DNA from: Bacteroidota bacterium
Lineage (GTDB): Bacteria; Bacteroidota; Bacteroidia; Palsa-948
Direction of reading: 5' to 3'
Length of the DNA: 40,890 bases
Assembly (NCBI GenBank): GCA_043804035.1
Contig: JAZDJJ010000169.1
Coordinates: 1-40,890 of the forward strand
Shown here: one piece after another, positions 1 through 40,890 of the stretch
How the letters are laid out: every line of letters starts with the position of its first letter
Position numbering within the stretch: position 1 is the first letter of the stretch
The notes under the pieces: model-generated
What the model saw: the letters and a program-made list of their open reading frames with translations, nothing else
Told to the model about the DNA's origin: nothing
Databases searched by the model: none
Made by a program: the position numbers and the translations under genes

Positions 1-1
1 C

Positions 2-118
2 AAACGATTAAACAGAAAAACAATTTGCTTCTCAAAAAATGAACAAATACACGACAATGTAATTGGAATGTATATCGAAACTTTTTATTACAAAACGGGT
101 ACTTATGGAAATAATTAA
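2..118 (+). mobile_element. IS1-family transposase (InsB-like), C-terminal fragment truncated by the window start
   Basis: Manual translation KRLNRKTICFSKNEQIHDNVIGMYIETFYYKTGTYGNN* matches the InsB C-terminal pattern KRLxRKTICFSK...HDxVIG. Too short for the ORF track. Confidence 0.88.
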
Positions 119-141
119 ATCAACCGATTCAGGACACTACC
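119..141. mobile_element. IS1-family right terminal inverted repeat (23 bp)
   Basis: ATCAACCGATTCAGGACACTACC directly after the transposase stop. Its reverse complement GGTAGTG...TTGAT has the IS1 end pattern GGTAxTG...TTGAT. Confidence 0.8.
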
Positions 142-362
142 GAAAATTTTATGTACGTTTGTATCCGAACAGGAACAAAACATAAAGAATCCGACAGATG
201 ATTTCTATTTGTAGGATTGAGTACAAAAGGTGTAGCAATCTACCCAAAAATGATGAACATATCACCACAAATGTGAAGCGATAAACAAGTTAGCAGTAAT
301 GGTAAAAAACGACATTGCACCCAGACAATTTACTGCAAATCGACAATTTAGAGGTGAGACAA

Positions 363-2141
363 TTAACCAATACTACTTCGGACAAGTGTTTCTCTGTACT
401 TTGTGAATATACTGGACTTGGAAATAAACCCAACATATTTTCCTTCGTTGACAACAGGAAGATTCCACGCATTTGTTTCATCAAACTTTTTCATCACCGA
501 CAGCATATCTTCATCAAGTGAAACAGTTGCAGGCGGTTTTCGCATCAGTTGTTTCACCAAGACACTTTCATACATTTCGTGCTTGAACATTATTTCACGA
601 ATGTTATCAAGTAAAATAATTCCGACAAGAACTTCATCCGCCACGACAGGAAAAATATTGCGCTTTGAGCGCGCGACAACTTTTACTAACTGACCGAGTG
701 TTGCATCGGGCGACACAATCTGAAAATCAGTTTCAACAACCTTGACAGTTTTGAGAGTGGATAAAATATTTTTGTCTTTATCAGCAGTAAAGATGTGTCC
801 TTTCTTTGCAAGTTTTTTTGTGTCCATTGAATAAGGTTCAAAATATTTTACAATCATAAAACTGATTGCCGACACAATCATCAAAGGAATCATCAACTCA
901 TATCCTCCTGTAATTTCTGCAATGAGAAATATTCCAGTTAGCGGAGCGTGAAATACTCCACTTAAAATTCCTGCCATTGCGACAATGGTGAAATTACTTA
1001 CAGGCAGATCTGAAATTCCAAGCAAATTAATTACAGTAGCAAAAGCAAATCCCAAATATGCTCCAACAAAAAGGGAAGGCGCAAAATTTCCTCCATTACC
1101 ACCACTTCCGATTGTGAAAGCAGCCGCAATAGTTTTAAAAAGCATTGCAAGGAGAATGAGTAAAACAAGAACCCATTTGTTTGAAATGAGATTTCCAACA
1201 ATGCTATGCTCAAAAAGTTTTTCAGGATTTATGTCGGAAAGAATTTTTATGCTGCCATATCCTTCGCCAAACAAAGACGGGAAAAATAAAATCAAAATAC
1301 CAAGTATCAATCCTCCAATAATTGCTTTTCGGTAAATGTTTTTCTTTTTCGGTTTCAAGAAATCTTCAATCTTCAAATAAGTTCGCGCATAATAAACGGA
1401 CACAATTCCCGCAAGCAAACCAAGAACAATGTAATAGGGAACATTGTAGTAATTAAACGGCTGTTTCAAATGAAATGAAAGCAAAATGTTTTCATTCAAA
1501 ATAATTTTTGAAAGTAGTCCGCCAGTTGCAGCGGCAATGATTAAAGGAATAAAAGCGGAAATGGAAACATCAACAAGTAAAACTTCAAGAGCAAACAAAA
1601 CTCCTGCAATCGGAGAATTAAATGCAGCAGCAATTCCGGCAGCAGCACCGCAGGCAAGCAACAGTGTGCGGTCTTTATAATTGATGTGATAGATTTTAGA
1701 ATAATTAGAACCAATTGCCGAACCCGTGACAACAATTGGCGACTCCAAACCTGCCGATCCACCAAAGCCGACAGTTAGCGCACTTGTAACAATATGCGAA
1801 TACATTTGGTCTTGCGGTAAAAAACTTGACTTCTTTGCAATAGAATGAAGAATGTTTGCTGTTCCCCTTCCTAACTTTCCTTTCAAATGTTTTTGCACAA
1901 ACCAGACAGTGAGTAAAATTCCAATTGTTGGAAAAACCAAATACAAAACGTACTGATACTTGATATGATAATCGTAAGTAATAACAAGGTGAATATAATG
2001 GACAGCAGTTTTCAAAATGACAGCAGCGAAACCAGCAGTCATTCCTACCAAGATACTTGAGAAAATCAAAAACTGGCGGGGAGACATTTTATCGCGTAGC
2101 CAGTTAATAAAGATTTCGTAAAGACGAATGTATTTTTTCAT
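363..2141 (-). CDS. ClC-family chloride channel/transporter with two C-terminal CBS domains
   Basis: 592 aa, many TM helices. Motifs GGSAGLESP, AAAFNSPIAGVLFALE, GGNFAPSLFVG, HAPLTGIFLIAE. CBS-like tail (FPVV...VGII; LPVV...YVGFIS). Confidence 0.93.
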   Translation of the reverse strand: MKKYIRLYEIFINWLRDKMSPRQFLIFSSILVGMTAGFAAVILKTAVHYIHLVITYDYHIKYQYVLYLVFPTIGILLTVWFVQKHLKGKLGRGTANILHSIAKKSSFLPQDQMYSHIVTSALTVGFGGSAGLESPIVVTGSAIGSNYSKIYHINYKDRTLLLACGAAAGIAAAFNSPIAGVLFALEVLLVDVSISAFIPLIIAAATGGLLSKIILNENILLSFHLKQPFNYYNVPYYIVLGLLAGIVSVYYARTYLKIEDFLKPKKKNIYRKAIIGGLILGILILFFPSLFGEGYGSIKILSDINPEKLFEHSIVGNLISNKWVLVLLILLAMLFKTIAAAFTIGSGGNGGNFAPSLFVGAYLGFAFATVINLLGISDLPVSNFTIVAMAGILSGVFHAPLTGIFLIAEITGGYELMIPLMIVSAISFMIVKYFEPYSMDTKKLAKKGHIFTADKDKNILSTLKTVKVVETDFQIVSPDATLGQLVKVVARSKRNIFPVVADEVLVGIILLDNIREIMFKHEMYESVLVKQLMRKPPATVSLDEDMLSVMKKFDETNAWNLPVVNEGKYVGFISKSSIFTKYRETLVRSSIG

Positions 2142-2149
2142 TTGGACAG

Positions 2150-2157
2150 CAAAAATA
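2150..2157 (-). promoter_or_regulatory. Bacteroidota -7 promoter box for the ClC gene
   Basis: TATTTTTG on the - strand (TAnnTTTG consensus), 8 bp before the ATG. Confidence 0.55.
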
Positions 2158-2267
2158 CAAAATTGAAAATGGAGCCCCGCCCCGCCCCGCTGGATGGCTA
2201 AATCTTAATTTGAGGTGCTGGCGTATATTTGACAAATTATTATAGGGCGGTTCCAAAAATTGATTTC

Positions 2268-2376
2268 GTCATTGCGACTGCGAGGCACGAAGCAGGAAGC
2301 AATCTCTATTTCTACATGAAAAAACAGATTGCTTCAGTCGTTCCTCATATGCAATGACATCAGTGCGTAAGTCCTA
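2268..2376. repeat. REP-like inverted pair followed by a MITE-type terminal repeat
   Basis: Nested inverted repeats GTCATTGC (2268)/GCAATGAC (2351) and GAAGCAATCT (2296)/AGATTGCTTC (2326). TGCGTAAGTCCTA at 2364-2376. Confidence 0.7.
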
Positions 2377-2454
2377 TTTCTGTTCTCTTTAAAAGAGTAT
2401 TGCATTTCTATCAGCATTCTCACACATGCTTTTTCGCTAAAGAAAATGTAACTT

Positions 2455-3675
2455 CTACAGTTCTTTCATTGCAATCCAAGCCATCAATCCCATTCCTGTT
2501 TGAAGAGCAGATTCGTCAATATTAAAAGTGGGAGTATGCACACCGGAAATAATTCCCTTTGATTTATTTCCGGTTCCCAGACGATAAAAACAGGCAGGAA
2601 TTTTTTGCGCAAAGAAAGAAAAATCTTCACTTGCCATTCTCGGCTCAAGTGTTACTACATTTTCTTTTCCCAGAAATTCTTCGGCATAATTTTTTGCATT
2701 TGTAGTAATGTTTTCATCATTGACAAGAGCCGGATATCCGCTCATAATATTTATTTCACACTCACCGTCCATGCTATGTGCTGTTGAAATACAAATTTGC
2801 CTGATGATGCTGTGTGCTTCTTTTCTCCATTTCTCATCCATTGTTCTGAAAGTTCCTTCTATCTTCACTTCATCGGGAATAACATTAGTAGCACCGTTTC
2901 CAATAATTTTTCCGAATGCCAGAACCGTTGGAATTGTCTCTTGTTTCATAAAAGTTTGATGCAGTTTCAATAATATTTCTGAAGCAATCAAAAGCGGATT
3001 GATATAACTTTTGACAATTGCTGCGTGTCCGCCTTTACCTTTTACTGTAAGATAAATTTCATCGGCAGAAGCCAAATATTTTCCATTGCAAAAACCAACT
3101 TTCCCAACTTCAAGAGAAGGAAAAACATGCTGAGCAAAAATACTTAATGGGGCAGGATTATCCAGCACGCCTTCTTTAATCATCAGCGAAGCACCACCCG
3201 GAGATTTTTCTTCTCCCGGTTGAAAAATAAGTTTTATCGTTCCACGAAATTCTGCTCCTAACAAAGACGAAGAAGTATTTTTAATTTCATTCAGAATTTT
3301 TGCCGCACCAAGCAATGAAGCAATATGAGCATCGTGCCCACAAGCATGCATCACTCCCGGAGTTTTGGATTTATATTCCACTTCATTTGCCTCAGTGATT
3401 GGCAGCGCATCCATATCGGCACGGAGAGCAATGCAAAGTCTATTTTCTTTTTTTCCATTCAGAGAAGAGGATTGTGTTCCGATTATCGTTGCAACGATTC
3501 CTGTTTTAGCAATTTTTTCTTTATAGGGAATTCCGAACTCTTTCAGTTTTGATGCAATAAACTTTGAAGTATTATATTCCTCAAATGATAATTCAGGATT
3601 TGCATGCAGATGTCTTCGTATCTGTATTACTTCCGGTAAATATTTTTCTGCCAGTTGTTTTATTTTTTCTTTCAT
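2455..3675 (-). CDS. M20 family amidohydrolase (N-acyl-amino acid hydrolase-like)
   Basis: Motifs RRHLHANPELS, LRADMDALP, MHACGHDAH, FQPGEE, GKGGHAA, SEDFSFF, HTPTFNIDE. Confidence 0.93.
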   Translation of the reverse strand: MKEKIKQLAEKYLPEVIQIRRHLHANPELSFEEYNTSKFIASKLKEFGIPYKEKIAKTGIVATIIGTQSSSLNGKKENRLCIALRADMDALPITEANEVEYKSKTPGVMHACGHDAHIASLLGAAKILNEIKNTSSSLLGAEFRGTIKLIFQPGEEKSPGGASLMIKEGVLDNPAPLSIFAQHVFPSLEVGKVGFCNGKYLASADEIYLTVKGKGGHAAIVKSYINPLLIASEILLKLHQTFMKQETIPTVLAFGKIIGNGATNVIPDEVKIEGTFRTMDEKWRKEAHSIIRQICISTAHSMDGECEINIMSGYPALVNDENITTNAKNYAEEFLGKENVVTLEPRMASEDFSFFAQKIPACFYRLGTGNKSKGIISGVHTPTFNIDESALQTGMGLMAWIAMKEL

Positions 3676-3691
3676 TCGTTTGAATCTTATT

Positions 3692-4054
3692 TTATTTTCC
3701 GAAAATCATTTTTAATGAAACAAGAAAGATGATGACTCCAAATATTTTTTTCATCATTTGCTGGTCAATGTTGATGGAAATTTTTGAACCAAGATAACTT
3801 CCAATAATAAAAGGTATTGCCATAATAATTGCTGTTTTCCATTCCACATATCCTGCATGATAATAATTTAGTACTCCCAATATGCCGATAGGAAAAAGAA
3901 ACATGAACAACACAGTTCCCTGTGCGCTATGCTGCGAAAATCCAAGAAAATAAACCAAAGCAGGAACAACGATGATTCCTCCTCCGATGCCAACCATTCC
4001 GCTCAATATGCCGGCAATCAGCCCAAGCGGGAGTAGAAAAAAAAATTCATTCAT
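3692..4054 (-). CDS. TauE/SafE (TSUP) family small membrane protein, half-size
   Basis: AGILSGMVGIGGGIIVVPALV...QHSAQGT signature. Start could be 4054 or 4075. Confidence 0.85.
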   Translation of the reverse strand: MNEFFFLLPLGLIAGILSGMVGIGGGIIVVPALVYFLGFSQHSAQGTVLFMFLFPIGILGVLNYYHAGYVEWKTAIIMAIPFIIGSYLGSKISINIDQQMMKKIFGVIIFLVSLKMIFGK

Positions 4055-4207
4055 AGTAAAAGGGTTTTTATTCATTTTTTGTTACTGTTTAGGTCATTTA
4101 TTTCGGCAAAGATCAATTACCAAGATCAATACGAGTATTTGGTTATCTGCCTGTGCCCTGCAGACAGGTGTGAGAATAGAAAATGGTATAGAAAAAAGAA
4201 ATAAGTA

Positions 4208-4370
4208 TAGGACTTACGCAGAGTTTTCTTATTCTGCCACAAAGGCACCAAGACACAAAGATTCACAAAGAAATTCTGTTGAATTATTCTCTTGCAAAAC
4301 AAAAACTTGGTGCCTTTGTGTCTTAGTGGCATAAATTTTAGTTTATAAATGAATGTTTGCGTAAGTCCTA
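4208..4370. mobile_element. MITE-like element with perfect 13-bp terminal inverted repeats
   Basis: TAGGACTTACGCA (4208-4220) and TGCGTAAGTCCTA (4358-4370). Interior GCCACAAAGGCACCAAGACACAAAG...CTTGGTGCCTTTGTGTCTTAGTGGC is palindromic. Confidence 0.75.
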
Positions 4371-4528
4371 AAGTAATTAGAAAATAGAAAAATTCAGTTC
4401 TTGAAATGTCCGGATAAATGTTTCCTTTCTATTCTCTTTTTTCACATTGCTACTTTCCATACTATTTTCCATTTTCTCCTAACGAATTAAAAAAATTATT
4501 GTTAATCATCCTAAATAGTTACCATTTT

Positions 4529-7500
4529 TTAAAAATCAAGTGTAAATGACCAATAGAAAATTCTGCCGCCAATTTTTCCATCTTCCCATCCCCATGCCCA
4601 ATCAAGGCGAATGAAGTATCCGAGCAAACGACTTCGCAATCCCCATCCGTATCCTCCAACAACAGGTTCTCTTCTTGTTTCAATTATGACAGTAACGGGT
4701 TTGGGCGGTCCTCCAATAGTTTTTGTGTTTAAAGAATTTTCATTAGAGTAAGGATCTTTTCCTGTCCATGCTGTTCCCACATCACCAAAAGCAACAAGTT
4801 GGAAATTATTCAGGAAGTCGGACTTCATTGGCTTGTTCATAAGATAGCGAAATAAGGGCAATCGTAATTCGGTATTATATACAGCAAAACTGTTTCCGTT
4901 ACGAATGTTCTGCGTGAATCCCCGCATGGGAGTGGCAAGCGTTTGATAAGCGTAATTCTCAGTAGTGGAAATGGGAGTATTATTATTGAATCGTGGACTA
5001 ATCCAATTGTCTACTCCACCCATGTAATAAATTAATTTTTGTTTTCCGAACGATGTGCTGGCAGCCAGTCGGTTTGCCCAAATGAAATCACGGTGAATCT
5101 TTTTATAGTTTCGTACATCCATTCCGAGAACGACAATGTCAGTTTTCTTTTTATCAATCTGACGAAAGTATTCAGCAAAAAGTTTGTAACGGGTACCATA
5201 ATAAAGATTAAGTCCGCGCTTGCGGGTGTTATCAAAAACGTACTCCATCTTGGTATTTCCCCAGTATTCACACCGATTGGGCTGTTCCATATTGAACGGG
5301 TCAGTAGAGAGGAATACTGTACGGTCTTGTCTGATATTTATTGCTCCGCGCAATCCTGCCGTTTCGGTGAAAGGCCATTTGAGAACATACATTGCTTCAT
5401 GCGTATGAATTTTGATTAAAGATTGGTAAGCGATGATATCCAACAATGCTTGTCGGTGAAGAACAATTTGCTTGTCTAATCGCTTCAAACGATTTTCATA
5501 ACTGAGAAAATACTCATTACTGTTCAGGTCAGCCGAAATTCGCACACCGCCTATAATTTTGTAATCATTAAATAAGTCACTTAATCCAATCTTAAAGAAT
5601 CCTGTGAACCCGGGATTGAGATTGATGGCTCCGCCACCTCCTGTGAATTTCTGATAAGAAGCATTCAAAAAAGAATTATCAATTTGTGTTACAATATAAT
5701 CTGTTAAAAAGAAAATAAAATAATTCCGCTGCTGAGGGAATATGAATGTTTTGTCATCAACTTTTGAAGAAGTATCGGGAGTTGTTGGAGGAATAACAAC
5801 TTTTTCTTTTTCTATTTTATTTCTTTTCGGTTCTTTATCAAAAGAATAATTGTTGATATCAATTCCACTGCTGTCTTTTTTTGATTCTTCTTTCATGATA
5901 ACATTAATTGTTTCAACTTTTTTAATTTCCTTGATTTGTTTTTGCTCTTTGGATTTAGAAATTTGTTTCAATTTATTCTGAGCATAAACTGTGTTCATCA
6001 GTTCTATAGATGGATGTATGTTGCTTTCAATAATATCAGAAGTAAAAAGACAGTACTTCTTTTTGAAAAAAACAACTTCACTTATTTTTTTTGTTTTCAG
6101 ATTGATATCTTGTTCAAGAATATTGCGTGAGTAATTAGTAATGGGAAATGTGTGGGTAAAATAACGGTAATGCTCTGTTGTATCCACAAAAGCGATGGCG
6201 CTATCGGGCACGCCAAGGTATCGGTTGCGGATACCGTTATCATCTCCCAGAAAACACAAATGCAAACTATCATATTCGCAGGGATAACTTTCGTTTACCA
6301 GCGGAGTGTTTGTGATTCTGCGAAGTATAGGTGATCTGTTTTTGTAATTGTAAATAAAAATATCTTTTTGTTTCATCGGCTGAAGTTTTTCATCTGCATC
6401 AGGATAATAGTTAGCCATAAAACGAATAGTATCACCGGGACGATTAGAGGAAAAAATTATTTTTTGTGAATTGCTGATGAATCGCGGAGTGAGGTCGTCA
6501 TAAATATCTTTGGTGATTTGTTCGTAAGAAGCAGCAGCAATATTGTATACAAAAATATCGCTCTGTCCTTTTTGTATAGCCGACATCACGAAATTCTTTC
6601 CATCATCCGAATAAGCGAAGTCCAGTATTTTTTCAAAATTGGAAATTTTCAATGTTTCTATTTTCTTAGTGGATAGCGTATAATAAGAAAGATGAATCTC
6701 TCCTTTTCTTTCTGTAATGAATGAAAGCATTTCGCTATTAGGATGCCATGCAATGATAGGGTAAGAATAATCCGCAGGGCGGTCAAGTTTTTGTTCGCAT
6801 TTGAGAATGCGTTTTATTTTTTTTGTTTGATAATTATAGAGCCATATCTTGTATTGACCAAGTTCATTAGTAGAATACACTGCATATTTTCCATCAGAAC
6901 TAATTTTGAAACTCTGATAAACACGAGATGTTTTTGACTTTTTTAGAAGCGATTGTTCAGGCAGATTTCTTAAATCATCTTTTTCATTATATCGTTCTGA
7001 ATAATAATTCATCCATTCGCTCGACATATTTTTCATTGATACTCCCAATACAAACAAGAACGCATTTTCTACATTGCGCGTAATTTTTGTCATATACAAA
7101 ATGTTGGATATAACCGACTCGCTGTATGTTTCGGCAATGTAATTCCATATAGAATGTCCGGCATATATTGCATCCTGTCCGTCTAATCCGTTGAACTTTT
7201 TGTATTTGTTGGTAAATATGCCATCTCTTATGCTATTGTCAATATCGGTATTCCATCCGTTTGCTATGTAAGAAACCAATCCTTGTATGTACCAGCCTGG
7301 AAGATTGAGCAGAGTAGAATTTTTTAGCATATCCTTTACATTTCCGCCAAACATCATCTGGTTGATGAGCACTTCGGCAATGCCAGCCCGTATTTGCCTG
7401 TCTAATTTATCATGATCACCTTCATAGTAGAGAAAAACTTTTGAGCCAACAATTTTTGTTACACCACCAATGTTATACGGCTCTTCGTACTCCATTCCTA

Positions 7501-7822
7501 TATTGCTCTGTTTGTAATCACTTTGTTTGTTAAAGACAAGAAGTTCTATCTTGTCATCTATATTGTAGTCCAAAATTTTTTCAATTTCTTCTATAGATTT
7601 TTTTGCCTGTTGAGCAGTGTACATAGCAAGTTCTTTTCCACCCATATAGAAATACACATTATACTTTTCAAACTTGTACCATTGCCAAAGACGTGGTTCA
7701 TCAAACTGTACGCGGTTTTTTCCGAATTCCATCTGTGAGCCACTATAGAATTGAGAGAAAGTGGAAATAGAGAAATAAAGAAATAGAAAAATAAATAATA
7801 ATAAATGTAATATGGATTTCAT
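4529..7822 (-). CDS. Large outer-membrane protein: signal peptide, peptidase-like N-domain, TolB/PD40 beta-propeller, Omp85/BamA-like C-terminal barrel
   Basis: FGKNRVQF N-terminal motif; PD40-like repeats (SSDGKY, WHPNS, YSDDGK); barrel-like tail (MRGF, ELRLPLF, FGDVGTAW, IRLDWAWG) ending in Phe. ATG at 7822 precedes a signal peptide and is preferred over the track start at 7864. Confidence 0.75.
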   Translation of the reverse strand: MKSILHLLLFIFLFLYFSISTFSQFYSGSQMEFGKNRVQFDEPRLWQWYKFEKYNVYFYMGGKELAMYTAQQAKKSIEEIEKILDYNIDDKIELLVFNKQSDYKQSNIGMEYEEPYNIGGVTKIVGSKVFLYYEGDHDKLDRQIRAGIAEVLINQMMFGGNVKDMLKNSTLLNLPGWYIQGLVSYIANGWNTDIDNSIRDGIFTNKYKKFNGLDGQDAIYAGHSIWNYIAETYSESVISNILYMTKITRNVENAFLFVLGVSMKNMSSEWMNYYSERYNEKDDLRNLPEQSLLKKSKTSRVYQSFKISSDGKYAVYSTNELGQYKIWLYNYQTKKIKRILKCEQKLDRPADYSYPIIAWHPNSEMLSFITERKGEIHLSYYTLSTKKIETLKISNFEKILDFAYSDDGKNFVMSAIQKGQSDIFVYNIAAASYEQITKDIYDDLTPRFISNSQKIIFSSNRPGDTIRFMANYYPDADEKLQPMKQKDIFIYNYKNRSPILRRITNTPLVNESYPCEYDSLHLCFLGDDNGIRNRYLGVPDSAIAFVDTTEHYRYFTHTFPITNYSRNILEQDINLKTKKISEVVFFKKKYCLFTSDIIESNIHPSIELMNTVYAQNKLKQISKSKEQKQIKEIKKVETINVIMKEESKKDSSGIDINNYSFDKEPKRNKIEKEKVVIPPTTPDTSSKVDDKTFIFPQQRNYFIFFLTDYIVTQIDNSFLNASYQKFTGGGGAINLNPGFTGFFKIGLSDLFNDYKIIGGVRISADLNSNEYFLSYENRLKRLDKQIVLHRQALLDIIAYQSLIKIHTHEAMYVLKWPFTETAGLRGAINIRQDRTVFLSTDPFNMEQPNRCEYWGNTKMEYVFDNTRKRGLNLYYGTRYKLFAEYFRQIDKKKTDIVVLGMDVRNYKKIHRDFIWANRLAASTSFGKQKLIYYMGGVDNWISPRFNNNTPISTTENYAYQTLATPMRGFTQNIRNGNSFAVYNTELRLPLFRYLMNKPMKSDFLNNFQLVAFGDVGTAWTGKDPYSNENSLNTKTIGGPPKPVTVIIETRREPVVGGYGWGLRSRLLGYFIRLDWAWGWEDGKIGGRIFYWSFTLDF

Positions 7823-7870
7823 TATATGAGCAAGTAGGATAACAAATTTACATGAAAATTTCAATTACAT

Positions 7871-8088
7871 TAGAACTTATGCAAAAAAACATTTTTAGGA
7901 AGAATAGAACATTGATGATACGGATAAGCACGGATAAGCATGAATAAAAGTAAGATACTTCATTTCATTCAGCATGACAAAAAAAACGATGTCATCCTGA
8001 GCGAAGCGAAGGAACTAGAAAAACTGAATAAAATCAGCGAAAATCAGTGTTATCCATGTTCTATTTTTTAACTTCTGCGTAAGTCCTG
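7871..8088. mobile_element. MITE-like element (same TIR family) with nested palindromes and a REP pair
   Basis: TAGAACTTATGCA (11/13 match to the TIR) and TGCGTAAGTCCTG. Inner AATAGAACAT/ATGTTCTATT pair, and GTCATCCTGAGCGAAGCGAAGGA with a degenerate inverted copy. Confidence 0.7.
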
Positions 8089-8171
8089 TGTATAGGGAAT
8101 AAAGTTTCGGGAAGAAAGATGGAAACTATGGAGCCCTCATCAGGCATTCAATACATACAAAGAAATATTTT

Positions 8172-8339
8172 CACGGAGACGTGAAAGTTTCCCACGGAGG
8201 CGTGGAAGTTTTCACTGCTACCAGTAATGTCTCTACTTGCACCAGTGGAGTTTCTACTTGCACCAGTGGAGTTTCTACTGCCATCAGTGGAGTTTCTACT
8301 TGCACCAGTGGAGTTTCTACTGCCATCAGTAGAATATCA
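8172..8339. repeat. 21-bp tandem repeat array, about 8 units
   Basis: Core units ACTTGCACCAGTGGAGTTTCT and ACTGCCATCAGTGGAGTTTCT at 8235, 8256, 8277, 8298; degenerate units at 8214 and 8319; two CACGGAGRCGTGRAAGTTTYC units at 8172 and 8193. Confidence 0.9.
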
Positions 8340-8385
8340 ATTGTAACCCTATTTCATGACGAGACATTCCCGTAGAGCCATTATT

Positions 8386-11300
8386 TTAGAAATCAAGTAT
8401 AACTCCGATACGAATTCTTCTTGGAATGCTGTAGAAAGAAGGATTAGCCATTTTAATAGTATACAAATCTTCAAAAGATTGAGGGCTTGCATAGCCATTG
8501 ATCTGGTTTTGGCTTTCGGGAGCACTCAGATAGCCATCATCATTAGGGTCGCCTGTATAACGATACAAGTTAAGTACATTTTTCGTATTAAGTACATTGA
8601 GCACTTGCAGATACACATTAAGATTGGATGACTTGGCTTTATCTCCTTCTCCCCCCCATTTAAGTTCTATGTTTTTGTCAATGCGCAGGTCAATACGATT
8701 TTGCCATGGCAAATTAGAACCGTTGATTTTTCCTTTCAGTGAGGTACGAGCGTTTTGACCAAATACCACCTGATCACCTCCATTGCCATTGCCTGAAGTT
8801 AAATTTTGCTGACGGGAATAAGGGAGACCGGAACCGGCACGGAACACAATATTACCACCAAGATTTTCTAAAAGTGTTTTAATTAATGAACCGGAAGGTC
8901 CTCTGTAATCCTTTCCTTTGCCAAAGCGATAGTCGGCATTCAGCACAATAGCATGACGTTGGTCAAAATCCAATGGCATGGTGGTGCGCAGGTTGGGCTG
9001 TCCTTCATTTATAATGTTATGTGCAGTACCAACAGCTGAACCTGTACCTTCAGCAAATTGCAGGGTATAAGAAGCTGTCAACTGCACATTATCCGTTCTG
9101 CGCAAATCGTAAGCCATAGTAAATCCTTTTGCTGTACCAAAGTCAATATTGCCATAAGTTATATATGTTTCAGGATAAGCACCATAAACATTTATCTCCT
9201 GTAGCATATCGCGCATCTCACGATAAAAGGCAGAAAGAGAAAGTGCAGAATTTTTCTTTTCATTCAAGGTTTGTCTGAATCCTACTTCATAATCAATGGT
9301 ACGCTCGGCTTTCAAAGAAGGTCTACTGTATATACTGCCAAGCCTATTAGGAGGACGTTGGCTCAAAACATCATAGTGAGCAAAGAAATTTGCAAGGTCG
9401 GAAATCGGGAAAGTAAAGGCAATACGTGGCATGAAAGTAGTTTGAACATCATACATTTTGAATACATTATGCACATCAGATGAATCTAATAATCTTGTTT
9501 TACTTTCGTTGGGATATTTAAGATATGGCTGAATGGTTGTGCCTTGCATCAACAAAGCAGGGTCGGAAATCTGAATGCCCTTGCTATTATACCATTGGTC
9601 TCCATCGCGATAGCCGACTACTGTGAGAGGATTTCTGGCATTATTTACATACACCACAAAGTCGGAGCCAACATTTGAAGGATGATTGAACTTGATAGAT
9701 TCTTTCACTGTGTATGCTTCATGCGACAGGTACTTATCTTTTAGTACTGGCTGGTTAGTATTAAAATTATCAACACGCAATCCGATATTGAATTTCATAT
9801 CCTTGATATCAAATTTATCCTGAAGATAACCTGCCATATAAATTGGCTGGTAAGACGGAACAATACGAGTATAATTATCATTGGCGTCTTTCTCTTTATA
9901 GTATTTTTCAAGTGAAGCAAGATTAAGAGATTGCTTGCCTGAAAGTTTTTTACCGTCATAAGAGTAGCCATAATAGGCACTACCCAATTCATCAGGACTG
10001 AACATACTTATATTAAAGATACTTGGGTCATAAGAATCAATATCAATCCATACATCATTGGCAATGTGCAATTGTTTCCTGATGGATTTATCAAATTGAC
10101 TTTGCAGAGCAGCATTGACTAATGGTTTAAAGACATAAACGGGATAAGCAGGATTGGTTATAATAGATCCTGTATAAATAGGTCCAGCGTAAAGAGAAGA
10201 ATCAGATTTGTCTAATTGAGCAATGTGTCTGTTAGCCAAACTGCGCATACTTGTCCATAATCCAATGGGATTCATTGCCCAGGATCTGTCATCTCTTTTT
10301 TCAAATTCAAACCCCGCTTGAATGGCATGGTTTTTTATATCCGCAGAAAAATTGCCTGTAATACGAATCTGCGACTGGTCTGCATTGGAGTACCCGTTAT
10401 ACTGGCGCCCTGTATTGTACCAAATTCTAAAGACATCATACGGGCGATCGCCATTAAGCATTCCATGCCCTTGTTGTATTTGGGTTGTGCTGTACGGTCT
10501 GCTAGGCGATAAAAAATCATAATATTGCTCAGTATAATTAGCACCAAGGGGATTTTGATTTCCTGCCGAAAAAGTTATAGCTGTATCTACCCATGTGCTT
10601 TGTACATAATATGTGCTGTCAATAGGAGCGATTTTATCGCTCATGAGTTTAAATCCCGGAACCCTATATTTATTAAATTTTCCCACATAACCATAGTCAA
10701 AAAAATTATCTTTATGCGTATCATCCTGAGTTGTCGCTTGGTATTTTGTATAACCAACCTGCAAAGTATAATAAGCATTATTGATAAGTGAAGTTGTTTT
10801 GTCGTCTTTTGATTTTTGTTGTTTACCAATTTTATGCATAATCTTTCCGTACATTCTCATTGTATTATATATGGTCTGAGGATTGTTACTTGGGTTAAGC
10901 AAAGCATATTCCCAAACAAAGCCATGATAATTTCCGTAATCCATAGATCCGCCAAGAGTAAAGGTTATATTATTACTTGGCTTAAAATCAATTTTACCTG
11001 CAAGTCGGGCAATGTTACTTCTTACATTTTGCCTTGCCTTGATATGTTCCAAGTCATTCATTTCCAAAAGTTCAGAATTAAGAAGATTACCTTCTCCCTT
11101 AGGATTTACATATAATGGTTTTTCTTCTAATTCTTTGAGTTTTTCATCTTTTACTTTATATACACCAATAGCAGATGGATATGGATCTTTTTCTGAAGAA
11201 ACTTCTCCTGAAAGGAAGAATCCGATTTTTGCATTTTTATTTCCAGTGCTGTCTTTCTTTATAAAAAGAGGACCGCCAACATTAAATCCGCCAAAGTTGT

Positions 11301-12042
11301 AACCATAAGCATCGGTGAGTTGGGATGACACCAATTCAACTCCACCAAAATAATCGGGGCGAATACCTCCACGTGTAGTAATATTGATGAACCCACCTGT
11401 TGCGTCACCGTATTGCGCCGGTACACCGCCTGTGATAACTGATATTTGCTCAATACTTGATTGAGGTAATCCATATGTACCACGTACTTTTTCGCCGTCA
11501 ATATAATAGTCAGTTCCCTGAGAACGAGATCCTTTGATGAACAAAGCGCCACCTTCATCTTGTTGAAAAACACCGGCAGTAGTGGAAGCAACAGAATTAA
11601 TATTTTTAGAAGGCATTGCCTGAAACTCTTCGCGGGTTACAGTTCCTCCTGTTGTTGTATTAGGGTCCTGAAGAGGTTCTTTGTAATCAGTAAGAACAAA
11701 TGTTTCAATTTCTTTAGCAGATGATTTTACTTTCATATCCTGATAAGCGGTTTTATCACCACTGATAATCATACCTCTTATAGTTAAGGTTTGATAACCC
11801 ACAGCCGCGGATTTTAAATCGTATTTGCCCGGAGTAATGGCTTTGATAGTAAAGTTGCCATCAATGTCGGCAATAGTTTTTGCAATGGCAGAGCCATTTA
11901 TTTCCAATTGTACATTGGCAAAGGAAATTGCTTCACCGTTTCCTTCATCAATAACTTTTCCTTTGAGCGCACCCAATTGTGCGAAGGATAACGTTCCTGT
12001 TGTGAACGCTACGAAAAGAATAGCAAGGATTTTTTTGAACAT
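8386..12042 (-). CDS. TonB-dependent receptor with N-terminal carboxypeptidase-regulatory-like domain
   Basis: Signal peptide; LKGKVID...FANV...DIDGNFTI; plug motifs IKGSR...YYIDG and GGVPAQYGDATGGFINITT; PRIAFTFPI; C-terminal PRRIRIGVILDF. Confidence 0.9.
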   Translation of the reverse strand: MFKKILAILFVAFTTGTLSFAQLGALKGKVIDEGNGEAISFANVQLEINGSAIAKTIADIDGNFTIKAITPGKYDLKSAAVGYQTLTIRGMIISGDKTAYQDMKVKSSAKEIETFVLTDYKEPLQDPNTTTGGTVTREEFQAMPSKNINSVASTTAGVFQQDEGGALFIKGSRSQGTDYYIDGEKVRGTYGLPQSSIEQISVITGGVPAQYGDATGGFINITTRGGIRPDYFGGVELVSSQLTDAYGYNFGGFNVGGPLFIKKDSTGNKNAKIGFFLSGEVSSEKDPYPSAIGVYKVKDEKLKELEEKPLYVNPKGEGNLLNSELLEMNDLEHIKARQNVRSNIARLAGKIDFKPSNNITFTLGGSMDYGNYHGFVWEYALLNPSNNPQTIYNTMRMYGKIMHKIGKQQKSKDDKTTSLINNAYYTLQVGYTKYQATTQDDTHKDNFFDYGYVGKFNKYRVPGFKLMSDKIAPIDSTYYVQSTWVDTAITFSAGNQNPLGANYTEQYYDFLSPSRPYSTTQIQQGHGMLNGDRPYDVFRIWYNTGRQYNGYSNADQSQIRITGNFSADIKNHAIQAGFEFEKRDDRSWAMNPIGLWTSMRSLANRHIAQLDKSDSSLYAGPIYTGSIITNPAYPVYVFKPLVNAALQSQFDKSIRKQLHIANDVWIDIDSYDPSIFNISMFSPDELGSAYYGYSYDGKKLSGKQSLNLASLEKYYKEKDANDNYTRIVPSYQPIYMAGYLQDKFDIKDMKFNIGLRVDNFNTNQPVLKDKYLSHEAYTVKESIKFNHPSNVGSDFVVYVNNARNPLTVVGYRDGDQWYNSKGIQISDPALLMQGTTIQPYLKYPNESKTRLLDSSDVHNVFKMYDVQTTFMPRIAFTFPISDLANFFAHYDVLSQRPPNRLGSIYSRPSLKAERTIDYEVGFRQTLNEKKNSALSLSAFYREMRDMLQEINVYGAYPETYITYGNIDFGTAKGFTMAYDLRRTDNVQLTASYTLQFAEGTGSAVGTAHNIINEGQPNLRTTMPLDFDQRHAIVLNADYRFGKGKDYRGPSGSLIKTLLENLGGNIVFRAGSGLPYSRQQNLTSGNGNGGDQVVFGQNARTSLKGKINGSNLPWQNRIDLRIDKNIELKWGGEGDKAKSSNLNVYLQVLNVLNTKNVLNLYRYTGDPNDDGYLSAPESQNQINGYASPQSFEDLYTIKMANPSFYSIPRRIRIGVILDF

Positions 12043-12075
12043 AAATAATAATTTATTAGGTTATTAAAGAAAATA

Positions 12076-12083
12076 CAAATGTA
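12076..12083 (-). promoter_or_regulatory. Bacteroidota -7 promoter box for the TonB-dependent receptor
   Basis: TACATTTG on the - strand, 33 bp before the ATG. Confidence 0.55.
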
Positions 12084-12123
12084 TAAAAATATATCTTTCA
12101 CATGCAAATTTATTTTCATTTTT

Positions 12124-12552
12124 TTAGTACGAAGGTTTTTTCAATATTTCGTAAGATATAATTGCTTGTCGTATGTCAAAATCAATTACCGGTTCTTGTT
12201 CCTGCAAAACAGAATTTTGTTGTGTTTCGGTTTTTATTTTATGTGTAAAAAGTTTTTCTTTTAGAGGTGTATGCGTAACTTTTGCCTGATGATGTTTTGG
12301 TTGTTGGATTTGTTTTTCAGGAACTTGTACTTCGGGAACTTCACCTAACATTTGCTCCATCATTTTTTTAAATTCATCTCCTACGGTTGGCTGCGGAGAA
12401 TGTGGATTTGTATGCGGTTGAGTAGTTGTATGCTGAGGATTTTTATCAATAATAGGACGATTCTTTACTATTTTTTTTCTTGCTTTGATGATACTATATA
12501 TGATATAAACCATCACAAAAATTATATAGATGTAATTGGTATCGGCTTTCAT
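12124..12552 (-). CDS. Hypothetical single-pass membrane protein
   Basis: N-terminal TM helix, P/Q/E-rich linker, C-terminal FDIRQAIISYEILKK. Overlaps the upstream gene by 4 bp (ATGA). Confidence 0.75.
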   Translation of the reverse strand: MKADTNYIYIIFVMVYIIYSIIKARKKIVKNRPIIDKNPQHTTTQPHTNPHSPQPTVGDEFKKMMEQMLGEVPEVQVPEKQIQQPKHHQAKVTHTPLKEKLFTHKIKTETQQNSVLQEQEPVIDFDIRQAIISYEILKKPSY

Positions 12553-14060
12553 TGATATTTTATTTTGTTAGATTTTTTTTGAAAGAACGGAAACTTTTTT
12601 AAAAATTTTTCTTTGTCAAAGATAAACAATAATGCAATCAGCAAAAAAGGCAATGCAGGAACTTTATATCTGACAATGGCTCCGAGGATGGGAGTGGCGA
12701 TGCTTGTAAGAATAAACAAAAGAAATACAATACTCAAACAAAAATAAAATAAATGTCTATGTTCTATTTTTCTTACAAAAAATACAATGCTTAATATTAA
12801 CAATAAAAGGATAATAAAATTTTCAATAGCAGGAAAACCCATAAGAGCATTTTTCATTTCAAAAATATGAGGACGAAAAAATGTAGAGACAAATGCCACC
12901 GGGGAATTTTTTATGATGCTCCATATATTCGGATAGAGGATAGGAATATCTATTTTACTGCCAGCAGGATCCATGTTGAAGTAAACCCAATAAGTATTTG
13001 TATCTACCGAACTTTCTATGATGTTTGTGTCTGAGAAATTTTCTTTTGCCCAATCAATATATGGAACTCCGGGTTTTATTTTGCAGTAATCGGGTCTGTC
13101 TTTTAAATAAACAATCCTGTCTTTTATTTCCGGTTTGATATACACAAAACGTTTTACTTTTTCATTGCCAAGATAACTTCCTCCTCTTGCCAGATGAATG
13201 CTATGCTTTTGTTTTTCCATAAGCATAAACCGAATGTCATAATCAGGAATATTGAAGCCGATAAAAAAATATGCAGTGAAAACAAAAATATATTTTATCT
13301 CCGGCATTCTGAATCCTGTTTTTACAATCCATGCATTAGCAAGAAGCGCAGGAAGTACAATCAGTAAAATATATAATTTGGTAAAGAATAATAATCCAAG
13401 GAAAAAAACTATCAATAAAAATCTTTTCGTTGAAAATTTTTTGTTGATTGCTTTATGAAAATGATAGATGAGCATGCCCATACTAAAAAGAATAAGTCCT
13501 TCTTTCAAAACACTTGAACCCCAAAATAAAACCGATGGAATTAAAAATACACTCACGAATAATTCTTTCTTTTTGTTTTTGAAGAAAGGAAGAAACGTTT
13601 TATAAATACCAACAAGTCCGCATAATGAAAGGAAACTCATAAAAACTGTATGCACATGAAAATATCCAAACGAAAATAAACTGACAAGCGCATTGAAACG
13701 AATAAGAGTACGACTTTCATTATATAATCCCTGATCATATTCCTTTGACCAATAATTCATTTGCTGATAATATTTTTCAAGTTCTGCATCATGAAAATCT
13801 AATAATATTTTTACATAGTTCATCGGTTTTTCAAATAAGACATTGTATATTATGTTCCCGTCTTTGAAGTAATAAAAGATATCGCCGCCATTATAGTGAA
13901 AAGAATAAATTGCCCATAACGCGATGCCAAATATTATTTTCAGGAGAAACACAGCAACAAGCCATTTTCTTGAAATACATTCTGTATTAAAAAAATTTAA
14001 CCGACTGATAAGGAAAATAAACAGGAAAGAGTAAATTAAAGTAAGAGCAATTTCAAACAT
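12549..14060 (-). CDS. Polytopic membrane protein, possibly GT-C fold or polysaccharide polymerase-like
   Basis: About 11 hydrophobic segments; GGDIFYY after TM2, PSVLFWGSSVLKEG, GAIVRYK. Function is inferred. Confidence 0.7.
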   Translation of the reverse strand: MFEIALTLIYSFLFIFLISRLNFFNTECISRKWLVAVFLLKIIFGIALWAIYSFHYNGGDIFYYFKDGNIIYNVLFEKPMNYVKILLDFHDAELEKYYQQMNYWSKEYDQGLYNESRTLIRFNALVSLFSFGYFHVHTVFMSFLSLCGLVGIYKTFLPFFKNKKKELFVSVFLIPSVLFWGSSVLKEGLILFSMGMLIYHFHKAINKKFSTKRFLLIVFFLGLLFFTKLYILLIVLPALLANAWIVKTGFRMPEIKYIFVFTAYFFIGFNIPDYDIRFMLMEKQKHSIHLARGGSYLGNEKVKRFVYIKPEIKDRIVYLKDRPDYCKIKPGVPYIDWAKENFSDTNIIESSVDTNTYWVYFNMDPAGSKIDIPILYPNIWSIIKNSPVAFVSTFFRPHIFEMKNALMGFPAIENFIILLLLILSIVFFVRKIEHRHLFYFCLSIVFLLFILTSIATPILGAIVRYKVPALPFLLIALLFIFDKEKFLKKFPFFQKKSNKIKYQ

Positions 14061-14093
14061 GGGAAAAAATAATTATCGGACTTCAGCCCGAAA

Positions 14094-14262
14094 TAGTACT
14101 TGCAAATTTTGACCAACCATCATTTTTGGGCTAAAGCCCTTTCTGTTGATAATATTCTTTTGTCCGTTGCCTAAAGCAACAGCAATTGATTACAATGCAA
14201 TTTTTTCACACGATTAGCGGTAAAACTATTTTTTTCTAAAAATATCTTTTGCGAAAGTCCTA
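14094..14262. repeat. Degenerate MITE-like element (same TIR family) with small palindromes
   Basis: TGCGAAAGTCCTA at 14250-14262 (12/13 match). Possible degenerate left end TAGTACTTGCA at 14094. Interior GGGCTAAAGCCC and GTTGCCTAAAGCAAC. Confidence 0.5.
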
Positions 14263-14394
14263 TATTCATAATTTGAATTTGTTTCGTATTTCGTATTTAT
14301 GTTTTCCCGTTGGATTGTGGCTTGTCTACGTTCAGGTATACTCATCAAAATTAAACTTTAATGTATTTTCGCTTTTCAATTTTACGAATTACTA

Positions 14395-16401
14395 ATGAAA
14401 ACAAAGTATAGATATTCTCCGTTAATTATTTATCTATTATTTGTTTGCAATTCTTTTTCTCAACCTGTCTTTTTAAAATCCTCAACTATTTCGTGGGCTG
14501 ATTCTGTTTTTAATTCTCTCACACCCAAACAACGCATCGGGCAATTGTTTATGGTTGCTGCATATTCAAATGAAAAAACTGATACAGCGAAAATAAAAAA
14601 ACTAATTAACAACTGCGGCATCGGAGGAATAATTTTTTTTCAGGGCGGACCTTATCGTCAGGTATCGCTTACAAATTATTATCAATCACTTTCAAAAGTT
14701 CCATTGATGATTTCTATTGATGCAGAATGGGGATTAGATATGCGGATAGACAGCACAGTTCGTTTTCCACGACAAATGACACTTGGCGCTATTCCTCCCA
14801 AAGCCGATTCTCTCATTTATTTGATGGGAAAAGAAATTGCCCGTCAGTGCAAGTTGATTGGCATTCATGTAAATCTTGCTCCTGTGGTTGATATAAATAA
14901 TAATCCGATGAATCCAGTTATTGGCACACGTTCGTTTGGTGAAAATAAATATGATGTAACACGAAAATCATTGTTGTACATGAAAGGATTACAAGATGGA
15001 GGAATACTTGCTGTGGCAAAACATTTTCCCGGACATGGCGATACCGACAGTGATTCTCATAAAACTCTTCCAACTGTTTTTCATTCAAAAGAAAAAATAG
15101 ATACGTTAGATTTATATCCGTTCAAGGAACTTATTAAACAAGGAGTGGGCGGTGTAATGGTAGCACATTTATTTATTCCTGCTTACGACACAACAAGAAA
15201 TATTGCTTCCACTCTTTCTTCAAAGATTGTAAATGATTTACTAAAGAATGAATTAAAGTTTCAAGGACTGATTTTTACTGATGCACTTAACATGAAAGGT
15301 GTGAGTAAATATTTTAAGCCCGGCGAAGTGGATGTAAAATCTCTTCTTGCCGGCAATGATGTATTATTATTTTCGGAAGATGTTCCAAAAGCAGTTACCG
15401 AAATTATCAAAGCGATAGAGCGAAAAGAAATCACGCAGGAAGAAGTTGATGCTCGCTGTAAAAAAATTCTTTTAGCAAAACAATGGTGCGGGTTAAATAA
15501 ATATTCTCCGATAGATACCACTCATCTTTTTAGCAATTTAAATTCAGAACACAGCGATTATCTTAACATTCTGCTTGCCGAAAATTCTGTTACACTTTTG
15601 AAGAATAAAAATAATTTAATCCCACTCAGGAACCTTGATACATTGAAAATTGCAACTGTAACTATTAGAACAAAAGGAGTAAATAATTTTCTTCAGATGC
15701 TCAGGTTATATTCTCCAATGAAACATTTCTTTCTTCCTAAAGAGCCGACAGATATAGAAATAGATTCTTTATTAAAAAAACTAAACAATTACAATCTGAT
15801 AATCATTGATGTTTCTTCAACTAACAATGACATCAAACATGATTTTGGAATTACCAAACAATCCATCAAGTTCATTATGCAGGCAAGCAAAAGAGCAAAA
15901 GTCATAGTAGATTTTTTTGCAAATCCTTACTCGCTTACTTTGTTAGATTCTGCATGGAAAAGCACAGATGCAATTATCATGTCTTACGAAAACACAGCAT
16001 CACAAATGAGTTTGTCTTCTCAACTTATTTTTGGTGGAATTTCTTCAAAAGGAAAATTACCGATTACGGCATCACAGCAATTTCCTCTCCATTCAGGAAT
16101 AAATTCTGATACTTCTATACGTTTTAAATACACAGTTCCTGAAGAACTTGACATTGATTCAAAAAAACTTTCCATGATTGATTCTATTGTGATGAAAGGA
16201 ATTAACGAGAAAGCATTCCCGGGATGTCAGGTATTTCTTGCTAAGAATAGAAAGGTCTTTTATTACAAAACATTTGGATATCATACTTATGAAAATAAAA
16301 GCACAGTGAAGAAAGATGATATTTATGATTTGGCTTCTGTTACAAAGATTGCATCCACCACAGCAGCAGTTATGAAATTAGTGGATGAAAAAAAAAAATA
16401 A
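14395..16401 (+). CDS. GH3 beta-N-acetylglucosaminidase (NagZ-like), 5' part of a frameshifted GH3-serine hydrolase fusion
   Basis: IDAEWG, APVVDIN, RSFGE, KHFPGHGDTDSDSH, TDALNM. Ends with the start of a beta-lactamase-like domain (FPGCQV...YDLASVTK) and stops after an A11 run. Confidence 0.9.
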   Translation: MKTKYRYSPLIIYLLFVCNSFSQPVFLKSSTISWADSVFNSLTPKQRIGQLFMVAAYSNEKTDTAKIKKLINNCGIGGIIFFQGGPYRQVSLTNYYQSLSKVPLMISIDAEWGLDMRIDSTVRFPRQMTLGAIPPKADSLIYLMGKEIARQCKLIGIHVNLAPVVDINNNPMNPVIGTRSFGENKYDVTRKSLLYMKGLQDGGILAVAKHFPGHGDTDSDSHKTLPTVFHSKEKIDTLDLYPFKELIKQGVGGVMVAHLFIPAYDTTRNIASTLSSKIVNDLLKNELKFQGLIFTDALNMKGVSKYFKPGEVDVKSLLAGNDVLLFSEDVPKAVTEIIKAIERKEITQEEVDARCKKILLAKQWCGLNKYSPIDTTHLFSNLNSEHSDYLNILLAENSVTLLKNKNNLIPLRNLDTLKIATVTIRTKGVNNFLQMLRLYSPMKHFFLPKEPTDIEIDSLLKKLNNYNLIIIDVSSTNNDIKHDFGITKQSIKFIMQASKRAKVIVDFFANPYSLTLLDSAWKSTDAIIMSYENTASQMSLSSQLIFGGISSKGKLPITASQQFPLHSGINSDTSIRFKYTVPEELDIDSKKLSMIDSIVMKGINEKAFPGCQVFLAKNRKVFYYKTFGYHTYENKSTVKKDDIYDLASVTKIASTTAAVMKLVDEKKK

Positions 16402-17324
16402 ATGTTGATGATTATCTCTGCTATCATCTGCCCGAATTAGAAGGAACTAATAAGATGAACATCAATATCAGAGAGATGATGACGCATCAGGCAGGACTGA
16501 AAGATTGGATTCCGTTTTATCTGCACACAATGAGTAAAGGAGAATATAAACCGGGTATTTATAGCAAAGTACAAAATGATAGTTTTCCCTATCGTGTAGC
16601 AGAAAAATTTTACATTCATCATAGTTATCCTGATACCATCTTCAAAAAAATTTATGATTCTCCATTAAGTGAAAAACATGAGTATAAATACAGCGACTTT
16701 GGATTTTATTTTATGCATAAAATTGTTGAACGCTCTTCGGGAGTAATGTTGAATGAATTTGTTCAAAAGAATTTTTACTCTCCTCTTGGTTTGTCAACTA
16801 TGTGCTACCGTCCTCGCGAACGGTTTGACATAAAAAGAATTGTTCCTACTGAATATGATGTTGGGTTCAGAAAACAATTAATACGGGGCGATGTTCATGA
16901 TCCTGGCGCTGCTATGCTTGGAGGAGTGGCAGGGCATGCAGGATTATTTTCTGATGCAAACGACCTTGCTGTGATGATGCAAATGTTTTTGCAAAAAGGT
17001 GAATATGGAGGCAAAAGATATCTGGACTCTGCTACCGTTAATGAATTTACTAAATGTCAGTTTTGTGCAGATAACCGCAGGGCTCTTGGCTTTGATAAAC
17101 CCGAAACTAATCCGCAAAAAGATAGCCCCGTCTGCAATTGTGTTTCGGAGCGAAGTTTTGGTCATCAGGGTTTCACGGGAACAATCACTTGGGTTGATCC
17201 TGAAAAAGAATTGGTTTATGTTTTTCTTTCCAACCGCGTTTATCCCGATATAGAAAATAATAAAATAAATAAAATGGGTATTCGCAATGCAATTTTGAGA
17301 GTGGTTTATAAAGCGATAAAGTAA
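16398..17324 (+). pseudogene. Serine hydrolase/beta-lactamase-like domain, 3' part of the frameshifted fusion
   Basis: Frame is open from 16398 (INVDDYLCYHLPEL...), upstream of the track ATG at 16455. Contains THQAGL, YSDFG, VHDPGA, GHAGLFS, FGHQGFTGT, LSNRV but lacks the SxxK motif, which lies in the upstream ORF. Confidence 0.85.
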
Positions 17325-17337
17325 CTGATGTTACGTA

Positions 17338-17568
17338 AAAATTCTTCCTGCTTTCCCTAAAATTCTTCCTGCTTTCCCTAAAATTCTTCCTGCTTTCTCT
17401 AAAATTCTTCCTGCTTTCCCTAAAATTCTTCCTACTTTCCCTAAAATTCTTCCTACTTTTTTCAAAATTCTTCCTACTTTCCCCAAAATTCTTCCTACTT
17501 TCCCTAAAATTCTTCCTACTTTATCTAAAATTCTTCCTACTTTCCCTAAAATTCTTCCTACTTTATCT
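17338..17568. repeat. 21-bp tandem repeat array, 11 units
   Basis: AAAATTCTTCCT(G/A)CTTT(CCCT/CTCT/TTTC/CCCC/ATCT) x11, exact period 21. The last unit contains the stop codon of the adjacent - strand gene. Confidence 0.97.
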
Positions 17569-18504
17569 ATTGATATCCACTGAATAACTGCCTTTTGTAT
17601 CAGTATTAGTGTTAATTACTATAAAAATGCTGAATTTCTTTTGAATAATAAACTCTTTGTTCGGCGCAATTGACTTTTTTTCGCCATCACCTTTTTTGCC
17701 CGCTCGTAATTCAAGTATCGTTATGCCTGTATTGATGAAAAGTCCTCCTATCAATGCTCCTCTTACTGTTTTTTGCTGACTTGGATTTATCGTAATTGTT
17801 CTCCTCACCGAACCTCTTGGCGAATCATCAACAGTAATTCCGTATTGCCCTAATTTTTTCGGGTTGTTGCTAAAATGTTTGATTAAAAACTGGCAGATTG
17901 CTCTCGTATTTTTTATGGGCTGCTCCATTAAATTGTCGCTGTTTTTTTGTTCTTCTTCCATTCTTTTATTTTCTTTGGAAAAATCTGTGTTTATTTTATT
18001 GGCTTGAACGACATCTTTGTTTAATGTTTCCAAATCAATATTATTTTCTATCAAAAAATTATACAGCGGACTATCTTTTCCTAAAAACGATTTGTGTTTG
18101 TTGTAAAAAATAACAAATAATTTAAAAAGCGAATCAAAGTTGGTGGGATAAACAATACGGTTTTTGTTATCTATTGTCAATCCCCAGTCGCCAAGTTTGC
18201 GCACATTGTTTTTGTAAAACGCTTTGAGAAACTGTGCTCCTTTTTTGAAAATAAAAATTGCGGGTTTAAAAAAATTGTTGCGGTCTTTTCGCAATTCTTC
18301 AGCTTTGTCGCCAGCGATTTTGCGTTTGTCGTGGCGGTCAACGGATTCTAATAAAAATTTGTTATCGGCTGCTAAATTAATTTTTCCTTCGTTAAGAAAA
18401 ATCATTAGTACCGAATTGGTGCCATCGGCATCATGTTTTGTTTTAATGCCGTCATGCAGTTTTTTCCAACCCGCTGCTGTACCGGGAGAAATGATTCGTG
18501 CCAT
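17563..18504 (-). CDS. Uncharacterised protein (313 aa): two tandem copies of a ~112-aa helical domain plus a beta-rich C-terminal domain
   Basis: ATG at 18504 (MARIISP). Repeat 1 RIISP..KL..KH..G.NSVL..FL...QFL..FYKNNVRKLGDWGLTID aligns with repeat 2 RIVYP..KL..KH..GKDSPL..FL...QFL..HFSNNPKKLGQYGITVD. The track start (TTG, 18570) only adds repeat-encoded residues. Confidence 0.85.
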   Translation of the reverse strand: MARIISPGTAAGWKKLHDGIKTKHDADGTNSVLMIFLNEGKINLAADNKFLLESVDRHDKRKIAGDKAEELRKDRNNFFKPAIFIFKKGAQFLKAFYKNNVRKLGDWGLTIDNKNRIVYPTNFDSLFKLFVIFYNKHKSFLGKDSPLYNFLIENNIDLETLNKDVVQANKINTDFSKENKRMEEEQKNSDNLMEQPIKNTRAICQFLIKHFSNNPKKLGQYGITVDDSPRGSVRRTITINPSQQKTVRGALIGGLFINTGITILELRAGKKGDGEKKSIAPNKEFIIQKKFSIFIVINTNTDTKGSYSVDINR

Positions 18505-18517
18505 ATAAATTAAATTT

Positions 18518-18578
18518 AAAATTTTTACAAACTTACATAAAATTTTTACAAACTTACATAAAATTTTCAATCACACAT
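18518..18578. repeat. 21-bp tandem repeat, 2 perfect units plus 1 degenerate unit
   Basis: AAAATTTTTACAAACTTACAT at 18518 and 18539; AAAATTTTCAATCACACAT at 18560. Confidence 0.85.
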
Positions 18579-18617
18579 AAAATAGGATCAAAATCAAAAA
18601 GGATTTTTAGAAGAAAT

Positions 18618-19841
18618 TTATTCTTTCGGATAATACAAAAAATATTTTTTAACGGTTTTTTGCAAAATGGAAATATAAGCACGGTCGGAGGCATCGGTAA
18701 TATCGGCAAGAGTGCCATCCTTAAAAAGTATGTTGATGCGAATTTTGTCGGGGCAATAAGCATCGTTCTCTACCATGTGAGAGAAAACAAAATAATCTAC
18801 TTCTGATTCTTTTAGTTTATATTTCTGCCGGATTTTTTCTTTCCACATATTCACGGCTTCGTCTGTAAAGGGTTCATCCCGAATTTCTACTTTGTAAAGT
18901 TTTCGGTTTACTAAATTTTTACAAAGCGTAGAAAGAATAAAGTCGCTGCAATTCATCCACACTTTTACAGAGGTAAAAATATCGTAGTCATCAAGTTGAG
19001 CGAATGCATCTAAAAGTTCAGGGTTTTGTGAAAATGCTTTTTTATCATATTTATTATAAAGAAAAATTTGCAGTGCAGGAGTACAAAAAAGTTTTTCGCC
19101 TTTGCTTGCCAATTCCTTTGCTCGCTTCAGAATATTTACTAAAAGATATCCTGCACTCAAAACAGTTTTGTGCAGATACACCTGCCAGTACATCAATCTT
19201 CGGGCAATAATAAAATTTTCTATGGAATACATTCCTTTTCCTTCTATTACTAATTCATCATTCACAACATTCAACATTTTAATAATTCTCTCTGAATTGA
19301 TTACGCCTTCAGAAACGCCAGTAAAAAAACTATCGCGATTGAGATAATCTAATCTGTCCATATCCAATTGGCTGGAAATGAGTTGGTGTAAAAATTTTTT
19401 TCTGTAAATGCCGCTGAAAAATTTCATAGCAAGAGAAATTTTTCCTTTAAAATGTTTGTTCAGACGCGCTAAGAATAGTTCCGAAATATCTTCGTGTGAA
19501 ATATCATGCACAATGCTGTTTTCCAATGCATGAGAAAAAGGACCATGACCAATGTCGTGTAGCAAAACAGCAATTGCAACACCTTGCGATTCTTCTTTGG
19601 AAATTTTTATCCCCTTAGATTGCAGCACTTCAATTGCCCGAACGACGAGATGCATTGCACCCATCGCATGCTGAAATCGTGTGTGCATAGCACCCGGATA
19701 AACAAGATTCGTCAGCCCTAATTGTTTTATCCTCCACAGCCGCTGGAAATATGGATGATTGATGATTTGATAAGTAAGAAAATCCGGAACTGCAATAAAT
19801 CCATAAATAGGATCGCTGAAGATGATTTGTTTTTTTGCCAT
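18618..19841 (-). CDS. HD-domain phosphohydrolase (dNTP triphosphohydrolase-like family)
   Basis: DPIYG, FQRLWRIKQLG, HTRFQH, LLHDIGHGPFSH, DMDRLDYLNRD, MYWQVYLHKT. Confidence 0.92.
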   Translation of the reverse strand: MAKKQIIFSDPIYGFIAVPDFLTYQIINHPYFQRLWRIKQLGLTNLVYPGAMHTRFQHAMGAMHLVVRAIEVLQSKGIKISKEESQGVAIAVLLHDIGHGPFSHALENSIVHDISHEDISELFLARLNKHFKGKISLAMKFFSGIYRKKFLHQLISSQLDMDRLDYLNRDSFFTGVSEGVINSERIIKMLNVVNDELVIEGKGMYSIENFIIARRLMYWQVYLHKTVLSAGYLLVNILKRAKELASKGEKLFCTPALQIFLYNKYDKKAFSQNPELLDAFAQLDDYDIFTSVKVWMNCSDFILSTLCKNLVNRKLYKVEIRDEPFTDEAVNMWKEKIRQKYKLKESEVDYFVFSHMVENDAYCPDKIRINILFKDGTLADITDASDRAYISILQKTVKKYFLYYPKE

Positions 19842-19878
19842 TACTTATACAAATTATTTCTGATTGTTCAGATTAGGA

Positions 19879-19997
19879 CAAAGTTATAAACATCGGGTAA
19901 ATTGTATTTTATTGAAAGAATTGTATCTACTCACCACAGGTTTTTTTTGTATTATTTCTTTTGCCGCTGAGTAGTTACAAAATTTTATGTAGGTTTG
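19879..19997. promoter_or_regulatory. Divergent Bacteroidota -7 promoter boxes for the HD gene (-) and lon (+)
   Basis: TAACTTTG on the - strand at 19879-19886 and TAGGTTTG on the + strand at 19990-19997. Confidence 0.6.
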
Positions 19998-20065
19998 CAC
20001 GTGCTTCGTGATGCATAAAATTGCACTAAATTTTCACAGATTATAAAACAAGCATAAATAATTAT

Positions 20066-22507
20066 ATGTTCAATCTTTTTGAATCCCAAGATTTTGATCT
20101 CTCATCCCTTGAAAACGATACGGAACTTATTCCACTGCTCAGCATAGAAGATGAGGAGCAAATGAATACAGAAAAATTTCCTGACGAACTGCCGATTCTT
20201 CCATTGAGAAACACTGTTCTTTTTCCCGGAGTTGTAATTCCAATAACTGTTGGCAGAGACAAATCAATACGTCTTATTAAAGATGCTTACAAGGGAAAGC
20301 GATACATTGGCGTTGTATCACAAAAGAATGATAAGACAGAAGACCCATCTATTGAAGAATTAAATAAGATAGGTACTATCGCACACATGATAAAAATGTT
20401 ACGTATGCCGGATGGAAACACCACTGTAATTATTCAAGGTAGAAAAAGATTTGAGATAAAAGAATTAGTGCAAACCGAGCCATACATTTGTGCAAAAATT
20501 GCTGAGTTTTCGGAAATCAAACCTAATAAAGATGATAAAGAATTTCAAGCGATTGTTACTTCGCTCAAAGAAATTTCGCAGCAGATTATTAAAAACTCTT
20601 CGCACATCCCTTCTGAAGCATTCATTGCTATACAAAATATAGAAAGCGCATCATTTTTGATCAATTTCATTTCGTCTAATGTAGATATTTCTGTTTCTGA
20701 AAAGCAAAAAATGTTAGAAATAGTCAACCTGAAAGAACGTTCTGCTTTGCTGCTCATACATCTCACAAAAGAATTACAGATGCTGGAATTAAAAAATCAA
20801 ATTCAGTCGAAAGCAAAAGTAGATATGGACAAACAACAACGTGAATATTTTCTACACCAACAGATAAAAACTATTCAGGAAGAACTTGGAGGAAATTCTT
20901 ATGAACAACATACTGAAGAACTAAAAAAGAAAATGAAAGATAAGAAATGGAGCAAAGAAGTTTTAGATATGTTCACAAAAGAATTAAAAAAATTTGAACG
21001 GATGCATCCAAATTCTGCTGAGTATTCTGTACAAAATAATTATCTGGAAATATTACTTGACTTGCCCTGGAACCAATTTACAAAAGATAAATTTAATTTG
21101 AATCATGCAAAGAAAATTTTGGATGCAGATCATTACGGAATGGAAAAGATAAAAGACAGAATCATAGAACACCTTGCTGTTCTGAAATTGAAGAAGAATA
21201 TGAAGTCGCCAATACTTTGCCTTGTGGGACCTCCAGGTGTAGGGAAAACTTCTTTAGGAAAATCTGTTGCTAAAGCATTAGATAGAAAATATTTTCGTAT
21301 GTCGCTTGGCGGATTGAAAGATGAAGCAGAAATACGCGGACACAGAAGAACATATATTGGCGCAATGCCGGGAAGAATTTTACAGGGAATCATCAAAGCC
21401 AAAACATCCAATCCGGTTTTCATGCTGGATGAAATTGATAAAGTAGGTAATGACTGGCACGGTGATCCTTCCTCTGCCCTGTTAGAAGTTCTGGATCCTG
21501 AGCAGAACAATTCATTTCACGACAACTTTGTGGATATGGATTACGACCTTTCTAATGTAATGTTCATCTCTACTGCCAACACGCTTTCCACAGTTCAGCC
21601 CGCATTACGCGACAGGATGGAAGTTATTGAGATGACCGGCTATTCAGTAGAAGAAAAAATTGAAATTGCAAAACGATATTTAATTCCAAAGCAATTAGAA
21701 GAAAACGGCATCAGAAAAAAAATCTCCATAGAAGAAAAAGTGCTGGAAAAAATAATAGAAAACTATACACGCGAATCAGGAGTACGGGAATTGGAAAAGA
21801 AAATTGCAAAAGTATGCCGACATATTGCTAAAAATATTGCAATGAATAAAAAAATTCCATCCTTAATCAGTGAAAATAATCTCATAACTATTCTCGGTCC
21901 CGCACATCCGAAAGACAGATACCGGGATGCAGGTGTACCAGGAGTTGTAATAGGATTAGCATGGACACCTACAGGAGGAGATATTCTTTTTATAGAATCC
22001 AGTTTGAGTAAAGGAAAAGGACGACTCACACTTACCGGAAATCTTGGAGCTGTGATGAAAGAATCTGCCACGATTGCTTTGGAATATTTAAAAACACACA
22101 GCGATGATCTCGGAATTTCTTATGAAGTATTTGCAAACACAAATATTCATATTCATATACCGGAAGGAGCAACACCAAAAGACGGACCCTCAGCAGGTAT
22201 TGCTATGCTTACTGCTATTACTTCGGCATTCCTGAAAAAGAAAACAAAACCATTTCTTGCTATGACAGGCGAAATAACCTTGCGTGGAAGAGTGCTTGCC
22301 GTAGGTGGTATCAAAGAAAAAATTCTTGCCGCCAAACGTGCTGACATTAAAGAAATAATCCTTCCGGAAGAAATACGAAAAGATGTAGAAGAAATAAATA
22401 AAGATTATCTGAAAGAACTCACTTTGCATTATGTAGATAATATGATGGATGTGCTGAATATTGCTTTCTCGGGAATTGCTAAAAAAAAATGCATTGCAGA
22501 AACATAA
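20066..22507 (+). CDS. lon: ATP-dependent Lon protease
   Basis: LPILPLRNTVLFPG N-domain; Walker A GPPGVGKT; Walker B LDEIDK; catalytic PKDGPSAG; AMTGEITLRG; GGIKEK. Confidence 0.98.
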   Translation: MFNLFESQDFDLSSLENDTELIPLLSIEDEEQMNTEKFPDELPILPLRNTVLFPGVVIPITVGRDKSIRLIKDAYKGKRYIGVVSQKNDKTEDPSIEELNKIGTIAHMIKMLRMPDGNTTVIIQGRKRFEIKELVQTEPYICAKIAEFSEIKPNKDDKEFQAIVTSLKEISQQIIKNSSHIPSEAFIAIQNIESASFLINFISSNVDISVSEKQKMLEIVNLKERSALLLIHLTKELQMLELKNQIQSKAKVDMDKQQREYFLHQQIKTIQEELGGNSYEQHTEELKKKMKDKKWSKEVLDMFTKELKKFERMHPNSAEYSVQNNYLEILLDLPWNQFTKDKFNLNHAKKILDADHYGMEKIKDRIIEHLAVLKLKKNMKSPILCLVGPPGVGKTSLGKSVAKALDRKYFRMSLGGLKDEAEIRGHRRTYIGAMPGRILQGIIKAKTSNPVFMLDEIDKVGNDWHGDPSSALLEVLDPEQNNSFHDNFVDMDYDLSNVMFISTANTLSTVQPALRDRMEVIEMTGYSVEEKIEIAKRYLIPKQLEENGIRKKISIEEKVLEKIIENYTRESGVRELEKKIAKVCRHIAKNIAMNKKIPSLISENNLITILGPAHPKDRYRDAGVPGVVIGLAWTPTGGDILFIESSLSKGKGRLTLTGNLGAVMKESATIALEYLKTHSDDLGISYEVFANTNIHIHIPEGATPKDGPSAGIAMLTAITSAFLKKKTKPFLAMTGEITLRGRVLAVGGIKEKILAAKRADIKEIILPEEIRKDVEEINKDYLKELTLHYVDNMMDVLNIAFSGIAKKKCIAET

Positions 22508-22555
22508 TGTCTGGGTCCAAGTAATCCACTTTACAAGGAAAGAAAGTCGTGTTTT

Positions 22556-23446
22556 ATGACCATAGAAAAGAAAAAGAAAAGTTTTTTCTCTCGCCTGCGT
22601 GTTCGCTATCGGCTGGTGATTATGAACGATGATACTTTTGAAGAGAAGGCATCACTGAAACTCACTCCTCTTAATGTTTTTGTCGCAGTGGGACTTTTTT
22701 CTATAGTGATGATTACTTTCACCATTAGTTTAATTGCTTTTACTTCTCTGCGTGAATTTATTCCCGGTTATGGCTCACAGATGAATACGCGCAAGGAACT
22801 TATCAAACTCGCCATAAAATTAGATTCTATTCAATATGAACTTGCTCTGCGTACAAACGCATTTGATAATATCAAAAATGTAGTCAGCGGAAATGTAGGA
22901 AATGATTCCATTACCAAAAATGCTATGAATAAAATGAAGAGTGACAGCGGGAAGACAAAAAATAATCTTCCTCTTGCACCTTCAAAAAAGGATTCTGTTT
23001 TCCGCATGCAAATGGAGTCGCAGGATAAATATTCGTTGGCATTCAACGAAAGAAAAAACACAAAAGATAATATCAGCAGTTTCTTTTTCTTTACACCTGT
23101 GAAAGGAACAATTACCGCTTCGTTCAATACATCGGAAGAACATTACGGAACTGACATTGCAGCAAAAAATAACGAACCCATTAAAGCCACACTTGACGGT
23201 ACTGTGCTATTTGCCGGATGGACTCCTGAAACGGGATATACCATTCAAATACAACATTCAAATAATCTGGTGTCGGCTTACAAACATAATTCGGTGTTGT
23301 TGAAAAAAGTGGGACAGTATGTAAAAGCAGGCGAAGCAATTGCTGTTATCGGAAATTCGGGCGAACAAACTAATGGATCTCATCTGCACTTTGAACTCTG
23401 GTATAACGGAAAAGCAATTGACCCGCAGGAATATATGGTGTTTTGA
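22556..23446 (+). CDS. M23 family peptidase with N-terminal TM helix and coiled coil
   Basis: HYGTDI (HxxxD), YKHN, HLHFELW (HxH), DPQEY. Confidence 0.92.
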   Translation: MTIEKKKKSFFSRLRVRYRLVIMNDDTFEEKASLKLTPLNVFVAVGLFSIVMITFTISLIAFTSLREFIPGYGSQMNTRKELIKLAIKLDSIQYELALRTNAFDNIKNVVSGNVGNDSITKNAMNKMKSDSGKTKNNLPLAPSKKDSVFRMQMESQDKYSLAFNERKNTKDNISSFFFFTPVKGTITASFNTSEEHYGTDIAAKNNEPIKATLDGTVLFAGWTPETGYTIQIQHSNNLVSAYKHNSVLLKKVGQYVKAGEAIAVIGNSGEQTNGSHLHFELWYNGKAIDPQEYMVF

Positions 23447-23460
23447 GAAGATTAATTATC

Positions 23461-23698
23461 TCATTAGTTCGTCATGGCGGGCTTGACCCTCCATCATTAG
23501 TTCGTCATGGCGGACTTGACCCTCCATCATTAGTTCGTCATGGCGGGCTTTGACCCTCCATCATTAGTTCGTCATGGCGGGCTTTGACCCTCCATCATTA
23601 GTTCGTCATGGCGGGCTTTGACCCGCCATCATTAGTTCGTCATGGCGGGCTTTGACCCGCCATCATTAGTTCGTCATGGCGGGCTTTGACCCGCCATC
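23461..23698. repeat. Tandem array of 7 REP-like hairpin units (33-34 bp), no spacers
   Basis: TCATTAGTTCGTCATGGCGGGCT(T)TGACCC(T/G)CCA x7, starting at 23461, 23494, 23527, 23561, 23595, 23629, 23663. Confidence 0.95.
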
Positions 23699-23844
23699 TA
23701 TAAATCCTTTTTTATTTTTATCCTGTTCTCGTATTGAGATTGTCGAAATATTGGTATTTGAACTTGGCAATTGAGCTTGCCGAAATTTGCCGAAAATATG
23801 TATAATTAAAATTTTATATACGTTTGTAATCAATTATAAAAAGT

Positions 23845-23852
23845 TACATTTG
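23845..23852 (+). promoter_or_regulatory. Bacteroidota -7 promoter box for murA
   Basis: TACATTTG, 25 bp before the ATG. Confidence 0.6.
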
Positions 23853-23877
23853 CTATTTAATTCAATTCATAAAAAAC

Positions 23878-25251
23878 ATGAGCACTTTTGAAATAACAGG
23901 CGGAAAAAAATTAAAAGGAGAAATAATTCCTCAAGGCGCCAAAAATGAAGCATTGCAAATCATTTGTGCAGTACTTCTCACTCCTGAAAAAGTTACTATC
24001 AGTAATATTCCGGATATTATTGATGTAAACAGGTTAATAGATTTACTTTGCGATCTCGGAGTAAAAGTAAAACTATCTCCAACTATTCCAAAAGATAAAG
24101 AAGATTTAAAAGTTTCGCCAAGCGAAAATGATTTAAATGGAGCTACATATATTTTTCAGGCAGATGATATAAATGTTGATTACTTACTCACTCCTGAATA
24201 CAAAAACAAAGCTGCTTCAATCAGAGGGTCAATCATGATATTGGGTCCTCTGCTTGCCCGGTTTGGCAAAGGATATATTCCAAAACCCGGTGGAGATAAA
24301 ATCGGCAGAAGACGACTTGATACGCACTTTATCGGCTTTCAGAAACTTGGAGCAAAATTTGAATATGATGAAAAAGAAAATATTTATAAAGTTGATTCAA
24401 GTCAGTTGAAAGGATCTTATATGCTTTTGGATGAAGCATCAGTAACAGGAACTGCAAACATTATCATGGCGGCTGTGCTGGCAAAAGGAACGACAACAAT
24501 TTATCATGCTGCCTGCGAACCATATATTCAGCAATTGTGTAAAATGCTTGTATCTATGGGAGCAAAAATTTCAGGCATCGGTTCAAACTTACTTTCTATT
24601 GAAGGAGTTTCTGCTCTCGGTGGATGTAAGCACCGACTACTCTCCGATATGATTGAAGTGGGAAGTTTCATCGGCTTGGCTGCCATGACACAATCTGAGA
24701 TAACAATAAAAAATGTATGTTATGAACAACTCGGAATTATTCCCGAAACATTTTCAAATCTTGGTATTCAGATGGAACGTAAAGGCGATGATATTTTTAT
24801 TCCTTCGCAAAAAAATTATGAAATAGATACTTACATTGACGGCTCTATACTCACTATTGCTGATGCTATTTGGCCGGGATTAACTCCCGACATATTGAGT
24901 GTTATATTAGTTACTGCTACCCAGTCAAAAGGTACTGCACTCATTCATCAGAAAATGTTTGAGAGCCGATTATTCTTTGTTGATAAACTTATTGATATGG
25001 GAGCACAAATAATTTTATGCGACCCGCATCGCGCAACTATCATCGGGCTAAACAGAGAACGTCCTCTCAGAGGAATTCGTATGACTTCACCTGACATTCG
25101 CGCAGGCATGGCGCTTCTCATTGCAGCAATGTCGGCAGAAGGAAAAAGTGTTATCAATAATATTGAACAGATTGACAGAGGTTATCAAAATATAGACAAA
25201 CGGCTGAATAAAATAGGAGCGGAGATTGTAAGAACGAATAAAGAGGAATGA
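23878..25251 (+). CDS. murA: UDP-N-acetylglucosamine 1-carboxyvinyltransferase
   Basis: GAKNEAL, RGSI..LGPLLARFG, PGGDKIGRR, SVTGTANI, WPGLTPD, PDIRAG, IDRGY. Confidence 0.97.
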   Translation: MSTFEITGGKKLKGEIIPQGAKNEALQIICAVLLTPEKVTISNIPDIIDVNRLIDLLCDLGVKVKLSPTIPKDKEDLKVSPSENDLNGATYIFQADDINVDYLLTPEYKNKAASIRGSIMILGPLLARFGKGYIPKPGGDKIGRRRLDTHFIGFQKLGAKFEYDEKENIYKVDSSQLKGSYMLLDEASVTGTANIIMAAVLAKGTTTIYHAACEPYIQQLCKMLVSMGAKISGIGSNLLSIEGVSALGGCKHRLLSDMIEVGSFIGLAAMTQSEITIKNVCYEQLGIIPETFSNLGIQMERKGDDIFIPSQKNYEIDTYIDGSILTIADAIWPGLTPDILSVILVTATQSKGTALIHQKMFESRLFFVDKLIDMGAQIILCDPHRATIIGLNRERPLRGIRMTSPDIRAGMALLIAAMSAEGKSVINNIEQIDRGYQNIDKRLNKIGAEIVRTNKEE

Positions 25252-25253
25252 TT
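25208..25253 (+). repeat. Direct repeat copy 1 (murA 3' end)
   Basis: ATAAAATAGGAGCGGAGATTGTAAGAACGAATAAAGAGGAATGATT; 42/46 identical to 26043-26088. Confidence 0.9.
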
Positions 25254-25358
25254 GTAGGAAAATAAAAATAAATCGGCAAATTTTAATTTTTTTGATTTTT
25301 ATTCGTCTGTATGTAGTTCAAAAACTTAATGTATATTCGTACCCTAAAAAATAAGATT

Positions 25359-25571
25359 ATGCAACAACTTATTATAAATATTACAAATGAGAACAAAGCT
25401 CGGTCACTGATTAACTTTTTGAAACAATTAGATTTTATTCATATAGAAAAAGTTAATACCGAAAAACAGATTTTGGATTTCCAAAGAGAAATCACTGAAT
25501 CACTTAAAGATTTAAAAGAACATAAGGTAACGTCTTGGAAAAACAAAAAGTTGACCCTAAAACATGCTTAA
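25359..25571 (+). CDS. Putative type II antitoxin (70 aa)
   Basis: Small gene overlapping a downstream RelE-like toxin by 8 bp; beta-alpha N-terminus (LIINI...LINFLKQLDFI). ATG at 25359 follows a TATATTCG promoter-like box. Confidence 0.7.
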   Translation: MQQLIINITNENKARSLINFLKQLDFIHIEKVNTEKQILDFQREITESLKDLKEHKVTSWKNKKLTLKHA

Positions 25572-25893
25572 ACTCAAAGTTGTCAAGACAGATTATTTCT
25601 ACAAACTTGTAAAAAATCTTACAAAGAAATACAGGAATATAGAAAACGATATTGATGATTTTCTTGATAACATTGACGATTTAAAAGATTTGGGTATACC
25701 TTTAGGTCATAATATTTACAAAGCAAGAATTAAAAATACCGATAACAACAAAGGAAAAAGCGGAGGTTACAGATTGATAACTTATTTACAATTGAAAGAA
25801 AATGAACTGACATTGATATACATCTACTCAAAAAGCGAATTAGAAAATATCAGCGAATCAGTATTAGATAATATTATTATTAATACAATATGA
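25564..25893 (+). CDS. RelE/HigB-superfamily type II toxin
   Basis: 109 aa with KNLTKKY, GIPLGHNIYKARI, KGKSGGYRLITY, LIYIYSKSELENI. Confidence 0.88.
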   Translation: MLKLKVVKTDYFYKLVKNLTKKYRNIENDIDDFLDNIDDLKDLGIPLGHNIYKARIKNTDNNKGKSGGYRLITYLQLKENELTLIYIYSKSELENISESVLDNIIINTI

Positions 25894-26042
25894 AAAAGAA
25901 AATCTGAACCTGACAAAAACCGATAAAGCAATTCCCACGCCAACTCCGCCAATAGCATAGAAACTTTAGTTTGCCCTAATGTAAATTCCCTTTTCTTCCC
26001 GTCACATTGGTCCGAACGAAAAAGAGTTACAAAGCATGCTTC

Positions 26043-26088
26043 ATAAAATTGGAGATGAGATTGTAAGAACGAATAAAGAGTAATGATT
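26043..26088 (+). repeat. Direct repeat copy 2 (displaced murA 3' end)
   Basis: ATAAAATTGGAGATGAGATTGTAAGAACGAATAAAGAGTAATGATT; shares a 24-bp perfect core with copy 1. Confidence 0.9.
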
Positions 26089-26168
26089 TTTAGAGGGCAC
26101 CTTAAAAACAAAATAAAAATCAAAGCATAAATTTGTCAACGAAATTCCTGTTTCTTCTGCATCGTTTT

Positions 26169-27389
26169 TCAAAACACAAAATTATCTTTTATGATGGTAA
26201 GTTTAGGTGCTGTTGATTTTTTTACTCTGCCAATAACTTTCGCTTCAATATCAAATTCATTTGCAATATCTATTATTCGTTGAGCAAATTTTTCCGGAAG
26301 ATAAATTTCCATCCGATGGCCCATATTGAATACTTGATACATTTCTTTCAACGCCTTACAAATGTCATCTCTCCGAATAGAATGTGAAGAATGCGTTAAC
26401 ATGGATTCAAATATAAGTTGGAACAAAAATGGTAGTTTAAATAAATTGTCTTTGATGATATGCACTTTGTCGGCAAACTTCAAAACTTTTGTTTGTCCTC
26501 CGCCTGAACAATGAATGATGCTATGAATATTTTTTTTGTGTTCATTCAGAATTTTTTTTATCATAGGTGCGTAAGTGCGAGTTGGTGAAAGAACGAGTTT
26601 GCCAACCGAAATAATTTTTTCTATTTGTGTTTTGTGATTTGTGATTTTAATCTTATCAGTTAATTTATATTTTCCTGAATAAGCAATATTATGAGGAATA
26701 GTGTTATCAAAACTTTCAGGATATTTTTTAGAATAATTTTTTTTAAATATATCATGCCGAGCAGAAGTTAATCCATTGCTGCCAATACCGCTATTGTATT
26801 CATCTTCATAAGTAGATTGTCCAAAAGAAGCAAGTCCAACAATCACATCACCCGGTTGAATTTTATTTTCAATCACATCTTTTCGTTTCATTCTGCATGT
26901 AACTGTTGAATCAACAATAATGGTGCGAACCACATCGCCCACATCTGCTGTTTCGCCTCCTGTAGAATAAATATTTATTCCGAACATACGCATCTTCTCT
27001 AAAAATTCTTCAACACCATTGATGATTGCCGAAATAACTTCACCCGGAATTAAATTTTTATTTCTGCCGATGGTTGTTGAAACTAAAATATTATCTATGG
27101 CACCAACGCAAAGCAAATCATCAAGGTTCATTACTATTGCATCTTGCGCAATACCTTTCCATACCGAGAGGTCACCGGTTTCTTTCCAATAAATATAAGC
27201 GAGCGATGATTTTGTTCCCGCACCATCAGCATGCATTACTATGCAATGATTTTTATCTCCGCTCAAAAAATCAGGAACTATTTTGCAGAAAGTGTTTGGA
27301 AAAATTCCTTTGTCTAATTTTTTTATAGCGTGATGTACATCTTCTTTTGCAGAAGAAACACCTCGTAAATTATATAACGATGAATTCAT
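26169..27389 (-). CDS. purM: Phosphoribosylformylglycinamidine cyclo-ligase (AIR synthase), Bacteroidota type
   Basis: RGVSSAKEDVH, HADGAGTK, MNLDDLLCVGA, GGETADV, GSNGLTSARH, HCSGGG, VFNMGHRME. Confidence 0.93.
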   Translation of the reverse strand: MNSSLYNLRGVSSAKEDVHHAIKKLDKGIFPNTFCKIVPDFLSGDKNHCIVMHADGAGTKSSLAYIYWKETGDLSVWKGIAQDAIVMNLDDLLCVGAIDNILVSTTIGRNKNLIPGEVISAIINGVEEFLEKMRMFGINIYSTGGETADVGDVVRTIIVDSTVTCRMKRKDVIENKIQPGDVIVGLASFGQSTYEDEYNSGIGSNGLTSARHDIFKKNYSKKYPESFDNTIPHNIAYSGKYKLTDKIKITNHKTQIEKIISVGKLVLSPTRTYAPMIKKILNEHKKNIHSIIHCSGGGQTKVLKFADKVHIIKDNLFKLPFLFQLIFESMLTHSSHSIRRDDICKALKEMYQVFNMGHRMEIYLPEKFAQRIIDIANEFDIEAKVIGRVKKSTAPKLTIIKDNFVF

Positions 27390-27399
27390 AATCCCTCAT

Positions 27400-27437
27400 A
27401 AAAAAACATCCTCTCCAATATAATGGAGAGGATGTTT
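27400..27437 (-). terminator. Intrinsic terminator after the OmpA-family gene
   Basis: Perfect 14-bp stem AAACATCCTCTCCA/TGGAGAGGATGTTT with a 6-nt loop, running into a T7 tract on the - strand. Confidence 0.85.
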
Positions 27438-27463
27438 AAATATTTTTCATTTCAATATTTTTA

Positions 27464-29635
27464 TTATTCGTCCCATTCGGTTTTGGTATCGCCTTCACCA
27501 CCTTCTGATTCACTCTTAGTAACTTTGATTTCAGGAGCAGCTTTGGGCTGTCCTTCCGGAGTTCCTTTCGGCACATAATCTTTTCTTAAAATAGTGAATA
27601 CCACTCTGCGATTTATCTGCATGAGATATTCGTAATCGTCTTTATTTTTGTTTTCAGGATAATTTTGGTCAATCCATTTTTGAGAAAGAATGGTTTTTGC
27701 AGGAACAACTTTTTTGCTTGGCAGAATATGATCTCTATCTAATACTGCCGGTCTGCTTTCACCATATCCTGCAGGAGAGAGGCGGTTAGGATCTATTTCT
27801 TTGACAACAATAAGATAATCCACACATGTTTTTGCGCGATTAAAAGAAAGTGTTTGATTATACTTGGCATCGTTACGATAATCTGTGTGAGCAGAAAGTT
27901 CCACAGTAATATTTGGACTTTCACTCATAACTTTAACCAAAAATTCAAGAGAGTCACGAGGATTTGACGGATGATTCATATCATATTTATCAAGAAGGAA
28001 AAGCACTAATGGCATTCTCATTTCTTTTACAATTTTTTTCAATACGAAATCCTGCCGAAAGTTGGTGGATTCTTTTACTCCAACTGTTGTAATTTTTGCT
28101 TTTGGGTTGCCAAGTAATCCATCGGGAAAGTTAGATGTCTTAACATCTAATGCAGAAGCACTTACAATATAAGATGAGTTAGGATTTATGTAACGTGCTT
28201 GTCCATTGATATCAAATCTATAATATCCTTTTGCATCAGTTTTTTGTTCAAAGGATGTATTATCAGAACCAATCAATTTTACAGTAGCACCGGGAACAGG
28301 CAGTTTGGTAATTTCTTCTGTAACGTAACCCTCCAGCATGAATATCAGTGGAGGAAGGATAAAGGAATAAATATCGTCGCCTCCTTTTCCATTTGCACGG
28401 TTAGAAGTAAAATATCCGCGTTCTTTATCTCCTTCAAAGATGATGGCGAAATCATCACCTGCAGAATTGATGGGATATTTTAGATTAGAAATTTTTCCCC
28501 ATTTATTTTCCTTGAGTTTTTCTGCACGAAAAATATCAAACCCACCCATGCCAAGGTGCCCTCTGGACGCAAAATAAAGCGTTCCATCATCGTGAATAAA
28601 AGGGAATGCTTCGTCGTCATCGGTATTGATATCCGGACCAAGATTCACGGGTTTTCCCCATTCTTTTTTCTCAGCATCAAAAAGTACATAGTAAAGATCA
28701 AGTCCTCCATAACCTGGTGCTAAACTATCTTTTACATCAGAAGAATAAATGAGTAGTTTTTCATTTTTGCTAAGAGCAGGATGTCCGTAGTTGAAAGAAT
28801 CAATGTTGAACGGCATAAGCGTAGGATCGTCCCACATCTGCCCGCGTTTAACAGTAGAATATATCTGGCATTTCGGATGAAGATGTTTTTTTACTGCACA
28901 TCTTGTAAAATACATATTGCTTCCTTTTGAATCAAGAACACAAGCGGCTTCATTTTCTTTTGTGTTGATAGGAATAGGCAAAGGAGTAGGCGTACTCCAT
29001 TTTCCATTCTTGTCAACTTTGGTCATGAAAATATCTGCAAAAAGTTGTCCTACATTAGCATCAATATCGCCAGTTGCTCCTTGTCTTGTGGAAGAGAAAA
29101 GAAGGGTGGTATATTTTTTTCTTTCGGCATACATAGGAGTATAATCCCATTCTTTTCCGTTGATTTGAATCATGTTTTCAACTTTGTGGCGAGTAGGATT
29201 GTCTTTCCACTTCTGAGCCATTTCGCATGATTTTGCTCCATCCACACCACGTTTGTCCGAAGTTACTTCTTTGCTATACTTTTCATATTCTGCTTTTGCT
29301 TCAGGATATTTTCCCTGTGTCTTAAGTACTTCAGCAAGGCGAAGAAGAGCAATAGTAGATTGTTCACATTTTGCTTTGATAGATTTTTGATAATAAATTT
29401 CTGCTTGTTTCACTTCATTAATAAGTCGATAACATTCAGCAATTTTAAACAAGCATTCAGGTTTCATTTTTTTTGATGCCTTTTTATATGCCGCTTTATA
29501 TAAATCAACGGCAGTAAAATATTCATGAGCAATAAATTTATTTTCTGCTGCTCTGTAATAGTTTTTTTGCGCAAACATATTGGCAGAAAACAAGATACAT
29601 AGTATCAACAAACCGGTTCTTTTATGGATTTTCAT
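27464..29635 (-). CDS. OmpA-family protein with TPR, PD40 and carboxypeptidase-like domains (PorE-like architecture)
   Basis: Signal peptide after ATG 29635; TPR helices; PD40 repeats (NLGPDINT..DEAFP, PINSAGDDF, GYFTSNR); OmpA domain (ELSAHTD, YNQTLS.NRA, GYGESRP, NRRV). Confidence 0.88.
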   Translation of the reverse strand: MKIHKRTGLLILCILFSANMFAQKNYYRAAENKFIAHEYFTAVDLYKAAYKKASKKMKPECLFKIAECYRLINEVKQAEIYYQKSIKAKCEQSTIALLRLAEVLKTQGKYPEAKAEYEKYSKEVTSDKRGVDGAKSCEMAQKWKDNPTRHKVENMIQINGKEWDYTPMYAERKKYTTLLFSSTRQGATGDIDANVGQLFADIFMTKVDKNGKWSTPTPLPIPINTKENEAACVLDSKGSNMYFTRCAVKKHLHPKCQIYSTVKRGQMWDDPTLMPFNIDSFNYGHPALSKNEKLLIYSSDVKDSLAPGYGGLDLYYVLFDAEKKEWGKPVNLGPDINTDDDEAFPFIHDDGTLYFASRGHLGMGGFDIFRAEKLKENKWGKISNLKYPINSAGDDFAIIFEGDKERGYFTSNRANGKGGDDIYSFILPPLIFMLEGYVTEEITKLPVPGATVKLIGSDNTSFEQKTDAKGYYRFDINGQARYINPNSSYIVSASALDVKTSNFPDGLLGNPKAKITTVGVKESTNFRQDFVLKKIVKEMRMPLVLFLLDKYDMNHPSNPRDSLEFLVKVMSESPNITVELSAHTDYRNDAKYNQTLSFNRAKTCVDYLIVVKEIDPNRLSPAGYGESRPAVLDRDHILPSKKVVPAKTILSQKWIDQNYPENKNKDDYEYLMQINRRVVFTILRKDYVPKGTPEGQPKAAPEIKVTKSESEGGEGDTKTEWDE

Positions 29636-29802
29636 TAGTAGATAATTTATTCGCTCTAACTTTAACATAGACACAGAGCGATTAGATTTATAAAAATAAA
29701 GTGCTAAAATAGATTATTTATTTGAATCAATAAAAACAGATTGACAAAAATACATTTTATTGGCTTATTGAATACAAACAAATACAAAGCAAAAAAAATT
29801 TT

Positions 29803-32082
29803 TCATTTTGTAAAAAGAAGTTCCCTGTATTTCGGTAATGGCCATAGTTCGTCATCTATAATGAATTCAAGTTTATCGGCATGATAGCGAATGATTTCAA
29901 AAAAGGGTTTTACTTTTTCGCAATATGCATCTGCTATTTTCTGAACATCTTCAATGGCATTTGCTTTTTTACGAGCATCAATCATTGCATGCACATTTTT
30001 TTTGATGGCAAAAATATGCGTAGAGATTTCTTTGATAGTTTCAATTTGCGCAGAAGTAAGGAAATTAATATCAGCATCGTTGCTGTTTTTGTTTGATTCA
30101 TCAAAATCATTTTCAGATAAGACGAAATTTTTATTTGAAACATTTTTTACTGAATGCAGAGACATAAGATTTTGTGTTTCTACTAATCCTTTTACATTTT
30201 CAATAAGGATGTTTTGATATTTCACAGCAGAAGGAATGATATGTCCGAGTGCCAATTCACCGATAATGCGTGATTCAATCTGGATTTTTTTCATGTAGGT
30301 ATCTAATTGAATTTCGTAACGGGCATACTGTTCTCGCTCACTCTTGATATTGTGTTGTTCGAAAATTTTAACAACTTCTTTTCTAATGAAAACCTTTAGC
30401 GATTCGGGAGTAGTTTTGATATTAGAAAGTCCGCGGTTCTTGGCTTCATTCATCCATTCTTCGCTGTAACCATTTCCTTCAAAAAGAATTTTTTTTGTTG
30501 CAGAAATATAATCGCACAGAACATGAAAGATGGCTTCGTCTTTTTCAATTCCTTTTTTGATTTGCGCATCTACTTCTTTTTTAAATTTCACAAGTTGGTC
30601 AGCCATGATGGTGTTTAATATTGTCATTGGTGCAGCGCAGTTTGCAGAAGAACCGACAGCACGGAATTCAAATTTATTTCCCGTGAAAGCAAATGGTGAA
30701 GTGCGATTCCTATCGGTGTTGTCCAAAAGAATTTCTGGAATTTTTCCGATATTGAGTTTTAGAGCGGTCTTTTTTTCTGAAGTCATTTTTCCTGATTTTA
30801 TTTTCTTCTCAAATTCTTCCAAGACCTTCATTAACTGATTCCCAATAAAAACAGAAATGATAGCAGGAGGCGCTTCATTTGCCCCGAGACGATGATCATT
30901 TCCTGCCGATGCAATACTTGCTCTGAGCAAATCAGCATTGTCGTGAACGGCTTTGATTGTATTTATGAAAAAAGTCAGAAACATTAGATTGGTCTTTGGA
31001 GTTTTTCCGGGTGACAAAAGATTTTTTCCGGTATTAGTGAGCATACTCCAATTATTATGCTTACCCGAACCGTTCATTCCTGCGAATGGTTTTTCATGGA
31101 GGAGAACACAGAAGTTATGTTTGTGTCCCACTTTATTCATAATGTCCATCAGCAACAAATTATGGTCAACCGCAAGATTTGCTTCTTCAAAAACAGGAGC
31201 ACATTCAAACTGATTAGGAGCAACTTCGTTGTGGCGGGTTTTAATCGGAATGCCAAGTTTGTAACATTCAATTTCAAGTTCACGGATAAAAGCAAGAACT
31301 CTTTCAGGAATAGAACCGAAATAATGATCTTCTAATTGTTGACCTTTTGCTGTAGCATGTCCAAAAAGAGTTCTACCGGTGAAAACTAAATCGGGACGTG
31401 CGTTGTAAAGAGCAGTATCAATCAAAAAATATTCCTGTTCCAATCCAAGTGTTACTGTAACCTTTGTAATATTTTTATCAAAATACCGACAAACATCAAC
31501 AGCCGATTTATCAAGAAAGTGAAGTGCTTTCAACAGAGGAGTTTTGTAGTCAAGTGCTTCACCTGTATAAGAAACAAAAATAGTAGGTATGCAAAGAGTT
31601 TTTCCGAGGATAAAAGCAGGAGAAGTAGGGTCCCATGCTGTGTATCCGCGTGCTTCAAAAGTGCTGCGAATGCCTCCGCTCGGAAAAGAAGAAGCATCGG
31701 GTTCCTGCTGAACAAGTTGGTCGCCATCAAAATGTTCAAGTGCTTTACCATCTTCAATATTTTGTGCAAAAGCATCGTGCTTTTCTGCGGTAGTTCCTGT
31801 GAGTGGCTGAAACCAATGAGTGTAATGCGTAACTCCTTTGCTCATTGCCCATGCTTTTTTAGAAGATGCTACATCATCGGCAATTCTGCGGTCAATTTTT
31901 GTTCCGTGTGTAATGGCTTCCATCACGCTTTTGTATGCTTCGTCTGAAAGATATTTCTTCATCTTCTCTTTATTGAAAACATTTTCTCCGAAAAAATCGG
32001 AAACCGTTTCGGCAGGAAGTATCACATTTACAGGAACTCTGCTTAGTACATCTCTGAGTGCTTTGAACCGTTGAATTGCCAT
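29803..32082 (-). CDS. glnA: Glutamine synthetase type III
   Basis: THYTHWFQPLTG.TAEKHD, EPDASSFPSGG, EQEYF, HNEVAPNQFE, HEKPFAG.NGSGKH, HRLGANEAPP, DRNRTSPFAFTGNKFEFR. Confidence 0.96.
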   Translation of the reverse strand: MAIQRFKALRDVLSRVPVNVILPAETVSDFFGENVFNKEKMKKYLSDEAYKSVMEAITHGTKIDRRIADDVASSKKAWAMSKGVTHYTHWFQPLTGTTAEKHDAFAQNIEDGKALEHFDGDQLVQQEPDASSFPSGGIRSTFEARGYTAWDPTSPAFILGKTLCIPTIFVSYTGEALDYKTPLLKALHFLDKSAVDVCRYFDKNITKVTVTLGLEQEYFLIDTALYNARPDLVFTGRTLFGHATAKGQQLEDHYFGSIPERVLAFIRELEIECYKLGIPIKTRHNEVAPNQFECAPVFEEANLAVDHNLLLMDIMNKVGHKHNFCVLLHEKPFAGMNGSGKHNNWSMLTNTGKNLLSPGKTPKTNLMFLTFFINTIKAVHDNADLLRASIASAGNDHRLGANEAPPAIISVFIGNQLMKVLEEFEKKIKSGKMTSEKKTALKLNIGKIPEILLDNTDRNRTSPFAFTGNKFEFRAVGSSANCAAPMTILNTIMADQLVKFKKEVDAQIKKGIEKDEAIFHVLCDYISATKKILFEGNGYSEEWMNEAKNRGLSNIKTTPESLKVFIRKEVVKIFEQHNIKSEREQYARYEIQLDTYMKKIQIESRIIGELALGHIIPSAVKYQNILIENVKGLVETQNLMSLHSVKNVSNKNFVLSENDFDESNKNSNDADINFLTSAQIETIKEISTHIFAIKKNVHAMIDARKKANAIEDVQKIADAYCEKVKPFFEIIRYHADKLEFIIDDELWPLPKYRELLFTK

Positions 32083-32250
32083 TGTTTATTTTTGGTTTTT
32101 AATTATATGAATAATTTATTTTTAAAGATTCTGTTTGTTGTTGTCTGATATTTTCAGTCCGTATTTATTGCGGTAAATTTAGAAATAAAAAATTTGTATG
32201 TGTTTAAAGTGGGTGTGAATTTGTTTGCGAACAGATTGAACTTGATAATT

Positions 32251-32270
32251 CCCTGTGGCTTGCCGCAGGG
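32251..32270. repeat. GC-rich palindrome just downstream of hutI (REP-like, possible terminator)
   Basis: CCCTGTGGC-TT-GCCGCAGGG, 7 bp after the hutI stop. Confidence 0.55.
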
Positions 32271-32277
32271 TTGTTCA

Positions 32278-33540
32278 TTAGTTAAATTTTTTTATAGTAG
32301 AATCATATTTTTGTCCATTTATTATTATTGTTTCAATTAAATTATTTGCAAAAGAATAAGGGATAAAAGAATAGTTTGGAATTTCTTTGGTGATAAAAAC
32401 ATTTGCTTGTTTGCCAATAGCGATACTTCCATGTGTTTTACTCAATCCCATTGCATAAGCAGAATTTATTGTTGCTGCGTTAATGGCTTCTTCGGGAGTG
32501 AGTTTATGATTGATGCAGGCGAGTGAAATCATGAAGTTCATATTTCCGCTTGGAGAAGAGCCCGGATTATAATCAGATGCAATGGCGAGAGGCAATCCGG
32601 AGTCAATTATTTTTCTGGCAGGATAATTTTGTAGTCCGAGAAAAAATTGTGCACCCGGAAGAATAGTCGGCATGGTTTTACTTTTCTTTAAAAGTTGAAT
32701 ATCATTGTTGTTCATAAATTCCAGATGATCGGCACTGATAGCATTGCACTCAGTTCCCGCTTCAATTCCTCCACTGTGGCTTAATTGCTCTGCATGAACT
32801 TTTCCTTTTAATCCAAATTTATTTGCGGTAGAAAGAATTTTTATTGTTTCTTCTTTTGTAAAATAATTTTTTTCACAAAACACATCACAATAGTCAGCAA
32901 GATTATTTTGTGCAATTTGTGGCAGCATTTCATTTATGATGAGCGAAATGTATTGTTCTTTGCTATGCGTTTTTGGAATGGCGTGTGCTCCGAGGAAAGT
33001 TGTTTTCACGGGAATGGGTACTTTTTCTTTTATTCGTTTTATCACTTTCAGCATTTTAATTTCTGCTTCCACCGACAGTCCGTAACCGCTTTTTATTTCA
33101 ATGGCTCCTGTTCCGTGTAAAATAACTTCATTTATTCTTTTCATTGCCGATTCAAATAATTCTTCTTCGTTTGCGTCATGTATTTTTTTTGCAGAGTTTA
33201 AAATTCCTCCTCCGCGTTTTGCAATTTCTTCGTAAGTCATTCCGTTGATGCGGTCAATAAATTCCTGTTCACGATTTTCAGCGTAAACAATGTGCGTATG
33301 AGAATCGCACCAGCAGGGAAGAACAAGTTTGCCGGAAGCATCAAATTCGGTTTCGGGTTTGAAGTTTAATGTTTTAAGTTGGGACATTTTTCCGAAGGAA
33401 AAAATTTTATCGTTTTTGATCAGTAGAAAAGCATTTTTGATACAACAAAGATTTTTCATTTCAGAACCTCTGACTTTCAGACGAGGTTTTTCTTCTGTCT
33501 GAACGAGTGATTTAATATTTTTAATTAACACTTTCGGCAT
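32278..33540 (-). CDS. hutI: Imidazolonepropionase
   Basis: DSHTH, YEEIAKRGGGI, EIKSGYGL, FLGAHA, DVFCE, HAEQL, ASDYNPGSSP. Likely start at MPKVLIKN (33540 or 33543). Confidence 0.95.
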   Translation of the reverse strand: MPKVLIKNIKSLVQTEEKPRLKVRGSEMKNLCCIKNAFLLIKNDKIFSFGKMSQLKTLNFKPETEFDASGKLVLPCWCDSHTHIVYAENREQEFIDRINGMTYEEIAKRGGGILNSAKKIHDANEEELFESAMKRINEVILHGTGAIEIKSGYGLSVEAEIKMLKVIKRIKEKVPIPVKTTFLGAHAIPKTHSKEQYISLIINEMLPQIAQNNLADYCDVFCEKNYFTKEETIKILSTANKFGLKGKVHAEQLSHSGGIEAGTECNAISADHLEFMNNNDIQLLKKSKTMPTILPGAQFFLGLQNYPARKIIDSGLPLAIASDYNPGSSPSGNMNFMISLACINHKLTPEEAINAATINSAYAMGLSKTHGSIAIGKQANVFITKEIPNYSFIPYSFANNLIETIIINGQKYDSTIKKFN

Positions 33541-35718
33541 CATTGTGTGAGATGAAGATATTTTTTTTAAAAGTATCAATTATAATGACTATTAAAACAG
33601 ATACAAACATTGTTAATACAGAAATCCACATTGCAATTTTGATTCCTGTATTATGATAAACAAAACTTACTATGTTTTGCCCTGCAGGCAAAACCGCTGA
33701 AATTAACGATTTATTGCTGGTATAAATATTAACAGGAGTTTCATTAATTAAAACTTCCCATCCTCTATAATTATTCTGCAACAATGTTATTATCTGTGGT
33801 TTTTTAGTAGAAGTATTTACAATAAAACTATCTGGAGCAAAATAAGTTAATCGGGCAGTATCTCCTTGATTACTTTCTAAAGAAATTGTTTTTAATTGTT
33901 CAAAATCATTTTTATTAAAAAAAAGTGTTTTACTAGTAAATGTGCTATCTCTTGTAAATTTATTTATTTCTTGCTCTTCGTATATTTTATCTGACAAAAA
34001 AACTATTTTATTTTTCATGATTTCTTTATATAACTGTAACGTTTGCGTTTCATTTATAAAAATTTCATGCCCTGTAAGCATAAATGAATTAAATCCTTCT
34101 GAAAAAATTCGTTTCCGGAAAATATTTACATTTCTCCAAAACGGACCAAAATACACCTCATTTGGATTTTCATCTGCTATTGCCATATCAGGCAATTGAG
34201 GAAATCCTGAAGGAAATTTTTTAATATACTTATATGATTCTTTTGCAGAGACATCATGATAATAAACCGTGTAAGGTGCATTTAACTGGGCATTAAAGAT
34301 TAACTCAAAAACAATAATTGCTGTGATGTATTTTATAAATTTATTTTTTTCCTTCACTTTCCAAACCACTATCAAAAACAGACCAAGAATAAAACTTTGC
34401 ACTATTGATTGAAATGCAACGTGCTGATATATTGTGGATGTTTTAGAAAAAATAAATAAATCGTTTTTTATAAAATCCATCATTCCTAAATATCCTATAT
34501 ATCTGGTTATTAGAATAAAAATTACAAACATGATTATCATTGCCATAATTACCATCATTAACTTTTTTCTGTTTTTATCAAAATCATGATGAATAAAATT
34601 ATCAAACCAATACGCTCCTACTAACAAAAAACCAATAATGGTAAAAAGTCGGAAAGCGCTTGGAAATCTAAAAAGATTCATCAATGGAATGTGATTAAAC
34701 AAAAACTCACGTACTGGCAGGTAAGCACCAAACGCAGCAAATAAACCAAACAATGCAAAGCCAAATAATATTTTATATTGAAAAGGTTTTTTAATAAAAA
34801 TTCCCAACACAAAAAACAAAAACATCAAAACACCAAAATAAGCATTGCTCATAGAAAGGTCTGTGTCAAAAAAACCCATGCTTTTTATTACTGCAAAAGG
34901 TAGTAAAAAAGAAATAGAAGATTGAGGTGAAAATGGGCAAACTAATGCTTGTGTAACAGAAAAATTGGATATCCTTGAAATGTAAGGAATTACCTCATAA
35001 ACGGAAAGCAACATTCCGGAACTTAATAATATAGCCAAAACAAAGAATAAAATATTTCGGATAAAAAAATTCAATAACTCTTTTTTGTCACCACCAACAT
35101 ATTTTATTACGTAGTAAAAGAAAAAAATCAACAACAAGTAAAATAAAATAATTGTAAAAGCCGGATATCCTCCTGTAACCAACAGAAATAAAAAAAAAGC
35201 TGCTTTTATACTATTTGCAAATGTTTTTTCTTGTCCCACTCTCAAATAGTAATTTATAATAAATGGCATCCAACATGCACTAATTGAATATGTTAAATGT
35301 TGTGCATTGCCTATAAAAACACCACATAACATATAACAAACAGCAGCAATAAATGCAGTATGTTGACTTAATTTTAATGTTCCGGATAATTTATAAAATC
35401 CAATTGCTGCTATAAAAACATGAATCCAAAGTTCCAAACCAATGGTATAAATGTTATATCCAAAACAGTATCCTATTATCCAAACGAAAGGATACCAAGC
35501 ACCACTTGATGGATCAGCATGAATGGGATAACCTAAATCTTGGTATGGGTTCCAGAAAGGAAATTTTCCGTTTTGCAAACATTCACCGATATGAAATCGC
35601 CAGGGGTAATAGCAATCTATCATATCCCATTTTACAGGGCAAATAAAAAAACAATTTGCCAAAAAGATAAAATTGCAATTACAAAAAATAAAAAATAAAA
35701 TCTATTATGATTCTTCAT
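33521..35718 (-). pseudogene. YfhO-like (GT-C fold) membrane protein with a frameshift near the 5' end
   Basis: PFWNPY..LGYPIHADP, YFG, FRFPSAFR, C-terminal NYRGWEV.IN...LPAG. ATG 35718 gives MKNHNRFYFLFFVIAILSFWQIVF then stops; one extra T in the T7 run (35645-35651) joins it to the 713-aa frame. Confidence 0.78.
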
Positions 35719-35742
35719 TCTCTAAGTGAATTTGTGGCTCTT

Positions 35743-36915
35743 CTATTTTGAATTCAGATTCTGTTCTTTTGAAGAATATTGTTTTACAAAATACAGAGGA
35801 CGATTTTTCGCCTCATTAAAAACACGAGCAAGATATTCACCAATTATTCCAATACTGATTAGTTGAATTCCTCCTATAAGTAGAACTGCTATAAGAATTG
35901 ATATCCATCCGGGAAAAGTTTTAACATCAAAATATTTTGTGATGGCATAGATGGAATATAATAATCCAACAAAAAAAACTATTATTCCTGTATAAAAAGA
36001 AATACGTAATGGTTTTGCAGAGAATGAAATGATTCCATCAGCCGCAAACCGAAACATTTTTGTAATAGAATATTTTGATTTACCGGAAAAACGCAAAGGG
36101 GCAGAATAAGAAACGGTCGTTTGTTTAAATCCCATCCAGCTTATTAACCCTCTTACAAACCTATCCTTTTCTTTTAATTGAAGAAATGCATTTACTGTTT
36201 TTCTATTCATAAGACGAAAATCTGCTGATGAAGATTCTATGTGAATGTCAGCAAGGGAGTTAATTATTTTATAAAACCAAGAAGATGTTACGTTTTTGAA
36301 AACACTAGAATCTGCGGTGTTTTCTCTATTTGTATTTACAATATCGTATCCTTCTTGAAATTTTTGATATAAAAGTTCAATAACTTCAGGAGGATGTTGC
36401 ATATCTGCATCCATAGTAATTACCACATCGCCTGAAGCATGTTCCATACCAGCTGTAATCGCTATTTGATGTCCAAAATTTTTTGATAAGGAAATTCCTA
36501 AAACATGTGCATCATTATTACATATAGACATAATTTTTTCAAAAGAAGAATCTTTACTTCCATCATCAACAAAAATAATTTCGAAATTATTTGTTAATTT
36601 ACTAATTACAGGCAACAAAAAATTGTATAAAAAATAAATATTTTCCTCTTCATTATAAAGTGGAATTACAATGCTTATGGCTTTTAATACTTCATATTCT
36701 TTGATGAATGTTTCCTGCTTTTCTTTATCGGCTTTGTCGGAAATATTTTTGGCTTTTTTATAGACAAATCCCAAGCGATGCAATAATGCTTTTACTTCCT
36801 CTACACTGTAAGTTACTGCATACATCCTAGCAATGTATGTTTGTATTTCTTCGGTGCAGAGATAAGTGTTCTCTTCTAAATATTGTTTCAATAATTGTAA
36901 TTGTTTATATGTCAT
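35743..36915 (-). CDS. GT2 polyprenol-phosphate glycosyltransferase (GtrB/ArnC-like) with an N-terminal ~79-aa transposase-derived extension
   Basis: ISIVIPLYNEEEN, FVDDGSKD, NFGHQIA, MDADMQHPP, DFRLM, two C-terminal TM helices, GEYLARVF.EAKNRP. Confidence 0.9.
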   Translation of the reverse strand: MTYKQLQLLKQYLEENTYLCTEEIQTYIARMYAVTYSVEEVKALLHRLGFVYKKAKNISDKADKEKQETFIKEYEVLKAISIVIPLYNEEENIYFLYNFLLPVISKLTNNFEIIFVDDGSKDSSFEKIMSICNNDAHVLGISLSKNFGHQIAITAGMEHASGDVVITMDADMQHPPEVIELLYQKFQEGYDIVNTNRENTADSSVFKNVTSSWFYKIINSLADIHIESSSADFRLMNRKTVNAFLQLKEKDRFVRGLISWMGFKQTTVSYSAPLRFSGKSKYSITKMFRFAADGIISFSAKPLRISFYTGIIVFFVGLLYSIYAITKYFDVKTFPGWISILIAVLLIGGIQLISIGIIGEYLARVFNEAKNRPLYFVKQYSSKEQNLNSK

Positions 36916-36975
36916 ATATGATGTTTCGCCTAATCATCATTCAACAACGTTTCAACTCCACCTGATTGGCAATAA
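36680..36975 (-). mobile_element. IS630-family transposase remnant (winged-helix HTH region)
   Basis: EIQTYIARMYAVTYS...LLHRLGFVYKK...KADKEKQETF matches the IS630 HTH/linker pattern. An out-of-frame SGGVETLLNDD* continues upstream. No DDE domain present. Confidence 0.75.
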
Positions 36976-36981
36976 ATTTAT

Positions 36982-37130
36982 TATTGATTATTGATTATTG
37001 ACTATTGATTACTTGTAGTGAGCGAAGCCGAACTATTGATTACTTGCCTGCCTGTGCAGACGGCAGACAGGTAGTGAGCCGAAGCCGAACTATTGATTCT
37101 TGATTATTTGTAGTGAGCTTGCCGAAATAC
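36982..37130. repeat. TATTGAT heptamer tract interleaved with three REP-like units
   Basis: TATTGAT units; GTAGTGAGC(GAA/TT)GCCGAA copies at 37015, about 37071 and 37110; CCTGCCTG...CAGACAGG palindrome at 37047-37071. Confidence 0.8.
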
Positions 37131-37151
37131 AGGTAAATTCGGGACAGGTAT

Positions 37152-37880
37152 TTATATTTTTAGATTTGATGTAATTCCGAGTTTAATGCATGCAGATTCA
37201 GAGGAAAGTTGTTCGGCTTTTTTCTTGGAATAGTGTTCGGCGTTTCCCACAATTTCTTCGTTTACCATAGCAACAATAACATATTGCTTGTCATATCCAT
37301 TACCATCTTTTATTTGACGGAAAAAAACATTTTTCTTTTCACGTTGTCCCCATTCAATTAATTTACTTTTGAAATCAGTTTCAGTGAATTCTAATTTTGC
37401 TACATCAATATGATATTTTAGGATATTATTTACAAGAAATTTAGAAACTCGCGAAAAACCATGGTCCAGATAAATTGCTCCTATAAGTGCTTCAAAAGCA
37501 TTTCCGTTAATGGAAGAAAATTTTAATCCGGGATCTTTATTCTGCTGAATGAGTTTATTCAATCCTAATTTTATAGCAAGCTGGTTCAGGAAATTGCGGT
37601 TGACAATCTTTGAACGCATCTTTGTAAGAAAACCCTCGTCATAATAAGGAAATTTTTTGAAAAGGAAATCGGCTATCACTATGCTGAGTACTGCATCACC
37701 CAAAAATTCAAGACGTTCATTACTATCTTTTATTCCCTCTTTTATTTCTTCCGCTACAGAATTGTGACGAAATGCCTGATAGTACAACGAAAGATTTTTT
37801 GGGGAAAATTCCAAAATATTTTTCAGCGATGCACTAAAACGTCTATCGCTCTTTGATAATCCGAAAAAGAAAAAATACAT
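37152..37880 (-). CDS. rnc: Ribonuclease III
   Basis: NERLEFLGDAVL, EGFLTKMRS, FEALIGAIYLD; dsRBD (DFKSKLIEW, SKKKAEQ). TAGGTTTG -7 box at 37886-37893. Confidence 0.96.
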   Translation of the reverse strand: MYFFFFGLSKSDRRFSASLKNILEFSPKNLSLYYQAFRHNSVAEEIKEGIKDSNERLEFLGDAVLSIVIADFLFKKFPYYDEGFLTKMRSKIVNRNFLNQLAIKLGLNKLIQQNKDPGLKFSSINGNAFEALIGAIYLDHGFSRVSKFLVNNILKYHIDVAKLEFTETDFKSKLIEWGQREKKNVFFRQIKDGNGYDKQYVIVAMVNEEIVGNAEHYSKKKAEQLSSESACIKLGITSNLKI

Positions 37881-37940
37881 TGTGGCAAACCTACATAAAA
37901 TTTTGTAACTACTCAGCGCTCAACGTGGACAAGCCACAAC

Positions 37941-38068
37941 ACAGTGAACAGTGAACAGTGAACAGTGAAAAGTGAACAGTGAAAAGTGAACAGTGAACAA
38001 GTGAACAGTGAACAGTGAAAAGTGAACAGTGAACAAGTGAACAGTGAACAGTGAAAAGTGAACAGTGA
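37941..38068. repeat. Heptamer tandem array, 18 units
   Basis: A(C/A)AGTGA x16 plus two 8-nt ACAAGTGA units. Confidence 0.95.
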
Positions 38069-38124
38069 AATTGTGGCAACTAAGTTTTCCATTATAAAAA
38101 AGGATAGCGATTTTTAGATTATCT

Positions 38125-38200
38125 GGATACAAGTCATTAATGCAACTTTTTGATTAGTGTGTAATTTTAGTGCCGGATACAAGTCATAAATGCAACTTTT
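38125..38200. repeat. 26-bp direct repeat with 50-bp spacing
   Basis: GGATACAAGTCAT(T/A)AATGCAACTTTT at 38125 and 38175 (25/26 identical). Confidence 0.85.
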
Positions 38201-38276
38201 AAAGGTCATTTAATATTTATTCACCGTTCCATAGTTCCACTAATTCACTGATTTTCCTTTTATATCTTTGCAAATT

Positions 38277-40697
38277 ATGTGGGATTTTATATCCAGATAT
38301 ACACTTCGTAATAGAATTACCATCGTCATGGTTATATCTCTTATTACAATTTTCATGAGCTATCATGCAAGCAAAGTAGAAATTGCTTATGAGTTTCCGC
38401 GTCTCCTTCCGAACAACGACAGCACATTGATTGAATATGAAAATTTTAAAAAACGTTTTGGGATTGACGGTGCAGTGATGATTATCGGAATCAAAGACAG
38501 TAACTTTTACCAACTCAATAAATTCAACGATTGGTATGACCTCACATACACTATAAAAAAAATAAAAGGCATACGGGAAGTTGTTTCAGTAGCATGCTTG
38601 TATAATCTAAAAAAAAACGACTCGCTACGAAAGTTTTCGTTCAAGCCGATTTTCACTAAAAAACCAAAATCGCAGCAGGAAGTAGACAGCATCCATACTA
38701 TCATTGATAATCTTCCTTTTTACAGCGGATTCATGTTCAACAAAAAATCGCATACTACAATCATGGCAATCACCTTCAATGCCAAAGAATTAAATTCCAA
38801 AACTCGCCTTGCCATTGTTGATACAATTCGTCAATATGTAAATGTTTTCGTAAAAAAATATCCTGAGTTTTCCGGCAAAATCCATTATTCCGGATTACCA
38901 TATATCCGCACCGAAATTGCTCGCACCATTCTGCATGAAATGCTGCTATTTATGGCGCTGGCAATAATTGTAACGGCTATTATATTATTTTTCTTTTTCC
39001 GTTCTGTTTATCCTGTTGTTTTTTCATTACTTGTTGTATGTATAGGAGTTATGTGGTCGCTCGGATGCATTCATCTCTTTGGATATAAAATTACGAGTAT
39101 ATCAGGATTAATTCCTCCTCTGCTTATCATCATCGGAATTCCGAACAGCATCTTACTGCTAAATAAATATCATATTGAATTTGCCAGACATGGCAAACAA
39201 GGATTTGCTCTCTCGCGGATGATTAAAAGAATCGGCATCTCACTTTTCCTTGCGAACATTACTACTGCTATCGGCTTCGGAGTTTTTTGTTTCACTAATA
39301 GTAAAATTCTTTTTGAATTTGGATTAGTATCTTCCCTCAATGTGATGACAATGTATATTATCTCTTTGCATCTTGTTCCCATCATCTTCAGTTATCTTCC
39401 TCCGCCTTCCATGAAGGATACAAAACACCTCCAACGCAAACGGCTACACAAAATACTTAACGCAATAGATTATATTGCACATCATAATAGGAAAATAGTT
39501 TACGCTGTTGTCATCGTCATAACACTTATATCCATTTATGGAATCACACGAATAAAATCTTTGGGTTATGTGGTGGATGATCTTCCTGAAAATCATCCCA
39601 TTTACTCCGACATGCAATTTTTTCAAAAAGAATTTGGTGGAGTTCTTCCATTTGAAATCACTATTGATTCAAAAAAAGAAGGCGGTGCGCTGAATGACCG
39701 TATATTGAGAAAAATAAATAAACTTCAAAAATTGCTGGGGCAATATGATGAGTTTACGCGTCCGCTATCTATTGTGGAGGCAGTTAAGTTTTCTAATCAG
39801 GCGATGAATGATGGAAAACCAAAACATTATATTCTTCCCGGAAATTTAGATCTTATTAAAATTGCAGAATATTCTTCGGAAGCCAAAGAAAAACAAGACC
39901 GCTTCAAAGCATTCATTGACAGTACCCGCAGATATACACGGGTGAGCGTGCAGATGGCAGATATCGGTTCAATAAAGACGAAAGAACTTGTCAATAATAT
40001 TCGTCCGCGCATTGATTCTGTTTTCAATTTTAATTACGATGAGAATACATGGATGGCAGATAGTTTGCGTTACAATTATGCACTCACAGGTACCAGCATT
40101 ATGTTTCTGAAAGGAAATGATTTTCTTGTAGAGAACCTGCTGCAAAGTGTTATGTTTGCCATTATTCTCATTTCGCTGATTTTATACAGCATGTTCATGT
40201 TGCCAAGAATGATTTCTGTTTCTCTAATTCCAAGTACATTGCCTTTGATTATCACTGCTGGATTGATGGGATTTTTTGATATTCATCTTAAACCGAGTAC
40301 CATTCTTATTTTTAGTATTGCATTTGGAATTGCATCTGACGGAACGCTTTATTTTTTATCCAAATATCGTCAGGAATTCAAACACAATCCAAATAGTATT
40401 TCAAAATGTGTTTCACTTACAATACAAGAAACAGGTGTGAGCATGATTTATACTGCTATTATACTTGCCTGCGGTTTCGCAATTTTTTCTGCTTCTGATT
40501 TTGGCGGAACTGCTGCTCTGGGCATTTTGATTTCTATAACTTTATTTCTGGCTTATTGCTCCAACTTAATATTATTGCCTTGTTTTTTGCTTTCACTTGA
40601 AAAACGTCTCACAACAAAAGCTATGCTAAAAAAATCTTTTATTGAAGTTGAGGAAGAAGAAGAAGAAGAGATGGTAAGTGATAAGAAAAAAAGATAA
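38277..40697 (+). CDS. MMPL/RND-family transporter
   Basis: Two repeats of TM + periplasmic loop + 5 TM; SGLPYIR, FGGVLPFEI, SIAFGIASDGT, GVSMIYT. TATCTTTG -7 box at 38263-38270 favours ATG 38277. Confidence 0.92.
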   Translation: MWDFISRYTLRNRITIVMVISLITIFMSYHASKVEIAYEFPRLLPNNDSTLIEYENFKKRFGIDGAVMIIGIKDSNFYQLNKFNDWYDLTYTIKKIKGIREVVSVACLYNLKKNDSLRKFSFKPIFTKKPKSQQEVDSIHTIIDNLPFYSGFMFNKKSHTTIMAITFNAKELNSKTRLAIVDTIRQYVNVFVKKYPEFSGKIHYSGLPYIRTEIARTILHEMLLFMALAIIVTAIILFFFFRSVYPVVFSLLVVCIGVMWSLGCIHLFGYKITSISGLIPPLLIIIGIPNSILLLNKYHIEFARHGKQGFALSRMIKRIGISLFLANITTAIGFGVFCFTNSKILFEFGLVSSLNVMTMYIISLHLVPIIFSYLPPPSMKDTKHLQRKRLHKILNAIDYIAHHNRKIVYAVVIVITLISIYGITRIKSLGYVVDDLPENHPIYSDMQFFQKEFGGVLPFEITIDSKKEGGALNDRILRKINKLQKLLGQYDEFTRPLSIVEAVKFSNQAMNDGKPKHYILPGNLDLIKIAEYSSEAKEKQDRFKAFIDSTRRYTRVSVQMADIGSIKTKELVNNIRPRIDSVFNFNYDENTWMADSLRYNYALTGTSIMFLKGNDFLVENLLQSVMFAIILISLILYSMFMLPRMISVSLIPSTLPLIITAGLMGFFDIHLKPSTILIFSIAFGIASDGTLYFLSKYRQEFKHNPNSISKCVSLTIQETGVSMIYTAIILACGFAIFSASDFGGTAALGILISITLFLAYCSNLILLPCFLLSLEKRLTTKAMLKKSFIEVEEEEEEEMVSDKKKR

Positions 40698-40741
40698 CTT
40701 CTCCATACACGCAGGTAATTGCATAAAAACCAAAAATAATG

Positions 40742-40890
40742 GGTAGCGTCTTAAATATGTGTTTAAAACAAATACTTATTTATAAAACTTCCTATTACTT
40801 TTATGTGCATTTCTTCGGATTTTGAAAAACAAATTGTTTTGCGAGCCAATCGTTTTATTCGTGTTCTTAAATCCAAGTTTTTTCGTTCAA
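40742..40890 (-). mobile_element. Second IS1-family element: transposase C-terminus (40763-40888) and terminal repeat starting at 40742
   Basis: Minus-strand translation ERKNLDLRTRIKRLARKTICFSKSEEMHIKVIGSFINKYLF* (InsB C-terminus). End sequence GGTAGCGTCTTAAATATGTGTTT resembles the left element's GGTAGTGTCCTGAAT. Confidence 0.9.

What the first reader, a model, noticed from the sequence alone, without database searches (positions are those of the whole stretch)
17338..18578. Candidate new system: duplicated-domain unknown gene bracketed by two related 21-bp tandem arrays
Seen: a 313-aa gene with 11 x 21-bp units directly downstream (its stop codon lies inside the nearest unit) and about 3 x 21-bp units ending 13 bp before its ATG. 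The two units are in the same orientation and match at 14/21 positions (AAAATTCTTCCTACTTTCCCT vs AAAATTTTTACAAACTTACAT). Downstream units vary only at one G/A site (4 G then 7 A, polarised) and in a 4-nt window. The protein has two copies of a ~112-aa Lys-rich helical domain (RI..P..KL..KH..G..S.L..FL ... QFL...NN..KLG.(W/Y)G.T.D) plus a beta-rich tail. I recognise no catalytic family, and no cas, integrase or RT gene is nearby. Inference: a self-contained gene-plus-array cassette among housekeeping genes. The protein could bind the repeats as DNA (21 bp is two helical turns, with phased A-tracts, iteron- or centromere-like) or as a repetitive RNA (AGGGAAAGUAGGAAGAAUUUU)n, by analogy with type III antitoxin arrays. 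The repeats could also mediate gain or loss of the cassette.
Basis: partly seen in the sequence, partly recalled or inferred. Interest (0 to 1): 0.85.

Follow-up and report, generated by a model that had tools for sequence, protein, structure and literature searches.

The report
Unknown gene with inherited 21-bp array
A gene for an unknown 313-residue protein is followed, here and in every relative that could be checked, by a non-coding DNA repeat whose unit is always 21 bases but whose sequence keeps changing, so gene and repeat look like one inherited two-part module of unknown function.

Summary
The sequence is as described. The 313-aa gene (17563-18504, minus strand) is real. An 11-unit 21-bp array starts at its stop codon, and a 2.4-3.3-unit 21-bp repeat lies 12 nt before its ATG.

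All 21 family members with enough downstream flank carry a period-21 array just after the gene. These are 17 public loci, this gene, its paralog and 2 related genomes. The background is 30 of 1775 genes (1.7%) in this genome. Unit sequences turn over fast. The period, an A-run and the purine-rich sense strand persist.

The upstream repeat is different. It is a local duplication of the -7 promoter box inside a dispersed promoter element (110 strict copies). Homologues show it clearly in only 1 of 17 loci.

The protein has two homologous helical halves and a small basic jelly-roll-like tail. It matches no known family, has no conserved neighbour and fits no type III toxin-antitoxin layout.

The arrays belong to the published but unexplained class of constant-size 20-21-nt bacterial repeats. 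Two further small-protein families in this order are also tied to such arrays.

Best guess (0.35): a helically phased, curved DNA platform on which the encoded protein assembles. RNA-level and no-function readings remain open.

The parts
17338..17564 (-). Downstream non-coding tandem array. It has 10.8 units of 21 bp, is purine-rich on the gene's sense strand (0.75) and begins at the stop codon.
   Evidence: TRF; units in register; composition and reading frames; RNA fold z +1.07; no Rfam family reached threshold.
17563..18504 (-). Gene for the 313-aa protein P0002. It has two homologous helical halves (residues 1-112 and 113-226) and a basic jelly-roll-like beta domain (232-312).
   Evidence: ORF and translation; family alignment; internal repeat E 3e-11; AlphaFold2 model; fold searches; no Pfam, NCBIfam, PHROG or PADLOC family.
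18505..18516 (-). A 12-nt A/T-rich stretch between the upstream repeat and the ATG.
   Evidence: Sequence.
18517..18583 (-). Upstream 21-bp repeat with 2.4 perfect units (3.3 imperfect). It is a local duplication carrying two TAAGTTTG boxes, at 18528-18535 and 18549-18556.
   Evidence: TRF; TAnnTTTG found at -31 and -52 from the ATG. That TAnnTTTG is the Bacteroidetes -7 promoter box is recalled knowledge.
18547..18616 (-). One copy of a dispersed ~70-nt promoter-bearing element. It fills the spacer up to the stop of the HD-domain gene (18618).
   Evidence: 194 local BLAST matches of its first 37 nt, shown with flanks. There are 110 strict copies of CAAAnnTACATAAAATT. In 85 of them an ATG ORF of at least 60 aa starts within 200 nt on the promoter side (median 36 nt), against 16 on the other side.

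Best explanation
The gene and its downstream array form one co-inherited, self-contained two-part module. The array is a non-coding minisatellite of the constant-size 21-bp class.

Its conserved properties are physical. [quoted passage not shown] Each unit carries one A-run, so any bends add up in phase. The array sits hard against the stop codon.

I think it most likely acts as double-stranded DNA. It would be a phased, intrinsically curved platform on which a protein assembles cooperatively, one protomer or dimer per two helical turns. The most likely protein is the module's own product, binding through its basic beta domain and the invariant D-x-SPR linker. The resulting nucleoprotein structure would resemble a centromere or iteron array but would tolerate sequence change.

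Because the array lies inside the transcription unit, its sense strand must avoid C-rich, Rho-attracting RNA. That would explain the purine bias.

Shown: the linkage, the period, the turnover of unit sequence, the non-coding nature and the stand-alone context. Inferred: action at the DNA level, the curvature, and that the encoded protein is the binder.
For: Linkage.
- 17 of 17 public loci with at least 60 nt of downstream flank have a period-21 (or 42/63) array starting 3-110 nt after the matched gene.
- The in-genome paralog at C98 has one too, as do copies in two related genomes. With this gene that makes 21 of 21.
- The background in this genome is 30 of 1775 ORF-genes (1.7%) with a strong array within 150 nt downstream.
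- Protein identity to the queries falls to 31-37%.

Physical features persist while sequence does not.
- Units are 18/21 alike at 88% protein identity but only 11/21 at 84%.
- The only motif shared across arrays is an A-run: AAAA recurs in most units of 17 of 20 arrays.

Other support.
- The period is genome-wide. This genome has 75 arrays of period 21, against 9 of period 20 and 7 of period 22.
- A wedge model places 17 of 18 idealised arrays below the 1st percentile of genomic windows for end-to-end distance over contour length. 11 of 18 real units are more curved than about 89% or more of their own shuffles.
- The beta domain is basic across the family (median net charge +6), while the helical halves are near neutral.
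- The loci share no conserved partner gene.
- Two other small-protein families in this order are also array-linked, and their arrays are not purine-rich. The period is therefore the only feature common to all.
- In one fn3-family locus a TAnnTTTG box lies between the array and the gene, so that array sits upstream of the promoter.
- In the parts of four related genomes sampled, plus this whole genome, genomes with these families hold more strong arrays. G000 has 59 in 2.34 Mb, G003 7 in 0.32 Mb and G005 4 in 0.24 Mb. G008 has 1 in 0.40 Mb and G007 1 in 0.16 Mb.
- Subirana and Messeguer proposed a protein that polymerises on constant-size repeats (PMC8161180, passages read).
Against: - No DNA-binding fold or family was found.
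- 30% of full-length family members are acidic overall.
- Proteins 84% identical sit beside unrelated unit cores. This argues against sequence-specific recognition by the encoded protein.
- All 19 arrays measured are purine-rich on the sense strand (0.63-0.86). In 7 loci a hairpin with a T-run follows the array, so the array is probably transcribed. An RNA role would explain this at least as simply.
- Any 21-bp period yields predicted curvature, and the shuffles break A-runs, so the curvature test is weak. Its wedge parameters were recalled from memory.
- Arrays with the same units occur without the gene, at C24:5620-5867 and C79:25361-25517.
- Genome-wide arrays and abundant heptamer arrays allow a purely mutational origin.
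Confidence: 0.35

Rival explanations
1. RNA-level element. The array is the 3' untranslated region of the gene's mRNA. It would be an unstructured, A/G-rich, C-poor periodic RNA that serves as a multivalent landing pad. The binder could be the encoded protein (autoregulation or assembly on its own message) or a host RNA-binding factor. It might also simply stabilise the message.
For: - The array starts within -7 to +2 nt of the end of the stop codon in 11 of 19 loci.
- A hairpin with a T-run is first found after the array in 7 loci and between stop and array in 2 (L017, and weakly L031).
- The sense strand is purine-rich in 19 of 19 arrays, with C at 0.02-0.15 (all).
- The RNA is no more structured than shuffles (z +1.07), as expected for a single-stranded binding platform.
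- The two gene-less copies of these arrays also lie in sense orientation to the flanking genes.
Against: - RNA gives no reason for an exact 21-nt period.
- The hel and fn3 families share the period but not the purine bias, and fn3 arrays lie mostly upstream of the gene.
- The strand bias could be inherited, or could reflect avoidance of Rho-dependent termination.
- No terminator-like site follows the array in this window.
- No RNA data were available.
Confidence: 0.25
2. No function tied to the protein. The arrays are constant-size minisatellites made and homogenised by a lineage-specific slippage or recombination process. One arose in the 3' region of an ancestral gene and has been carried along and renewed by concerted evolution.
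For: - Unit sequence turns over fast.
- Variants are polarised and arrays show higher-order 42/63 periods, which is typical of unequal exchange.
- This 2.34-Mb genome has 542 tandem arrays, including 101 of period 7 and 46 of period 14.
- Same-unit arrays occur beside unrelated genes.
- Many contigs break at arrays.
Against: - 21 of 21 against a 1.7% background, across hosts titled Flavobacteriales, Segetibacter and Bacteroidia, is hard to keep without selection. Neutral arrays should often be lost over the time needed to reach 31-37% protein identity.
- Two further families show the same fidelity.
Confidence: 0.2
3. Host-factor regulatory arrays. A common nucleoid or silencing protein of these bacteria polymerises on any 21-bp-phased curved array. 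Such arrays serve as cis-regulators, silencers or enhancers, for a set of accessory small-protein genes that includes this one.
For: - At least three sequence-unrelated protein families carry the same kind of array, downstream or upstream.
- Array sequences differ, so a shape-reading factor would fit.
- Arrays also occur beside unrelated genes.
Against: - The module occurs sporadically: in 3 of 10 genomes of the order, and in none of 400 other sampled genomes of the phylum at E<=1e-20. It is also found in distant hosts, which favours a self-contained unit.
- No candidate host factor was identified.
Confidence: 0.15
4. A type III toxin-antitoxin or other defence cassette, in which the repeat RNA neutralises the protein.
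For: It is a stand-alone gene plus a tandem repeat, with sporadic distribution.
Against: - The array is downstream, not upstream (21 of 21).
- Units are 21 nt and unstructured.
- There is no PADLOC or Pfam match.
- No nuclease fold appeared among the fold matches.
- Phage collections gave no hit.
Confidence: 0.03

Closest known systems
Bacterial tandem repeats of constant size (20-21 nt or 52 nt) and variable sequence (Subirana and Messeguer; IJMS 2021, PMC8161180, passages read; J Bacteriol 2020 not held)
   Same: The unit is 21 bp or a multiple. Many sequence-unrelated array families share that size within one genome. The arrays are non-coding. [quoted passage not shown]
   Different: The passages I read describe no link to particular genes or protein families, and the text has no occurrence of 'intergenic', 'flanking' or 'adjacent gene'. 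Here the array is co-inherited with one protein family in 21 of 21 cases. The supplements and the 2020 paper could not be seen and might bear on this.
Plasmid partition centromeres with their binding proteins (F sopC/SopB, R1 parC/ParR, pSK41 parC/ParR; recalled)
   Same: A tandem array of about 11-43-bp units lies beside the gene of the protein that coats it, and the binding is phased and cooperative.
   Different: There is no partner NTPase gene and no conserved neighbour. The context is chromosomal and housekeeping. No ribbon-helix-helix or helix-turn-helix family was detected. The unit sequence is not conserved between close homologues.
Type III toxin-antitoxin systems (ToxIN, CptIN, TenpIN; recalled)
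   Same: A protein gene is paired with a tandem nucleotide repeat in a stand-alone cassette.
   Different: In those systems the repeats lie upstream of the toxin, are about 36-45 nt long and fold. Here the repeats are downstream, 21 nt long and unstructured. The protein shows no similarity to defence families.
BrickBuilt minisatellite MITE of Porphyromonas gingivalis (PMC4596501, abstract read)
   Same: It is an intergenic tandem repeat of about 21-23 nt, dispersed in a Bacteroidota genome and associated with promoter activity.
   Different: BrickBuilt has one conserved 23-nt unit with leader and tail inverted-repeat ends, and it is not tied to a protein family. Here the units differ at each locus and the array is tied to a gene. 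Terminal inverted repeats were not searched for.
Heptanucleotide long simple-sequence repeats (TAACTGA and others; PMC4679880, passages read)
   Same: The background is the same. This genome and the homologues' loci are rich in period-7 and period-14 arrays.
   Different: The gene-linked arrays have 21-nt units that are not built from heptamers.

Membership tests
Constant-size 20-21-nt bacterial tandem repeats (Subirana and Messeguer) | Unit length of 20-21 nt or a multiple of it | tested here: met
   Period 21 here. Periods of 21, 42 or 63 in all 17 assessable homologous loci.
Constant-size 20-21-nt bacterial tandem repeats (Subirana and Messeguer) | Several array families of the same size but different sequence within one genome | tested here: met
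   This genome has 75 arrays of period 21 and 59 strong arrays of period 21/42/63, with diverse units.
Constant-size 20-21-nt bacterial tandem repeats (Subirana and Messeguer) | Not coding for amino-acid repeats | tested here: met
   9 of 19 arrays have stops in all three sense frames, although array bounds include their edges. In this window the gene's own frame meets a further TAA in the third unit.
Type III toxin-antitoxin | Repeat array upstream of the toxin gene, with a terminator between them | tested here: not met
   The array is downstream in 21 of 21 cases.
Type III toxin-antitoxin | Repeat RNA of about 36-45 nt that folds (pseudoknot) | tested here: not met
   Units are 21 nt. The minimum free energy is no better than shuffles (z +1.07).
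Type III toxin-antitoxin | Toxin of the ToxN/AbiQ-type endoribonuclease family | tested here: inconclusive
   No PADLOC or Pfam match, and no such fold among the listed fold matches. Absence from those lists does not exclude it.
Plasmid partition locus (centromere plus binding protein) | Adjacent ParA, ParM or TubZ NTPase gene | tested here: not met
   The 21 loci share no conserved neighbour. The neighbours in this window are housekeeping genes.
Plasmid partition locus (centromere plus binding protein) | Binding protein with a ribbon-helix-helix or helix-turn-helix DNA-binding fold | tested here: inconclusive
   No Pfam family. Fold matches are a cupin/jelly-roll tail (Z 8-10) and generic helical bundles (Z about 8).
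Plasmid partition locus (centromere plus binding protein) | The protein binds the repeats | not testable with these tools
   No protein-nucleic-acid prediction or experiment was available.
Iteron-type replication origin | Adjacent Rep initiator gene | tested here: not met
   No Rep family was found in P0002 or in the 8 neighbouring proteins scanned.
BrickBuilt-like minisatellite MITE | Leader and tail subunits with terminal inverted repeats | not tested
   No inverted-repeat search was run on the array flanks.

The most novel reading that the evidence does not exclude
Several unrelated families of small non-enzymatic Bacteroidota proteins each travel with their own 21-bp-period array. They include this two-helical-domain plus jelly-roll family, a ~160-aa helical family and a helical plus FN3 family. 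These proteins would be the long-sought factors that fix the 20-21-nt size of bacterial tandem repeats. They would polymerise with a two-helical-turn footprint on curved DNA, forming an undescribed class of chromosomal nucleoprotein modules that tolerate sequence change and stay mutually orthogonal.
Probability: 0.22. Interest if true: 0.85.

Novelty: new variant of a known kind. Interest (0 to 1): 0.68.

Why it matters
Constant-size 20-21-nt tandem repeats of variable sequence have been reported in many bacteria, with no explanation for the fixed size (PMC8161180).

A protein family that is inherited together with such an array in every case examined supplies a concrete candidate partner. It turns an open descriptive puzzle into a testable one. 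Does this protein bind its array? Does it bind DNA or RNA? Is the period read as two helical turns?

The finding also gives annotators a rule: these arrays are neither CRISPR-like nor coding. It flags at least three uncharacterised protein families for study.

Six literature searches found no description of the gene linkage. However, the 2020 J Bacteriol paper and all supplements could not be read. Other follow-ups in this scan have independently noted similar modules.

Tried and rejected
Coding repeat or read-through extension: rejected. 9 of 19 arrays are closed in all three sense frames, and the gene's frame here meets another TAA.

Structured RNA or known RNA family: rejected. The fold gives z +1.07. 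The only Rfam match is far below its gathering score (16.9 against 86 bits, E 0.42).

Phage or virus origin: not found.
- tblastn against 50,697 phage records gave nothing.
- The IMG/VR scan gave no relative.
- BFVD fold hits cover only the small beta domain.

Fused or longer forms: none found among 2478 candidates, which is weak evidence.

Remote homology.
- PDB by profile gave only E 1.7.
- The ESM Atlas returned only unnamed Bacteroidota clusters, and likewise for the hel family.

Insertion borders by synteny: failed. The HD-domain gene's neighbours differ in 8 related genomes.

Common ancestry of the three array-linked families: not shown. hhalign gave E 0.83, E 0.0079 (probability 5%) and E 0.17.

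Expression: no RNA holder was listed. Laying two groundwater-metagenome runs gave only short pieces and nothing across the array.

Self-association of the protein: complex prediction returned no answer.

First attempt to fetch loci with the 15-row alignment failed for lack of a conserved stretch. A narrower alignment was used instead. Only one peptide pattern was scanned, so the 4 genome loci and 15 metagenome loci are a minimum count.
Full report
**What is in the window.**
- Tandem Repeats Finder reports a 21-bp array at 17338-17564 (10.8 copies, 92% matches) and a second one at 18517-18567 (2.4 perfect copies; 3.3 copies to 18583 at 89%).
- Between them, on the minus strand, lies an ORF whose conserved start is the ATG at 18504. 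It encodes 313 residues.
- The TAA stop at 17563-17565 lies inside the nearest array unit. The upstream repeat ends 12 nt before the ATG.
One G/A site is polarised (4 units, then 7). The other variation sits in a 4-nt window.
- The two halves of the helical region are homologous (30% identity over 111 residues, E 3e-11).
- The neighbours are ordinary housekeeping genes.

**The protein.**
- No Pfam, NCBIfam, PHROG or PADLOC family reaches threshold.
- An exhaustive HMMER search of 1.84 billion cluster representatives finds 230 relatives at E<=1e-3 and 74 at E<=1e-30. Nearly all are 311-316 aa.
- The word-indexed search finds 17 proteins including the query itself. None has a name beyond 'hypothetical protein' from a Bacteroidota MAG.
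- The AlphaFold2 model is confident (pLDDT 91.8, pTM 0.60). It shows two modules, each built round a 53-residue helix, and an 80-residue beta domain.
- That beta domain matches small jelly-roll or cupin folds: PirA at Z 9.9, cupins at Z about 8, and the CENP-C/Mif2 cupin dimerisation domains at Z 8.2-8.5. The helical part matches only generic bundles at Z about 8, which the tool warns is uninformative.
- Across 133 full-length members the median pI is 9.0, although 30% are acidic. The beta domain is consistently basic (median net +6) and the helical halves are near neutral.
- The invariant residues include D226, S228 and P229, with R230 nearly invariant, at the helix-beta junction.
- No longer or fused forms were found, and no solved relative by sequence.

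**The key test: do homologues carry arrays?**
- I fetched 4 loci from species-representative genomes and 15 from metagenomes, then ran TRF on all 19.
- Every locus with at least 60 nt of downstream flank has a period-21 array, often with a stronger 42 or 63 super-period. That is 17 of 17. The array starts 3-110 nt after the matched gene, on the same strand.
- L029 (49 nt of flank) and L032 (1 nt) cannot be judged.
- The window's own genome holds one paralog (C98:7801-8739, 35% identity). It is followed 27 nt later by a 14.5-unit array with a different unit.
- Two genomes of the same order also carry arrays directly downstream. One holds a truncated copy and the other a copy matched in two pieces.
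- With the window's own gene the total is 21 of 21.
- In this genome only 30 of 1775 ORF-genes (1.7%) have a strong array of period 21/42/63 within 150 nt downstream.
- The loci share no conserved neighbouring gene.
- The family is sporadic. It occurs in 3 of 10 genomes of the order. It was not found in any of 400 other sampled genomes of the phylum at E<=1e-20.
- Gene plus array is therefore a real, co-inherited, stand-alone module.

**Anatomy of the arrays**.
- The array begins within -7 to +2 nt of the end of the stop codon in 11 of 19 loci, and 18-100 nt after it in the other 8.
- Arrays are 2.6 units (cut by the contig end) to 15 units long.
- All 19 are purine-rich on the gene's sense strand (0.63-0.86), A-rich (0.44-0.60) and C-poor (0.02-0.15).
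- 9 of 19 have stops in all three sense frames, so they are not coding repeats.
- In many arrays a conserved core is joined to a more variable remainder. The youngest-looking arrays, here and at C98, are nearly uniform.
- Between loci the units change fast. They are 18/21 alike at 88% protein identity but 11/21 at 84%. Over 120 non-independent pairs the Spearman correlation is 0.34.
- The only recurrent motif is an A-run. AAAA recurs in most units of 17 of 20 arrays, and AAAAA in 11 of 20.
- A hairpin with a T-run is first seen after the array in 7 loci and between stop and array in 2. My crude scan found none in the rest. The tool's own scan finds none after the array in this window.
- The array RNA is no more structured than shuffles (z +1.07), and no Rfam family fits.

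**The upstream repeat is a different thing.**
- Its sequence belongs to a dispersed ~70-nt element.
- A strict pattern for the element's end, CAAAnnTACATAAAATT, occurs 110 times in the genome. In 85 cases an ATG ORF starts within 200 nt on one side (median 36 nt), against 16 on the other side.
- The reverse complement of the element's end is TAnnTTTG, which I recall as the Bacteroidetes -7 promoter box.
- In the window that end is duplicated, giving boxes at -31 and -52 from the ATG.
- Among 17 homologous loci with at least 130 nt of upstream flank, only L016 has a clear period-21-class array upstream (period 63). L031 and L032 have a weak 2.1-copy heptamer-derived row.
- The 14/21 match between upstream and downstream units is unusual but not compelling (chance about 0.6-1.1%).
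- 'Bracketed by two related arrays' is therefore not a property of the module.

**The wider setting.**
- This 2.34-Mb draft has 542 tandem arrays. 75 have period 21, against 9 of period 20 and 7 of period 22. There are also 101 of period 7 and 46 of period 14.
- 59 arrays of period 21/42/63 are strong, and almost all are intergenic.
- Arrays with the same units as the two family-linked arrays occur without the gene. One is at C24:5620-5867, abutting the stop of a truncated ORF. The other is at C79:25361-25517. Both lie in sense orientation to the flanking genes.
- Other small proteins sit beside such arrays.
  - Two single-domain relatives of this protein's helical half: 2 of 2 in this genome.
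  - A ~160-aa helical family ('hel'): 20 members in 7 of 10 genomes of the order. 15 have an array within 400 nt downstream and none has one upstream.
  - A helical plus FN3 family ('fn3'): 55 matches in 6 of 10 genomes. Of the 28 loci fetched, 17 have an array upstream, 5 downstream and 6 none.
- These families are not demonstrably homologous to one another.
- The hel arrays are not purine-rich.
- In the parts sampled, genomes with these families have more strong arrays than genomes without.
- Earlier follow-ups in this scan report the same kind of arrays, and gene-linked cases, in other uncultured Bacteroidota. Those notes are leads only, but I re-derived the FN3 and small-helical-protein linkages here.

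**Comparison with the literature.**
- Subirana and Messeguer describe bacterial tandem repeats of constant size (20-21 or 52 nt) and variable sequence. They note that 20-21 nt equals two turns of the helix. They suggest either a protein that polymerises on the DNA or small RNAs (PMC8161180, passages read). They also report transcription of such repeats in Bacillus coagulans (PMC8625621, passages read).
- The arrays here meet that class's defining features.
- The passages I saw do not mention linkage to particular genes. The 2020 J Bacteriol paper is not held and supplements are closed, so I cannot exclude prior mention.
- Heptamer repeats are a known background (PMC4679880, passages read).
- A 23-nt minisatellite MITE is known in Porphyromonas gingivalis (PMC4596501, abstract read).
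- The module fails the tests for type III toxin-antitoxin systems, partition loci and iteron origins.

**How it most likely works.**
- What persists across families and hosts is the period, not the sequence. Twenty-one base pairs is two helical turns, so any feature of a unit recurs on the same face of the helix.
- With one A-run per unit, a wedge model predicts strong curvature. 17 of 18 idealised arrays fall below the 1st percentile of genomic windows, and 11 of 18 units are more curved than about 89% or more of their own shuffles.
- That test has three weaknesses: the parameters were recalled from memory, any 21-bp period curves to some degree, and the shuffles break A-runs.
- My leading reading (0.35) is a phased, curved DNA platform on which the module's own protein assembles cooperatively and with little sequence specificity.
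- The purine-rich sense strand would then be explained by the need to avoid Rho-attracting RNA inside a transcription unit.
- The main rival (0.25) is an RNA role as an unstructured 3' UTR platform. It explains the strand bias and the position between stop and terminator more directly, but it does not explain the exact period or the other families.
- A purely mutational, hitch-hiking origin (0.20) fits the fast turnover and the genome-wide arrays, but not the 21 of 21 fidelity.
- A shared host factor that uses such arrays as regulators (0.15) fits the multi-family pattern, but not the sporadic, apparently transferable distribution.
- Binding itself was not tested by any tool here.

**Verdict.**
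- The upstream array and the antitoxin analogy do not hold.
- The module is a gene-linked instance of a published but unexplained repeat class, with a protein of no known family.
- It is worth bench work because it nominates a candidate partner for these repeats.

Noticed in passing
window 8162-8330: Two more period-21/42 arrays (8162-8215 and 8220-8330) lie 64 nt downstream of a TonB-dependent-receptor-like gene (8386-12042, minus strand). Their units are unrelated to those of the finding.
   Followed up: partly
window 23461-23698: A 34-bp x 7.1 array whose unit holds a GGCGGG...CCCGCC-type hairpin. Arrays of the same 34-35-bp unit family occur on many other contigs, for example C101:4483-5142 with 18.9 copies. 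Single copies often follow the dispersed promoter element.
   Followed up: no
window 37941-38069: A heptamer array, ACAGTGA x 18, with a 36-bp super-period. The genome has 101 period-7 and 46 period-14 arrays. 8 of 17 homologous loci (L031 and L032 share one upstream sequence) also have period-7/14 arrays within about 330 nt upstream of the gene.
   Followed up: partly
window 14395-17324: The glycosyl-hydrolase-3 ORF ends with beta-lactamase profile positions 5-72. The next ORF (16455-17324) carries positions 94-313. This looks like one gene split by a stop, a frameshift or an assembly error.
   Followed up: no
window 18547-18616 and about 110-190 other places in G000: A dispersed ~70-nt element ends in a TAnnTTTG box that points at the adjacent gene. 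It is far more conserved than a promoter needs to be (about 90-97% over 30-37 nt) and is often joined to other repeat modules.
   Followed up: partly
G000 C24:5620-5867 and C79:25361-25517: These are gene-less copies of the two family-linked arrays. The C24 copy abuts the stop of a 124-aa truncated ORF that I recall as RhuM-like. It sits between VWA-domain-like genes of what I recall as a Bat-type operon. Neither label was tested.
   Followed up: partly
G000 C137:22549-23386, C71:9008-9668, C28:16480-17113, C142:1-744; loci L043-L062: A ~160-aa helical protein family with no Pfam match. 15 of 20 members across 7 genomes have a period-21-class array within 400 nt downstream.
   Followed up: partly
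G000 C195:13043-14217, C145:61-904, C30:4-924; loci L063-L092: A ~207-aa helical plus FN3 family, multi-copy (20 matches in G003). Of 28 loci, 17 have a period-21-class array upstream, 5 downstream and 6 none. In L063 a TAnnTTTG box lies between the array and the gene.
   Followed up: partly
G000 contig ends (for example C164:1-333, C33:1-289, C69:1-262, C142:1-229, C193:16885-17000 with C21:1-116): Many contigs start or end inside a 21-bp array, and some pairs of ends share a unit. The arrays break the assembly, so array counts are minimum figures.
   Followed up: no
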